Source: an uncultured delta proteobacterium (GTDB lineage: Bacteria; Desulfobacterota; Desulfomonilia; Desulfomonilales; Desulfomonilaceae). Taken from it: a stretch of DNA of 64,000 nt. The notes under the pieces are model-generated. The model had not been told where the DNA came from. It was given only the letters and a program-made list of their open reading frames with translations, and did no database searches. Shown here piece after piece: positions 1 through 64,000 of the stretch. The stretch covers positions 320,001 to 384,000 of the forward strand of contig CAWBKB010000003.1 of NCBI GenBank assembly GCA_963789265.1, in the 5' to 3' direction. Numbering within the stretch: position 1 is the stretch's first letter; every line of letters starts with the position of its first letter. The translations under genes were made by a program, and so were the position numbers.

Positions 1-106
1 GTTGCGGCAAGAGTTAAAAAAAGAAGTTATAGACCGATTTCGGTTGCTACAACATGCGGGCCGGTTAGTAGTGGCAACCGCTATCACAATTAATAAGGCG
101 GAAAGA

Positions 107-733
107 ATGGTCGAACATCTGGCAGGATATTTCACGCAGGCGATTGAACAGGCCGGATACTTCGGAGCGGCATTTCTCATGGCGTTGGAGAGCATGGTGG
201 CCCCAGTGCCGAGCGAGCTCGTGATGCCCTTTGTCGGATTCCTGGTAGTGGAAGAAAAGTTTTCGCTGGGCGGTGCCATCCTTGCAGCATCACTGGGCTC
301 TGTCGTCGGTTCCCTTATTTCTTACTACATGGGCTACTTCGGCGGCAGACCCCTCGTTCTTAAGGTGGGCCGCTATCTTTTGCTTAATCGGGAACACCTG
401 GAATGGACCGAACGGTGGTTTGGCCGGCACGGTTCGTGGACGATTCTTGTGAGCAGGTTTATTCCAGTCGTGCGCCATCTCATCTCCGTCCCCGCAGGTT
501 TGGGCCGGATGAGGCTACTCGATTTTTGCGTGTACACAATCATCGGTGCAACAATGTGGAATTCCTTCCTCCTATGGTGTGGTTATAAATTGCGGAAGAA
601 CTGGATGCTTGTAGAAAAGTATTCGCGTGAACTCGATCTGTTGATGGTCGTCGGCCTCATTGTGGTCATTGTATGGTTTGTTGCCGTTCATTTGAGGCGC
701 GCTCGGGCAGTTGGGGCCTCGAGTGAGGAATGA
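107..733 (+). CDS. dedA: DedA family membrane protein
   Basis: Motifs LES..APVPSELVMPFVG and SRFIPVVRHLISVPAG with several hydrophobic helices; ATG at 107 preferred over the ORF-track start. Confidence 0.9.
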   Translation: MVEHLAGYFTQAIEQAGYFGAAFLMALESMVAPVPSELVMPFVGFLVVEEKFSLGGAILAASLGSVVGSLISYYMGYFGGRPLVLKVGRYLLLNREHLEWTERWFGRHGSWTILVSRFIPVVRHLISVPAGLGRMRLLDFCVYTIIGATMWNSFLLWCGYKLRKNWMLVEKYSRELDLLMVVGLIVVIVWFVAVHLRRARAVGASSEE

Positions 734-797
734 TGCGGGGCGCGTTTCACGGGACGATTCTCTGAGCGGTCGACGGATTGGTCTAGACGGGAGCTTT

Positions 798-960
798 TAG
801 CCGTTGCCAAAAGTAATAACCTGTTCACCACCCGTCATTCCGGCGGAGGCCGGAATCCAGTCTTTTCAATCCCGCGTTCCTCGCGGGACTGGACCCCGGC
901 CTTCGCCGGGGTGACGGTCTCAGGCTAACTCTAATCGGACAAAACTTTTGGCAATGGGTA
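798..960. repeat. MITE-like element with imperfect terminal inverted repeats enclosing a GTCATTCCGGC...GCCGGAATCCAG palindrome
   Basis: TAGCCGTTGCCAAAAG (798-813) vs CTTTTGGCAATGGGTA (945-960, 2 mismatches); internal hairpins at 831-917. Confidence 0.65.
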
Positions 961-1128
961 TAGCCGTTTTAGCCAATTAATTGTTGATAAAATTTGTATG
1001 AAGCGTTAACCTTTCCCTATGTGAGTCATACAATTGTTTAGGATAGGGCAGAGTAATTCAATTTTAACAACTGCCGCGTTGCAACACCGGTGAATTTATT
1101 GAATGTCCATAACAAAGGAGGGGGTCTT

Positions 1129-2553
1129 ATGGAAGTAATGGAATGGATCAAGACTATGACTCGGGACCAGGTTGCAAACAGGATGGTGGACCTTGTCACC
1201 CATGTTTCGCCTGACAATTTCATGAGATTGAGCCTGATGGCTTCTTACCTGATCAGCGGGGAAGATGCCGGTGCAGCCGTGGAAGCTGTGATGGACAGCT
1301 TGAGACTGGGAGAAAACGGACAAGCCACCAAAATGTTCCGGCGTGTCATGACTGAGCTTTCGCCGCACTGCCTGAAGAGTGTGTCCCGCAATCTCTTTGT
1401 CAATGGGCTTCTGCGCAGCTCCGCGCTCCGCGAAGAGTTTTCAAAGAAGCATGGTTTTTCGCCTCCCTTTACCGTGCTGATTAGCCCGACAATGCAGTGC
1501 AATCTTCAGTGCAAGGGCTGTTATTCGGGGAAGTATACCCGGTACCAGGGATTATCCTACGAACTGATGGATCGCATCGTGGGTGAAGCTCGCGATTTCG
1601 GTTCCATGTTTATTGTTTTAAGCGGAGGGGAACCTCTGACACGCAGGGAAGATCTATTCCGTCTCGTCGAGAAATATAATGACATGTATTTCATGTTCTA
1701 CTCAAACGGCACCCTCATTGATGATGCAGTAGCCGACAGACTCTACAGTCTGGGTAATGCGGGCGCGGTTATGAGCCTCGAAGGATTTGAAGAGGCGACG
1801 GATGCCCGCCGCGGAAAAGGGGTCTTCAAGAAGGTTATGAGTGCGATGGATCGTCTCAGGGAGCGAGGTGTCGCTTTCGGTACTTCGCTCACTGTCACCC
1901 GGCGTAATATCGAGCAGTTGACCAGCGACGCCTTTTTCGAACATCTCTACAACAAAGGAGTAATGGTGTGCTGGCTCTTCCTCTTTTTGCCCGTGGGGAA
2001 AGACCCGGATGTTAGCTTAATGCCCACGCCTGAACAACGAGAGTACTTAAGGCAGCGCGGTAGCCAACTCCGCGAAAAATATCCAATATTCATCGCGGAT
2101 TTTTGGAACGATGCCCCGCACGTGGGGGGCTGTATTGCAGGCGGTCGCAATTACATTCACATTAATGCCAACGGAGACGTGGAGCCTTGCGTCTTTACCC
2201 ATTTCGCGGTGGACAAGATTCACGACAAGAGCTTGTTGGAGGTGCTTCAGAGCGATTTCTTCCGCAAGATTCGATCCAAACAGCCTTACTCTGAGAATCT
2301 CCTTACGCCATGCATGATTATAGATAACCCTAACGTTTACCGAGAGGTCGTACACTCTTGCAATGCCTATCCGACCCACGATGGGGCCGAAGATGTCCTG
2401 ACAAAGATTAAAGACGATCTGGACGATTATGCTCGCAGGTTCAGAGCGCTGTCGGATCCTATTTGGGAACGCGAAAAGGCGGAGTACGGGTACGAGGACA
2501 TCCCTTCTAAAGCATTGCCCGATAACGGCAGACAAGTCCCTGTGGGAAGATGA
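1129..2553 (+). CDS. Radical SAM protein with C-terminal SPASM/Twitch-type Cys domain, function unknown
   Basis: CNLQCKGC motif, SGGEP, and CIAG..YIHINANGDVEPCVF; RBS AAAGGAGGGG before ATG 1129. Confidence 0.9.
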   Translation: MEVMEWIKTMTRDQVANRMVDLVTHVSPDNFMRLSLMASYLISGEDAGAAVEAVMDSLRLGENGQATKMFRRVMTELSPHCLKSVSRNLFVNGLLRSSALREEFSKKHGFSPPFTVLISPTMQCNLQCKGCYSGKYTRYQGLSYELMDRIVGEARDFGSMFIVLSGGEPLTRREDLFRLVEKYNDMYFMFYSNGTLIDDAVADRLYSLGNAGAVMSLEGFEEATDARRGKGVFKKVMSAMDRLRERGVAFGTSLTVTRRNIEQLTSDAFFEHLYNKGVMVCWLFLFLPVGKDPDVSLMPTPEQREYLRQRGSQLREKYPIFIADFWNDAPHVGGCIAGGRNYIHINANGDVEPCVFTHFAVDKIHDKSLLEVLQSDFFRKIRSKQPYSENLLTPCMIIDNPNVYREVVHSCNAYPTHDGAEDVLTKIKDDLDDYARRFRALSDPIWEREKAEYGYEDIPSKALPDNGRQVPVGR

Positions 2554-2685
2554 GCAACGCAACAAAGATTACAAGAGAGAAGTTGCTGAGTGAAGGCGCG
2601 GTTGCCTCAAGTACCGTGGCTTCGTTGGTATTTTAGCCCCACCTGATGAATCCGCCGCTGCCAAGGGACCGGAAACAATGTTGGC

Positions 2686-2792
2686 GTAGGATGCCGGTGA
2701 GCCTGCGCTATGCGAGAGAGAACCGTCCCGCGAACGCGGGATTTGCGATCTTTTCTCGATTGATGCGGTTCGCTACGCTCTCCACATCCTAA
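2686..2792. repeat. GTAG-type REP-like palindrome pair
   Basis: CGTAGGATG... paired with GATGCGGTTCGCTACGCTCTCCACATCCTA; related copy at about 44345-44428. Confidence 0.55.
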
Positions 2793-3075
2793 CTTGAATC
2801 TTCGGATTTTGCTCCGCTTGCATGCACAGCGGAACGTACTGAAGCCTGCGCCTCAATGGAAGTTTTTTCTCCCATTCTCCGAGAGGGACGGTCACAACCC
2901 GGATTCTCTCCCTCCCCAAAAAGTCGAAACCCCGCGGATACATAGAAGCCAATGAACGGATTTTTCGAGGACCTGCGCTTGACTCAAGCGCTCTCCGATG
3001 TTACACAAATCCGATTACCTCGTTTCTTTCCATCGTTTGTCTTGATGGACAATAGCTCAACATGAGGCCCGGTGT

Positions 3076-3978
3076 ATGCTCACATTTCAGGAGTTGATCC
3101 TTTCCCTGGAGAAATTCTGGTCGGATCGCGGATGCGTGCTTCAGCAACCGTACGACATTGAGAAGGGCGCTGGCACCATGAATCCCGCGACCTTTCTGCG
3201 AGTCCTAGGCCCGGAGCCCTGGAATGTGGCTTACGTGGAGCCTTCCCGAAGACCCACTGACGGCCGTTACGGCGAAAACCCGAACAGATTGCAACACTAC
3301 TACCAATATCAGGTTATTCTGAAGCCCTCCCCTCTCGATGTCCAGGACATATACATTGAGTCTTTGACTGCGTTTGGGATCGATCCCTTGGCCCATGACA
3401 TACGCTTCGTGGAAGACGACTGGGAATCACCCACGCTGGGTGCCTGGGGAGTTGGATGGGAGGTCTGGCTTGACGGGATGGAGATCACCCAGTTTACTTA
3501 CTTTCAGCAGGCCGGGGGATTGGATATGAAGCCCGTCTCCGTAGAACTTACGTACGGCATCGAGCGCATCTGCATGTATCTTCAAGGAGTTGAAAGCGTT
3601 TACGACCTGAAATGGACAAGGGACATTTCGTACGGAGACGTGCATCATCGCTCGGAAGTGGAGGGCTCGATCTATAATTTCGACAAGGCAAACACTGACA
3701 TGCTCTTCAAGCTCTTTGACATGTACGAGGCTGAAGCAGACGCGCTGCTGGATGCAGACGAGCCCCTGGTCCTTCCCGGATATGACTATTGTTTGAAGTG
3801 CTCACACGTGTTCAACATACTCGATGCCAGGGGCGCGATTAGCGTCGCGGAGCGCACTGCCTATATTCATCGCGTGCGAAATCTAGCCCGTAAGGCTGCG
3901 TCGGCATATTTGGCCCAGAGGGAGGCCATGGGATTTCCGCTCCTGGATAAATTCCGTGAAGGTAGGGCTGCATCATGA
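3076..3978 (+). CDS. glyQ: Glycine--tRNA ligase alpha subunit
   Basis: [48 protein letters not shown]. Confidence 0.99.
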
Positions 3979-6059
3979 ATGGCGAATTCCTCCTGGAAAT
4001 CGGTACGGAGGAGATCCCGGCAGGCTTCATCGGTCCGGCGACCGAGTCTCTTTCAGATCTCTTCGCAAAGGCTATGAGTAGCGCCCGCATTGCGCACGGC
4101 CCAATCGAAACTTACGCGACGCCCAGACGACTGGTCTTGTGCGCGTCAGATGTGGCGGATCACCAGCCGTCCGTACAAGTGGAAAGAACCGGGCCGCCCG
4201 TAGCATCGGCGTTCGACGAGCAAGGGAATCCCACCAAAGCCGCTATAGGATTTGCACGAAGCCAGGGGGTTGAAGTCGCGGACCTGGTCATAGCAAAGAC
4301 CTCTAGGGGGGAGCAGCTAGCGGTCCGTAAAATCGAAGAAGGACGGCCCACCGGCCAGGTACTGGCGGATATCCTGCCAGGGCTAATGGAAGGGATAAAC
4401 TTTCCGAAGACAATGCGTTGGATGGATCTGGTCGTGCGGTTCGCGAGGCCCATACATTGGATTGTCGCGCTATTCAATGGACAAGTGGTGCCGTTTGTCT
4501 TCGGAAACATCCGCAGCGGCAATACTAGCCGCGGTCACCGATTTAAGAATCCTGTGGCCTTTCAGGTGAGCAGCTTGAAGGACCTTCGGGAAGCGTTGGA
4601 AAAGCAGGACGTGGTTCTGGATCAGGACAAGCGACGCAGCCGCATAAAGACGAATGTGAAAGAGCTGGCAGCACTCGCGGATCTTCAGGTCTTCGATGAC
4701 CCCGAGCTTCTGGATGAAGTGAATTTTCTGGTGGAGAGCCCGTACCCGATCATGGGAGAGTTTTCGGAGGATTTCCTGGAGCTTCCCGCGTCCATTCTGA
4801 TAACCTGCATGAAAAAGCATCAACGGTACTTTTCCGTTCAAGATAAAGAAGGTCGCATCACAAACAGGTTTATCGCAGTCAATAATACCCCTGTTAAAGA
4901 TCCTTTGGCCTCGGTCCGCGGCCATCAAAGGGTCCTGAAAGCCAGGCTCGAGGACGCACGGTTCTACTTCCGCGAAGACAGAAGAATCCCTCTGTTCGAC
5001 AGACTTGAAGCGCTCAAAGGGGTGGTTTTTCATTCCAAGTTGGGAACTGCTTATGAAAAGGTCGAGCGATTCGCTAATCTGGCAGTAAAACTGGCCGAAC
5101 TCTTTGCTCCTGAGAAGATCGCGGAAGTTGAACGGGCTGCATGGTTGTGCAAGTGTGACTTGGAAACAGGCATTGTTTACGAATTTCCGGAATTGCAGGG
5201 TATCATCGGCAGCTACTACGCCAGAATGGACGGAGAATCGGACGAGATTGCTACAGCCGTGAGGGAGCACTATCTGCCGGCACGTGCGGGAGATAGCCTC
5301 CCAAAAGGTATCATTGGCTCCCTGGTCTCTATAGCCGACAGGATGGACACGATAGCCGGCTGCTTCAGTGTGGGCCTGATCCCAACCGGCGCGGCCGATC
5401 CTTATGCTCTCAGGCGGCACGCACTTGGAATTATCCAAATTCTTTTGTACCTGCATCGCCCGCTCAATATCGCTTGGCTGGCGGCACAGGCAATAGATCT
5501 GTTGGCAGAGAAACGGACCCGCGAAACGAACGAGGTTAAGGCTGAAGTTCTTGATTTCTTTCGAACCCGTTTCGTAAATTTCCACACCTTGAGAGACTTC
5601 CCGTTGGATGTGGTCGAAGCTGCCGTAAGAGCTAGATTCGATGATGTCGTGGATGCTCGCAGGCGAGTGGAAGCATTGAATCAATGGAAGAGCCGCGAGG
5701 ACTTCGATCCCATTATAATCGGCTTCAAGCGAGTAGTTAACATCCTAAAGGACACCCAGCCGCAGCAAATGTCACAGAAATTACTTCAGGAGGATGAAGA
5801 AAGAAAGCTGTACCGGGCCTTCCAGGACGTGTCCGAGCGTGCCGACCCGCTCATCCAACGGGGGGAATATACCGAGGCTCTGGGAATAATTGCTGAACTC
5901 AAGTCGCCCATCGACATATTCTTTGATGGGGTGATGGTGATGGTGGATGACGAACGGTTGCGTAACAACAGGCTCGGCCTACTGCGAAAAATAGCTGATT
6001 TCTTCGGTAGGATCGCTGATTTTTCATTTATCGGCTCGACGGCTGTAAGCAAGTCATAG
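3975..6059 (+). CDS. glyS: Glycine--tRNA ligase beta subunit
   Basis: [31 protein letters not shown]; overlaps glyQ stop (ATGA). Confidence 0.99.
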
Positions 6060-6140
6060 GCCCTGGCTCAATCCCGCCAGGCACGGGGTTAAGTTGGCGC
6101 GTATTCCCGCGTGGGCAGAGCATAATAGAGCACTTGTTCA

Positions 6141-6383
6141 AGTGCGCCATCAAACAAGCGACAATCCCCGGAGGTATGGTGGGGCATCCCGCGTTCCGCG
6201 CTGGATCACCCCGGACTTCGATCCGGGGTATGTAGGGGCGGACCCGCGTGTCCGCCCGGGGCAGACACATAGGTCCCCCTACAATTGATGCCCGCGTACG
6301 CGGGCATGACGACAGGCAATCACGCCCGGGCGTGACTGTCCCACTAAAAACACGACGTCTCTTGTTTGAAAGCGAATCGGTAT
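6141..6383. repeat. MITE-like repeat, copy 1, with an extra GTAG-type palindrome at 6231-6283
   Basis: Colinear with 50999-51189; terminal repeats TCAAACAAG...CTTGTTTGA. Confidence 0.75.
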
Positions 6384-8056
6384 CAAAGGGTGGCCTTCAG
6401 AAAGGACGCCAGGTTCTGCCGCGATTTGGGTAGAACAAGTTTTTTTCTTATGTTTTTGCGATGCACGAGAACGGTTTGTGGCGATATGCCCATCACCTTG
6501 GCAATCTGCTTCGAGGACAAACCCGAGCGGATCATCTCGCATATTCGGATCTCACGCGGCGTCAATGACGGGCTGTTACAGGCTAGATCCGAACCAAATG
6601 ATGAGAGCATGTTGGCTAGATTGAATTCGAGGGACCTCAGAAGAAAATTTGCCTTGTCCGGAAGATCCTGAGACCTCAATTGCTCAAGTATCGGCTGGAC
6701 TGTAAGATTTAGGTTATGAGAAATCCTTCTCTCGACCTCTTTTTTCTGCTCCTCGATTCCTTGTATAATTACCTTAAGCGCCTCGTTGGTCTTTTCAAGG
6801 CTCGCAGAATATCGCTTCAGTTCAGTACGTGAGTTTTTAAGGTCCCTAGTTCGTTCTTCCACTTTGGCTTCAAGGGAAGTCGAGTACTGCTCCAAAGCTT
6901 CGTGGCTCGATCGCGATGCCTCTTCCGCTGCTTTAGTGTCACTGATGTCCCGCAACGTTACAATGATGCCCTTGGCATTGTTCTCTCCATCCAGCAGAAT
7001 TGAACTGTGCATGAGGACAGGAACTACGACCCCGTCTGCGCGAGTATGCTGGATTTCAGCACTGTGTTTGCCCCGCCGCTGCACGAGTCGGAAAGCTTGG
7101 CAAACACACCCGGCCTGGCTGGGAGAGTGGAATCCTGCAAGGCCGTTCCGGGTCATTTGCTCGGGTACACAGCCGTGCATGGCCGCGAATGCCTTGTTCA
7201 CAAACATCAAAGTGCCATTGAGATCTGTCACGGCAAGCCCCTCGGAACTCTGCTCTATGGCTTGAGAAAGGAGTCTGAGGCGCTCTTCAGCCTTCTTTTG
7301 TTCGGTGATATCGCGGAAAACCAGGACGAGCCCGGCGATGTTGCCCTGGGAATCTCGGATCGGGGCAGCCTTGAATTCAACGTCCACCGGCGAAGCACCC
7401 TTCGATTTCAGCAGAGAATGGTGGCAGCGGGCCGTGTTGTCGGCTCCAGCGGCAAGTTCGTCCGCCAAGCTCACCGGCTGGGTCTTGCCTCGGCACCGTC
7501 CTATGTTGAAGACCGCTTCTAATGGTCTTCCCTTTGCTTCGGCCGAGGTCCACCCCGACAATGATTCCGCGACGGGGTTCATGAACTTGACTGAGCCTTT
7601 CTCATCCGTGGCAATAAGAGCATCTGCGATGCTGTCAAGCATTACTGAAAGCCACTCTTGAGGCTCTCCGGGGCTTCTCCTGAGCCCGTGTCTGAAAAGA
7701 GCCATCTCTATCGTGGAGTCCAGTTCTTTTTCGTGGAAGGGCTTGATCAAGTACCCGAAGGGTTCAGTCACTCTTGCCCTATCCGGCATTTCTTCGTCCG
7801 CGTAGCCGGTGAGACAGATAATAGGAATCTTGAAGCGGCTGTGAATAAGGCGAGCAGCGTCGATGCCATTCATGGGGCCTTTCAGAACGACATCAACCAG
7901 TGCGAGGTCCGGCTGTTCGGCTTCAGCCTTCCTGATGGCTTCCTCGCCCGTCTTGGCGGTTGAGCAAACCTCATATCCGAGCTCTTGGAGGCTGCTTAGT
8001 ATATCCCGAGCAATGATCCCTTCCTCCTCGACTACCAATACCCTCGCTTTGGGCAT
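6383..8056 (-). CDS. Response regulator: receiver + two PAS domains + LuxR-type HTH
   Basis: N-terminal REC (LVDVVL, GYLIKPF), PAS ends FRDITEQK and LRDISDTK, C-terminal LTPREIRICEMIRSGLSSKQIA. Confidence 0.92.
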   Translation of the reverse strand: MPKARVLVVEEEGIIARDILSSLQELGYEVCSTAKTGEEAIRKAEAEQPDLALVDVVLKGPMNGIDAARLIHSRFKIPIICLTGYADEEMPDRARVTEPFGYLIKPFHEKELDSTIEMALFRHGLRRSPGEPQEWLSVMLDSIADALIATDEKGSVKFMNPVAESLSGWTSAEAKGRPLEAVFNIGRCRGKTQPVSLADELAAGADNTARCHHSLLKSKGASPVDVEFKAAPIRDSQGNIAGLVLVFRDITEQKKAEERLRLLSQAIEQSSEGLAVTDLNGTLMFVNKAFAAMHGCVPEQMTRNGLAGFHSPSQAGCVCQAFRLVQRRGKHSAEIQHTRADGVVVPVLMHSSILLDGENNAKGIIVTLRDISDTKAAEEASRSSHEALEQYSTSLEAKVEERTRDLKNSRTELKRYSASLEKTNEALKVIIQGIEEQKKEVERRISHNLNLTVQPILEQLRSQDLPDKANFLLRSLEFNLANMLSSFGSDLACNSPSLTPREIRICEMIRSGLSSKQIAKVMGISPQTVLVHRKNIRKKLVLPKSRQNLASFLKATL

Positions 8057-8291
8057 AGCTTCGCCCTCCGAACCGCATGGTCTTGCTATAGAGTTTTATA
8101 TCACTTGGCGCAGGAAGGCGGAATAGCAAGAAAGAAGAAGGAGTGGCATCCGTCCGGATTGGGCATTTGTACGCTACGGATACGGTCTTGTGGACCCGTG
8201 GGATATTTTGGGAACACCTTCACATTGGAGTGTAACATATATGCCTGTGCGAGTGAGCAAACCGCGGGTCGCACCCGACAGTTGACTTCCC

Positions 8292-9116
8292 CTATGCGCT
8301 TCCATCGAGCGTCAAATATCGGAAGTCAACCCACCCGGCGCGGCCCGATGGAGTAATCACTCTGAACCACATGGAATCCCTGAGAAGACGCTTTTCCGTG
8401 ACCTTCACCCGTTGTCCTGCCGAAAGTTTTTCAATAATCTCGGAGTTCGGTTGAGGCCGTTTGTGGACACGTAACCTTTCGGGCACAACGTGGCCCTGGC
8501 GGTTGAGATCCATCGAGTAGCCTCGGTCGCTTTCATAATTCCTGGTTTGAAATCGCTTCCCCGAAGCCCTATGGATGCTCGCGGCTGATGATGCCTTTGC
8601 TTCTCTGCCAAACCCCACATTATCGCTGCTTGCCCTCCCGGTTTGAGAATTTAGTGGTTTTCCCGCTAATAACCCCTCAGGCGGACTGCCTGCACCGCTA
8701 AAAGCTTCGAGGTCTTTCACATTCGGGACTTGTCCGCGCAGCCGGGTCTGCAAGAGAAGACTGTTGGTAGCGGACTCCTTCCTGAGGCTTTCAATCATCC
8801 CTGTCAATTCGGCTATCGCCCGAAGACCTTTCTCTTGCTTTTTGCACATACTCGTTACGCAGGCTATTCTTTCGCGGATAGTTGAAGAAGTCCACAGAAA
8901 GTAGATTTGAATCATACAGGTGAAAAACACCAAACTGAGCAAGAGATGACAAAAGTGCCGGAACGGCAAAAGCTCCTGTTCGGCCTCGTCCGCGCAAGAT
9001 GAGGACTGGAGTCTTCTCTTTAACCAGAAGTACCACAATATAAGGAACGCGGCCATAGCCGTGAGCTGAAGGGCGGCGACGGTGATGTATATTGCCATGC
9101 GGCGAGAACCTCCCAT
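8292..9116 (-). CDS. Membrane-anchored protein with C-terminal bacterial SH3 domain
   Basis: Two N-terminal hydrophobic segments; LRVHKRPQPNSEIIEKL...WFRVITPSGRAGWV. Confidence 0.75.
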   Translation of the reverse strand: MGGSRRMAIYITVAALQLTAMAAFLILWYFWLKRRLQSSSCADEAEQELLPFRHFCHLLLSLVFFTCMIQIYFLWTSSTIRERIACVTSMCKKQEKGLRAIAELTGMIESLRKESATNSLLLQTRLRGQVPNVKDLEAFSGAGSPPEGLLAGKPLNSQTGRASSDNVGFGREAKASSAASIHRASGKRFQTRNYESDRGYSMDLNRQGHVVPERLRVHKRPQPNSEIIEKLSAGQRVKVTEKRLLRDSMWFRVITPSGRAGWVDFRYLTLDGSA

Positions 9117-9738
9117 TGGTTTGTTGATTTATTTATCATTAAAACCAACTAATTGCAACAATTATTTAAAGTAACATCCGATAGTAGACGCTGCTAGGCT
9201 TGGTCATTTGTTCGTGCCGTGACGGAAGCCGGGTGCGTATTTCGTTGCCCTCACTCCGGCCCTCTCCCAGAGGGAGAGGGAGCTGTTCCAAAGTAGCTAT
9301 TATGGTCCCCGCTCCCTTTGGGATAGGGGATTTCGTATTACGATTTTTCCGGTTCAAGTGTTTTGAGATAGTTCTGGCTGCTCGTCCCACCGGCAATTTA
9401 AGCCCTTAGATAAAAAAATTGGTTTCCCGAGGGACGCGGGACCCGCAATCACAATCTTTTGCCGCACGTAACCGAGGCTTAGCCGGGCCGTATCCGGAAT
9501 TCATTGACTTCTCGTGCAAATTGAGATAGGCAGGATACCGGATGCAGGCTCAGAGGATTATGACTTTCTCATGCCGGCAACTTTCCGCGATCGAGTAAGG
9601 CGTCCTAATTCCGCAACCTTATTAACAGAGTGTTCTACCCAAGGACTTTTCACATTCGCCAACAAGCGGGGCGGTCACCATGAGTTTACACGCTTGAAAC
9701 CGTCTCAACGAATTTCGGCAAATCGCGTCCGAGGGCCC

Positions 9739-11610
9739 ATGATACAGCTTTCACCAGAGGAGTTTCTAGAAAGTTTCCCTGATGACGCGTGTCTGATCGG
9801 TAGTAATTCCAAAATACTCCACGCCAATTCACACCTGACAAAGATTGCGGGCCCCGTGGCGGGACGCTTATGCTATGAAGCTCTTGCGGGACTCGCCGAC
9901 GTGTGCCCATTTTGCCCCTTTGATGATCTAGTGAGAGGAAAGGCCGGCCCGGTTGTCGATGCTTTTCAGTCCAGACAAGAGAGACCATGCTCGATCAATG
10001 TTCGTCTGCTCCCAGACCTAGGGGAAAGTGGGATAGTCCTGGAGACCATCCGGCGCATGAAGCAACATGAGCAGTTGAGCAATGCCGGCGGGCGTCGTCG
10101 TGATCCGGACCCGGATCTCTCGAAGAAACTCACCGGATTATTAGAAATCACTCGGGACTTCATGGGGAGTGCTCCCCTGCAGGAGAAGATGGACAGGGCC
10201 CTGAGTCGAGTGGCTGCATGCCTGGATGAGCCTGCCGGCGCCGTGGTCTGGCTGGACTTGGATGACCGGAACTATGGCACATTGCCGAAAGAGGGGACAA
10301 AAACAGAGTATATACAGCAGATAGTGGTGGAATCAAAAGTTCGAGGATTTCTCCACGCTAACTGTGCGAAATGTCCGAATCTCAGCCCGGAAGAGGAGTA
10401 TTTTCTGGAGGAAGTGGCCGATATCATAGGGCGTCAATTGGAAATAGGCGATCTGTGGACTAGGCTCCGACAGTCGGAAGAACGTCACAAGAAGTTGGCC
10501 GGCAACCTCGCAAAGGAGATGTGGAGCCGAACCGAGGCGCTGGCCAAGGAGTCCGGCTATCTCGAGGGGATTCTCAGGTGCTCTGACGACATGATTATCA
10601 CGACTGATCTAGAAGGTCGCATCGTAGAGTTTAACCCGGGAGCGGAAAAGATCCTCGGTTACACGGCAGAAGAGATGCAGGGGCGCCGGATTTCAGGTCT
10701 ATGGTTTGACGCGGCCGAGCGCGAAAGCCTCATGCAAGAGGTAAACCTCACCGGTGGAATTCGGAATCATCAAACACGTTTGAAAACGAAATCGGGAGAA
10801 TTTCGTGAGATTTCCTTGACCCTGTCCCTATTAAAGGACGAGCAGGGCCGAATTCTCGGCACCGTAGGAGTCAGCAAAGACATCGGCCAAGAGAATGCAG
10901 TCAAGCGTGAACTTGAACTACTTAATCACAACTACCGTGAGACGATCCATTTCATCAATCATGAGAACAAGAACTCTCTTGTAGTCATAGCAGGCTTCGT
11001 CCGACGTCTTTTGGAAACCGAAGCAGACCCCTCCAGACGGGATCAGTTGGCCGTGGTTTACCATCATTCGCAGTTTCTGGAGGCAATGAGTCGTGATTTT
11101 CTCGTGATGGCCGATCTGGAACATGGGGAATTTCAAGTCAAGAAGACGCTGATCAGGAACTTCTACGAGGAAGTAGTTCTTCCCGCGATGATCGGTCTAA
11201 AGGAGCGCTATCCAGACTCATTTCAGAGTTACGATGAGAGCATGGGAGGCGTGGGAGCGATCCAGCTTATGGGAGATCCCGGGCTTCTGGAAGTTGTTTA
11301 CCGCAACCTTTTTGGTAACGCCTTAAAATACCGACATCCTAACGGCAACATAGCATACGGTGTGGTCGATCGTGGCGACAGCTATCTCTTCAATGTTTGG
11401 AATGAGGGGCCGGGAGTGCCTCCTGATCAGGCTGAATCCATCTTTGAAAAATTTTACCGAGTCGAGAACAATAACACCCTGGAAAAACCCGGGACCGGCC
11501 TGGGACTTTACAACATAAGAAGAATAATTGAAGCCCATAGGGGCCGTATCTGGTGTGAGACAAAACCGGGTGAGTGGATAAACTTCCTTTTCGTCATACC
11601 AAAAGAATAA
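9739..11610 (+). CDS. PAS-domain sensor histidine kinase
   Basis: H-box HENKNSL, N-box NLFGNALKY, G2 GTGLGL, PAS domains; ATG 9739 preferred over GTG 9514. Confidence 0.9.
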   Translation: MIQLSPEEFLESFPDDACLIGSNSKILHANSHLTKIAGPVAGRLCYEALAGLADVCPFCPFDDLVRGKAGPVVDAFQSRQERPCSINVRLLPDLGESGIVLETIRRMKQHEQLSNAGGRRRDPDPDLSKKLTGLLEITRDFMGSAPLQEKMDRALSRVAACLDEPAGAVVWLDLDDRNYGTLPKEGTKTEYIQQIVVESKVRGFLHANCAKCPNLSPEEEYFLEEVADIIGRQLEIGDLWTRLRQSEERHKKLAGNLAKEMWSRTEALAKESGYLEGILRCSDDMIITTDLEGRIVEFNPGAEKILGYTAEEMQGRRISGLWFDAAERESLMQEVNLTGGIRNHQTRLKTKSGEFREISLTLSLLKDEQGRILGTVGVSKDIGQENAVKRELELLNHNYRETIHFINHENKNSLVVIAGFVRRLLETEADPSRRDQLAVVYHHSQFLEAMSRDFLVMADLEHGEFQVKKTLIRNFYEEVVLPAMIGLKERYPDSFQSYDESMGGVGAIQLMGDPGLLEVVYRNLFGNALKYRHPNGNIAYGVVDRGDSYLFNVWNEGPGVPPDQAESIFEKFYRVENNNTLEKPGTGLGLYNIRRIIEAHRGRIWCETKPGEWINFLFVIPKE

Positions 11611-11737
11611 TAGCTCTCTGAACGAAATGCGGCTCCGCATTTATCGAAAATAGTGACGGATTTATTTGTGGGTGTCCCGCCAACGCGAGATTGGATTGCC
11701 CGGTGCGACCTCATTCCAAGAAGCTTCCAGGAATGCA

Positions 11738-13022
11738 CTATAGCCTGTGGGGAAATTTGTCCCAGGCCGCAAGTCGCGGGTTGGCCGCCGCAGGGACAAT
11801 CTTCATTCGGCTGGTCTCTTTGAGGGCTTTGTGATACACGAGTCGAGTGTCCCGGAAGTGGTTAGGGCTGCCCAGCACCACAATCAGAAGGATATTTCGT
11901 CCCGGGGTGAATTCAGTGGCCAGGCAATGACCCGCGCGCGACGTGTATCCGGTCTTGCCGCCAATGAGGGGAAGATGGTCGCGCAGCAGCTTGTTTTGTA
12001 CTTCTGACAAGATAACCCCTTGGTTTTAACGCGCTCGCCATTAGATGACGCTTCTTTTGACATATTGACCGGATGACGGGATTTGAGAAAGCCGTGCCGG
12101 CTATCGTAGCTATCTCACGCGCGGTAGAAACATTGCTGTCAACATCAGTCGTTTTTATGCCTTCTTTGGTACTGGAAACCTTTTGATCCAACCCGCTTGG
12201 AGTATAGAAAAAGGTATGCTCGGCGCCCATGGACCTGACTTTTTTGTTCATGGCGGCGAGAAAACTCTTCCTTCCCCCGGGAATAGCGCAAGCCAGAGTT
12301 TCCGCACAGTCGTTGCCGGAGCCGATCAACAATCCGTGGAGAAGATCCAAAACCGAGACCGAGTCCCCAGCTTTCAATCCCACTACCGACTTTGGGACGG
12401 TTTTGATATTGTCGGGTACAGTTACTTTTCGGTCGAGCGGCAATTGGTCCAGGGCAACGAGTGCTGTAACCAATTTCGTGAGACTTGCTATTGGGAGCTG
12501 CATATCCGCATTCCTGGTCAATAGGGTCTGATTGCTTCGCAAATTGACGCAATAGACAGCTTTTGCCTGGACACCCGGTGCAGCCGGCTTGGCCTTTTTA
12601 TTCTTGGTCAGCCAATGCTTCTTAACCACCTTGTTGTTGGCAGCCTTGATCTTGGCAGCTTTAGCCTTGGCAGCCATAGCCTTGGTAGCCTTGATTTTGG
12701 TAGCTTTAGCCCTGGTAGCCTTGATTTTGGTAGCTTTAGCCCTGGTAGCCTTGATTTTGGTAGCTTTAGCCTTGGCAGCCTTGATCTTGGTAGCTTTAGC
12801 CTTGGTAGCCTTGATTTTGGCAGCTTTAGCCTTGGTAGCCTTGATTTTGGCAGCTTTAGCCTTGGTAGCCTTGATTTTGGCAGCCTTCTTATGCGTTACG
12901 GATGAATTGATTGCTCGGGCTTCGACGAGGCCGGGCGCGGCAGCCCAGACGAACAAAAGCAGAGTCAGGGCGGCAAAAAAGAGGACGCGGTTGGACGGTG
13001 TGATGCGAGCGGGTACGGACAT
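11738..13022 (-). CDS. D-alanyl-D-alanine carboxypeptidase (peptidase S11) with Lys/Ala repeat linker; +1 frameshift near 11995
   Basis: SxxK (ASLTK) and SxN (SGN) in one frame, KTG (GGKTGYT) in the next; removing one A from an A-run restores ..RSTNKLLR..; signal peptide present. Confidence 0.88.
12640..12886 (-). repeat. 30-bp coding tandem repeat (about 7-8 copies of AKA(A/T)KIKAT(K/R))
   Basis: Unit TTTAGCC(T/C)TGGTAGCCTTGATTTTGG(T/C)AGC repeats head-to-tail. Confidence 0.95.
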
Positions 13023-13217
13023 GCTCCTTTTATCTCCTGTTTATGGCAGCATATTTTTTTCTTTTGTCTTATTCATCATTTAATATGCTACTCTATAGCA
13101 TACTTAGATCAGCTTGGAAAGTTATTTCTGTTATGCGTTGATAACTCAAAAGAAAGGCGCGGAGTCGACTAAATCAGCGTAGTCGTAAACAAACCTGAAA
13201 CGAGGAGAGAAGCAACC

Positions 13218-13701
<484 letters not shown>

Positions 13702-13814
13702 TTAAGCTTCAATCTTCGGGCCGGCTTTACATCCGGAGAAATGGGTTGACTTTCCACGCGCGGGTAACCTAAACTTTTTCTCCACAACATAATGTGACAG
13801 CCGCAATGGCCCGT

Positions 13815-13890
13815 GCCCCCGTAGCTCAGTGGATAGAGCGACGGATTCCTAATCCGCAGGTCGCAAGTTCGATCCTTGCCGGGGGTACCA
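13815..13890 (+). tRNA. tRNA-Arg(CCT)
   Basis: 76-nt cloverleaf: GCCCCCG/CGGGGGT acceptor stem, TAGCTCAGTGGATAGAGC D arm, TT-CCT-AA anticodon loop, GTTCGATCC T loop, encoded CCA. Confidence 0.97.
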
Positions 13891-13998
13891 GAAAAATCAA
13901 GTGGTTGACCTGACACAGGTTGACTTCTTTTTTTGAGGGATAACTCAGGGATAACCTGAGTGCGAAAAGAGGTCTTTTTCGAGTACATCGGTGAGCGG

Positions 13999-14653
13999 TC
14001 ACTCATCATAGGCGCATTCCGGGGTCGAGTGCAGGACTGACCAGGCATCAGATTCTTTATCAGACTCTTTTGGTGTCTCAAAACTTAGTGAGGGCTTGCC
14101 ATAGAAATTCCAGAGAATAGCATCCATAGCGCGACTGGCGTTTCCCCCGAAGCGCTGGTTAACGTCTGTCTCAAAAAGCTTCCCAAGGTTTTCATCTACT
14201 CGCACGCGGAGATCTGCCTTGGTCCCCGCGTACTTCTTTCCCGTCTTCGGGGGCAAAGGGGGCTCTTCCACCTTGGGAAAGGCCGCAGAGATGCCATGTT
14301 CTAGTCTAGCAGCCCCCAGCTTAGTTTCAATCAATTCTCTTAACCGCGCCTCCATAGCCTCCAACATGGCAGTCACTTCTTCCCGGGTTAGGGTGTCCGG
14401 TCTTCCTCTCTGGGGTTTCTGCGTCAACCTTGTCAACTGTGTCAATAAACGCCGGCATAGGTGGCACTTCTGTACCGGGGGCCTTGCCTTTTAGCTTGGA
14501 ATACCGAGCCCTAAGATTTCCGTCGGTATATGGCTTGCCTGTACTGTCCTTGAATCCTTCACGTTCCAGGGCTTCCTTAACTTCTGCCCATGTATTGCCT
14601 TCTGTCTTGAGTTCAAAGGCGCGGGCAAGTGCTCTCTGTTGGGCTTCACTCAT
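13999..14653 (-). CDS. Putative DNA-binding protein, apparently split over two overlapping ORFs (14327-14653 and 13999-14445)
   Basis: Each ORF is protein-like only outside the overlap; C-terminal LRVRVDENL..SRAMDAILW resembles a ribbon-helix-helix. Confidence 0.45.
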
Positions 14654-14828
14654 CGGCTTCCTCTTCGTCTACCAAGGTTGACAACTCTGACATTAATTGA
14701 TCGGTTCTTTCGGGGGACTGGTTTTTGAGCAACTCCAAAAGCTCTTTAGCCGTGGGGTCATGCTCTAAGAATTCGCGCTCTTCCGCTGGGGTCATCTTTT
14801 TCACGCGGCCTTTTTCAGGATGTTCCAT
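14646..14828 (-). CDS. Small acidic hypothetical protein
   Basis: 60-aa ORF overlapping both neighbours in the resolvase operon. Confidence 0.5.
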   Translation of the reverse strand: MEHPEKGRVKKMTPAEEREFLEHDPTAKELLELLKNQSPERTDQLMSELSTLVDEEEADE

Positions 14829-15484
14829 ACCTCATTCCTCCCGAAAGGTTTGTTCTTCCGATTTCTGTATCCATGACCTTTGAGAAATTCAACTATCCCT
14901 CTGATTGACAGCCCCCTGGAGTGCAGTTCCAAAACTTTGCGGATTATCTCTTGTTCATTGTCATCTATGACAAGTTTGCCGTCCACGAAGGAAAAGCCGA
15001 AGGGAGCATGGCCGGATATCCTCTGACCGTTTTCTCGTTTCACGGCGAGCGCGGTCTTGGTACGCTCCGAAATTATCTCCCTTTCCCAGGCGGCCATAGC
15101 ACTCAGGATGTTATAGAAGAGGCGACCTGTGGCGCTCCCTGTGTCGATCTTTTCACTGATCGAATGAAGATGACAGCGTTTCTTTTCCAGGAGTTCCGCC
15201 ATTTCGCAGGCTTCTTTCAGGTTCCTTGCCATACGATCTAGCTTAAAGATGACAAGGTTGTCAAGTTTACTAGTACGCACAAGCTCAAGAGCGCGCTGAA
15301 TACCGGGGCGGCCTGCTACCGACTTTGCAGACAGGCCGCGATCTTCGATTATTTCCATAAGCTCCAGGTCATGGAGTTCACAATAAGCCACTATCTTGCG
15401 CCTCTGTGCTTCCAGGGAATACCCCTCTTCTGCCTGCCCCGTGGTGCTCACTCTGACGTATCCGATTGTTCTTTCCATGACCAT
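14801..15484 (-). CDS. Serine recombinase (resolvase family) with C-terminal HTH
   Basis: GYVRVST catalytic Ser motif, VIFKLDRMAR, EREIISERT; GGGAGG RBS. Confidence 0.93.
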   Translation of the reverse strand: MVMERTIGYVRVSTTGQAEEGYSLEAQRRKIVAYCELHDLELMEIIEDRGLSAKSVAGRPGIQRALELVRTSKLDNLVIFKLDRMARNLKEACEMAELLEKKRCHLHSISEKIDTGSATGRLFYNILSAMAAWEREIISERTKTALAVKRENGQRISGHAPFGFSFVDGKLVIDDNEQEIIRKVLELHSRGLSIRGIVEFLKGHGYRNRKNKPFGRNEVWNILKKAA

Positions 15485-15496
15485 ACCTCCCGTTAT

Positions 15497-15590
15497 TTGT
15501 CATATATGACAACTATGACACGCATAGGTTCCCGATGTCAAGGAAAACGATGTCAACTTTGTCAATTGTCCTTCAACCGAACGGTCAACG
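15497..15590. promoter_or_regulatory. Putative res site/operator of the resolvase
   Basis: Perfect palindrome TTGTCATATATGACAA (15497-15512) plus several TGTCAA repeats directly upstream of the gene. Confidence 0.55.
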
Positions 15591-15755
15591 GACAAAATTG
15601 GTAAGTAAATCGTGCTATCGGCTTAGGAGCGGGCTTTCAGAAATTCCACTTTAACGCTTGAACTGACTCGTCGTCTTAAATGTCTAACTCATTGATGAAT
15701 GTGTTCACGGGGCAACCGGCCTGCAATTGTTACAGTGTGAAAGGAGTCCGGAATT

Positions 15756-16010
15756 ATGCCAAAAACTCTCCCAAATGCGCGAACCATCAAGGGCAAGGAA
15801 TTCGTCAAAGACATTCGCTCTGGGATGACCGATTTCGAGTTGAGCGACAAGTACTGCCTCACAGTCCCGGACTTTGATCGAGTCTTAGGTTACCTGGTAG
15901 ACGCAGGGCTGATTAGCAAGATAGAGCTTCAAGATCGTCAACAGTTATCAGATAGTCAGATCCTTAGAGCGTTTGTCGAATCCTGTGAAGACATCAAGAT
16001 TGTGAATTGA
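15756..16010 (+). CDS. Small HTH-like protein similar to the N-terminus of the PilZ protein at 51465-52001
   Basis: DIRSGMTDFELSDKYCL..LVDAGLIS vs DINAGMTNAQLMEKYQV..LKDANLIT; AAAGGAG RBS. Confidence 0.75.
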   Translation: MPKTLPNARTIKGKEFVKDIRSGMTDFELSDKYCLTVPDFDRVLGYLVDAGLISKIELQDRQQLSDSQILRAFVESCEDIKIVN

Positions 16011-16725
16011 GACGTGCCCAGGTTCCATGAGAGACGCGTGATTGCCCTTTCCGGGAAGGGACAAGAGGTCGGTAGCCTGCGAGTCTGAAACGCGCGGAGA
16101 ATTGATTGTGCTCATTTTGGAGAAGGGGAAATAATCTCACCCCAAGGGGTAGGGTCCACCGCTGTCGAACACTCCTGATATGTGTATCCGTCAGACCCGT
16201 TTTCACATCGCCGGAGATTTTCTCAAGACCTCGGTCCTGGTCTCTCGCCGGACATGGTGCAAACACCCCGCTCCCTTTGGCACTCTCTGTCAAATTCGCG
16301 CGCTTTGGCCGGACCCTTACCTCACCTCTGTCTCGCCAGGAAAATCGAAATTTGAGAGGATTGTATTGTGACAGCATAGGGTTTTTCGACAAGTCCCGTG
16401 ACTGATGCCAGGGACACCGGGGGGGGGGCCACGGGGAGCCGATTATATAACTATGTGAAGGGGACCCTAAAGCCGTTTTCACATGGTCCCCAAATTTTTC
16501 AGAACTTCTCCCTGATCTTTCTTCTATGAACTGCTGGGTAACGCTGTGAGTCAACCTGAGCATTCTCAATGACCGACACAAAGACATGATTCCTTGACGT
16601 GAATCGCCTGTTGATATAAACGGGTTCCCTGCAAGGCCGACCATACGTGGCAGTCAGCCACGGGTTCAAGCCTATTCATTCTCCCGGCCAAAAAAAATTA
16701 GGCGCGGTGATTACGGGGGCCAGAT

Positions 16726-17082
16726 ATGACAACATTCGGAAGCGGGTTACGGACATTAAGGGAGAAGTCCGGAATATCTCTTACTCAAATGGCAAAGAAA
16801 ATGGGATGGTCTGCCGTCTATCAAAGGGACGTAGAGCTGGGCCGCAGACACCCCCCCAACATGACTAGGCTCAAAGACTATGCTCGGCATTTAGGAGTAG
16901 ACCCTTCCGAACTAATTAGGTTAAAGACTATAGAAAAAAAATTTATCAAGCTCGAAATTGATCCTGAAAGCAAAGTCCAACTTCACACCGCGACGGCGAT
17001 TGTAAGCCGGTGGGACATTTTGACTGATGAACAGTTGAAAGAGATTGAAAGAATTGTCACTGGAAGTTCGCCTTTTCGGTGA
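16726..17082 (+). CDS. XRE-family HTH regulator (paralog 1)
   Basis: FGSGLRTLREKSGISLTQMAKKMGWSAVYQRDVELGR. Confidence 0.88.
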   Translation: MTTFGSGLRTLREKSGISLTQMAKKMGWSAVYQRDVELGRRHPPNMTRLKDYARHLGVDPSELIRLKTIEKKFIKLEIDPESKVQLHTATAIVSRWDILTDEQLKEIERIVTGSSPFR

Positions 17083-17114
17083 ATACATGAAGGGATGGCT
17101 ATCAGAGGGCTGAT

Positions 17115-17489
17115 ATGGCTAAGTTCGGAGAGGCATTACGAGCAATAAGGCAGAAGGTTCCCATGTCTTGTAGCCAATTGGCAAGAAAAATGGGATGGTC
17201 TGACGTCTACCAAAGGGATGTGGAGCTGGGCCGCGTCTATCCTCCCAACATCAGTAGGATCAAAGACTATGCTCGTCATTTAGGAGTAGACCCTCTGGAA
17301 TTGATTAAGCTTGTGATTATAGACAATAAATTCATCAGACTTCAAATTAATTCTGACATAAAAATCCAATTTCACACTGCAACGGCTCTTCTGACGCGAT
17401 GGGACACTTTGACTAATGAGCAGTTGCTTCAGATTGAAGGAATTGTCACTGGAAGGGCCGTTACCTTCGAGGAGAGGCACGTGGAATGA
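17115..17489 (+). CDS. XRE-family HTH regulator (paralog 2)
   Basis: FGEALRAIRQ..LARKMGWSDVYQRDVELGR; colinear with paralog 1. Confidence 0.88.
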   Translation: MAKFGEALRAIRQKVPMSCSQLARKMGWSDVYQRDVELGRVYPPNISRIKDYARHLGVDPLELIKLVIIDNKFIRLQINSDIKIQFHTATALLTRWDTLTNEQLLQIEGIVTGRAVTFEERHVE

Positions 17490-17852
17490 TCCCCTAACCC
17501 TCACCTCCGGCCAAGAGTTGGCACGGAATCCGTGTGACCTTGATATGGGATCATCTTTGCACCGTCCCCAACTCTTCCAAAACTCCCCTCGATCTGCCTT
17601 GGACATCTGAAAACAATCTGCTCTCTTTCAGCTCTAGGGTTACCCCTTCATTGTACCTTTAGCACACCGCACCCAGAATAACTGCTCCGTAAGCCATAAT
17701 CTAATCCAATACATTAAGAAATATGAACAACCCCTTAACATAAAGGAATATTCTTGTTGACTTAAGGTCCCGTGCTATGGTATAAGCGTACCAGGTTAGT
17801 GGCCACTGTAAGACCTGATTCCATGCAGTTCTCGTCGCAAGCGGCCCGATAA

Positions 17853-19379
17853 ATGTACGAGGGATCATACATGAAATTCTCCCACCATATACACCTTGTC
17901 GTCTTACTTGGGATAGTTGTCACTTTGCTGTTCACCGGCAGTTATTCCCTCGCCCAGGAGCTTCAACCCCCGTTCATGGCGCCCACACAGCCATCTCTGT
18001 GCTACGGCAGGTTCTATCTCCAGGCCGGCGCCAAGTATCGCAACGTTGATGCCGTCAGGTTTGACGTCCAAGCTGGACCGAACTCAATCACCGTGGACCC
18101 AGGCACCGTCCCTTTCGGGCCGACGACAGCCGGCAATTTTGGGGTAGGGACAGGAGTACCAGGCTTTACGGGCTTTACGGGCGTGGTGGGCGCTCCTGCA
18201 AACACTTTTACCTACGACAACGGCCAAATAAGCGGAGATGTGATACCACCTAACCCTCCGAACGACAGCATACCGCCAGCAATTGCCGTCACATGTACCA
18301 CAGCCCCCACGCCCCCCTCGGGCTATTGCAACAGAGATTTTTCCTGGACCGACTTTCCTGTGCAAACGTTTCCTAACACCGGTCTCGGTACTGGGCCGGT
18401 TATGGGGCGATTCATAATAGTTGTATCCGGAACAGGAACGTGCTGCGACGGACAAAACGTTCCAGAGTCCGAAGGCAGCTTTATCATAGATGATCCTACG
18501 ACTCAGGTGAACAATCTTAGCAATATGTCCTTGACGACTCAGGTGACTTTCTCGAAGGCCATTGACAGCTTGGTCTTTACGCTGGGTTCCAACCCTGACA
18601 TTAATCGGGTGTTTGAGTCACCAGTTTGGGGACCGAGCATAGAGGCCGGATACCAGTGGTCAAACTATTTTGATCTCTTCTTCGGTTTCTTCTGGTTCAG
18701 GACAACCAATTCAATAACACTGTCCGATACTATTCAAAGCCAGCCGGGGAAAGTGGTGATCCATGATACCTACCCCTTTGTCTCGGATGATACTGCCGCA
18801 TGGCCAGTGTCGTTGGGCGCTTTTCAATCGTCGGATTCGATCAACTTGAAGTCATCTGCCACCCAAAATTATCACATCGCTACCAATAGACCTCTTGTCG
18901 GCATATTCCCCAATCGTCAATTCACTACTCAATCGAACGCAGGGGGCGCTCCTGAAAACATTCAGGAAAACATCACCAATTCGGCTGAAATAAGCGTTAT
19001 TGAAAACAGATACGGCGGCAGAAGCTGGTTCCCGCTATATGGGATGGGCCGAATAGGCGTTACAATGGGGGCTGCTGTTATCCCTGTCCATTACAATATT
19101 TCCGCCTCCAGGACCTACGTTGCCGCCGAAACTTCGGACGTACTTGGGGTGACTGCAGGACAGGTTCTTTTCGCCGAAACTGCCACTTACGATGACTGGC
19201 TTCCTCATTACGGGTTGTTTGTGGGTGGAGACCTGTCAATCGGCGGAACCGGGTATTACCTGAATGGTTCTGTAGACTACACGTGGGCCAATGCGCAGAG
19301 CTACGAACTTATTGGGATAAGGACGTCATTCAATCCGGGAGGTTTTACGACGGGCATAGCCGGCGGTATCTTATTCTAG
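17853..19379 (+). CDS. Exported protein, possibly outer-membrane beta-barrel
   Basis: Signal peptide, Gly/Thr/Pro-rich middle, amphipathic C-terminal strands ending in Phe; start may be ATG 17871. Confidence 0.7.
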   Translation: MYEGSYMKFSHHIHLVVLLGIVVTLLFTGSYSLAQELQPPFMAPTQPSLCYGRFYLQAGAKYRNVDAVRFDVQAGPNSITVDPGTVPFGPTTAGNFGVGTGVPGFTGFTGVVGAPANTFTYDNGQISGDVIPPNPPNDSIPPAIAVTCTTAPTPPSGYCNRDFSWTDFPVQTFPNTGLGTGPVMGRFIIVVSGTGTCCDGQNVPESEGSFIIDDPTTQVNNLSNMSLTTQVTFSKAIDSLVFTLGSNPDINRVFESPVWGPSIEAGYQWSNYFDLFFGFFWFRTTNSITLSDTIQSQPGKVVIHDTYPFVSDDTAAWPVSLGAFQSSDSINLKSSATQNYHIATNRPLVGIFPNRQFTTQSNAGGAPENIQENITNSAEISVIENRYGGRSWFPLYGMGRIGVTMGAAVIPVHYNISASRTYVAAETSDVLGVTAGQVLFAETATYDDWLPHYGLFVGGDLSIGGTGYYLNGSVDYTWANAQSYELIGIRTSFNPGGFTTGIAGGILF

Positions 19380-19399
19380 TAATTGAGAAATAGGCTTGG

Positions 19400-19433
19400 A
19401 AAGGGGCGACTCAGGGGTCGCCCCTTTCATTTT
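19400..19433. terminator. Intrinsic, probably bidirectional terminator
   Basis: AAAGGGGCGAC-loop-GTCGCCCCTTT then T-rich tail, between convergent genes. Confidence 0.8.
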
Positions 19434-19545
19434 GAAGGACAGATTTAGAGTACTGCCAAGCTAATAGATTCTAAGTTCAAGATGATGATCGGGTTTAATT
19501 TCAGCCGACCTCTAATTCCGAGGCTCAAGCACTTCTGAATGCTGC

Positions 19546-19842
19546 TTATGAGCGTTCCAATTGTCCGGTCTCTAGAAGATGCTTGTTGTAGTCAGACTCG
19601 CTCATCGGGCATTCCAAGAGATCCTTTGTCTCTTTGAGCGACTGAAGCTTGAGCTGTCTTGTCATGCTTTTCAAGTTATCGGGGCCGATGTCTTTGTATT
19701 TGGCGCTATGAGACACAAACGTCTTGATCCCTGATTCTTGTCCCTTATATTCATGGTAGAAGTATATGTGATCCTTGGATTTATCACGCCTAAAGCCCTT
19801 AGCAGAAAGACTCACCTCAGCGGCCTTGCGATCAACTTTCAC
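19546..19842 (-). CDS. HicA-like putative toxin
   Basis: KGF..DHIYF..KTFVSH..KDIG..LKSMTRQLKL pattern of the HicA fold; 98 aa, basic. Confidence 0.6.
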   Translation of the reverse strand: MKVDRKAAEVSLSAKGFRRDKSKDHIYFYHEYKGQESGIKTFVSHSAKYKDIGPDNLKSMTRQLKLQSLKETKDLLECPMSESDYNKHLLETGQLERS

Positions 19843-19844
19843 TG

Positions 19845-20267
19845 CTAGACCTCGACAAATCTTTGCACGAAGAGTTGTTTCAGTTCCTTAGCTCGCTTCA
19901 AAGCCCGAGTCGTGTCTAACGATTTGTAATGGTTGTAAAAGCGCACTAGGAGCAATTTGAATTCCTGTATGGCCGCTTCCTTACTTTCGCCGATCGCGTA
20001 AATGTCCAAACGATCATTTTCAGCAAACCAGAGTTCTTCGCCTCGGCTCATCCTTATGGCGACGGGCCTCACTGCTCGCAGTCTAATTCCTTCGCCAACA
20101 AAGTCTGATTGAGGCACGTTGAATTCCTTGTCGAGCCTACTTTGAAGTTCTTCCCGCGATGGGCTCCAGGAGGACGATGACTCGGGTGCAGAGCGGTACC
20201 CAAGTTTCCGCACCTCTTCGTTCATGTCCTCATCATACGGACTTATTCCAAGCGCAGGACTAGCCAT
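19845..20267 (-). CDS. HicB-like putative antitoxin
   Basis: WFAENDRLDIYAIGESKEAAIQEF resembles the HicB partial RNase H domain; 2 bp from the HicA-like gene. Confidence 0.55.
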   Translation of the reverse strand: MASPALGISPYDEDMNEEVRKLGYRSAPESSSSWSPSREELQSRLDKEFNVPQSDFVGEGIRLRAVRPVAIRMSRGEELWFAENDRLDIYAIGESKEAAIQEFKLLLVRFYNHYKSLDTTRALKRAKELKQLFVQRFVEV

Positions 20268-20980
20268 TATTCCGCCTCGTCACCCTTAATATAGTTCTGA
20301 TAGTTTTCAGTAATAAGTGCATTAAAGAGATCCGCAGACTGGTCATGAGCCTTATTTAGGTAATCCTGGACCCCCGACAGGTCGAGTTCTCCCACATTAG
20401 CGTGGTAAAAATCAAGCAAGATTGCCTCTTGGCCTGTTTGGTTGTTAGTAATTGACTCTATATGAGTGGTCATTTTCGCACCTTCTGTTGGCACAACGAA
20501 GGTCATAAACAGGCTTTCAAACTTGCCCGGCAGCAGTCCCCAAAGATTTTCACCTAGAGCAAAGAAATATTCAAGTGGGACCAAGCCTTCCTCTCTCACA
20601 AAGGGAATAATATTGATGTGCCGCAATCCAACCCCGTTAAGGGTCTTGACCGGGATGATGCTTCTGAACAGCTCTACCAAATTTACGCATTCTGCTCTAA
20701 AAACGTCAAAGCCAGGGTAAGCCCGCGAGTAGTGGCCAAATCTATTGAGGGATAGAATGACCCCGGCGCTACCATCGGCCTTTTCAAAGCGATATGGTTC
20801 ATACGCCAGTAGCATCCCTGGTTGAACGACGGGCACGATCAAGTTAGGATACTCGCCCCTCAACTTGTCCTGAATTTCATGGCGCCGACACTCAATGGCC
20901 GTTTCTGCCGGAAATGTGAACTCGAAAACCACTTCCGCAAGCGGAGAGTTAGGGTGTCTCTCGTCGGGAACCTGACGCAT
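20267..20980 (-). CDS. TIGR04255-like protein
   Basis: N-terminal PNSPLAEVVFEFTF, YPGFDVF, VGLRHINII, LLDF, F..LIT; TAATG coupling to the next gene. Confidence 0.7.
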   Translation of the reverse strand: MRQVPDERHPNSPLAEVVFEFTFPAETAIECRRHEIQDKLRGEYPNLIVPVVQPGMLLAYEPYRFEKADGSAGVILSLNRFGHYSRAYPGFDVFRAECVNLVELFRSIIPVKTLNGVGLRHINIIPFVREEGLVPLEYFFALGENLWGLLPGKFESLFMTFVVPTEGAKMTTHIESITNNQTGQEAILLDFYHANVGELDLSGVQDYLNKAHDQSADLFNALITENYQNYIKGDEAE

Positions 20981-21932
20981 AGAAATTTCTTCCCGCGCAA
21001 TATACTCTGCCGAAACTCACAGCTTCAATATATACCGAGTGTTTTTTGAGGCGTCAAGGACGCCCGCTTGATCGTGCGGACTCCAATGCACTTAAGTGGC
21101 TCGTCGTTTCATACGCGCGCACTTGCTCGAAAGCAAGAAATAAGATCGTCCCCTGCCCAGACTAAGGATGCCTAAGATAATCACTGGAAATTATGACTGA
21201 TAATATTTATTGTGGCAATTAATACTCGGGGCAGAGTCAGGGAAAAACCGGACATGCGTGTGTGTCTCTGTGTGCATACGCGCCCACGCGCGCGGGATTC
21301 CTTACGGGCCGCAAAATAAAATGCGCTTCGATTTCAAATAAACGGGTGCTCAAAATATAAAGAGCGCCGGTCATTGATGCGGACCTTTAGCGGTTCGTAG
21401 GGGTATCTAACTGGTCAAAAAATGATTTTCATTTCCGGTGTGAAGTCTGGTCCGCGTTCATTTGTCTGTGGTCATGCGTCCTCGCGTGCGTGCATACAAT
21501 ATCCATTAGATGCCACAAAAATCCGGCGTGCTGTATTCGCCATTACACGGGGACCATGTGTCACGACGCTTAAATATCCGACCCGCGTACGCACGTGCTT
21601 GAGCATCCCCGCTCGCACGCCTGCGCGTGTACGCGCGCGACCGGGGGATGACGGCAGATAATTATTCTCCTGGGATAAAAACCTGTATTCTGTTCGTGTC
21701 TCTCTGCCCTTTTGCTCTCACGTGCGCACGTTCTCCATATATTGGCCGAAAAATGAGACCGGCTCCAATTTCAAATAAACGGATGGGGAGGCGCGAGGGA
21801 AGTTAAACATCAAATCTACGTGTGCACACACGCGACGACTTCGCAAAAAACACGTCCTCTCTCGGAGTAGTTCTCTAAGAGCGCCCACGTTTCAAATCTA
21901 TTCGCAAGATCATTTCGTCATTAAAAATGACC

Positions 21933-22418
21933 TCATGATACCATTCCAGGGCATGCACCAAACCATCGCAATTCTCGAAGCGAGCATTTTCCACATGATT
22001 CTTTTCCGTCCCCACCGCAAGATTTGCACTCCCTGCCGACAGCACGTTTTATCTCGGTTTTGGTTGATTTGCGGCATTTTCGGGCTGTGTTATGGGGGTA
22101 GAGATTGCAGGCCGTCCCGTCCACGAGGGTATGCCCTCCGCAGTCTTCGCGGCTGGGGTGTTTGCCAAAGCATTCGTGGCAGAAGCGGAGAATTGCCCTG
22201 GTGTAAACAGGCTTGGGCGTAGCGTTTCTCTTACCCTCTGCTCGTCGGCGCTGAAGTTCCTCTTTTGAGAGGTGAGACCATCCGGGAATTTTGGTTCCCT
22301 GTCGCGGAATCTGTTCTGAAATCTGCTCAAAATTTCCATTTTCAGATCGGGGTAATGGTTTTGGTAGGGCGTGCATGTTTTCGACCCTCTTTTCCAAAAA
22401 TTCATGTTGTAAAGTCAT
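21933..22418 (-). CDS. Cys-rich putative zinc-binding protein
   Basis: AILRFCHECFG..C..CNLYP and CKSCGG..CGKCSL; follows the primase gene. Confidence 0.6.
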   Translation of the reverse strand: MTLQHEFLEKRVENMHALPKPLPRSENGNFEQISEQIPRQGTKIPGWSHLSKEELQRRRAEGKRNATPKPVYTRAILRFCHECFGKHPSREDCGGHTLVDGTACNLYPHNTARKCRKSTKTEIKRAVGRECKSCGGDGKESCGKCSLRELRWFGACPGMVS

Positions 22419-22449
22419 CTCGCACCTCGAAAGCTCGCTGTGTCATGAA

Positions 22450-22650
22450 TACGGTGGATGCGGTGGATATCACCATAAGGTATTGGTATTGCATAGTATC
22501 TCCGTCCACCTGGGCTGGTGGATACCGGTGGATATTGCTTGCACCGAATTTCGATATCCACTCCATCCATCCCATATCCACCGGGGGTAGTGGATATATA
22601 AGACATTATTATTATTTATTATTAAGGCCATATCCACCATATCCACCGCT
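22450..22650. repeat. Iteron-like array with AT-rich patch; probable replication origin of the element
   Basis: About ten TCCAC/GTGGA-core copies, mostly (AT)ATCCACC, in both orientations; AT-rich 22595-22625; directly after the primase stop. Confidence 0.65.
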
Positions 22651-22661
22651 GTCTACACCTT

Positions 22662-24581
22662 TCACATTTGCCTAAGTGGAATCTCCCCTTGGGCAGGGTC
22701 TGTGTCTCGGGCCTGCCTCCAAGGTTCCCCGTAAGTATCGTCGTCTGGGGGCAAGGCATACTTCCCGTGCCCTTGTTTGATTACTTCCCCAGCCTCCACC
22801 ATCTTGGTTAAGAGATTATGTACTGCCGTAATGCCCTTGCCTGAGCGTTCCGCTATTTTCGTCGGCGTTAACGCTTCTCCCGCCTCCCTAAGAATGTTTC
22901 TGATTTCCCGCCGTTCCCTGCTCAGTTTCACATCGTCTGCGTTACCGCCATACAGCCATAAGCGGCAGTCTTTATCGAATGTCAAAGAGATGCTTCCTTT
23001 CTCCAGGTCTCTCCCCTCGAAATAGAGAACGGCGTCAAGATTCTCCATAGACTCCCTCTGCAAAACAAACCACGAATCAGCACACCCCGAAATTCCACGA
23101 GTCCCGCTGATTTCATCCATGACGTTCTCGGCCTTGGCTTTGGTCGTGTGATGAATCATGACTATGGCGATTTCATATTGTCCGGCCAACTGCTGAAGAG
23201 GTGAAAGGTCCTCATAATCCGCCTGGTAGGAATTCGACGTCTTGATACGGGTCGGTCTCACCTTTGCTAACGTGTCAAAAATCACTAGACGAATGTCAGG
23301 ACTATCTATCAGTTTCCTGTGAAGGAGATCCAAGCCGCCGTCATTGAGTCGCGGCCACCTATCGTAATAGAAGGCATTATCTGGTGCTTTGCCTTTGCAC
23401 ATGGGCTTCAACCTGTGTTGAAAACGTCTTGGATTATCCTCTAGCGCCGCGTGCAGGACGGTTCCAGGGTCACAAGGGTAATGGCCCAGTGCTTTACTCC
23501 CTTGGGCCTTTGCCAGTGCGATATTCTGCGCAAACCAACTTTTCCCGGCTTTAGGAGCGCCCGCGAGAATCGTCAACCCCTCGGGTAAAAGCCCATTAAT
23601 TATCCACCTTGGAGGGGGTAACTCTTTTGCGAGCAGTTCAGCAAAGCTTATCCCCAGCGGCATGACGGCCTTTGATTCTTTCGGAGTCTTGCCGGGGGGA
23701 TATTTGGAGACGCTTCGCGCGATGCTCTGTACTTCCCGGTCCGGCAAAGGGGGCTTGCATCGGCGGGAGTTAATAGCTGTCAGGGTTGGCAAAAACTCTT
23801 CAAACTCTAGGCCGATATTTCGCAGTTTCCCGGCCTGGGATGTCAAATAAGCATTGCGACTTCCGTCCAGGACGGTGCTTTGATTTTCTTTAATCTCGCT
23901 TAGTTCGGTGACATCCGCGTTTTTTGGTTCGCCAGGATCTACCCCCAAGGCCGCGAAAATCTCGTGAGCCGAGTAAGGCGGATGCGATGTTGTACGGTCT
24001 ACAAGCTCGCATAGGAAAGGGTCACGCTTGTTGTGGTAAAAACCTGGTACGCGCATGACCCGGTTTAAGTCTTTCGTGATATGAGGGTCACCCTTGAACT
24101 TTTCACAAAGCGCTGTTTGTGCCGCTCCAAAAAGCTTTTTGTCCACTGGGAAATCTTTGACAAGCCAAAAGCATTGATACCTTGGCTTTTCGTCCGGTCC
24201 TGGTGAGGTTTGCGTAATCAGGTGTGGCTTGACCCCCCATTCAAGAACTGGTTCGAGGGGGCTCCCGTCCAGGTCGAGAAACACGGCGCGAACAGCCGTT
24301 ACATTTTCCTCGCTTCGGCCATTCAGGTCACCGGCATTGACCATCACGAAAATGCCCGCCCCCTTTCGGTTTTCGGCTTTCAGTGTGCTTTGGCACTCGG
24401 TAAGCGTTCCCGAAAAGTGCTGAGGGATTACCCGTCCTTTTTTCTGATCGTCATAGGTCTGCAAGGTAACCACGGGATCATCTTCCCAGGTGAGCTTTGC
24501 GAGAAAGGTATATGCGTCGGCAAGGTTGACTTGTTCAGCCTTGACTTTTTTGGCCGCGTTCACTAGTCTTGCACGTGACAT
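22662..24581 (-). CDS. Primase-helicase (RepB-like primase + PriCT-1 + AAA_25-type helicase)
   Basis: AVFLDLD, RVMRVPGF, RNAYL..AGKL, Walker A GAPKAGKS, Walker B LVIFDT, IHHTTK. Confidence 0.88.
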   Translation of the reverse strand: MSRARLVNAAKKVKAEQVNLADAYTFLAKLTWEDDPVVTLQTYDDQKKGRVIPQHFSGTLTECQSTLKAENRKGAGIFVMVNAGDLNGRSEENVTAVRAVFLDLDGSPLEPVLEWGVKPHLITQTSPGPDEKPRYQCFWLVKDFPVDKKLFGAAQTALCEKFKGDPHITKDLNRVMRVPGFYHNKRDPFLCELVDRTTSHPPYSAHEIFAALGVDPGEPKNADVTELSEIKENQSTVLDGSRNAYLTSQAGKLRNIGLEFEEFLPTLTAINSRRCKPPLPDREVQSIARSVSKYPPGKTPKESKAVMPLGISFAELLAKELPPPRWIINGLLPEGLTILAGAPKAGKSWFAQNIALAKAQGSKALGHYPCDPGTVLHAALEDNPRRFQHRLKPMCKGKAPDNAFYYDRWPRLNDGGLDLLHRKLIDSPDIRLVIFDTLAKVRPTRIKTSNSYQADYEDLSPLQQLAGQYEIAIVMIHHTTKAKAENVMDEISGTRGISGCADSWFVLQRESMENLDAVLYFEGRDLEKGSISLTFDKDCRLWLYGGNADDVKLSRERREIRNILREAGEALTPTKIAERSGKGITAVHNLLTKMVEAGEVIKQGHGKYALPPDDDTYGEPWRQARDTDPAQGEIPLRQM

Positions 24582-24698
24582 AACATATTTCCTTGAATCG
24601 CCCGGCGGGTGTACCAGACCTCGGGCTTTCGTTATTTGGGGCCTCGATTTGAGCCTTCAATTGGGCGTGATTTAGAAAGATTTTCCAGGTCGTTCCCC

Positions 24699-24911
24699 TC
24701 ATTTGCTGGCCTCCCCTGGAGCCTGCCTCATTGCCTTTTCGTAATCTTCCACGTCGGCAAGTCGGAAACGTACGAGCGGGCGAGCCCCTCTGCCAGCACT
24801 CAGATCAACCCAGGGGATCAATCCATGTTGGCGCAATCTGTCCACGGTCCGGGTTGAGGCGTTCCACCGCTTCGCCAGATCCTCACGTGTAAGGTGTTGG
24901 TCGTTAGTCAT
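24699..24911 (-). CDS. Excisionase/AlpA-like HTH protein
   Basis: LTREDLAKRWNASTRTVDRLR..VRFRLADVEDY; GGAGG RBS. Confidence 0.85.
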   Translation of the reverse strand: MTNDQHLTREDLAKRWNASTRTVDRLRQHGLIPWVDLSAGRGARPLVRFRLADVEDYEKAMRQAPGEASK

Positions 24912-25096
24912 ATCGTGCCTCCTATTAGTGGTCTATGAACCTGGGGGGCACTTTAGGCAGAGCACGGAAGGCGTAATATCCGTGTTAGAGCTGGACTAAC
25001 GTTTTTGAGGCGTATTCAGAATAAAAATAGCTGCTTATATCTGAGAATTTGGAGATAAGAGTTTGGAGGACTGATGTTTTTTTTGGGGAGGGGATC

Positions 25097-26224
25097 TTAT
25101 GAGTTTGGGGGGCGGCCCGGCTTTTTCTTTTGGATATCTCTGATCCTTTGCCTTACCCAGCTTTCCGCATGAGGGATCTCAAATTGACCCGTATTATCCG
25201 GTACAAGATATCGTACCCAATCATATTTATCTGCCTCAAAGAAATAGGGTTTGTCCGTACTGAGTGCCCAGTGAATTACTTCGGCCAGTTTCTTATCGGT
25301 GATATTTCGAGGCTGCTTCTTTTTCTTTATTTTCTCCATCAGCTTGGTGACGCGTTCAATATCTCTGTCTCTCGGTGTTCTCTTGGTCTTGAGCTTAATC
25401 GCGTGATCTTTCCGCTCTAGTTTCTTTACGTCCATCGACTTGAACAGACAACCGTGCAACGGCCCGTAATTAAAAAGTGAAGCACTCCGGGACAAGGCTT
25501 CCTCAGACCTAAGTTGTATTCCGTCTTTCTTATCTAAATGATAGATGGGTAATCTCATCTTTCGGACGCGTAATTCTAAATCAACCAGGGCCATCTTCCA
25601 CTTTTCCATAACCTCGTCAGGAGAAATCCACTCCGAGGTCACATGAAGTTCAGCGGCATTCTTGATGATAGACGATTCTTGCTTCCCCCTTATGGCCTTC
25701 ACGTGTTCCAGTTTCTCGTAAAATTGGACATGCTCTAATTTGCACCACCACCATTGAGGGATGGAAAACCAGATGTTTGGCAGATCGTTAATGTAAGCTT
25801 TGGAGTGATAGCGAATCCACCAGTCCGGATCTTGGTTGAATTGCTGAAGGTCATAGTACGAAGAGATCTTTTCATTTATCGGTTCCATACAGCCGGTTTG
25901 TTTGCTCCAGAGGTGGACCGGCACGTTATATGACATACTCACAAGATCTTTCGCAGTGGTCTTCCATACTGCCAGTAATTTAGCGCCGGATATCCATCCT
26001 TCTTCCGGATTATGTGAGGTATCATACTCTTGTAGGAGCAGGGCATGTTGACAAATAGTTCCACTGGACACTTCGTATTGGAGCCCGAGAGGGGCCAACA
26101 ATTCAATTGAGACCTCTTGAAATTTCTTGAGATCTTCAGGAATAGATCCGTTGTCCATGAACAGGAGAGCAAGATCAGAGGGAGGAGATTGCAAGCGGGC
26201 CACCAAGGAATCTATCGAGTTCAT
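25097..26224 (-). CDS. Hypothetical protein coupled to the integrase
   Basis: 375-aa ORF with ATGA overlap of the integrase stop; no family recognised. Confidence 0.7.
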   Translation of the reverse strand: MNSIDSLVARLQSPPSDLALLFMDNGSIPEDLKKFQEVSIELLAPLGLQYEVSSGTICQHALLLQEYDTSHNPEEGWISGAKLLAVWKTTAKDLVSMSYNVPVHLWSKQTGCMEPINEKISSYYDLQQFNQDPDWWIRYHSKAYINDLPNIWFSIPQWWWCKLEHVQFYEKLEHVKAIRGKQESSIIKNAAELHVTSEWISPDEVMEKWKMALVDLELRVRKMRLPIYHLDKKDGIQLRSEEALSRSASLFNYGPLHGCLFKSMDVKKLERKDHAIKLKTKRTPRDRDIERVTKLMEKIKKKKQPRNITDKKLAEVIHWALSTDKPYFFEADKYDWVRYLVPDNTGQFEIPHAESWVRQRIRDIQKKKPGRPPNS

Positions 26225-27390
26225 TTGCGTCGTCCCTCCATTTTTGCTTTGGCGGCATCCTGAGCACGGCTGACGGCTTCAAATGCGGATTTCTGACTGT
26301 CTGGTGACAGGTGGCTGTATCGCTCTGTCATACTCATACTTTTATGTCCAAGGCATTTGGATACGGTGTAAAGCGGTACGCCCTCCATAACCGCCCAGGA
26401 TGCGAAACTGTGGCGCAAACTATGGAAAGAGATTTTTTCTCTGGGGTCAGATATGCCTTTGTTCAGACCTGACTCAGCAACTACATCAGTGAAGACCTTG
26501 CTTAACCATTGGACCGGTTCGCCTTTTCGCGTTTTGAAGAGCACGTCATCAGGTTCACCTGGAGGCAATTCGTCCAGAACTTCTCTGATTTGATCTGTGA
26601 TAAAAACTGGCCGTGATTCATTATTCTTAGCGTCCATGACATACAGAATTCCACGGGATTGATCCACATTGGACCATTTGAGAGCGAAGATTTCTCCTAA
26701 ACGCATCCCTGAATACAGTGATAATTTCGCTATTAGTGCAAGCTGGGAGCTGCGTTTTTTCAACGCCGTAAGCAATAGGTCTGCTTCTGCGCGGGTCAGG
26801 AAGCGTTGACGTCGGTTATTTGGGGTCGGGAAGGTAACGCTATCACAAGGATTTGGACCGCTCCACAAACCCCATTGAACGGCTTTGTTGTATGCTTGCC
26901 GAACTAGGCACAACACTTGCCGGACGGTTGCCTCACGCCGGTTCTTGTCTCTCATATCTTTCTTTACACGCTCTATGTCCAGAGGGGCAATCTCTTGTAG
27001 GGCCTTGTTGGCGAATCGCGATTCAAGCCAATTTTTGTACCGCGACTTGTCGTCACGTAGGCGGCTCTTGTTCTCTTCTGCCCACGGTAAATAATACTTA
27101 TCCATTAGGGTGCCAAAGGTGAGCTTGTCGGCTTTCCGCTGAGACTTTGGCTTGTATTCGCCAGACCGGTCTTGCTCCAAGAGTTCATAGCGCCGCCGCT
27201 GTGCAGCTTCCGGGGTCCACCCTTCCGAAGCCCAGCCGCATCGTTCCCATTGAAGCTTACCTGTCTTACCATCCTTGAAGTTCACCCAATAGCAGCGGTC
27301 CGGGCGCTGACGCCACTTTCTGATAGTGCTTTCCGAATAGTAAACCCCGGTAAATTTCTTGACGGATACCTTGGCGGCCATGACCATCAC
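26221..27390 (-). CDS. Tyrosine recombinase/integrase
   Basis: Catalytic set SGMRLGE, K(NN), HSLRH, LGH, RYSH; adjacent to the att repeat. Confidence 0.96.
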   Translation of the reverse strand: MMVMAAKVSVKKFTGVYYSESTIRKWRQRPDRCYWVNFKDGKTGKLQWERCGWASEGWTPEAAQRRRYELLEQDRSGEYKPKSQRKADKLTFGTLMDKYYLPWAEENKSRLRDDKSRYKNWLESRFANKALQEIAPLDIERVKKDMRDKNRREATVRQVLCLVRQAYNKAVQWGLWSGPNPCDSVTFPTPNNRRQRFLTRAEADLLLTALKKRSSQLALIAKLSLYSGMRLGEIFALKWSNVDQSRGILYVMDAKNNESRPVFITDQIREVLDELPPGEPDDVLFKTRKGEPVQWLSKVFTDVVAESGLNKGISDPREKISFHSLRHSFASWAVMEGVPLYTVSKCLGHKSMSMTERYSHLSPDSQKSAFEAVSRAQDAAKAKMEGRRK

Positions 27391-27576
27391 CTCTCGCAGT
27401 ACTTCTTGTTTCCATTCCGTAGGTCCCCAGGGTTAACTGAGGGATAACCTGAGTCTGGAATTTTGGGGGCCGTTACGTCTACTTGAGTCAGGCAAGTTAT
27501 CGCGATAAGGCATTGAAGTCAAGGACTTTTGACATTATCAGGAGAGTTGTGTCATCTTGAGGCTAAGTGGTTAAAA

Positions 27577-27631
27577 ACGGATTCCTAATCCGCAGGTCGC
27601 AAGTTCGATCCTTGCCGGGGGTACCAGAAAA
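27577..27631 (+). repeat. att site: duplicated 3' part of tRNA-Arg
   Basis: Identical to 13841-13895. Confidence 0.97.
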
Positions 27632-27787
27632 GTCAAAAGCTTTTATCTCCGTTGAATATGTGTGGGGAACATACCGGGCCGTTTCGGTGTCAGAGCAATC
27701 AGTCTGTGATCAGCTACGTGCCCGCGGAATTGTAAGACGGCAGCATGATTCATATTAGTAAGCGTAGGGTACGCGGAGGAGTCGGTA

Positions 27788-29224
27788 GTGAATGGGGAAA
27801 CAGAAAGCAACTGTCCGACTCACGCTGGTCTAGCTGTGAGCGCTCTCCGGAAGAACGTCAGAGGTCAAGTCTTGACCGCATCCGACACTGAGTTCGAGAA
27901 AGTGGCCCTTGATATTTGGAACAAATATGGACCTATTAAACGCCGGCCTCAATTGATTGTTCGGGCACTTAACGAAGAAGACGTTGTCGAGACGGTCAAG
28001 TTCGCAAGAGCCAAAAAACTGAAAGTTACAGTGCGCGGAGGTGGACACCACTGGAGCAATTCTTCTCTGCGCAATAGCGGCGTGATGATCGACCTGACCA
28101 ATCTCAATAAGGTCATTTCTATAGATGCAAAGTCGTATAAGGCTGTGGTTCAGCCGGTCATCAGCAATCGGGAAATCCAGTCTCACCTGAATGCTCAAAA
28201 TTTATCCTATCCCAGCGGGCATTGTCCTCCTGTTAAATTGAGTGGTTATCTGCTCAGTGGAGGAATGTCATGGAATCAGGGTGTATGGGGACCTGGAATT
28301 GGCAGCGTCGAAGCAGTTGAATTAGTAACCCCCGATGGAGAGCTAATTACTGCCAACAAAGATCAAAACACCGATTACTATTGGGCCGCGCGGGGAGCCG
28401 GACCGGCCTTCTTTGGCGTGGCAACGCGATACCACCTTAAGCTCTATGATTTGCCGAGAGCTATTGCATGCAGCTATCATTATTATCCAATCGGCGAAGT
28501 GGCCGCTGTCGCCCAATGGCTTGAATCCATAGCAAGCACATTGGCACCCAATATCGAATTGAGTTTATTCTTGCTAACGGCGCCGGCTGAGCTTGCGGAA
28601 AAATGCAAGGCGGATGCTGGCAAGGTTTGCATGGTGGCGGCGACGATTTTCGCTGATTCAACGGCTGAAGTTAAGTCATCCCTCAAACCTCTCGACGATT
28701 GTCCGGTCGCTGCGAAATGCCTCTCCAAGACAAACGCAAAGCCTTACGACTTTGAGGCCCTGTTTGATGCATCCGGAGGTCTGTGGCCTGCCGATCACCG
28801 CAACCATGTCGAAGCGATGTTCTCCGAGTCCAACCTTGCCGATATGTTTGATGCGCTCAGCGATCATTTCTTGCGGACGCCGTCACCGACCACTATCATC
28901 ATGTTTGCAATCTTTACCGGGCCCAACATTCCCGCTCCACTTACCGATGCTGCATTCTCAATGAGCGCCCATTATTATGGGGGACCATGGACCATGTGGA
29001 CGAAAGCGGAGGATGACGAAGCCAACACGCGATGGCACGAGAAATGCCTGGATTTGCTTAAGCCGTTTGTCACCGGGCATTACATCGGCGAAACGGACAC
29101 GGTAAAGTATCCGGACCACGTCAAGGCATCGTACACCGAGAGCAAGTGGAATCGCCTCGAAGAGTTGCGAAAGAAATATGATCCAGATGGAGTGTTCTTC
29201 AATTATTCAAATGGGGTGAGCTGA
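27788..29224 (+). CDS. FAD-linked oxidoreductase (VAO/berberine-bridge family)
   Basis: VRGGGHHW, SGHCPPV, WAARGAG, C-terminal LRKKYDPDGVF. Confidence 0.9.
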   Translation: MNGETESNCPTHAGLAVSALRKNVRGQVLTASDTEFEKVALDIWNKYGPIKRRPQLIVRALNEEDVVETVKFARAKKLKVTVRGGGHHWSNSSLRNSGVMIDLTNLNKVISIDAKSYKAVVQPVISNREIQSHLNAQNLSYPSGHCPPVKLSGYLLSGGMSWNQGVWGPGIGSVEAVELVTPDGELITANKDQNTDYYWAARGAGPAFFGVATRYHLKLYDLPRAIACSYHYYPIGEVAAVAQWLESIASTLAPNIELSLFLLTAPAELAEKCKADAGKVCMVAATIFADSTAEVKSSLKPLDDCPVAAKCLSKTNAKPYDFEALFDASGGLWPADHRNHVEAMFSESNLADMFDALSDHFLRTPSPTTIIMFAIFTGPNIPAPLTDAAFSMSAHYYGGPWTMWTKAEDDEANTRWHEKCLDLLKPFVTGHYIGETDTVKYPDHVKASYTESKWNRLEELRKKYDPDGVFFNYSNGVS

Positions 29225-29567
29225 GAACAACCGGGCTCCTTAATTGATGTGTGGCGCACGTATGCGCACCAGGAATTGTTTGAATGGTCTACCAAATTTT
29301 TTTATGGATCCGGTTTAATTTGATGAACAGGGTCCCGAAGCAACATAAGAATTCCACAATTAGTGCTGCGCCGATAGGGAGGACCGAGTCGACACCTCGA
29401 TCGGGACTAATTCCGAATATTCTTCCATTTTTTCTGTCAGTTACAGCGGCGGAGTGTGTGGTAACGGTGGGTTAGGGATCCAGGAAGCTTCTGATCATCT
29501 GAGAACCACCTCAGTCATACAAAGTAGCGCTTCACAGCGTGACCAACTTTTCAGAGGAGGTATCGTT

Positions 29568-30989
29568 ATGGCCGGTGCGAGCTGCGCGATCCGAGGAACG
29601 TTCTTCGACTTTATCGATGACCCGTGGAAGCACATTGGACACGAGCCGGAGTCGGCCCGCTTTACTCGCGATGGGCTGCTCGTCGTCAAGAATGGAATTA
29701 TCGAGGATTTTGGCACATTCGCCGACGTCTCGCGGCGACACCCAGACCTGCCGGTCACCCACCTTCAAAACCGGCTGATTCTCCCAGGGCTCATCGACGG
29801 GCACATCCACTTTCCGCAGTTGCGCGTCCTCGGGGCCTACGGCGCCCAGTTGCTGGATTGGCTGCAAACCTGGATCTTCCCAGAAGAAGAGAAATACAAG
29901 GATCGGGACTACGCGCGCGGCGCTGCACGGTATTTCTTCGACGCCCTGCTCGCCGGGGGCACGACAACCTGCCTGGCATTCACCACCAGCAGCCCGGTAT
30001 CGACGGAGGAGTTCTTCGACGAGGCCGCCCGCCGCGACATGCGTGTGATCGCGGGCCTGACCGGCATCGACCGTTTCGCTCCCGAGGGCACCGTGATTAC
30101 GCCGGATTATTTCTACCGAGAGTCCCAGCGATTGATCGAGCGCTACCACCGAAAAGGCCGCAACCTTTACGCGATTACCCCGCGCTTCGCGGTGGGTTGC
30201 ACGGACGAAATGATGGAACGCTGTAGGCAGTTGAAGGAGGAGCACGACGACTGCTGGATCAACACGCACATCTCCGAGAACCCGTCTGAGCTTCGCACTT
30301 CGCGCCAATACTATCCCGATTGCAACGACTACACGAGCGTTCACGAAAAACACGGGTTGCTGGGACCTAAATTCACAGCGGGCCACGGGATCTGGCTCTC
30401 CAATGACGAATTGCGACGCTTCTCAAAGGCGGGCGCGACCGTTGCGTTTTGTCCACTTTCGAACCTGTTCCTCGGCAGCGGTCTCTTCCGCCTGGGCCGG
30501 GCCACAGACCCCGAGCACCCCGTCCGTATCACCGTGGGCAGCGATATTGGCGGGGGCAACGCGTTCACCATCATTCGGGTGCTCGAGGAGGCTTACAAGG
30601 TCGGCATGTGCAACAACACTATGCTGGACGGTTCCGTTAACCCTCGCGAGCAGGACATCGCGGAGGCTGATCGCAACAAGCTGTCGCCCTACCGGGCATT
30701 TTACCTCGCCACCTTGGGCGGCGCCCATGCCCTCTACCTCGACGACATGCTGGGCAACTTCGACAAGGGCAAGGAGGCCGATTTCGTAGCCATCGACTGG
30801 AACGCGGGTCAGTTGGCAATGAGCTGGCACCAGTCGCTCATCGTGGAAGGCGCCAGCCCCGAGACCGTAGAGCAAGCGGCCCAACTCCTGTTCGGTGTCA
30901 TGACGGTCGGCGACGATCGCAACATCGACGAGACGTGGGTCGCCGGAAAGCGCGCCTACAAGAAAGCTGTTGAGGCAGCGCAGGCGTAA
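29568..30989 (+). CDS. guaD: Guanine deaminase
   Basis: PGLIDGHIHFPQ, YAITPRFA, THISEN, CPLSNLFLGSG, GSDIGGG; GAGGAGG RBS before ATG 29568. Confidence 0.93.
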   Translation: MAGASCAIRGTFFDFIDDPWKHIGHEPESARFTRDGLLVVKNGIIEDFGTFADVSRRHPDLPVTHLQNRLILPGLIDGHIHFPQLRVLGAYGAQLLDWLQTWIFPEEEKYKDRDYARGAARYFFDALLAGGTTTCLAFTTSSPVSTEEFFDEAARRDMRVIAGLTGIDRFAPEGTVITPDYFYRESQRLIERYHRKGRNLYAITPRFAVGCTDEMMERCRQLKEEHDDCWINTHISENPSELRTSRQYYPDCNDYTSVHEKHGLLGPKFTAGHGIWLSNDELRRFSKAGATVAFCPLSNLFLGSGLFRLGRATDPEHPVRITVGSDIGGGNAFTIIRVLEEAYKVGMCNNTMLDGSVNPREQDIAEADRNKLSPYRAFYLATLGGAHALYLDDMLGNFDKGKEADFVAIDWNAGQLAMSWHQSLIVEGASPETVEQAAQLLFGVMTVGDDRNIDETWVAGKRAYKKAVEAAQA

Positions 30990-31069
30990 GTCCAGGGCCG
31001 CCGGATCGAGGCCCCTGGCGCTTTGCGTGACAGGCACGGTCAAATGCCTTAAACATAAGGAGGTCAAGC

Positions 31070-31717
31070 TTGGAAGTGCGTGTCTCTCGGGCTTCCGCGG
31101 TTGTGGTGCAACGGGTTCCCGTTGCCCTCGCGGATTGGTTCATGGAATGGCAACGGGGCGTCACCGGCGCTGCCGAGGGCTTTGCCGGTTATCGCGACAC
31201 CGACATCTACCCCCCGGCTGACAGCCAGCGGGGCGAGTGGGTGGTGGTGATCCATTTCGTCGATGAGAAGTCGCTGCAGGAGTGGCTGGGCTCGTCAGTC
31301 CGGGCGCAGTGGGTGGAGAAGCTGCGGGCGCAGGTCGGGGACTTTGAACTCAAGGCGCTGCCGGGCGGTTTCGGCCCCTGGTTTGCGGGCCTCGCTCACG
31401 GCGAAGAAGGAGCCCCTCCGCCGTCCTGGAAGATGGCCCTCACGGTGCTTCTTAGCCTCTATCCCACGGTCATGGTGCTCACCCTCTTTCCGGGGCCGTA
31501 CATGCAGCCCCTGGGACTGGCCTGGGCCATGCTGATCAGCAACGTCCTGAGCGTGTGCATTCTCCAGTGGGCGGTGATGCCGGTGCTGAACTCCCTGCTC
31601 GCGAGTTGGCTCAAGGCAAACTCGGAGCAACAGAGGGCATTCTCAATCGGCGGACTTTTCCTGATCCTTGCCCTATTGGCGGGGTTGGCTCTTCTGTTCC
31701 GTCGAGTGACGGGCTAG
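31070..31717 (+). CDS. Antibiotic-biosynthesis-monooxygenase-like domain fused to membrane helices
   Basis: ABM-like N-terminus, PPSWKMAL..LYP and three hydrophobic helices; AAGGAGG RBS. Confidence 0.75.
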   Translation: MEVRVSRASAVVVQRVPVALADWFMEWQRGVTGAAEGFAGYRDTDIYPPADSQRGEWVVVIHFVDEKSLQEWLGSSVRAQWVEKLRAQVGDFELKALPGGFGPWFAGLAHGEEGAPPPSWKMALTVLLSLYPTVMVLTLFPGPYMQPLGLAWAMLISNVLSVCILQWAVMPVLNSLLASWLKANSEQQRAFSIGGLFLILALLAGLALLFRRVTG

Positions 31718-31968
31718 CAGGGCCACGAGTGATGCATCTGTCATGATGCTCTGATGATTGCCAAGGCCTGAGGCGTGATGCACTCTCAGGCAAACGGACG
31801 AACCAAACAAATATAGCGGGGCACTTGCGGAAAGCGTCCCGGCTTGTCATCCCACAGGACATCGTATGACGGGCACCGATCCACGTGGATGACGGCGCGA
31901 ACGCTTTCTGCCAGCCACTCTCCTGCTAATAAGGCAGGAATGCTTTACCTTGATGGAGGTATCCGAAG

Positions 31969-32799
31969 ATGGATCTCAACACGGTTTCTGATCTAGCTCG
32001 TCCCTTGACCAGGGATGAAATACCCAACTGGTGCGACGGGGACGCCTGGCTTGGGGGCGGAACGTGGCTTTTCTCTGAACCGCAGCCTGAAGTGCGTCGA
32101 CTCGTCGATTTGGATGGGCTTCGCTGGGAACCGCTGCAAGTCAATGAGACAGGTCTCACAATTGCCGCCACGTGCAAAATCGCCCAGCTCTACGGCCTGG
32201 CTGTGCCCGCAGAATGGAGCGCGACGCCTCTGATCCGGCAGTGCTGCCAGTCGCTGCTGGCATCGTTCAAGATCTGGAACACTGCTACTGTGGGCGGTAA
32301 CATCTGCATGTCCCTGCCGGCCGGCGCGCTAATCTCCCTGACCGCGGCTCTCGAAGGCGTTTGCACGATCTGGCAGCGCGGCGGCGGCGAGCGCCGTGTG
32401 GGGGTCGTCGACTTCGTTACCGGCGTTAACGAGAATATACTCGAGCCGGGCGATCTGCTTCGCAGCATCGAATTGCCGGCATCTGCCCTTCAGAAGCGAA
32501 CCAGCTTTCGCCGAATGTCGCTGACTCACTTGGGCCGGTCTTCGGTGCTGCTGATCGCCACCTCGGCCCCTGCCGAAGGCAATATGACGCTGACGATCAC
32601 CGCTGCTACGGTGAGACCAGTTCAGATCGAGTTTCCCGGGATCCCCGCTGCAGATCAACTTCGAAGCAAGCTTTGCGAAGCTATCCCGGATGCTTTGTAC
32701 CTGGATGACGTTCACGGGACGCCTGCTTACCGCAAACATATGACATTCTATTTCGCCGAAGAGATCCGCAGTGAACTCTCGGCCGGGGGTGGCTCATGA
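31969..32799 (+). CDS. Xanthine dehydrogenase family FAD-binding subunit
   Basis: LGGGTWLFSEPQ, NTATVGGNIC, DDVHGTPAYR. Confidence 0.9.
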   Translation: MDLNTVSDLARPLTRDEIPNWCDGDAWLGGGTWLFSEPQPEVRRLVDLDGLRWEPLQVNETGLTIAATCKIAQLYGLAVPAEWSATPLIRQCCQSLLASFKIWNTATVGGNICMSLPAGALISLTAALEGVCTIWQRGGGERRVGVVDFVTGVNENILEPGDLLRSIELPASALQKRTSFRRMSLTHLGRSSVLLIATSAPAEGNMTLTITAATVRPVQIEFPGIPAADQLRSKLCEAIPDALYLDDVHGTPAYRKHMTFYFAEEIRSELSAGGGS

Positions 32800-35536
32800 T
32801 TTATCACATCAACGGCAGGACATTCTCCAAGGAACCGCGGCCCGGGCAGTGCCTGCGCACCTTCCTGCGCGACCTGGGGTGGCTCGGAGTCAAGAAGGGA
32901 TGCGATGCGGGCGATTGCGGAGCGTGCACAGTCTGGCTCGATGGCGTTCCCGTCCACAGTTGCCTGGTGCCGGCATTTCGCGCCGCGGGCCGACAGGTGA
33001 CGACAATCGAGGGATTGGCCGCCGATGGGGAACTCCATCCCGTGCAGCAGGCGTTTATCGATGCACAGGGTTTCCAGTGTGGTTTCTGTACGGCAGGACT
33101 AACCATGACCGCGGCCAGCCTCAGCGAGGAAGACCGCAAAGACCTGCCTCGCATGCTCAAGGGTAATCTCTGCCGCTGTACCGGATACCACTCGATCGAG
33201 GATGCAATCCGCGGGATCAAGTCGATTGAGGAACCGCAGCCGGGGGAGGCCTTCGGCAGCAGGGTCGCTGCGCCGGCATCCGCAGCAATTGTCATGGGAA
33301 AGGAGCGGTACACCCTTGATGTGCACATGGACGAACTGCTGCACCTGAAACTTCTCCGGTCACCTCACGCGCACGCGCGAATTCTGTCCATTCGCAAGGA
33401 GCGCTCCATGGCGGTGCCCGGCGTCCAAGCGGTCTTCACGTGGGAAGATGTCCCGCGGCGGCTGTTTACCCGGGCCAATCACGACGATTATCACTCCGAT
33501 CCCAACGACACGTACATTCTCGACAACGTGGTCCGTCACGTGGGTCAGAGCGTCGCGGCTGTGGTGGCGGACAGCGTGGGGGCTGCGGAAGAAGGGTGCC
33601 GCCGTCTGGAGGTGGAATATCAATTGCTGCCGGCCGTCTTCGATCCCGATGAAGCGATGAACGTCGGTGCACCTATTCTGCACGACAAGGGTGCGGAGTC
33701 CCGTATCCAGCGTCCGGGCCGAAATATCTTGCTCGAACTCCACGGCGGCGTCGGCGATGTCGAAGCCGCTTTCGCGCAGGCGGATGTCGTCCATGAAGCG
33801 ACCTATTCAACCCCCGCGCTCAGCATGCTCATCTCGAAACGCACTGCACAACCACGTGGATCGACGAAGACCAGCGCCTGAACGTCCGAACCAGCACACA
33901 GACCCCTTTTCTTACCAAGGCAAAACTTTGCTATCTATTCGGCCTCTATCCGGACAGCGTACGCGTGTTCTGCGAGCGAGTGGGCGGAGCCTTTGGCGCG
34001 AAGCAGGAAATGGTGACAGAGGATATTTGCACCCTCGCCACGATCAAGACAGGCAGGCCGGTCCGGTTGGAGTATACCAGGGAGGAGCAATTCTTCGGCG
34101 CCACGACTCGGCATCCGATGAAGATCCAAGTGAAGGTCGGAGCTAAACGCGACGGCACGCTGACCGCTCTCCAGTTACGAATCGTTTCCAACACGGGCGC
34201 CTATGGCACGCACGGCGGTTCCGTGCTCTTCCATTCCACGGGCGAATCGGTGGTGGTTTACCATTGCCCGAACAAGAAGATCGACGCCTACGCTGTTTAC
34301 ACAAACACAGTCCCTGCCGGGGCATTCCGCGGGTACGGGCTGTCGCAGACCATTTTTGCGGTCGAGTCGGCGATGGACGAACTAGCCCAGGGCTTGAACA
34401 TGGATCCCATCGAGTTCCGACATCGCAACGTCATACGTCCTGGCGATCCGATGACGTCGCTGGGCGAGGAGCCACACGACTTGGATTACGGAAGCTATGG
34501 ACTGGACCAGTGCCTCGATCTCGTACGCGACGCTCTCGCCAGAGGTAGTGAGCTATCCGACCCCGAGGGAGACGAGTGGCTTGCAGGGAAGGGTGTCGCA
34601 TTGGCAATGATTGCTTGTACGCCGCCCCTCGAGCATCGTTCCGAGGCGCGTCTCAGCCTTGAGGCGGACGGCAAGTACCGCCTGACAATCGGATCGCCGG
34701 AATTCGGCAACGGTTCAACCACGGTCCGCCACCAGATCGTCGCCACGGTTCTCGGCACTACCCTGGAGAGCGTGTTTTCAATCCAGTCGGACACCGACCG
34801 CGCGGGCTATGACACCGGGCCGTTCGGCAGCGCCGGAACCACCGTGGCCGGAAAGGCGGTGCACCAGGCGGCAGAATCGCTCCGGGACAGCATATTGGAT
34901 TTCGCAGCCCGGCATTGCGGTACCAGCCGCGATAAATGCCGGCTGGAATCGGACGCGGTGGTTTGCGATGGCACCCGAATCGGGCTGGTGGATCTTCACA
35001 ACGCGGCACGGCAGGCGGGGCAGTATCTGCGAGTCGTGCGCAAAGCCTATGGAACCCCGCGCACCGTGGGTTTCAACGTGCATGGTTTCCGGATAGCAGT
35101 CCATCGAGTTACCGGGGAAATCAAGATCCTCCAGAGCGTTCAAGCAGTCGATGCCGGCGTTGTGATCAATCCGCGGCAGCTCCTAGGGCAAGTCGAAGGC
35201 GGTATTGCCCAAGGATTGGGATGGGCCCTTTACGAAAAACTGGTTTTCGACCAGGAGGGACGAGTCGTAAACCCGACATTCAGGCAGTACCGCATACCGG
35301 CTTATGCCGACGTCCCACGCAGCGAGGTCTATTTTGCCCGGACAACGGATGTCTTCGGCCCCTTGGGTGCAAAAAGCATGAGCGAAGCGCCGATTAATCC
35401 AGTAGCCCCCGCGCTGGCTAATGCTCTGGCCGACGCCACCGGTATCCGCTTTCGTGATCTTCCCCTGGCACCCGATCGCATTTACCGGGTCATCTTCGAG
35501 AACCACCCACCGCCCCGCGACGGTGAGCACGATTAA
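32796..35536 (+). CDS. Xanthine dehydrogenase family fused [2Fe-2S] + molybdopterin subunit; frameshift near 33810
   Basis: GCDAGDCGAC, QCGFC, NLCRCTGY; GGAFGAKQ, AFRGYG, GAKSMSE; adding one C to the C-run joins the ORFs (..STPRAQHAHLETH..). Confidence 0.88.
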
Positions 35537-35724
35537 CCGACATAGCCTCGCGCCTGATGGGTAAGCCACGGAACGCGGGCGAGACGACGAAACGGCCGTC
35601 CCGGCATCACATCGCTATGGCCGATGAAGCCCTCGGCGTTAAGCAGAAGAAGGTCTGCTGCCGCCGATGGGTTCCGTTATGTGATGAGGACAGCCTGCAG
35701 TCAGTTGTTCCGGCGTTCCGCTCA

Positions 35725-36168
35725 TCAGGTCGTTGGCTGGACCCCATAACGTTCCAGCATGCTCTTCCCATGCAACAATACGAAAAAAGCTTTTCCTTGA
35801 TTGCGCCAGAACTCGCTAGATTCCTTGAAGATATCAAGGGCGATTTCGAATTCACGTGGCGAACCCTCCGCCAGGGAGTCAAAATGATCGTAAAGGATCA
35901 CGAATCCACCTGTTTCATGCCATGACATGTCGGTGAGACAGTCTGCAAACGCGTCCCAGTTGTTCCCGAAGTATTCAGGGAAGCGAAGAACCAGCGCGGT
36001 TTGTTGCAAGAATTGATCCTTGTCTCTAACATCTTGGCCTTCAATGTGGAAAAATGCCAAACCTCGTTCTCTGCTGATTTTTTCAAGGTGTGTCACCGAT
36101 GGCGATTCTTGCAGCAGATAGACTCCTGATGTTGCGGGATCTTTGAGCATATCGCAAAGCTTGTTCAA
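35725..36168 (-). CDS. Barstar family ribonuclease inhibitor
   Basis: LRFPEYFGNNWDAFADCLTD. Confidence 0.92.
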   Translation of the reverse strand: MNKLCDMLKDPATSGVYLLQESPSVTHLEKISRERGLAFFHIEGQDVRDKDQFLQQTALVLRFPEYFGNNWDAFADCLTDMSWHETGGFVILYDHFDSLAEGSPREFEIALDIFKESSEFWRNQGKAFFVLLHGKSMLERYGVQPTT

Positions 36169-36171
36169 TGC

Positions 36172-36591
36172 TTACTCCTTGATCGGCTTGAATGTCCTGT
36201 AATGATCATCGGTATAGTAGAATTCGCCCCTTGATCCGGCAATGATCCGACGAGCACCCCTGTCCCGTCTACCGGGAGTTTTCACGGTGTATTCCCGGTA
36301 GTATCCTCGCCTGTGCGGAGGGAGCCGCCTCTCCCGATTGCTGAAAGTAATACCGTCCCTGGGATAAGGGAAAGGGCCGCCTTGTTTGATGAGAGTGAGA
36401 GTGTGCCTGGCTTCAGGAGGCAGGCTGGATATCGAGACGGTCGGCAATCCCCCGAGGTGGGTCTGATCACGGCTCACGGAATAAGCCGGCAAGGAATGGC
36501 TCATGCCACTGTCAGCTTGGGAGACCCCCCAGAGCCCTAGTCCAAGCAACAGGGAAATAAGGAAAATGAATCGTTTGGGAAGACCGAGCAT
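36172..36591 (-). CDS. Secreted guanyl-specific ribonuclease (RNase Sa/barnase family)
   Basis: Signal peptide; GGPFPYPRDG..F.NRE..LP..YYREYTV..RGARRI..YYTDDHY. Confidence 0.93.
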   Translation of the reverse strand: MLGLPKRFIFLISLLLGLGLWGVSQADSGMSHSLPAYSVSRDQTHLGGLPTVSISSLPPEARHTLTLIKQGGPFPYPRDGITFSNRERRLPPHRRGYYREYTVKTPGRRDRGARRIIAGSRGEFYYTDDHYRTFKPIKE

Positions 36592-37200
36592 TGTGTGTCC
36601 TTTGGCCCGTCCCGGCCTGTATGCGCATTTGATTTGCGTTTGTTTAGGCTCCACTCTTGATCGAGGACGATCTTAATGTGAAACCGGGCTCATTCTCATT
36701 ACCGCACTGCCAACCAAGGTCCCACGCCAATCATGTCTCATCTGACCCTATTTCGGCTGGGAGCCCTCGGCCAAGTCTCCTATTAAATAACAGAACTCTC
36801 CTTCAAAAGTGAATATTTCCATGAGTGTGTACCTGTCGGCTCCTTGAAGCCTTGTGGACCGGCTCGCGTCTTCTTCGCCCGAGTCCCGAAGGAGCTCAGT
36901 GACACCAGGGTTTAGGTCGGTTAAGATAGTGGACACGGCCGTGACTACTGTTCCTGGTTCAACCGGGACGGATTGACGAGCCCACGTGTCGTCGGATCCT
37001 GACACGGGCTGGATAGGATTTTGTGAACCGACCGATGCAAAAGGGGCTGAGAGTTTTTCTCGTTATCATTTCGAAAGGAGTGAAATCGTCTATGGGATAA
37101 GTTCAGACCGCTTGGAAAAACGAGGCAGCATTAGCATGGCCCTGCGAAAAGGAGGTCTTCAACGAAATGTCAACATCTAGTAGATGAGGTCGATGGCATC

Positions 37201-38261
37201 ATGAAAAAAGGGCGGCACGGAGGAGATCTCGAGTACTATGCAAGCATGAGCGGCATGCGAAGCGGGGAGATACTGGATTTCTCGGCGAACATAAACCCGC
37301 TCGGCACACCGGAGTGGTTTGACGATGTGGTGAATTCGGCCCTGAAATCTGTACTCCATTATCCCGATCCGCGGTACGCGAAGTTAGTCTCAGCCATCGC
37401 CACCCGGTACAATGTGGAAATAGATCAGGTAGTTGTGGGAAACGGCTCCACGGAAATTCTCTACCTCCTCCCGAGAGCGTTGAATCCGCTACGGGCGCTG
37501 ATTCCAGTTCCTGCCTACGTTGATTACAAGACGAGCGCCGTGGCAGCGGGACTTGAGGTCCTGCCAATTACCTTGGAGGAAGATGATTCTTTTATGCTCG
37601 ACCCTGCCAGGCTTGAATCTGCGCTTCACGGGGGGGAACTCGTTTATCTTTGCCTACCGAACAATCCAACGGGTCTCCTGTTTGATACCGATGCCCTCAG
37701 AGCAGTTGGCGCGAGGCATCCAACTACAATGTTCATGGTGGATGAAGCTTACGGAGACTTTGTGGAGGGGATGCCCTCCTTCACGAAGGATCGACCTCAT
37801 AATGTCGTCGTCCTGCTCTCTTTGACAAAGAACTTCGCTATTCCAGGACTGCGCCTGGGTTGTGGAATCGGTGACCGACAATTGGCGGATCGGATCAAGA
37901 AAATACAACCCCCCTGGACAGTCAATGCCATGCCCAGGCCGTGGGAGAGGCAGCGTTGCAAGACAAGGATTGGACTGAACGAAGCCGGGTGTACCTGAAA
38001 AATCAGCGGGAGAAGATGGTTTCGCTTCTCAGATCCGTACCATCCCTGACTGTGTATCCCGGCGAGGCCAACTTCCTTCTGATCCGCATCGATCGCTCGG
38101 ATATTGACGCAGAAACACTTTGGCGGCGAATGCTGCACCAGAACATAGCGATCCGGGTCTGTTCCAATTTTGATGGATTGGACAACCGTTTCTTTCGCAT
38201 TGCGGTGAGGACCGAGCAAGAGAACCGGCAAATGCTGAAATCTCTTGAGGCGGCTATGTAG
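37201..38261 (+). CDS. cobD: Threonine-phosphate decarboxylase; frameshift near 37932
   Basis: HGG, DFSANINPLG, PNNPTG, VDEAY, SLTKNFAIPGLRLG; C-terminus ANFLL..FRIAVR is in the next frame. Confidence 0.88.
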
Positions 38262-38276
38262 GAAAGGGGTTAGCGG

Positions 38277-39668
38277 CTAATCGGAACATATATAGTCGTC
38301 AATCCGCAAGCGGGAAACAATAAAGGGTCGCTTACCGCTGTTGATCACAGGCACGTCCTCCACCTCTTCGATCAAAATTTTCATGTCCGGAGATTGCAAG
38401 CACTTGCGGATTTCGTTGACCAGGAATCTCTTCTTATCAACGGGAAACTGCTTCCACGGCACTATATTCACGACCAAAGTCTTGAGATCTTCCTGAATGA
38501 TCTGTACGGCATTTAAACCCTCAATGTGACGAAAGGGGTGAGTCATTGACGATACCGATACAAATCGCCTCTCAGGTGTGACCACGATGTCACCCTGTCG
38601 TCCTTCAATTCCCGATAGAACAGGGTGATTCCTGCCGCAACAAGACGACTTCGCCTCGCCCGCTGCCAAGTCTCCAGTTCGGTACCTTATAAACGGCATG
38701 GCGAAATTATGGAGAGAGGTCCCCACGATCTCAAATTCACCCGGTTCAGCGGGTATCAGTTCCACCACATTCTGTTCCATTTGAATGTGGTAACCTTGAG
38801 CCTTTGCGCACTGAAAAGCCTCGGCGACCAATTCTTTTTGCCCGTAATGGGCGATCACCGGAACGTCAAGCACTTTCTCGGCTAATTCCTTGATGTCGGG
38901 ATAAAGCGCTTCGGAAGAAGTTATGACATATTTTAGCGGCGGGATGCTCTTGTTGTTGGCCTCCATCCATCGAGTGAGGATGTAGAGCGAGGACGGAAAG
39001 GCTTGGAGAAACGCGGGCTTGAATTTTTGAAGCGTCACCACGATTCGTTCAAGTGCCTGGCGGGCGACACTTCGAGCACTGAGTTTTAGGATTCTCGAGG
39101 TGGGGGAATAGCTGTAATCTTGATCTGAGTTGGCAAAAATGTCCGACTTGAATTGGGCGATTACATCCTTGGGCTCGTAGCCGAGCCAATAAAGATGGCG
39201 TCTCAGAAGAGCCCTTTCAAAGGCACGTGCTTCGGTGCTTATCAGGAAATCAAGTGGCGCTCCCGTCGAACCGCTTGTCTCCACTAGTTCTCTCCGCGCC
39301 TGTCCGATATTAACGGCCAAAAGGTCTCGTTTCCTTTCCCGCACTATCTCCTTTGTAAGAAAAGGGAGCTTTTGGAGGTCCTGAACCGTCACAATGTCTT
39401 GTGGAGTGAGAGAAGCCTTTCGGAATACCTCTCGATAATACGGTACGTTTTCATAGCAATGGTGGATCAATTTCCTCAGCCGCCATTCTTGGTAGCTTTC
39501 AAGACTTTGTAAATCCCACTCATTGCTGTACCGAAATAGAGCTAAAGCCTCCCTGTAGGCCCTGCCGTAGCGCATTGAAGGCGGGAGCAGCCGATACGTG
39601 GCTTTGGAGAAATCTTCCCAACGCGCGGGCATGATCCGCAGCATTTTTTTCAGATAACCTCTAATCAT
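38277..39668 (-). CDS. Phenylacetate--CoA ligase family (CapK-like) adenylate-forming protein
   Basis: LPFLTK, TSGSTG, YGQKE, MPFIRYRTGD, SGK. Confidence 0.85.
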   Translation of the reverse strand: MIRGYLKKMLRIMPARWEDFSKATYRLLPPSMRYGRAYREALALFRYSNEWDLQSLESYQEWRLRKLIHHCYENVPYYREVFRKASLTPQDIVTVQDLQKLPFLTKEIVRERKRDLLAVNIGQARRELVETSGSTGAPLDFLISTEARAFERALLRRHLYWLGYEPKDVIAQFKSDIFANSDQDYSYSPTSRILKLSARSVARQALERIVVTLQKFKPAFLQAFPSSLYILTRWMEANNKSIPPLKYVITSSEALYPDIKELAEKVLDVPVIAHYGQKELVAEAFQCAKAQGYHIQMEQNVVELIPAEPGEFEIVGTSLHNFAMPFIRYRTGDLAAGEAKSSCCGRNHPVLSGIEGRQGDIVVTPERRFVSVSSMTHPFRHIEGLNAVQIIQEDLKTLVVNIVPWKQFPVDKKRFLVNEIRKCLQSPDMKILIEEVEDVPVINSGKRPFIVSRLRIDDYICSD

Positions 39669-39878
39669 GCCTCACCCCTGTGGCCACTTTAATAGTTATA
39701 CCTAACCGGCGGCCTGTCAAGGCGAACACAGTAACCTTATCGGAAGGACAAGACGGGTTTGGTGTTTCTTGTAGCAATTGCTCCGGCGACCGGGATTTAT
39801 CACATGATAATAATGGGTTATCATGCCGGGACGGACTCTGTCTCCACGGCCAACAGTGTCCATCCGGGACCGAGCTTC

Positions 39879-41301
39879 TCACAACGAAGAGATTTCCAGC
39901 GTCGTAGAAGTCCCGGCGTCCCATCCATCCCATAGAAAGGCGTTTTCCCTCCCGTCGGCAATGAGCCGCATAGCGTACCGGACCTGCTCCTCGTACAATT
40001 CACAAAAAGCCCCGGGTTTGTTCATCCCTCCATTCATTTCATAGGCTTCCGCAGGACATGGGGAACCGCAAAAATGCCGTACCGCGCAAGCAGAACACGG
40101 CGTGATCTCTTCTACTTTCCTGCCGGTGACAGCCCTGAAAGCGTCTGTTTCCAAAACTTCGGATATATTGTCTCGGAAAAGATTCCCTCCCTTGAACCCC
40201 GGTAATCCCACGAACTCACTGCACGGGAACAGATCTCCTCTCGCTCCTACTGCGAAGAAACATCTTCCCCCGCCACATGGCGAAATGTCGCACATCAGAC
40301 GCCGAGCCAGAGGCGCGACTATGCTGATTAGAACATTGGCGAAATTGGCTATCACCAGTTTCCGCCCGGTCCGTTGATAAAGTTCATAGGTTCGATCAAG
40401 GGCCTTGAAATAAGTAGTAGCTAATTCAGCGTCCCTTGGCTTGATGTCTCGAGCCCCTTGTCTCGTGCATCTCACGGGGTTGAGCATCCCCATTGGAACT
40501 TCCATTTCGTGAAGGAAGTTTACGATGTCGGTTAAGGATTCCATGTTCTGGGTCGTGACTGTACAGATCACATTGTAATTCGAGTAGCCCTTCAACCTCT
40601 CAAGCGTGACGACTACCTTCTTGAAGAATCCTTCACCCGCCCAATTCTTCCTCGTCCGGTTTGCTATACTCTCTTCATGACCGTCCAGCGAAAGCCCTAT
40701 CCCTATATTCCGAGAGACGAGGAACTCGATAGACTCGGCGTCTAGGAGCGTACCGTTGGTTCTGGATGCCGAAACTGAAATCATCTATGTATTTCGTGAT
40801 ACCGGCAAAGAGTGCATCGCGGGCAAGCATAGGTTCTGAACCGTGGAAAACCACCTGGGGAAGCCTTCCTTCAGGCAAAGTGGTTCCGAAGTATTCCTTG
40901 AGGATGCCTAGTGCTGTGATAAGTTCTTCCTCAGACATTTGACCGCCGTTTCGGCGCATGTCTTCCGGGATATAGCAATATGAGCAGTTGAGGTTGCATC
41001 GTTCCGTGGGATTGAAATAAACCGCGGAAGGTTTTAGGCCGAACCGAAGCAATTCCATTTCTCGTGTAAAGTCCTCTCGTTTCTTGCCAAACTCCTGCAG
41101 TAGAGAGCTGGACCTGTCAAGGGCTTCGCTGATCTTCTCCTTTTTCAGGAGAGACCAAAACGCGGTGTCGGGATCCACGAGGGCAACGTAGTTCGGGTGT
41201 TCGATGTCGATGAGTTGGATGGTAGGCCCATTGCCTGAGTTGAAATAATGACCGCGGGATGAGGCCAATGTGGCCTCCGCTTTGCTTATGTCCATGAACA
41301 T
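39879..41301 (-). CDS. cbpB: Peptide-modifying radical SAM enzyme CbpB; +1 frameshift near 40761
   Basis: NPTERCNLNCSYC, FHGSEP, Q-TNGTLL across the shift, SPASM MCDISPCGGGRC..CSEF..CSAC..CGSPCPAE; follows a cbpA-type peptide. Confidence 0.85.
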
Positions 41302-41381
41302 GTCTCCTACAAAAAGATTGTTTACTCTTCCTATGGGCGGGGGTGATGGATTGCTCCATACCCCCGCCGGGGCTGAGAGGT

Positions 41382-41471
41382 TTACTTGGCCTTGGCCACC
41401 GTGAGAATGTAGTGAGACAACCCGGTTCCATCGGCCGCGCAGGTCTTGCGATAGGCTATGATGTCCTTCAC
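41382..41471 (-). CDS. cbpA: Peptide precursor CbpA, MKDIIAYRKTCAADGTGLSHYILTVAKAK (absent from the ORF track)
   Basis: Translated by hand; GTG start after AAGGAGGT; RKxCxxxGTGLSHYIL signature. Confidence 0.88.
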   Translation of the reverse strand: MKDIIAYRKTCAADGTGLSHYILTVAKAK

Positions 41472-41497
41472 TTCTTCATCACCTCCTTTCTTCGCTG

Positions 41498-41537
41498 CGA
41501 AATAAAAAAACCCTGACACCCAAAAGGTGCAGGGTTC
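41498..41537 (-). terminator. Intrinsic terminator of the riboswitch expression platform
   Basis: Minus strand AACCCTGCACC-loop-GGTGTCAGGGTT then a U-run, between aptamer and RBS. Confidence 0.75.
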
Positions 41538-41564
41538 TACTTTTGCCATTCGACTTACCCTAGC

Positions 41565-41710
41565 CTAAACGCCCGTCTTCTGGCTTTCGGGTTATCCTCC
41601 GCCTGCCCTTCCCATCCGGTTTAGACCGGACAGTGGCTATGCAGGCTTCGTAACCGATTACAGCGGCGGGACCGCCACGGATTTACACCGTGTTCCGATA
41701 GCGTCCAGAC
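41565..41710 (-). promoter_or_regulatory. Cobalamin riboswitch
   Basis: Minus strand GGAA..GGTG.AAATCC..CGGTCCCGCCGCTGTAA..GCCACTG..GGGAAG..AGCCAGAAGAC (B12 box). Confidence 0.92.
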
Positions 41711-41771
41711 TTTGTGCTGCATATTTAGCATTAAGCCGGTTCGGGCTGTCAAGGAAAAAGTCGCCCGCGAG

Positions 41772-41916
41772 GTAATCCCTTAGTTATGGGCGGTAAAAGA
41801 ATGTCATTGCGAGCGGAGCGAAGCAATCTTTTCTTCTAACTACCTAGATTGCTTAGTCGTTTCACTCCTCGCAATGACAGGGAACTGACTTTTGCCCCGC
41901 GTAACTGAATGGTTAC
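41772..41916. mobile_element. MITE with GTAA...TTAC ends and an 8-bp flanking duplication, enclosing a GTCATTGCGAG palindrome
   Basis: CCCGCGAG at 41764-41771 and 41917-41924; imperfect TIRs; inner palindrome recurs at 51240-51325. Confidence 0.65.
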
Positions 41917-42006
41917 CCCGCGAGGACCATCGGGTTGGGTTGGCTTCCGTTGCGGCTCTCTCGCCGAGAAATTATTATTATAGAGCAAGTCTGAAAGGTG
42001 AATTAC

Positions 42007-42696
42007 ATGTCATCAGAGATTTCGACGCGGCGAATCGTAGTCCAGTCAGTGATTTGGTTCGGGTTTATGTTCGTTTGTCTGTTTGGGTGTGCGGGGACTT
42101 TCATCTGGCCTGAAGCCTGGTTTTACATCTTCATACAGACCTCGTCCTCCGCAGTCATGGTCGTTTGGCTCAGGAAACACAACCCCGAACTTCTAAAGGT
42201 GCGTATGGAGCTATGGAAACGAATGGCAAAACCCTGGGACAAAGCCATCGTGGTACTTTTTATTGCTGATTCCATACCTCTGTTTGTCCTTCCCGGCTTG
42301 GACGCTATAAGATACCAGTGGTCGCACGTGCCGCTACCAATCAAAATACTTGGATTTGCCGTAATGCTCGTCTCATCCGGTTTGATTTTTTGGGTATTAA
42401 AGACGAATCCTTATTCCTCGGCAGCCGTCGAAGTCCAAAGAGAACGCGGTCACAAGCCAATCACAACGGGACCCTACCGATTCGTCCGCCACCCAATGTA
42501 CGTGGGCGCCATATTGTGGTTTATTTCTACCCCCTTGGCTCTTGGTTCTCTCATCACACTCATACCCGCCACAATTCTTGCCGCGTTGATCGTGCTGCGG
42601 ACCTACCTGGAAGACAAAACTTTGCATGAGGAACTGGAGGGTTATGCGGCTTATACGCAAACGGTGAAGTACCGGCTGATACCGGGCATCTGGTAG
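42007..42696 (+). CDS. Isoprenylcysteine carboxyl methyltransferase family membrane protein
   Basis: TGPYRFVRHPMYVG, EDKTL, Y..VKYRLIPGIW. Confidence 0.9.
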   Translation: MSSEISTRRIVVQSVIWFGFMFVCLFGCAGTFIWPEAWFYIFIQTSSSAVMVVWLRKHNPELLKVRMELWKRMAKPWDKAIVVLFIADSIPLFVLPGLDAIRYQWSHVPLPIKILGFAVMLVSSGLIFWVLKTNPYSSAAVEVQRERGHKPITTGPYRFVRHPMYVGAILWFISTPLALGSLITLIPATILAALIVLRTYLEDKTLHEELEGYAAYTQTVKYRLIPGIW

Positions 42697-42705
42697 TTTA
42701 TGGAG

Positions 42706-44109
42706 CTACGCGAGAGTTAGGACCTCACGCCATCGAGGCACGTGAACGTCCAAGCCGAACTGTTCTCTTATGGCCTTTGCCAGCACCTCACTCGAAGTCG
42801 GTTCGCCATGAATTACAAAGACTCGAGGCTTGGACCTGCCGGAAAAGTGTCCTACCCATCTCAGAAGATCTGCCTGGTCCGCGTGAGAAGACAACCCCCC
42901 GATGGTGAATACTTTTGCCCGAACCGCGATTTTCTCCCCGAAGATCCTGACCATTTTGGCTCCGTCCACGATCTGCCGGCCCGTGGTTCCTTCGGCCTGG
43001 AATCCGACGATCACAATACTTGCCCCGCGATGCCACAGGTTGTGCTTCAGGTGATGCTTGATCCGGCCCGCTGTGCACATGCCGTTGCCGGCAATAACAA
43101 TCGCAGATCCTTGCAGTTGGTTGATCTGCATGGACTGGGCTGTTGTCAATGTGGGTTTGAGATTCGGCATATCGAATGGGTCAAAACCCTGCCCTACAAT
43201 GGCCTGAGCAGCACTGTCGTAATACTTTTTGTTTTTTCGGAAGATCTCCGTTGCTTTGATAGCAAGAGGGCTATCAAGGTACACGGGAATATCGGGAAGG
43301 TGCCCGGCTCGGAAAAACTCCCCAAGAAGATAGAGAATTTCCTGGGTTCTTTCGAGAGCGAATGCGGGAATAATTACCTTTTCTTTGTGAGAAACCGCAT
43401 ACTTGATCGCGTCCAGTAGTTCCGCCTTGCTCTCATCGAATGTGCGGTGCAGACGGTTACCATAAGTTGATTCAATGAATAAGAAATCCGCCTCAACAAT
43501 TTCAAAAGGATCTCCCACAATCAACTGGTCATGTTTTCCCAGATCGCCGGTGAAGACGATCTTTGTCTCCTTCCCCTGATCCTCGATCCACATTTCCGCA
43601 ATGGCCGAACCGAGCACATGCCCTGCGTTTCTGAGTCGGACCTTGGTGCTCGGCTCAAGATCAATAGTCTGATTAAGCTCTACCGGAGCCAGATACCGTA
43701 GGCTCTCCTCCGCGTCCTTCATCGTGTAGAGCGGTTCTATTCCTCGCTTGGCCTGCCGGCGTTTCTTTCTGGTCCGCCATTCAGCGTCCATCTCCTGCAC
43801 ATGGGCAGAATCGAGAAGCATTATCTTACAAAGTTCGGCGGTGGGCGGTGACGTGACTATCCTCCCGCGAAAGCCGTCCTTCACTAATTTCGGGATGCGG
43901 CCGCTGTGGTCGATATGAGCGTGGGTCAAGACGAGGTTCTTGATCTCTCTTGGATCGTAACCCCAATCTTCCCGGTTGCGCCGATCCATCTCTTTGCACC
44001 CCTGAAATAGGCCGCAATCCACGATGAGGCTCTTGGCCCTGGAAGTTTCAACGAGATAATTCGAGCCGGTTACGGTCCCTGCGGCTCCGCAACATGTCAC
44101 TTTGACCAC
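42706..44109 (-). CDS. MBL-fold beta-CASP ribonuclease
   Basis: GAAGTVTGS, DCGLFQG, THAHIDHSGR, ESTYG, SSHADQ, HGE. Confidence 0.92.
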   Translation of the reverse strand: MVKVTCCGAAGTVTGSNYLVETSRAKSLIVDCGLFQGCKEMDRRNREDWGYDPREIKNLVLTHAHIDHSGRIPKLVKDGFRGRIVTSPPTAELCKIMLLDSAHVQEMDAEWRTRKKRRQAKRGIEPLYTMKDAEESLRYLAPVELNQTIDLEPSTKVRLRNAGHVLGSAIAEMWIEDQGKETKIVFTGDLGKHDQLIVGDPFEIVEADFLFIESTYGNRLHRTFDESKAELLDAIKYAVSHKEKVIIPAFALERTQEILYLLGEFFRAGHLPDIPVYLDSPLAIKATEIFRKNKKYYDSAAQAIVGQGFDPFDMPNLKPTLTTAQSMQINQLQGSAIVIAGNGMCTAGRIKHHLKHNLWHRGASIVIVGFQAEGTTGRQIVDGAKMVRIFGEKIAVRAKVFTIGGLSSHADQADLLRWVGHFSGRSKPRVFVIHGEPTSSEVLAKAIREQFGLDVHVPRWREVLTLA

Positions 44110-44443
44110 GATTTTTCCTTTCCGAATCTCAGGTGGTGGCACAAGGGCCTGACCGTTTCTGAGCATACCTCAGCACAGGTTTCCGGGGCAATGGTAAACT
44201 CCGCTGCCTGCCGTGTATCGACTTTGTACCTTCCTTCTTGGAAGGAAACCGGTCCAGGCATAAGTAAGAGTGAAGATTTCGCTTGACCGGTACAACCACG
44301 ATAACGTATGCCCTGACGGCAAGAAATATTTGGCGTCAGTTCCGGCAGGATGTGGGAAAGGAAATGAACTGCATCAGCCGCAGTTTTTTTCTCTATCGAT
44401 GCGGTTCGCTGCGCTCACCACATCCTACTACAGAGGGAACGCA

Positions 44444-44887
44444 TTGAATCTGAAGTTGCTTGTTCCTTTGCTTATCACCGCGGGTGTAACCATTCTTGGG
44501 TGGTTTGCCATCCACCAACTCACAGCGTGGCGTGATCAAGCCAACAAACGTCGAGAACAACGAATCGCGTTTCTAATTGAGGCGTTCCGTCGTTTTGCGA
44601 AGGCGGTGCATCATCCTCGTCTCCATGAAGTTGCCGAAGAAGTCTAGTCCGCCGTAGCCGATATCCATTTATTTGGCAGTGCGGCTCAAGTTCATCGTAT
44701 TCAGTCCTTTGTCAAAGAGCTTGCAGAATCGCAAGAGGCGAGGATTGATGTGTTGCTGGAATCGCTACGCAATGACCTTCGTGAAGAACTACGACTACCA
44801 AAGCTTGAGGGCAGACTTTGGTGGATTCGAATCGAACAAAAAGGGCCTGGACAACAGAGCAAATCAGTACTTAAGTCAGCACAGTAG
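44444..44887 (+). pseudogene. Membrane-anchored hypothetical protein interrupted by an in-frame TAG at 44645-44647
   Basis: The frame stays open and protein-like (SAVADIHLFGS..LRNDLREEL..) for 79 more codons. Confidence 0.6.
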
Positions 44888-44949
44888 AGATTGCGAAGTG
44901 AAAACATGAGTGAACCACCCTTCATAAAACCACCTGGAGGCATCTCCCC

Positions 44950-45417
44950 ATGACAGCCGTAGTTTCACTCCAAGATGTCGTCGGTGAAATGGACATGCAA
45001 AGCGATGAGACCGTGGGATTCCTCAATAAGCATACAGGCGAACTCATCACTTTTTCCTCAGAAGATCTTTCGGCGGCCGAAGACGAGGAACTCGACACTA
45101 ATGAGTATCCGGATTGGCAAATAGAAGTCATCGAGCAGGCGAGGAAAGTTCTCGGTTCCGATGAGTACCTTACGCTTCCAAGCCAGTACGACATTCATGA
45201 GTACCGTATAATGGAAGAGTTCTGCCACTCAATCGCGGACGAGGACGTGAGCGACAAGCTACTGGACGCCATAACAGGTCGTGGAGCATGGCGTCGCTTC
45301 AAAAATGCCATCCATCATATCGGGATCGAGAAGGAATGGTATCGTTTTCGCGAACTTGAGCTTGAGAAGATTGCCGTAGCTTGGCTTGAAGAGCACGGAA
45401 TCCCGTGCAGGCGCTGA
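44950..45417 (+). CDS. UPF0158 family protein
   Basis: LPSQYDIHEYRIMEEF, GRGAWRRFK, W..FR..AVAWLEEHGI. Confidence 0.88.
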   Translation: MTAVVSLQDVVGEMDMQSDETVGFLNKHTGELITFSSEDLSAAEDEELDTNEYPDWQIEVIEQARKVLGSDEYLTLPSQYDIHEYRIMEEFCHSIADEDVSDKLLDAITGRGAWRRFKNAIHHIGIEKEWYRFRELELEKIAVAWLEEHGIPCRR

Positions 45418-45479
45418 AAGCAAGATTTCATACCACTGCGCCGCCATATAGATTAATAATCTTAGATTAGGATGTGCTG

Positions 45480-45635
45480 GGGGAGTCCCGCGCCGATCCC
45501 GGGACTGCATGTCATTTGTCATTCCCAACGCAGATTCCGGGGGCAGTCCCGCCATTGGCGGGACTGCCCCCGGCGGCGATTCGCGAACAACCCCGCGTCC
45601 CGCGGGGTGGCCGGTCCTACTGGATGCCCGCGACA
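45480..45635. repeat. Cluster of GC-rich palindromes
   Basis: Hairpins at 45485-45505, 45541-45569 and 45591-45607; the second resembles 49073-49099. Confidence 0.6.
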
Positions 45636-45854
45636 CTTTTGTCGTTCATACTAGACCATGCCTGTCGCGTTTTCGCCCACTTGCGGACACTTTATTATTC
45701 TTCTCATCTTGTTTGGATGCAATTGTTCGGTTTTGGGTTCTGCCTTCGCGCCCCGCTCGTTCAAGGCATTGCAGGGGATTAAAGAAAGCATGAGGCATCG
45801 CGAGGTGTGGGTCGGGGAGGCAGCCGATGTGAAATCTAAGCATGCGCGACTCCG

Positions 45855-46055
45855 TTAGCCCCACCTCAGTGCCCCATTATTGCATGACAGGGAAGCGCTA
45901 CCACCGGACCTACACGTCCCCCCCTGGCCGGCACTCCCGTAATGGCACGGGCCGTGCGCTTCGTGCGTCTCGTCAAATTCTATTATCTCCGGTTTTTGGT
46001 ACTGCGGACGGGCATCTTTTTGCGGTATTGTTCCGTCACGGCCGTTTTCAGCCAT
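45855..46055 (-). CDS. Putative RiPP precursor peptide (66 aa)
   Basis: YQKPEI leader motif then Gly/Ser-rich core with three CxxG units; GGGGGTG RBS-like site. Confidence 0.65.
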   Translation of the reverse strand: MAENGRDGTIPQKDARPQYQKPEIIEFDETHEAHGPCHYGSAGQGGTCRSGGSASLSCNNGALRWG

Positions 46056-46346
46056 AGTCGAGCTTCACCCCCATGATTCAGTACAGAAGGATTACCACGC
46101 TGCGGAGAAAAAATCACTGAGTGTCCTGAAGAGCCATCACGTGGTAAAAGGTGAGGAACCGTAAAGAGGAAAGGGAAAGATCCGACTGGCCGGTGTGAGC
46201 GAAACAGGCGATTCTTACATTGGAACGAGAAGAGTGTGGCGGCCTGTTATTTTCATGGCTCTATGTCTCGCTCACAGACAATGCGACACGGGTTGGTAGC
46301 TGTTCTCACGTAAACAAGACCCTGAATCACGCTCAGGAGGTGTCAG

Positions 46347-47468
46347 ACGTCGAGATTATTGTGCGTGCTCATCGTGGCGTCGGCGGCGCTGGCGTCCCCG
46401 GCAGGCGCGGCCGGACCTATTGATCTGGGGGCGTTCCTCTCCATGACCGGAAATGGCGCCTCATGCGGCGATATGGGATGGACAGGCATTTCTGTCGCCA
46501 AGAAGATGGAACCGAATGCCCTGGGAAGGCCGGTTGACGTTAAACTTGCGGACACCAAATCGGACAAATTCGAAGCGGCCAATGCTGTTTCGAGGCTTAT
46601 CGAAAACGAGAAGGTCTGCGCCATAATCGGGGGGATGGATTCAAGCGATGCTATAGCAGGCGCGGACTTGGCTGAAAGGAGCAGGATCCCGATGGTGTCC
46701 CCCACAGCCACCAATCCACTTGTGACTCAAGAGAAGAAATACATCTTTCGTCTGTGCTTCATTGATACTGACCAAGGCCGAGTTCTCGCCAAGTTCGCCC
46801 ACGACCGGCTCAAAGCCAAAACCGCAGCGCTGATCTGTGATATTTCGCAAGATTATTCTTTGCGCCTTGCCGCCTCCTTTAAGAAGGAGTTCGCAAAAGC
46901 AGGCGGGCGGATCGTGTCGGAAACAGAATTCAAAAGCGGTGACCGAGACTTTACTCCCCAGTTGAGTTCCATCAAGGAAGCAAATCCTGATGTAATTTGT
47001 GCTCCAATTTATTACACCGAATGCGCACTTGCGGCCAAGCAGGCTAAGGCTCTGGATCTGACGGCCCCCATACTCGGAGGTAATGAACTTCATGCACCTG
47101 AACTATTGAAACTCGGGGGCAGCGCGGTGGAAGGCATATATTTTACGACGTATTTTCATAAAGACATGATAACCAGTAAATTAGGGAAAAAATTCCTGGC
47201 CCTCTTCAAGGCCGAGTATCCCAACAAAGAGTTGGACGCTTTGACAGCTATGGCCGCGGATGCATATTTGATCGTTGTCGACGCGATTAAGGGAGCAGGT
47301 TCGGCCGAGCCCGTGAAAATTCGCGAGGCCCTCGCGGCAACCAAGGACTTCGACGGGGTGACCGGGAAAATCACGATGAAACCCGACGGAAATCCTATCA
47401 AAGCCATGGTGATAGACAAGGTGAAAGGCGGCAAATTCACATACGTAACGACAATAAATCCGGAGTGA
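46347..47468 (+). CDS. Branched-chain amino-acid-type (LivJ-like) ABC substrate-binding protein
   Basis: Signal peptide, SPTATNP, FRLCFID, DFTPQL, GVTG; the best-spaced codon after AGGAGG is ACG at 46347 (track start TTG 46359). Confidence 0.88.
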   Translation, partial: TSRLLCVLIVASAALASPAGAAGPIDLGAFLSMTGNGASCGDMGWTGISVAKKMEPNALGRPVDVKLADTKSDKFEAANAVSRLIENEKVCAIIGGMDSSDAIAGADLAERSRIPMVSPTATNPLVTQEKKYIFRLCFIDTDQGRVLAKFAHDRLKAKTAALICDISQDYSLRLAASFKKEFAKAGGRIVSETEFKSGDRDFTPQLSSIKEANPDVICAPIYYTECALAAKQAKALDLTAPILGGNELHAPELLKLGGSAVEGIYFTTYFHKDMITSKLGKKFLALFKAEYPNKELDALTAMAADAYLIVVDAIKGAGSAEPVKIREALAATKDFDGVTGKITMKPDGNPIKAMVIDKVKGGKFTYVTTINPE

Positions 47469-47475
47469 TCGTAGC

Positions 47476-48198
47476 ATGCTAAGGAGCCTTCAAACAGCGC
47501 TGGGATTTCTTACTGTTTTTGGGAGCCGTGATCGCACTATCACGGATTTGGCTGAAATTGGCCGGTCCGCATGGGCTTTTCCGGTTGTGGGCGCTATAAT
47601 CGGCTTAATTCTCGTGATCGCCCATCTCGTTTTTTTCTCGCACCTCCCATCCTTTATTGCTGCCATTTTGACAGTGACGTTGTGGATCGTCCTCACCGGA
47701 GGGCTCCATCTGGACGGATGGACTGACTGCTGGGACGCATTGGCTGCATCGGTGACTCCTGAACAGCGATTCGCCATCTTGAAAGATTCTCGTGTGGGGA
47801 CTTTCGGTGCCGTGGCTCTTATCGCCCTCCTCGCTCTGAAGACGGCTGCCCTTGCATCCGACGATTTGGGGGTTGTTGCGCTGTTCCTTGCGCCGGTCGT
47901 GGGCCGAGGTGTCATGGTGGTGACTGCTTACGGATCCAGACATAGAGGAGAAGGCATGGCCGCGATGTTTCTTGCCGGACTAGATCGGAAGACAGTTCGA
48001 TGGGCAGCGCTGATCGGGCTGGTCCCGGCGGTAATCGCGGGGTGGATGGGGATCCTGGCGGCCGCGGGCGCTTATCTTGGAGCTATTTGGTTCAGGAACT
48101 TCTCTGATTCGAGGCTTCCCACCATTAACGGCGATGTGTTGGGGGCAATCTGCGAACTTTCGGAAACCCTGTTTCTCTTGATCGCCTGTATCAGGTGA
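47476..48198 (+). CDS. cobS: Adenosylcobinamide-GDP ribazoletransferase
   Basis: TGGLHLDG..D..D, LKDSRVGTFG, NGDVLGA..E. Confidence 0.95.
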   Translation: MLRSLQTALGFLTVFGSRDRTITDLAEIGRSAWAFPVVGAIIGLILVIAHLVFFSHLPSFIAAILTVTLWIVLTGGLHLDGWTDCWDALAASVTPEQRFAILKDSRVGTFGAVALIALLALKTAALASDDLGVVALFLAPVVGRGVMVVTAYGSRHRGEGMAAMFLAGLDRKTVRWAALIGLVPAVIAGWMGILAAAGAYLGAIWFRNFSDSRLPTINGDVLGAICELSETLFLLIACIR

Positions 48199-48974
48199 AA
48201 GCCATGAGACTCGGGACCACGTCCTACATTTATCCGGCGGACATCATCACCAACGTCCGCAAGCTGGCGGGCAGAGTTCAAGATGTCGAACTCGTCATAT
48301 TTGAAGTCGATGAAGGCTTAAACGATCTTCCAGATGGGGACACGATTGACGAGCTAAGGCTGCTGGGCGCGGATTATAATATGACTTACACAGTCCATCT
48401 GCCTCTGGGGCTCGGCCTGGCGGATGAGGATCCGTCCATAGCTAAAGCCGTTCAGGTGATCAGACGCACGGAGCTGCTCTCGCCACGAGCTTTCATTGTG
48501 CATCTTGAAGGTAAAGATGAATCCCCATCCGGACAGAACCGACGATGGATAGACAACTCCGTGCGATCCCTGAAGATCATCTGTGACGAAGTCTGTCGGC
48601 CCGAACATATCTGTGTCGAAAATTTGGATGACTGGTCTCCGACAATGCTCGATGCAATCTTGGACACGATGCCTGTGTCCTGCTGCGTGGATGTAGGCCA
48701 TCTATGGAAACAGGGGCTGGAGCCAACCCCATTTCTCGACAAATGGTCTTCACGTGCCAGGGTTGTCCACATTCATGGAGTAGGTGAGCGCGACCACATG
48801 CGACTTTCTCTTATGCCGGCGGCTACGCTGGACCCGGTGGTGGAGAAGCTCCACAGGCGCTTCCGAGGCGTGCTCACATTCGAAGTGTTCAACGAGAGAG
48901 ATCTATTGGACTCGTTGGCGACCTTCCACGAATCCGTAGAAAGAGTGGACCTGAGCCGCCAACACCATAGGTAA
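48195..48974 (+). CDS. cbiR: Cobamide remodelling phosphodiesterase CbiR-like (xylose-isomerase-like barrel)
   Basis: RLGTTSYIYP, TVHLP, CVENL, DVGH, HIHG, DH, TFEVF; overlaps cobS. Confidence 0.78.
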   Translation: MKAMRLGTTSYIYPADIITNVRKLAGRVQDVELVIFEVDEGLNDLPDGDTIDELRLLGADYNMTYTVHLPLGLGLADEDPSIAKAVQVIRRTELLSPRAFIVHLEGKDESPSGQNRRWIDNSVRSLKIICDEVCRPEHICVENLDDWSPTMLDAILDTMPVSCCVDVGHLWKQGLEPTPFLDKWSSRARVVHIHGVGERDHMRLSLMPAATLDPVVEKLHRRFRGVLTFEVFNERDLLDSLATFHESVERVDLSRQHHR

Positions 48975-49177
48975 TGAGGAGCGGCCGTATGCATTCAGTT
49001 ACAGCCCGAATTTGCGGATGGCTTCGTGGGGTGGGCTTTCTAGCCCGCCATTGAACAGGGGGTTCCCCGGCAGGCAGTCCCGCGCCTCGTGGGACTGCCC
49101 CACAAGATTGGATGGTTACGAGCGGCCAGCTTTTCTTATTGACACTCTTGGGCAGGTAATGCAAAAATAGTAGAATT

Positions 49178-49264
49178 GCCGAAGTGGCGGAACTGGTAGA
49201 CGCGCCAGGTTCAGGGTTTGGTGGGCGTAAGCCTGTAGGAGTTCGAGTCTCCTCTTCGGCACCA
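49178..49264 (+). tRNA. tRNA-Leu(CAG)
   Basis: 87-nt class II cloverleaf GCCGAAG...CTTCGGC-A-CCA, TT-CAG-GG loop, long variable arm; terminator-like hairpin follows. Confidence 0.96.
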
Positions 49265-49774
49265 ATATGAACGAACAAACCCGGTCAAATCGATCGGGTT
49301 TTTGTTTCAGGCGGCGAGATGGCCTGTTTTGAAACAATACCCGATTATCGGAATTCTCGAAACTAATCACGAAAAAAGAGCATGACTTAGCGGCACCGGG
49401 CACCTTGCAGTGGGGATGGGCATCCTGCCCGTCCGTCAGCGACAGGCTGGAAGCCTGTCCCACCAATCCGAATTAGCTGCCAATACTCCGCGTGCTACTG
49501 ACTTGGATGCCATCCTGGGCACTGGGCCAGCGCGTTTTATTGCCAGCCGATTCTCACCGCTGATAGCGAAATGGCATTGACGGCGGTAGATGACGGCAAT
49601 ATTACTTGCTCGAATGTGCGTTGATATAAAAGAAGTAGCATTGACAACCCGAGTTTCATAGACAAATTAGCAGCAGACAAAGCGGCTGGAGAGATTCAAT
49701 CATCAAACCGACTCTCCGGACGAGAATCTGGGGGTTAGAAATTTTCGGCGAGGCCGCGGAAAGGAAAGAAGACC

Positions 49775-50128
49775 ATGAACATCGGGCCGGAACTATTGGG
49801 AAAAATAGATGCTCTTCACGACATGGCTCGGGAATTCGTCGAGCGGGACCAAATTCATGGGGTGGCCGTTGAATACGAGTACAATGCCTGTGCCTTCGAT
49901 CAGTGGAGACGTAGAGTCAATGACCTGCTCTTCAGTCTTGGAGGCTGCGAAGACATTTATTATCAGCGTTTCTCAAAAGAAGTAGTCCAACCTAGCATCA
50001 AAGACCTTGAAGAGGGCTTGCGGATTCTCTCCGCAGTGAGAGATGACGTGGCAAGAGCCTTACATAAGCAAGCAGGCGAACTGAACCACGGAGTCTCCAA
50101 AGTCAGGTTGAGCGTGAGCTATCATTAG
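49775..50128 (+). CDS. Hypothetical protein
   Basis: 117-aa helical ORF with purine-rich RBS. Confidence 0.65.
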   Translation: MNIGPELLGKIDALHDMAREFVERDQIHGVAVEYEYNACAFDQWRRRVNDLLFSLGGCEDIYYQRFSKEVVQPSIKDLEEGLRILSAVRDDVARALHKQAGELNHGVSKVRLSVSYH

Positions 50129-50871
50129 TCGATGGATTGTCGAGTATGTGTGCAGTTGCGGTTTGTGCACAAGGGGTCTGTATGTTCGGGGATTCGAAAC
50201 ACGAGATAGTAAAGGGTCGCTATGAGAATGAGTACCAAAATCCCGGCCCACAGCACATCTGTTGGGAAGTGACCTCCTTGGATTACTCTGGTTACGCCGA
50301 GAAGAATGCCGTACGCGATCCCCGCGGCCAACGCACAGACGGACAGTGCCGGATGAAAAGGATAGAAAGCTGCGCCCGAAGCTAGTGAAAACCCCATAGA
50401 ACAGTGACCGCAGGGGAAAGATTTACCCGCCAGTGGCCCGCCAGGCATCCACACTTTCCGATAATTCTCAGTTCCGCCCATTATTGTGATGTCGGCAGGG
50501 CGTGGCCGACCCCAGCAAGGTTTAAGAATCCCGTTTACCAGTAATCCCGGCCCCAGAGCAACACTGAGAATCACCACAAGACAGCTTCTTGCATATTGAG
50601 GCCGAGCTTTTCCTAATCGCGCTGCCACGTAGAGCGCAATTGCCGCGGCAACAAGTATGAACGGCGGAATCTCACCGTAATCGTACAGGAAGCCCCAGGG
50701 TAGTTCACGGCCGTGAAACCATCCTCCTAAGGGCCCATTTCGTGAGTAGAAATGGCTCACCCAGGCAAGATCCCATCCAGTGGCGTCCAAAATCGCAGTA
50801 CTCGCGACACCCAGGAGCAGAAGACTGAAGATGATCACGATTCCTCGGGTGCGAGAGTGTTTTACCAGCAT
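50125..50871 (-). CDS. PAP2 family membrane phosphatase
   Basis: K..WGRPRP, SFPCGH, R..QGGHF..D. Confidence 0.92.
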   Translation of the reverse strand: MLVKHSRTRGIVIIFSLLLLGVASTAILDATGWDLAWVSHFYSRNGPLGGWFHGRELPWGFLYDYGEIPPFILVAAAIALYVAARLGKARPQYARSCLVVILSVALGPGLLVNGILKPCWGRPRPADITIMGGTENYRKVWMPGGPLAGKSFPCGHCSMGFSLASGAAFYPFHPALSVCALAAGIAYGILLGVTRVIQGGHFPTDVLWAGILVLILIATLYYLVFRIPEHTDPLCTNRNCTHTRQSID

Positions 50872-50998
50872 TGCGGAACCTCATACGATCGAAATTATCG
50901 AAAGTGATCACTGATTAATTGGTGGGTGCCACTGCTGGGCAAGGCAGCAGTGGCACCCGGCTCGAAACGAGACACCATGTTCAGGAAATCGAGTGCTG

Positions 50999-51189
50999 AT
51001 ACCAGTGCGCCATCAAACAAGTGACAATCCCCGCGAGGATATGGTGGGGCAGGCATCCTGCCTGCCATTGGTCACCCCGGACTTCGATCCGGGGTCCAGT
51101 CTGGATGCTCGCGTACGCGGGCATGACGACAGGCAAGATGCCTGTCCCACTAAAAACACGATGTCACTTGTTTGAAAGCGAATCGGTAT
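50999..51189. repeat. MITE-like repeat, copy 2
   Basis: TIRs ATACC..TCAAACAAGTGACA / TGTCACTTGTTTGA..GGTAT; colinear with 6141-6383. Confidence 0.8.
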
Positions 51190-51464
51190 GAGTACTCCTT
51201 TTCGCAAATACGGTGAGGTTAAGAACCCGGTCCAGAAGAAGATTGCTTAGCTGCGCTCGCAATGACAGGTAGTGGGAATGTCATTGCGAGGAGTGAAATC
51301 CCGCGTCCCTCGGGAAAGCAATCTCTATCGTGAAAATACGTGACCGAATTTATGAAACTGTGTATTTAGCTCCCTTCCATCAAAAAAACTATCTTTAGCC
51401 CACTAGCTCGTCTCCGAAAAGACATCTCCCCGTTGCAGCGGCTACGCGGCACATGGGCAGAAAA

Positions 51465-52001
51465 CTACTCGCAAAATGTGGCAAATTGAACGAACTCTCT
51501 GAGTCGTTCCAGATCTTTAACTGATATATGGGTTATCTCGAACCCGGCCACCTGGCGCTTGGTGTCAGTTTCCGCTCTGGTCCATCTGCATTGTGCCTCA
51601 AACGAAAACGGTTGAACATCGGCAAATTGCGAGGCTTGAATAAGAAAACCCTTTTTTTCGCCGACTTCGGTCTTCAAGTTTACGATTTGGAGTCCTTTTT
51701 CAGTAAGGTCTCTCACGTGGCAGTCCGCATTCAAATTGTCCATGTCAGTGATGGGCAGTTTCATTATCGTATAGCATCTCGGCACGTGTCGCACGGAACC
51801 GTGCACAACTTCATGCTGCGGCCAAAGCAGACGGCCGTCAAGGTCGCTTTCGGTTATCAAATTAGCGTCTTTCAGCTTTTTGAAGACCTTCTCCAATGAT
51901 ATCGCTGAAACCTGGTACTTTTCCATCAATTGAGCATTGGTCATTCCTGCGTTAATGTCCGCAACAATCGGCCGCGCCGGAATCTGCTTCTTTGGCCGCA
52001 T
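51465..52001 (-). CDS. PilZ-domain protein with N-terminal HTH-like domain
   Basis: RxxxR (RHVPR) and DLTEKG motifs; AGGAGG RBS before ATG 52001. Confidence 0.8.
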   Translation of the reverse strand: MRPKKQIPARPIVADINAGMTNAQLMEKYQVSAISLEKVFKKLKDANLITESDLDGRLLWPQHEVVHGSVRHVPRCYTIMKLPITDMDNLNADCHVRDLTEKGLQIVNLKTEVGEKKGFLIQASQFADVQPFSFEAQCRWTRAETDTKRQVAGFEITHISVKDLERLREFVQFATFCE

Positions 52002-52500
52002 GATCGGAGCACCTCCTGTGAGTCGTCTGAATTCAGCACGTTTGACGGATGATTTCAGGAATTTCGCCCCAAGTGCACGTGCAAGCCCAACCCAGGGCGT
52101 GATCCAATGGGAGTGCTGACATCCCAAACCGAATCGTCGCAAGATCGGGAATGCCTTGAGGACTTCTGTGGCCGCGTAATCGCCACATTGTCCCGTCCGT
52201 AAAATACACCGAAATCCCTAGTTGTAACAACTGCCGGTAGTGTCCTAATTTGAATTTCAGGATTTAGAGGGAGAGAGCGTACGTGTACCTGAACTACTTA
52301 GCCAATTTACTCTTCTCCGGTCCATTCTTGAACGTTGAGTTGGATTTCATCATTAAGGACTGCCTTTTTCTGCTCGGGGTCAAGACCAGTTAAGACTTGT
52401 TGGTACGCTTCCGGTTGGTTTCCTGGCTTTTACTTTTCCTACGCCAATTGGCCTTCCTTCACTGATCAATTCCCATTCATATTCTTTTCCATTCATTGAA

Positions 52501-52827
52501 TTATCCTTCCTTTCTTTGATGTTCCGCTACAATTGCAGCGCGTACCGCATTCAAAGGAGAGTCCACCGGGCCTTGATGCAGAACAGCAAAGAACTTGCGC
52601 TTGCTGGACTTCTCGTCTGTGACATAAGACCAAGCATAACAGCGGGTAGCTGTAGGGTGCCCCTCAACATCGAATACCTGGACTTCCCCTTCCCAGACAG
52701 TCTTACCCTGAAAAACCTCTCTTACAGGCACAGATTCGACCCACGTAGCCTTGCAGCAGTGGAGATCGCGAATGGCTTTGATGAGGGCCTTGATAGGGGC
52801 TTCGGTGTTAGATTTTGATGAATTCAT
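52501..52827 (-). CDS. Hypothetical passenger protein
   Basis: 108-aa ORF, VESVPVREVFQGKTVWEGEVQVFD..CYAWS..AVRAAI; protein-like. Confidence 0.75.
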   Translation of the reverse strand: MNSSKSNTEAPIKALIKAIRDLHCCKATWVESVPVREVFQGKTVWEGEVQVFDVEGHPTATRCYAWSYVTDEKSSKRKFFAVLHQGPVDSPLNAVRAAIVAEHQRKEG

Positions 52828-52945
52828 GATACTAAATCTCCAGAACGGGTTGAGTTGATCCCCCCGTCCACGGTCTTTGGTTCTAAACTAAATCATATTT
52901 TTGTAAATTGCCATAAAAAAAGAATGAGCCAAAAAGTGGTATCTC

Positions 52946-53072
52946 TTGACAATATCATCATAACTAAGTAGAATAAGGAAACTTATAAATGGGGAGATGC
53001 CTCATGGCAGACGTGCTAAAATTGCGAGAAACTGCTTGACAACCTCAGTGAGAAGAGTTACATTTTTCTCAC
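52946..53072 (+). promoter_or_regulatory. Two tandem sigma70-type promoters with an inverted repeat over the second -10
   Basis: TTGACA-17-TAGAAT (52946-52974), TTGACA-17-TACATT (53036-53064), GTGAGAA...TTCTCAC. Confidence 0.7.
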
Positions 53073-53105
53073 AATAACCAAGCGCGATTCACACGAAAGG
53101 AGTGA

Positions 53106-53888
53106 ATGATCATGGTTGAGGCTGCGAAAAGGAAAGAAAGAAAAGGTCGAGCAATCGCACTAGGTCTCGTGGATGCCTTGAGGATGGTGGAGCAAATTCA
53201 CCGACAGGGTGCGGGATCTGACGTTCCTAAAACTTCGCTTGGGCATATACTTGGGTCCAAACCAACTAGCAGCCTCTTTGATCGAAAAGTCGCCGCGTTG
53301 AAGTCCTATGGACTCATAGAGACACGGGGAGAAATGATTGCCTTAACCCCATTAGGCAAAACTTACGCGATGCCCACAAGCGCAGAAGAGAAAAGCCAAA
53401 TAGCGCTCCAGGCTTTCAGGGAGGTTTCGTTATTCGATAGGCTATTGAGCCAATATAACGGGAATCCCCTACCTGAAATTAATCAATTCTTTTATAACCA
53501 GGTGGCAAGCACTTATGGAATTTCCAATGAGGAAGTGGCCAAATGGATAAAGGAATTTATGGGAGCAGCGCGGCACACTGGTTGTCTCGTTTCAGAACAA
53601 GGACATGATGTTGTTCGTCTTCCCGACCCTGTTGGTGCACCTTTACCTCAACTTAAAGGAGATGCACCGACGATGAACATTCAAGAAACACAAGAATCTT
53701 TTGAAATGGTCAGTTTGAGAATTGAGGGGGCACAAATGACAGTGAACGTTCCTGACAAGGTGGACCCTAATCTTCTCAAAGAAACGATTGGCGCAACAGA
53801 AGACGCTTTAGAGCTTTTGCGTAGAAAGTGGAAGCGGTTAACAGGGCAGCCTTCTCCAACCGATCTAGCTAAAACGCCTCAGAATTAG
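53106..53888 (+). CDS. Winged-helix-like passenger protein
   Basis: KVAALKSYGLIE..IALTPLG pattern; AAAGGAG RBS. Confidence 0.7.
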   Translation: MIMVEAAKRKERKGRAIALGLVDALRMVEQIHRQGAGSDVPKTSLGHILGSKPTSSLFDRKVAALKSYGLIETRGEMIALTPLGKTYAMPTSAEEKSQIALQAFREVSLFDRLLSQYNGNPLPEINQFFYNQVASTYGISNEEVAKWIKEFMGAARHTGCLVSEQGHDVVRLPDPVGAPLPQLKGDAPTMNIQETQESFEMVSLRIEGAQMTVNVPDKVDPNLLKETIGATEDALELLRRKWKRLTGQPSPTDLAKTPQN

Positions 53889-53965
53889 GGGGCCATAATG
53901 CGAAGACCCCGCAGCCTGGATCACGCCAATGAATACAGACTACAGGGTCGCGTCGGATTCACAGT

Positions 53966-54036
53966 GGGGCCTGCATGGTGCCTTCCCGGACTTTACACCC
54001 AGAGGAAGCGCGGTTCGAATCCGCCAGGCTCCACCA
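53966..54036 (+). ncRNA. 71-nt irregular tRNA-like RNA with G3:U70 and A73-CCA
   Basis: GGGGCCTG pairs with CAGGCTCC, then ACCA; GCGG-TTCGAAT-CCGC T arm; no canonical D arm. Confidence 0.65.
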
Positions 54037-54070
54037 CATCTGAGTATAAGACATACTCAGGGAGAATTCA

Positions 54071-54895
54071 ATGAATAAGTTGGGGTTGGATAAGCAAACG
54101 GCAGTTATAAGTGCGCTGGTTGAAGGTGTCTCCATTCGCTCCATAGAGCGCATGACTGGAGTTCACCGGGACACAATTATGCGATTGATGGTACGCGTAG
54201 GTGACGGTTGTCAACGGCTCATGGACGAGAAGATGCGAAGTCTTCCCTGTAAGCATCTTCAACTTGACGAGATATGGTGTTATGTCGGCAAGAAGCAGCG
54301 CCACGTGAAAGACACCGACGATTCTTCTACGGTTGGGGACTTCTACACCTGGGTTGCTATCGACTCTGCCACGAAGCTGATTCCATCTTACAGGGTCGGG
54401 AAACGGGACGCTGAGACAGGACAGGCTTTTGTTGACGACTTGGCTGACCGCTTGGCTAACCGAGTTCAGATCAGTTCAGATGGTCTCAACATCTATGTGG
54501 ATGCTATTGAAGGGTCCTTTGGAGCAGACGTAGACTATGCCCAAATTGTAAAGTTCTATGAAGCGGAACCGATTGGACCCGGTAGATACTCGCCTCCCAA
54601 GGTCGTGAAGGTCGAAAAGTCGTATATCGCTGGGAATCCCGACTTGAATATTGCCTCTACCTCTTATATCGAAAGACAAAATCTGACGATGCGCATGGCG
54701 ATGCGCCGGTTTACCCGGCTGACCAATGCGTTCAGCAAGAAGGTTGAGAACCTGAAAGCTGCCGTGGCCCTGCATTTCGCCCATTACAACTTTGTGCGGG
54801 TTCACAAGACACTGAGAGTGACACCTGCGATGGAAGCAGGGATATCAAACAGACTGTGGAGCATCCGGGAAATGGTAGAGATGATAGGCGACTGA
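54071..54895 (+). CDS. IS1-family DDE transposase, single ORF
   Basis: HTH EGVSIRSIERMTGVHRDT; QLDEIW, SSDG, SYIERQNLTMR, RFTRLTNAFSKK. Confidence 0.93.
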   Translation: MNKLGLDKQTAVISALVEGVSIRSIERMTGVHRDTIMRLMVRVGDGCQRLMDEKMRSLPCKHLQLDEIWCYVGKKQRHVKDTDDSSTVGDFYTWVAIDSATKLIPSYRVGKRDAETGQAFVDDLADRLANRVQISSDGLNIYVDAIEGSFGADVDYAQIVKFYEAEPIGPGRYSPPKVVKVEKSYIAGNPDLNIASTSYIERQNLTMRMAMRRFTRLTNAFSKKVENLKAAVALHFAHYNFVRVHKTLRVTPAMEAGISNRLWSIREMVEMIGD

Positions 54896-55489
54896 TTACC
54901 GATTCTTCTTTCTTGAAAGCTTTGTTAGTGCAGCTTTACTTTTACGCTTCGATTTGTCGAACCCTCTGGCGGCCCCGGAAGAGCTGGGCTGACGAATAAT
55001 TTGGGGGCGATTCTGGGGATTTTCAGGGTGTTCAGGATGCGATATGCTGGGGATGTCGATTGTACATGTTCCCGTGAATCCGTCATAGGTGAAATAAGTA
55101 TTTCTCAGTACATCCCTTCCGACTAGCATACCTATACGTCCGACAAGCGGATCGGCCATCTCGCAGACCCATTTGTTCGATATCCAAAAATTACTGCCAT
55201 CGAAGGTGAAATCTACGGAATAAACTTTACAAAGTTCGAGGCTATGGGCTCCCTGTATAGGGATTTTATCCGCCGCCTGCAAACCAAGTTGTGCGGCCAA
55301 ATCTGCTGATATGGCTGTAATTGATGCGCCCGTATCAATAAGCGCTATCGTCTGAATTTCGGTTGATCCTCCGGTAAGCTGAGCAACAGATATAGGGACC
55401 TTGAGAGAGACATTCAACACCGGTCCCATGCCCAACAACTTATTCCAAGGACCCGGGATGATGCAGCGCCTAGGAATAAACTGGGGCAT
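54896..55489 (-). CDS. Retropepsin-like (clan AA) aspartic protease
   Basis: ALIDTGAS and LVGRDVL motifs; basic C-terminal tail. Confidence 0.85.
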   Translation of the reverse strand: MPQFIPRRCIIPGPWNKLLGMGPVLNVSLKVPISVAQLTGGSTEIQTIALIDTGASITAISADLAAQLGLQAADKIPIQGAHSLELCKVYSVDFTFDGSNFWISNKWVCEMADPLVGRIGMLVGRDVLRNTYFTYDGFTGTCTIDIPSISHPEHPENPQNRPQIIRQPSSSGAARGFDKSKRKSKAALTKLSRKKNR

Positions 55490-55733
55490 GAAATAATCCT
55501 AGAGTCAAGTTTACAGATATCTCAATTGGTTCACGCTTTTCCGTGATTTGCCTCACTAGAATCTGAGCTGACTGTGTGGCCTTAACCCCCTGTTCATACG
55601 CCTCAGCGAAAGACTCAAAGAATCCTAAAAGTTTTTGCTGATGAATAACTACCCATTTCCCTTTATGATCGACAAGCCATTCTCGCCAATGCTCGTCAAA
55701 CCATTCAATTTCCTTATCGAGATAGTCGGCCAT
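55470..55733 (-). CDS. Small DUF5678-like protein
   Basis: HKGKWVVIHQQKLLGFFESFAEAYEQG; overlaps the protease start. Confidence 0.65.
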   Translation of the reverse strand: MADYLDKEIEWFDEHWREWLVDHKGKWVVIHQQKLLGFFESFAEAYEQGVKATQSAQILVRQITEKREPIEISVNLTLGLFHAPVYS

Positions 55734-56283
55734 GATGAAACCTCCGATGATTGATCAGCCGAAACCATTCCTAAGATAAAATTAATAGATTGAACGATTC
55801 AAGTCAAATAGTTTCCAGGTTGTAGCGGAAAGTCGAGAAAAGAAACCCTGAGGTACACGTCCCCTAATTGATACTCCATATCTTATCACGGCAATCCAAA
55901 TTAGGACACTACCCAACTGCCGACTAATGGCATTCCAAAGGAGTTCAAGCCATTTCGCAACTTAGCAGACATGTTTCAGGGTTATTGGGAGATAACTGTG
56001 CATCGGGCAATCAGGCCCGCGGTCCGGGCGGGATCACCGTCCCGCGAGACGCGAGATGCGCGGAAAATGCAGAGAAAAACAATAGCTAGTCCAACGCCAC
56101 GTGAGCCATCGCAGCGTACAGTCAAGCTGGAATTGTCCTCCCTATTGCATGCCGGAATTTGCTATACCCTTTCGCATTAGGTGTGGAGAAAATAGAATTC
56201 TCCGCGGTCTCTGCGTTCTCCGCGGTAAATTACTACGAAATAAGGAGGCAATCCCCCCCGGGGATTACCCAGGGAGAAAAAGG

Positions 56284-57054
56284 ATGAAGAAACGGTGGTT
56301 GCCGGCCGCGATGGCGATCGCTGCTATTGCTCTCCTGGAAACGAGTGTCGTACACGCGGGGCCCCGAGATGCAGGTGGAGAAGAGAAAAGATCCGTGAAT
56401 ACTTTGCGCCTTTACGGCCCCGGAGGTCCGCTTGGTCCCATGAAAGAATGTGCGGACAAATTTTCCGAGAAGACGGGGACAGAGATAAGCATAACCACCG
56501 GCACGCCGCCGCAGTGGATCGAGCAGGCCGAGCAGAACGGTGACCTGATCTTCGAGGGTGCCGAGTACATGCTGAATGACTTCATGCAATCACATCCGGG
56601 CATTGTGGACGAGGCATCCATTACCGGGCTCTACGCGAGAGCTGCGGCAATCCTGGTGAGACATGGCAACCCAAAGCACATAGCAACGCTCGACGATTTG
56701 GCCAAAGCCGGGACCAAGATCATGGTTGTCACCCTGGAAAAGATGGAAGAGGTATACGGCCGCGTCCCCGGAATCCAGTACAACATTGTGAAGCCCGTGT
56801 TGACGGGCCGCGAGGCTGCACGAAATTGGAAGACGATGCCGGAACTCGATGCATGGATCACGTACGAATCTTGGGGCTGCGCTCTGGCAGACGACACAGA
56901 TATAATTCAGATTCCAGAGGAAAACCGAGTCTTACGAATCACCCCTATCGCCATGCTCAACAGATCAAAGAACAAGAAATTGGGCATGGAATTCATCAAA
57001 TTCCTGAGAAGTGGCGAAGTGCACCGGATATTTCAAACATGGGGCTGGAAGTAG
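56284..57054 (+). CDS. Periplasmic substrate-binding protein (AcfC/ModA-like)
   Basis: Signal peptide; YGPGGP, ILVRHGNPKHI, DAWI, IFQTWGW. Confidence 0.82.
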   Translation: MKKRWLPAAMAIAAIALLETSVVHAGPRDAGGEEKRSVNTLRLYGPGGPLGPMKECADKFSEKTGTEISITTGTPPQWIEQAEQNGDLIFEGAEYMLNDFMQSHPGIVDEASITGLYARAAAILVRHGNPKHIATLDDLAKAGTKIMVVTLEKMEEVYGRVPGIQYNIVKPVLTGREAARNWKTMPELDAWITYESWGCALADDTDIIQIPEENRVLRITPIAMLNRSKNKKLGMEFIKFLRSGEVHRIFQTWGWK

Positions 57055-57221
57055 AAATTCCGACAATTGTGGAGGGCGGATCTTGAATCCCGTTGGGGCG
57101 CGACGCCAGAACGGAAAATCCGCCTTGTTGTTTGCCCCAACGCGGCGGATTCTCAGGTCCGTATGCCCCAGACTCCCACTAACTTCCCGGAAAGAGGCTT
57201 CTGGGGCCAAACTGCACTCGG

Positions 57222-58443
57222 TCACCGGCTCCTATTCACCTTTTTGAGTTCCTCTGGGGTGCGGCATATCTGCTCACCCTGAATCGACTGGATGTTCGTG
57301 AGCACTGAGAAGCCGTATTTTTCGCTGTACGCCGTCTCGCCCCACACAACGTCTTCCACCACCTGATGGTCTCTCGGCCGCATGACCTTCCACCCTTCCG
57401 GGGTCAGCCAGGCGAGCGGCTCTTTTTCCACTGCCTTAACTATTGCTTCGGGATCTGTGGTCCTGGCACGTTCCACGGCCGCCTTGATAAAGTAAACACC
57501 AGCGTAGGTCTCTTCAGTCATGTAATCCGGATACTCTTTGTATTTCTCGTGGTATTTCTTTACGAAGTCCCGGTTTTCGGCAGAGTCGGGAGTGGTGAAA
57601 AAATACCGGGAGGCCATGTATAGACCAGCCGGAGTCTCTTTGCCGAGTGGGACGAGAGTCTCCAGAGCGGCGCCCACGGGAAACGCGAACTTGATCTTGT
57701 CAAACAGCTTGGCTTCCTTGGCCTGCTTGATGAAGTTCACTGCATCTCGTCCCCACAAGGGGCACCACACTGCATCCGGCTTGGCCTTACGAATCTGCTC
57801 TATTTGCGCGGAGTAGTCCTTGGCCATAAGCTTGGGAAACGTTTCGCCCACTATTTCTACTTCGGGCTTTAGTTCCTTGAGTTTTTCCATGAACAAGCGC
57901 CAGGATTCGTGGCCATAGTTGTAGTCCGGCCCGATGCACATCCATCTCTTGTAAGGCTTTGCGGCCATGTAATAGGCGCCTGACCGGGAATGCATCATTA
58001 TGTTGCTCAGAGGTACTGAAGAGGTAAGGATTGAACTTGGCTCCTGTCACGGCATCTGTGGCTGCTTGCGTCACAATAAGGATCTTCTTGTGCTTTCGAG
58101 CAATTTCCGACAGAGACAGAGCCAGGCCGCTGGAGGTCGGTCCCATGAGGAAGTCCACTTTGTCCTCACCAATGAATTTCTCCGCGAGTTTCGCCGCAAC
58201 ATCCGGTTTCAATTTCGTGTCCCCGAAGAACGCCACCAGCTTCCGGCCGAGCACACCGCCTCCGGCGTTGATCTCTTCCACAGCCATATCTATGGCCCGC
58301 TTGGCATTTATTCCATAACCGCCGAGCGGCCCGGAGCTTATGAACATCGCTCCCAGTTTGATGGGCTTTTCAGCCGCTTGCGAAGCACTGAAGAGTGACA
58401 TCGCCAGGCACAAACCCAAAGAAACAAGCAACAGCCTCTTCAT
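57222..58443 (-). CDS. Branched-chain-type ABC substrate-binding protein; +1 frameshift near 58011
   Basis: Signal peptide, EINAGGGVLGRK, PDYNYG, MRPRDHQ; removing one T joins the ORFs (FSTLSNIMMHSR). Confidence 0.85.
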
Positions 58444-59288
58444 GATCGACCCCCTGCAAGTCATCATTCGTAAGAGTTGAGGTTGAATGACTCTCCGCCT
58501 AACCAAAGAATCTCCAGGGATTATTATGAAGCGCCGACCGGTTCGGGGTCAACCGGAGCCTCGACCTGGCGCTCGATAGCCCTTCAGACCGCAAAAAGCT
58601 CCGTATCGCCTCCCGCAATACCGACGGACGCAAAACCGTCATCATGTTGAGAGAAAAGCCCGTTGTTTCCCGGCCTTGAAGGTAACTCTCTCCACGGTCA
58701 CATGTCAAACGCAATCTTCATCATAGAATCGCGCTGAGAAACGACATGCGACGAGTCAATGGGCTTCACCGTAGGGACACACCGTTATGGGTTGGAGTCT
58801 AGAGCGGTGAACACCACAAACCGTAACGATCCACAACCGAATGACGCAAAATTGACAGAGCGGTGAGCGAACTGGTCCAGGAAGTGCACCATGATAAAAA
58901 GAGACGCGTGATGGCACAATCCTCGGGGCGACATGAGAGACCTCACCGAAATGGAGGCATCTCACCGCAGAAGGGTGCTTGCGGGGTCCAAGGCCAATGA
59001 AAGACTTGACTCGTTCCTTCTGGATGAGGGTGAGATCGAGGTTTGTAACATCCTAGAACGCGGGCGTGGAGCGGATTATCATTGGTTTGGCGTGGCGCCT
59101 GAAGACAGTGGCGTAAATAGGCTGCGGCATCGGAAACATGAGGTTGACTACGCAGCGACTGTATCTGGAAAGCGCGGATAGGGCATGATGGCGAATACAA
59201 GGCTTATCCAGACGCGTTGGGACTACGGTGGTGCGGTGTTTTCCGAATAGATTCGGGTGCCATTTGACGAACATTGGCACCCCTGCGG

Positions 59289-62200
59289 TCACCGGTCAAA
59301 CAGATGGAACACTTCGTCAATGCCGTAAGCTTGAATTTCAGTCATGCGGTCTATCATGTCTAGGCATCGCCTTTGAAGCGCTGCATTCGTATTTTGGCTG
59401 TAAATTCGGACTACTAATTTTCCAATGATAGTTGCAGCCCATCCTTCGGACCCAGCGGGGCTACTCGCGGCGGTTCCGACCTGCTCCAAAAAAAGTTCAC
59501 ACACTCGGCAGGTTATCTCCGGGAGCCTCGCTGTGGTTTTTTCCAAAGCCTCTATTAACGGCAAGCTGTGGATCTTAAAGGCGGGGCTTTGGACGAATTT
59601 TTCAACAAGAGAGATGTGGTTCCCCAGTTGGTCCCCCTTGAAACCTCCAAAACATCTTGCGGCGATCTTTGCCACATTTTCATCTTTATCACGAAAGAGT
59701 CGTTCCAATGCCTTATGGCAGAAAGAGGATGTGTCGTACCATTTCGCATTGGCTGCGAAGACCTCAGCGGCGGCAGTTCGTTCCACGACAGATCCATTCA
59801 AACACTGGGTTGCTAAGGGACGAGCCGCTGTGATGCGTAGCGACGCCAGACACGATCTGGTGGCACCGACCTTCCGGACGCCCTCAACATCTGAAGCCAG
59901 CATCCATCCTAAGATTGGTTTTAATGAATCAAAATGAGTCATTAGGGCATAATAGAGGAAGGCGTCCGCATGGGAGGTACCCAGAAGCCTATCGTCCGCT
60001 GACACTAGTTCTTTGAAGAGGTGAACAGCAATGTCCCTGTCATGGTTGAGCATTATAATTAGCGGAGCAGTGGCGCATGCACGCACGGCAAGAGATATGT
60101 CGCGGACGATCAACTCAATCGCCGGAAGCAGTAATTGCAAGGCCTGAGGATGATGCTGAAGAATCACAGCCATAGCCTCAGCAGCGCTTCCCCTAACCGA
60201 ATTGAACCCGGCCTCTAAAATTTTTCCCCGAAATATTCGGTCCCACCCGTTTCTTCCTTGTTCCAAAGTTCTTTGTCTGGATCAGGATCTTGAGTCGCAT
60301 ACCAAGCTAAAACATCCAAAAGTTCTTGCGGTAGCAAAAGAGAGGCATTTTCCTTGATTGCCGCAATAATTGGACGACCACAAGGTCGATCTGGCAATTT
60401 GTGGCAACGATCAACAGCCCTGAAAATTAATTTTGCATCCTTCGCGATTCCGGCCAATCCGCTCAAGATCGCGTTGAAATATCGAGGATTGATATCATTG
60501 GGAAGACTCTCGATCAATTTGATATATCGCTGGGGGTCTTTTCTGGTCTGCCCTTCTAACAATCGTGAAAGCTCCTCAGTGCCGCCCACACCATTGTTGA
60601 ACCTCCATGCTCCATCTTCAGCCGCGTACTTTCTGAGAGCCCGCACCCATTGCTCATCGGTCATTTTTCCTGCCGCGGCTGCGGGAATGGGAGGTGCAAG
60701 TCGCACGCTTCTGCCAAATGGTTCAGGGACGTCGGCGTACCGGTCCAAACTTTCTCCGCAATTCTTGAAGCCGTTTCTGTACGGCTGGTGACAATCGCGA
60801 CGCTTCGATGCCTTTCAATAAAACGAATTGCGCGTGGCCATGCTGTCCCTTCCCTCGGGCCGTTTTCTCAAATTGCGGATAATAATTAAGTATGGTGGTC
60901 TCGAGTCGCTCTATTCGATCTCGGCTGCAATAGGGGGTGATGGCCTCCAAGAGTTGTCTTGTGGCCCATTGCGGTTCGCCTACATATCCGGTCCTGAGGC
61001 GAAACGTTTCCTCACACAAATAGTCGCAAGCTTCATCGGCAAATCTGGGACCATTGGCCGCATACGACCGAACTAAGAGAAACTGAACGGTATCAAAACA
61101 TGACTCCTTAAGTATCTCGGCAATCACGGCAAACCGCTCAGGGTAATGGGAAGCGAGATCAGACAAAGCCCTTTCCATCGGTTCTAATAGGGGGGCGTCT
61201 GGGCTGTGATGACCCGAGACATCTCTCAGATAAAAAATGGGGTCTGGCCACGGGGGCCTACCTTCCTTAATAGCGGTGAGTTCGACAACTTTGATGACAA
61301 ATGGTAACAAGTTGTCCACGAATGAAACCGAAGCCAGCTTTGCGCAAGTTAATGCAAATTCAGCCAGGAATTGACTGTGAGGGATATGGGTGACAAAAGG
61401 ATTGTTCTTCCCCGCCTCCAGACTCAAATTTAGCCGACGGTTTAAATAATGATTCATCAGCTCACAGGCCCATTCGGGATGCTGCTCTGGCAAGCCATAG
61501 AAGAAACTCCAAAAATCACTATTCACGCCCCTAGGTCTTTTAAAATCATCGAAAAGCCCCCGATCCAAAAGTTGCAACGAAAGATCTAAAAAATCCCTGC
61601 CAGCACCCATGTCGGCATACTGGACAATGTACATCAGGCGTTGATCCCACTCTTTCGAAATACCTATGTAGCTGCTGAGCAGTTCAGCCACACGGGTCGG
61701 GAAGTACTTCTGAACGCCGGACAAGAGATACACTCCTAGGTTAGCAACACGGTCATCGCTGGAAGCCAGCCAACTGCTAATTATTGCCAGCTTATCCAGC
61801 AATTCGAACCACGGAACAGATCCACGGAGGACATGAAATACGTGTTCCATACCGGACAGTTTTCTCAAGCAATAATTCTCCAAAACCTCCCATTCTTCTT
61901 CCATTGGGTCTTTCAGGCTCTTCAATATGTCAAATATCACCCTCTTTAGATGAAATCGCACTCCGGCATCATTTATTACGGCGCTAAGATCCTTCAGATA
62001 CGAACCTTTGTTAGATCTGTTTCTCTCATAAACTAGAATTTGCCGGATCTGCGAACGTCGGAAGAGATGCTGCTCATCATCCCTTAAGAATTCCAGCAAA
62101 TCGCGCTCTTCAGCATGAAACCGACACGCGTAAGCGTAGTCAAAGAAAGTCTCATGAAAAAAAGCATATTGCCTTCCTTCACGGACGAGAATGTTTTCCG

Positions 62201-63789
62201 AAACCATAAGCTCGGCATCCAGGAGGAACGCGTCAAGTGTCTCTTCAGGCAGCGCTCAGGACACAGTTGCGACTCATATATTTACATAAAGTGTCAATTA
62301 CTTTCGTCCACTCCAGTCGAAAATGATGACACCGACTTATCTCCACCTGCTTTTGACGCCAAAAAATATCGTAAAGATTATTTACTGTGCCAAAACTTGG
62401 CGAGTCTAAAGAAGTCTCCTGAGCCTCAGTAAGTAATTTAAGATGTATCGGTATCGACAGTAGTCTCATCTCGTTCTGTGTCAGAATGTCCGCGCTAATA
62501 TTGGCTGCAGACAGCGTTTCTAGCACCATTTCGTCGGAGAAATTGGTGATTTCTTCAGACCTGAAAGCCAATGAAGTCGAAAGTTGCCGGAGTCGGTGAT
62601 CATTCTCCAAATCGAACTTTCGACAGCCCAGAATTAACCGCACATGGGAATAGAGTTGGGCCTGGGCAATGATTTCATTTACACACTCAAAAAAATCCGG
62701 GTGCCGTCCGGAGGTCAGACTGACTGCATCTAATTGATCAATAATTAGAACACATTTTTTCCCCTTTGCCGTTGACGCTATGACATGGAGAGGTGAACCC
62801 GGCAGGCCTATCTGCTCACCTACTTTCTCGGGCAGCGTCGTAGGCTTCAAGCGATCAACGCGGAAAACGAGATAAGGAACCCCGGCCTCAGCCAAAGCAT
62901 CAACTACTTCGAGAATCGTGGCGCTCTTACCAATACCCGCCTGCCCGGTAACTAAAGCCCCACGGCACGTGTCCTCAAGAACCAGAGCAGAAACCAAATT
63001 CTGTGCCTCAGGACGCTCAATCAACTTCCCGCGAATCGCGCCGGCCCGAAGAGGATTCTGGTACCGGATGTTCGCCGCGCCCAGCAAAGCCAGCACGTGC
63101 TTGTCTTTACCCCAGTCCCGTCTTACGAACCCGTGTTTTTTGAGATGATTCCAAATATCGTGAGCAGACAATTGACGATGGATGCTGTTTATTATAATTT
63201 GGCACAACACATCAACGATAGTTCTCGGATTTCCCTCAACCAATGCCCCTATGCTTCCTCCAAGCGCATTCCTGAGAATTTTTTCATCGATAGTCCGAAA
63301 CTCTGTCCTTTGCAGGGCTTCAAAGCATCCTTGAGGAGATAAGTCCTTCCAGACTTTGCACAGCGTGTCGAAAGCCTTACTATGTTTCTTCGCAGCCAAG
63401 AATTCAGATTGAAAACTCTCGAATGACATGGCGCTGGTTGCTCTGGAAGCCAATTCGTCCATTTGATAAGCAGAATGGCCGGACACGAAAACGCATTTGG
63501 TGTCGGGTTGTTTAAGTTTTTCAGCAAAATTGAGTAGGATTTTGGAGAGGGCATCAATAGTCCAGCGTCCTTCACCCGTAATTTGTCTCTTTACTTGATG
63601 AAATTCTCTGACCTTATCTTTCTTAATGTAGAACTCGACGCCCTTTCCCGCGTCACCAGGCGGCTCCAAGTATATGGATTCGGGCTGCATTCCATCAGAT
63701 CGCTCGTCCATGACGTCGACCAAACAAAAGACTGTCCAGAGCCCCTCATAAGTATTTCCAAGTTTGTCGCTGGCTCCACCTGGCATCAT
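59289..63789 (-). CDS. About 1500-aa PD-(D/E)xK-like nuclease + STAND NTPase + helical repeats (Avs-like), split by three frameshifts
   Basis: GNTYE..E..EFHQVKRQ; Walker A GQAGIGKS, Walker B LIIDQLD, FFHETFFDY; four consecutive ORFs join by single-base edits near 62250, 60746 and 60228. Confidence 0.8.
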
Positions 63790-64000
63790 TGGAGTTCCTC
63801 TCTCAAAATTCCTTCAATTCCGGAAGTATATCATGAGGAAGGCCAACCGACTGGCAAAAACGCATCTGGATCCACAGACATCCTCTGACGCGGTTGGAGA
63901 TGCCTGTCCCCGATATTCTAGTCCGCTGGAATACCGGGGTTCCTCGCAATCTACACATCGGCTCGGAGCGGTACCTTTAGCCTCGACAATTCAGTTCTTC

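Follow-up and report, generated by a model that had tools for sequence, protein, structure and literature searches.

Comparative sequence analysis confirmed that the 71 nt at positions 53966 to 54036 of the window (the whole 64,000-nt stretch of DNA analysed here) belong, as an intact copy, to a conserved family of tRNA mimics with alanine identity, and represent neither a chance fold nor a decayed tRNA. As judged from related loci, these mimics are integral to IS1-family transposons that carry cargo, in which they always lie on the sense strand and directly 5′ of the transposase ORF.

The tRNA-like RNA and its transposon

The RNA in the window comprises the following elements:

53966-54036, plus strand: tRNA-like RNA, 71 nt, directly 5′ of the transposase
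53966-53972 with 54026-54032, plus strand: acceptor stem, including G3:U70
53973-53981, plus strand: mini D hairpin, 3 bp with a UGG loop, covarying in the family
53982-54008, plus strand: long anticodon-like arm with a 7-nt loop, CUUUACA, at 53991-53997
54009-54025, plus strand: T arm with the loop TTCGAAT at 54014-54020
54033 and 54034-54036, plus strand: A73 and the encoded CCA, forming the 3′ end

At the level of individual bases, the sequence reads as the original prediction had described it, with G3:U70, A73, CCA and the TTCGAAT loop all in place. The acceptor strands are GGGGCCT(G) paired with (C)AGGCTCC, and the T arm is CGCGG-TTCGAAT-CCGCC. Because the latter contains a C49:C65 mismatch, the window RNA can be read as either 8/4 or 7/5; the 8-bp acceptor and 4-bp T stem proposed earlier are therefore a possible description of this copy, but not of the family, which is 7/5. 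What had been taken for a short linker without a D arm is the mini D hairpin at 53973-53981. Similarly, the CTTCC/GGAAG helix (53982-53986 with 54004-54008) exists as proposed, but rather than lacking a clean anticodon arm it forms the outer part of the long arm capped by CUUUACA. The distance from the CCA to the transposase ATG (54071) is 34 nt.

The ARAGORN and covariance-model scans suggested at the outset gave neither a tRNA call at 53966-54036 nor an Rfam family at cut-off for the window RNA. The best match was tmRNA (RF00023) at 20.8 bits (cut-off 47), limited to the tRNA-like ends with 312 model positions deleted and 23 nt between the halves, while the tRNA family (RF00005) gave no reported match at this RNA, either for the window or for the 15 relatives that were scanned. 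Across the family, ARAGORN called 3/42 members at default settings and 10/42 when relaxed. Single-sequence folding was no better than chance for the 71 nt (z = -0.71) and for 53889-54075 (z = -0.75), and gave no information from either strand. A DNA similarity search of 60 relatives returned only T-arm-sized matches to ordinary tRNAs. By comparison, our family model (R2) scored the window RNA at 75.5 bits, with no other strong match in the genome; it gave members at least 48 bits and true tRNAs at most 37 bits, the highest non-member being one stand-alone irregular tRNA-like sequence at 41.8 bits. With this score gap, the model could serve to annotate such transposons.

The RNA lies within a cargo-carrying transposon of 3,678 bp (52236-55913), which is bounded by inverted ends of 17 bp and flanked by a target duplication of 8 bp:

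52228-52235, no strand: left target-site duplication, 8 bp, CAACTGCC, directly flanking IRL
52236-52252, plus strand: IRL, GGTAGTGTCCTAATTTG, an exact 17-mer
52501-52827, minus strand: conserved cargo/accessory ORF beside IRL, 108 aa, no Pfam family
53106-53888, plus strand: cargo ORF upstream of the RNA, 260 aa, weak Pfam match to AAA_assoc_C below cut-off
54071-54895, plus strand: IS1-family transposase, single 274-aa ORF, PF03400 at 30.6 bits (cut-off 24.1)
54896-55733, minus strand: two cargo ORFs between transposase and IRR, as follows
54896-55489, minus strand: aspartyl-protease-like cargo ORF
55470-55733, minus strand: cargo ORF with a weak, below-cut-off DUF5678 match
55897-55913, minus strand: IRR, 17-bp inverted repeat, CAAATTAGGACACTACC on the plus strand
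55914-55921, no strand: right target-site duplication, 8 bp, CAACTGCC, directly flanking IRR

With its DDE_Tnp_IS1 transposase, terminal inverted repeats and a target duplication in the 8-9-bp range, the element belongs to the IS1 family, whose defining values in ISfinder are GG...TG ends, an 8-bp target duplication and passenger genes. Since the RNA sits inside this unit bounded by inverted repeats and target duplications, it is encoded by the transposon. Neither the element nor its transposase has a second copy in the genome. As to insertion beside TTGACA-like promoters, the left flank in the window shows only TTGTAA ahead of the duplication, and two other flanks that could be inspected gave no clear sign of such a site. 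Among 80 related loci, the right-end inverted repeat has a best match with at most two mismatches in 79 and an exact match in 57. The 108-aa ORF has blastp matches in 28/80 of these loci, RNA-bearing and RNA-less alike, and the 260-aa ORF is weakly similar to ORFs of ∼270 aa in five. Cargo varies among related elements, with DUF5343, P63C, Gp49/HTH_3 or none at all.

Conservation and covariation of the RNA family

Homologues of the transposase number more than 8,000; counted at 80 related IS1-family loci, the same RNA is found directly upstream of the transposase in 41, in keeping with the earlier proposal of a transposon-encoded tRNA mimic bearing alanine identity marks. The base pairs G1:C72, G2:C71 and G3:U70 are invariant in all 39 distinct sequences, which carry 10 phylum labels, and A73 is present in 38 of them. 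Equally, T54-T55-C56-R57-A58 and G53:C61 are kept across these 39 sequences. The tRNA-Ala identity set of G3:U70, A73 and an NCCA end is thereby present, and the RNA may be chargeable with alanine. The CCA itself is encoded in the window and in only 12/42 members.

The association also holds when the search starts from the RNA. A downstream transposase was seen for 15/16 metagenome members, the 16th record stopping 46 nt past the RNA, and for 8/10 strong RNA matches in genomes of the same class. When mapped onto a quick transposase tree (row L087 left out for its short ORF), the RNA label required 5 changes versus 27.1 in shuffles, a value reached in 0/500.

All five helices of the RNA show covariation. 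MAFFT placed the RNA 5′ ends wrongly, and end-anchored counts and a model-fitted alignment were used in its place. In this alignment of 38 sequences, which leans towards the modelled structure, 94.1% of cells pair compared to 72.5% in shuffles, and both-sided changes occur at 18/22 pairs. The covariation score upstream of homologous transposases, a check that had been proposed for this RNA, was 0.512 versus 0.123 in shuffles, with 0/500 shuffles reaching 0.512, and fell to only 0.06-0.13 once the pairing partners were slid. Leaving out pair 3:70, G:U cells outnumber A:C cells by 30 to 5, an excess that points to the plus strand as the RNA strand. Being conserved and covarying in this manner, the RNA is neither a simple att remnant, as originally argued, nor a decayed canonical tRNA.

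Members of the family measure 67-71 nt, have a 7/5 architecture and lack a variable arm. While the 7-bp acceptor, the 5-bp T stem and the T-loop T54-T55-C56-R57-A58 are those of a tRNA, other parts depart from the canonical form: the D hairpin begins at position 8 and has a loop of 3-5 nt, the anticodon-like arm consists of 9 layers instead of a 5-bp stem, and the variable region is 0-3 nt. The loop motif YUACA is conserved, the string TTACA occurring in 40/42 members. The triplet at the anticodon position is UUA in 34, CUA in 6, UAA in 1 and UGA in 1 (n=42). The idea of an anticodon suited to rare codons of the transposase does not hold for this RNA, because its triplet corresponds to a stop codon.

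The transposase leader and a proposed gating mechanism

Around the RNA, the leader holds several additional elements:

53894-53906, plus strand: leader motif CATAAT-GCGAAGA, just 5′ of H2; the same motif precedes H2 in relatives
53907-53949, plus strand: imperfect leader hairpin H2, part of the consensus fold of 19 sequences
53950-53965, plus strand: linker GCGTCGGATTCACAGT (family form GGCGAUUC), with U at −1 before G1
54040-54060, plus strand: spacer hairpin CTGAGTAT-AAGAC-ATACTCAG, ending at the Shine-Dalgarno sequence GGGAG (54060-54064)
54043-54071, minus strand: antisense promoter-like site, TTGAAT-17 nt-TATACT, with TTGAAT overlapping the transposase ATG

The imperfect hairpin noted earlier at 53907-53949 is real, as H2 covaries in 19 sequences, with both-sided changes at 10/12 pairs. 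The motif preceding it reads AUAAC plus a purine-rich run in the family, corresponding on the minus strand to a pyrimidine-rich tail after H2. An H2-equivalent hairpin with a T-run was called as a minus-strand intrinsic terminator in 3/3 loci scanned (L032, L019 and L092); the window's own antisense terminator tail at H2 looks weak by eye. Class-1 relatives additionally possess a 5′ domain with a covarying pseudoknot; in 14/19 class-1 sequences, the linker shows complementarity to the loop of H1, a hairpin further upstream. The window copy is without H1 and its pseudoknot partner, both common among class-1 relatives. Downstream of the RNA, the spacer hairpin of relatives has the GTATA core in common with that of the window but differs from it in the stem (by eye).

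Promoter calls, like the terminator calls, are consensus matches only. On the minus strand, sites scoring at least 9/12 occur in 24/42 loci, whereas the plus strand gives 2/42 and shuffles 7%; one was found by the prediction tool also in L032 and L092. Their −10 elements end 2-18 nt from A73, and in the window the antisense start is predicted close to the position complementary to the CCA end. Such sites are present at 9/38 RNA-less loci as well. The 2/42 plus-strand count left a promoter located after the RNA unsupported, and we dropped this reading. Upstream, sense promoter-like sites lie ahead of the 260-aa cargo ORF at 52946-52974 and 53036-53064, and sense promoters matching at least 11/12 consensus positions occur in 11/42 loci, with tool confirmation in L032, L019 and L092.

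We also considered, and rejected, a coding leader. A conserved SD-AUG-AGA-AGA start is present in 19/41 relatives, but the reading frames that follow it run for 3 to 81 codons and terminate at positions unrelated to one another. For about one third of 42 loci, the stretch from RNA to ATG is never open, whatever the frame. A stop overlapping the transposase ATG carries no weight, since both other frames of ATGAATAA contain stops.

DDE transposases are usually restrained by weak promoters, repressors, frameshifting or antisense RNAs. Our leading reading, advanced tentatively and at slightly less than an even chance, is that here a tRNA mimic in the transposase leader is excised by tRNA-processing enzymes, is chargeable with alanine and gates transposase expression. 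The RNA would be transcribed together with the rest of the transposase leader. In the window, the transcript would probably start from the promoter-like sites of the cargo gene (52946 and 53036), and in relatives often from a near-consensus promoter 49-82 nt upstream. The RNA would then fold like a pre-tRNA, with RNase P cutting before G1 (53966) and a tRNA 3′-end nuclease after A73 or the CCA (54033-54036). These cuts would sever the transposase ORF from upstream transcription, limiting or gating transposase synthesis, and would release an RNA of ∼71 nt whose invariant G1-G3:U70-C72 and A73 should make it a substrate of alanyl-tRNA synthetase (AlaRS). G3:U70 plus A73 is enough for AlaRS charging of tRNA-Ala, tmRNA and minihelices. 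The promoter-like site between the RNA and the ATG may in turn fire backwards over the RNA, with H2 as its terminator, to yield an antisense RNA as a second layer of control, like RNA-OUT in IS10.

Several features fit this proposal. U at −1 (33/42 members), C74 (35/42) and tandem tRNA-like arrays, two tRNA-likes lying 7 nt apart in one same-family genome, make tRNA-type processing plausible. Processing or gating of the transposase mRNA would likewise be consistent with the fixed place in the leader, the U at −1, the tandem arrays and the sense and antisense promoter-like sites. It would also be consistent with the gene content of RNA-less relatives, where a small divergent HTH-like gene occupies the RNA's place in 18/39 loci, versus 0/41 RNA-bearing ones, and may represent an alternative, repressor-like gene. 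Separately, in locus L108 we noticed by eye a long-arm tRNA-shaped sequence with the loop CUUAUAA, 6 nt after the Ala-type RNA.

Processing alone leaves the strict alanine identity and the YUACA loop unexplained, because RNase P and 3′ nucleases need no G3:U70. Moreover, a near-consensus promoter is odd ahead of a gene that should be kept low, which suggests that it may chiefly serve to make the small RNA. A broader, and in our view doubtful, possibility is that the transposon is wired to the host tRNA machinery by an AlaRS-chargeable leader mimic together with its own antisense RNA. If so, transposase output and transposition would depend on the status of RNase P, 3′ processing, AlaRS and EF-Tu, and the charged RNA, once excised, might additionally target ribosomes at UAA/UAG codons, among them the UAG stop that lies within the element's own inverted repeat. 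Gating itself, if true, would constitute a new coupling of mobile-element activity to the cell's translation and RNA-processing state, and a bacterial counterpart of tRNA-like punctuation elements such as mascRNA. Within the parts of the literature accessible to our search, we found no description of a conserved Ala-identity tRNA mimic directly ahead of a transposase gene. The mechanism could also explain the irregular, apparently non-translating tRNAs near mobile elements described in the accessible parts of PMC5389517.

Alternative readings and relation to known systems

It is possible, albeit rather unlikely, that the excised Ala-charged RNA works on the ribosome, either as a UAA/UAG-reading alanine inserter or as a minimal tmRNA-like ligand; the transposon would then benefit from an activity in trans and not from mRNA cutting. 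Both functional ends are indeed kept, i.e., the alanine identity and the anticodon-position triplet (mostly UUA), ARAGORN reads tta or cta in 7/10 relaxed calls, and tmRNA is the best Rfam match. The near-consensus promoters suggest high RNA expression, and in compact elements the transposase stop is a TAG within the right inverted repeat. According to the accessible parts of PMC5389517, irregular G3:U70 tRNAs insert alanine in E. coli. Against a ribosomal role, however, RNA-less elements share the TAG stop, and none of the transposases examined contains an in-frame stop codon that would need reading. U33 is found in only 28/42 members, with C33 in 13 and G33 in 1. Position 37, where a purine is expected in decoding tRNAs, is C in 41/42 members, G in one and the usual A in none. 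Other triplets occur (UGG, UGA, UAA), and a 9-layer arm without a variable loop would be expected to shift the loop out of place with respect to the CCA end. Finally, the RNA has neither a tag reading frame nor the pseudoknots of tmRNA, and the genome has a normal ssrA elsewhere.

Less probable again is that the tRNA shape serves as a scaffold or stability module whose charging is irrelevant, being an antisense target or bound by the transposase for activity or cis preference. Structured RNAs next to recombinase genes are familiar from other transposon families (IS10 RNA-OUT, IS110 bridge RNA, IS200/605 omega RNA), and the antisense promoter-like sites with −10 elements so close to A73, the minus-strand terminators at H2 and the elaborate 5′ domain with its covarying pseudoknot in class-1 relatives would all suit such a role. 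Yet the T-loop, the D-loop GG, G3:U70 and A73, which an antisense target does not need, are the most conserved parts, and the antisense sites extend to the 9/38 RNA-less loci mentioned above. The conserved loops match the inverted repeat over 4 nt only (YUAC/GUAG, by eye). We judged this match too short for a guide RNA, a reading that was likewise set aside.

That the RNA is a decoy or substitute tRNA, shielding element or host from tRNA-cleaving toxins or anticodon nucleases, now seems quite improbable. Some relatives carry toxin-antitoxin-like cargo (Gp49/HTH_3 in L021), but cargo differs between elements while the RNA stays fixed beside the transposase, and no toxin is consistently linked; this part of the original prediction is not supported. 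Nor are we aware of a nuclease directed at Ala-type tRNAs that bear a UUA loop. Irregular tRNAs do occur near toxin-antitoxin systems (accessible parts of PMC5389517).

To the reading that the sequence is not a functional RNA (but a fragment of tRNA-Ala or tmRNA in decay, an att remnant, an upstream ORF that codes for protein, or promoter elements acting at the DNA level) we give next to no credence. In its favour, the fold of the single sequence lacks significance, the RNA lies within an ORF (53898-54074) that closes with an ATGA overlap, and TTTACA-17 nt-TCGAAT has promoter-like spacing (loop as −35, T-loop as −10). It is opposed by the covariation with its G:U bias, irregular features conserved under 10 phylum labels, lengths (67-71 nt) that are not multiples of 3, the lack of any open frame from RNA to ATG in roughly a third of 42 loci, host ssrA and tRNA-Ala stems that differ from the window RNA, a putative −10 without the essential A at position 2 and a loop that conserves ACA, not TTG.

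Among known RNAs, the mimic resembles the tRNA-like domain of tmRNA (RF00023), with which it shares G1-G3:U70-C72 and A73, a T arm of canonical form, a D region that is reduced but contains GG, and a helix where the normal anticodon arm would be. Five of 15 relatives match this family at 17.6-41.1 bits, all below the 47-bit cut-off. Different from tmRNA, the window RNA is only 71 nt long, is closed by a 7-nt loop without tag frame or pseudoknots, leaves tmRNA's conserved D-loop motif unaligned and sits in a transposon leader. The host's own ssrA (G000:C5:685095-685451 on contig C5, tag ANNYEYALAA by ARAGORN) has other stems.

Mukai, Soll and colleagues (NAR 2017, PMC5389517) described allo-tRNAs and polycistrons of irregular tRNAs in Acidobacteria and delta-proteobacteria, near toxin-antitoxin and transposon genes. 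The anticodons of these tRNA-shaped genes are unexpected, UUA being one of them, and some of the genes have G3:U70; the authors suspected that they do not serve translation. Our family shares with them the irregular tRNA shape, the UUA triplet and, for some of theirs, G3:U70. The allo-tRNAs of that study are 8/4 or 9/3 with a long variable arm and mostly serine identity, whereas the IS1 RNA family is 7/5 with a mini D hairpin, a 9-layer anticodon-like arm and no variable arm; the 8/4 resemblance originally proposed is thus superficial. In the sequence tables of PMC5389517 accessible to us, the string TTACA appears only twice, both times outside the given anticodon, and by this string the IS1 RNA family is absent from them.

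Like mascRNA/MEN-beta (RF01684) and other tRNA-like elements that RNase P processes, the IS1 RNA is a tRNA-like fold embedded in a longer RNA, and cutting it out would set the ends of its neighbour; one relative matches this family weakly (30.3 bits, cut-off 42.5). mascRNA is eukaryotic and not aminoacylated; the IS1 RNA, in contrast, is bacterial and mobile and has strict alanine identity, its processing being proposed only. The arrangement further recalls RNA-IN/RNA-OUT of IS10, in that an internal promoter-like site faces the transposase promoter and the antisense RNA would overlap the 5′ part of the transcript, except that the predicted antisense RNA overlaps the tRNA-like leader and not the ribosome-binding site. 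With the IS1 family, the elements share the PF03400 transposase, GG...TG ends, the 8-bp target duplication and internal passenger genes. Classical IS1, however, is about 770 bp long, produces InsA/InsAB′ via frameshifting and has no structured RNA, whereas the elements described here measure 2.2-3.7 kb and combine a single-ORF transposase with a tRNA-like leader.

A selected tRNA-like RNA in the leader of an IS1-family transposase

Exact inverted ends, bracketed by an 8-bp direct repeat, enclose positions 52236 to 55913 and thus place the tRNA-like RNA inside a 3,678-bp transposon. This is a cargo-carrying IS1-family element with four cargo ORFs besides the transposase; a protein search with the latter returned at least 8,000 matches. 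The complete related elements L025 and L081 measure 2.2 kb each and likewise carry 8-bp duplications.

Features of the transposon and its tRNA-like RNA
52236-52252 (+) and 55897-55913 (-): 17-nt terminal sequence GGTAGTGTCCTAATTTG, exact inverted ends
Flanking both inverted ends: 8-bp direct repeat CAACTGCC
53907-53949: imperfect hairpin (H2), upstream of the RNA
53966-54036 (+): tRNA-like RNA, reading GGGGCCTG...CAGGCTCC-A-CCA
Within it (+): acceptor stem of 7 bp, or 8 bp counting G8:C65, with G3:U70, A73 at 54033 and encoded CCA
Within it (+): small hairpin GCA-TGG-TGC, immediately 3' of the acceptor strand
Within it (+): helix CTTCC/GGAAG, then a short inner helix capped by the 7-nt loop CTTTACA (53991-53997)
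Within it (+): T arm CGCGG-TTCGAAT-CCGCC
54071 to 54043 (-): antisense promoter-like site (TTGAAT, 17 nt, TATACT), its -35 overlapping the transposase start codon
54071-54895 (+): IS1-family transposase ORF (PF03400), ATG at 54071

The original prediction had an 8-bp acceptor stem, a linker in place of the D arm, and a CTTCC/GGAAG helix without a clean anticodon arm. The stem proved to have 7 bp, the eighth depending on G8:C65; the D region is short as described, its site being occupied by the small hairpin rather than a linker; and the helix is present, continuing into the inner helix and 7-nt loop. On the whole window, ARAGORN called only the ordinary tRNA-Arg(CCT) (13815-13890) and tRNA-Leu(CAG) (49178-49264) genes and not the RNA, whose sole Rfam match was tmRNA (20.8 bits against a 47-bit cut-off). 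Since this match spans model positions 1 to 374 with 312 deleted, it is limited to the tRNA-like ends of tmRNA. The single-sequence fold of the RNA was no better than that of shuffles (z = -0.71).

Comparative analysis was more informative. Among 80 loci with homologous transposases (60-74% identity), 41 carry the same RNA 23 to 69 nt upstream of the ATG, and a covariance model trained on 11 of these RNAs finds all 41 plus the window's copy. The latter scores 75.5 bits, among the best; ordinary tRNA-Ala genes reach ~26-37 bits. Across 39 distinct sequences, G1:C72, G2:C71 and G3:U70 are invariant and A73 is kept in 38, while pairs 4-7 and 49-50 alternate between GC, CG, AU and UA, and T54, T55, C56, R57, A58 and G53:C61 are tRNA-like. 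In a model-fitted alignment of 38 sequences, which is biased toward the modelled structure (the end-anchored acceptor and T-arm counts are free of that bias), 94.1% of pairing cells are paired versus 72.5% in shuffles, both partners vary in 18 of 22 pairs, and all five helices are supported. The covariation score of 0.512 compares with 0.123 for shuffled alignments, none of 500 reaching it, and with 0.06-0.13 for slid partners. The covariation anticipated upstream of homologous transposases is thus borne out. With pair 3:70 left out, G:U occurs in 30 cells versus 5 for A:C, an excess which argues that selection on the structure acts in the sense orientation of the transposase. These data establish that a mobile element holds, at a fixed place in its transposase leader, an RNA that is selected on the sense strand, shaped like a tRNA and strict in its alanine identity marks.

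Anatomy of the RNA family
Total length: 67-71 nt
Acceptor stem: 7 bp
Mini D hairpin: from position 8; 3-4 bp, UGG in the loop
Anticodon-like arm: nine layers, as 9 bp or as 5 bp, a 1x3 internal loop and 2-3 bp
Anticodon-arm loop: 7 nt, N-Y-Y-U-A-C-A
Variable loop: absent or up to 3 nt
T arm: 5 bp

ARAGORN recognized 3 of the 42 members by default and 10 when relaxed, seven of the relaxed calls being tta or cta. No Rfam family reached its cut-off in 15 relatives scanned; below it were matches to tmRNA (five, 17.6-41.1 bits), mascRNA (one, 30.3) and tRNA-Sec (one, 25.2). Nor was a conserved reading frame across the RNA found among the related loci.

We rejected a host tmRNA or tRNA-Ala as the identity of the RNA. 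The true ssrA of the genome (181 bits, tag ANNYEYALAA) lies on a different contig and has an unlike acceptor stem, and the three tRNA-Ala genes also differ. The transposase and the 182-nt stretch that holds the RNA each occur once in the genome, and a DNA search of 60 relatives gave T-arm-sized matches only. Downstream of the true ssrA (G000:C5:679615-685451, in the same genome), we observed two 3'-end fragments together with another, almost complete tmRNA-like copy (82 bits), the pattern expected for islands integrated successively into ssrA.

Association with the transposase

The 17-nt end is near-invariant although the transposases share only 60-74% identity: the best right-end match to it is exact in 57 of the 80 related loci, and in 79 it has at most two mismatches. 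On a quick maximum-likelihood tree of the 80 transposases (one row dropped), presence of the RNA requires 5 changes, versus 27.1 with shuffled labels (0/500). It is missing from a clade of 34 rows, almost all of which bear an alpha-proteobacterial label. At the site of the RNA, 18 of the 39 RNA-less loci have a small divergent HTH-like gene, versus none of the 41 RNA-bearing loci. This gene (L046, L051-L053, L061 and others) lies on the minus strand ~60-80 nt before the transposase ATG, begins M-D/N-F-K/R-x-A-T-D, and is found mostly in alpha-proteobacterial, RNA-less elements; beside it, where the RNA would be, sits a palindrome-flanked TTGACA promoter.

Searching from the RNA side, we obtained 10 matches of at least 53.9 bits in 8 of 122 same-class genomes, and 8 of the 10 adjoin the transposase. 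One exception, L107 (G004:C27, from the window's genus; loop CUUUAAA), has a clear terminator behind it and then a different transposase gene in the opposite orientation, with no IS1-family transposase, and looks like a stranded or decayed copy. In the other, L108 (G080:C400, 1498-1680), the contig ends 218 nt after the Ala-type RNA. Six nucleotides past that RNA begins a second, longer sequence of tRNA shape; it has G73, the loop CUUAUAA and a long extra arm, and by eye resembles the allo-tRNA(UAU) class; ARAGORN called neither L108 sequence. At L103 (G089:C21:954139-954288, minus strand) two tRNA-like RNAs stand in tandem, 7 nt apart, upstream of a transposase matching in three pieces. ARAGORN calls the first RNA, whose loop is CUUGGCA, tRNA-Pro(tgg); the second is ~90% identical to the window's RNA. 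In a phylum sample of 150 other genomes, two had the RNA. When metagenome contigs were scanned for a motif and then with the family model, 16 members reached 48 bits or more (two identical), 15 with the transposase downstream on the same strand; the sixteenth record ends 46 nt past the RNA.

Two side observations concern the neighborhood. A 108-aa ORF beside the left inverted end (52501-52827, -) has no Pfam family, and blastp matches it in 28 of the 80 loci; as these include RNA-bearing and RNA-less loci alike, the transposon lineage may have it as a core accessory protein. The transposon itself starts ~3 kb downstream of the tRNA-Leu gene, and the small ORFs between might be island members.

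Leader architecture and possible function

The hairpin that the original prediction placed before the RNA is real and conserved as H2, with both-sided changes at 10 of 12 pairs in a consensus fold of 19 sequences. In class-1 relatives, a further upstream hairpin, H1, has a loop (GAAUCGCC) complementary to the linker that immediately precedes the RNA (GGCGAUUC). The match extends over at least 6 nt in 14 of 19 sequences, in five sequence variants, and is absent from the window. We also noted in these relatives (L024, L030, L035 and others), ~120 nt upstream of the RNA, a conserved Shine-Dalgarno sequence and AUG-AGA-AGA start (GUG in two, AGG-AGG in one) whose frames end after 3 to 81 codons. 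H1 follows this start, a part of the leader missing from the window; the two could form a translated mini-leader that remodels the fold.

Consensus matching further suggests an antisense unit. In a survey of the window and the spacers of L017-L096, the minus strand between RNA and ATG has a promoter-like site (at least 9/12) in 24 of 42 loci versus 7% of shuffles; the plus-strand counterpart occurs in only 2 of 42. Such sites are commoner in RNA-bearing than in RNA-less loci (9/38), and their -10 ends 2-18 nt from A73. With H2 and its T-run scoring as a minus-strand terminator in L032, L019 and L092, the arrangement predicts an antisense RNA of ~120-140 nt spanning exactly the tRNA-like sequence.

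Our preferred reading, held tentatively and with slightly less than even confidence, is that tRNA-processing enzymes would cut the RNA out of the leader, so that the transposase ORF would no longer be coupled to transcription from upstream, and that AlaRS would charge the freed RNA with alanine; a further level of control would come from the antisense unit. We base excision on the position of the RNA, U at -1 (33/42), the tandem arrays, and the alternative, repressor-like gene that RNA-less relatives carry. C74 is present in 35 of 42 members, and CCA is encoded in 12. Against excision, processing alone requires neither G3:U70 nor the YUACA loop. Near-consensus sense promoters also count against it, hinting at a small RNA that is a product in its own right. 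Relatives other than class 1 carry such a promoter 49-82 nt before G1, agreeing with the consensus at 11 or more of 12 positions (11 of 42 members, five perfect). A promoter tool confirmed sense sites in L032, L019 and L092; the window's nearest sense promoter-like sites, at 52946 and 53036, precede a cargo ORF.

A ribosomal role, as stop-codon reader or mini-tmRNA, appears unlikely. The anticodon-position triplet is UUA in 34 members, CUA in six, and UAA and UGA in one each, but C occupies position 37 in 41 members and G in one, U33 is missing in a third (C in 13, G in 1), and the anticodon-like arm is over-long. Ranking lower, a scaffold or antisense target, a reading on which the predicted antisense RNA bears, is more doubtful still; a toxin decoy is highly improbable, and non-RNA readings of 53966-54036 are the least likely.

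Relation to known RNAs

Tested for membership, the RNA failed as canonical tRNA, as tmRNA (20.8 bits, under the 47-bit cut-off) and as allo-tRNA, and our literature search found no description of it. The closest precedent comes from Mukai et al. 2017 (PMC5389517), who reported irregular tRNAs in the vicinity of transposon and toxin-antitoxin genes; the present family is absent from that paper's sequence tables. A tRNA-like RNA on a mobile element is of a kind already known, within which we rate the window's RNA as a new form.
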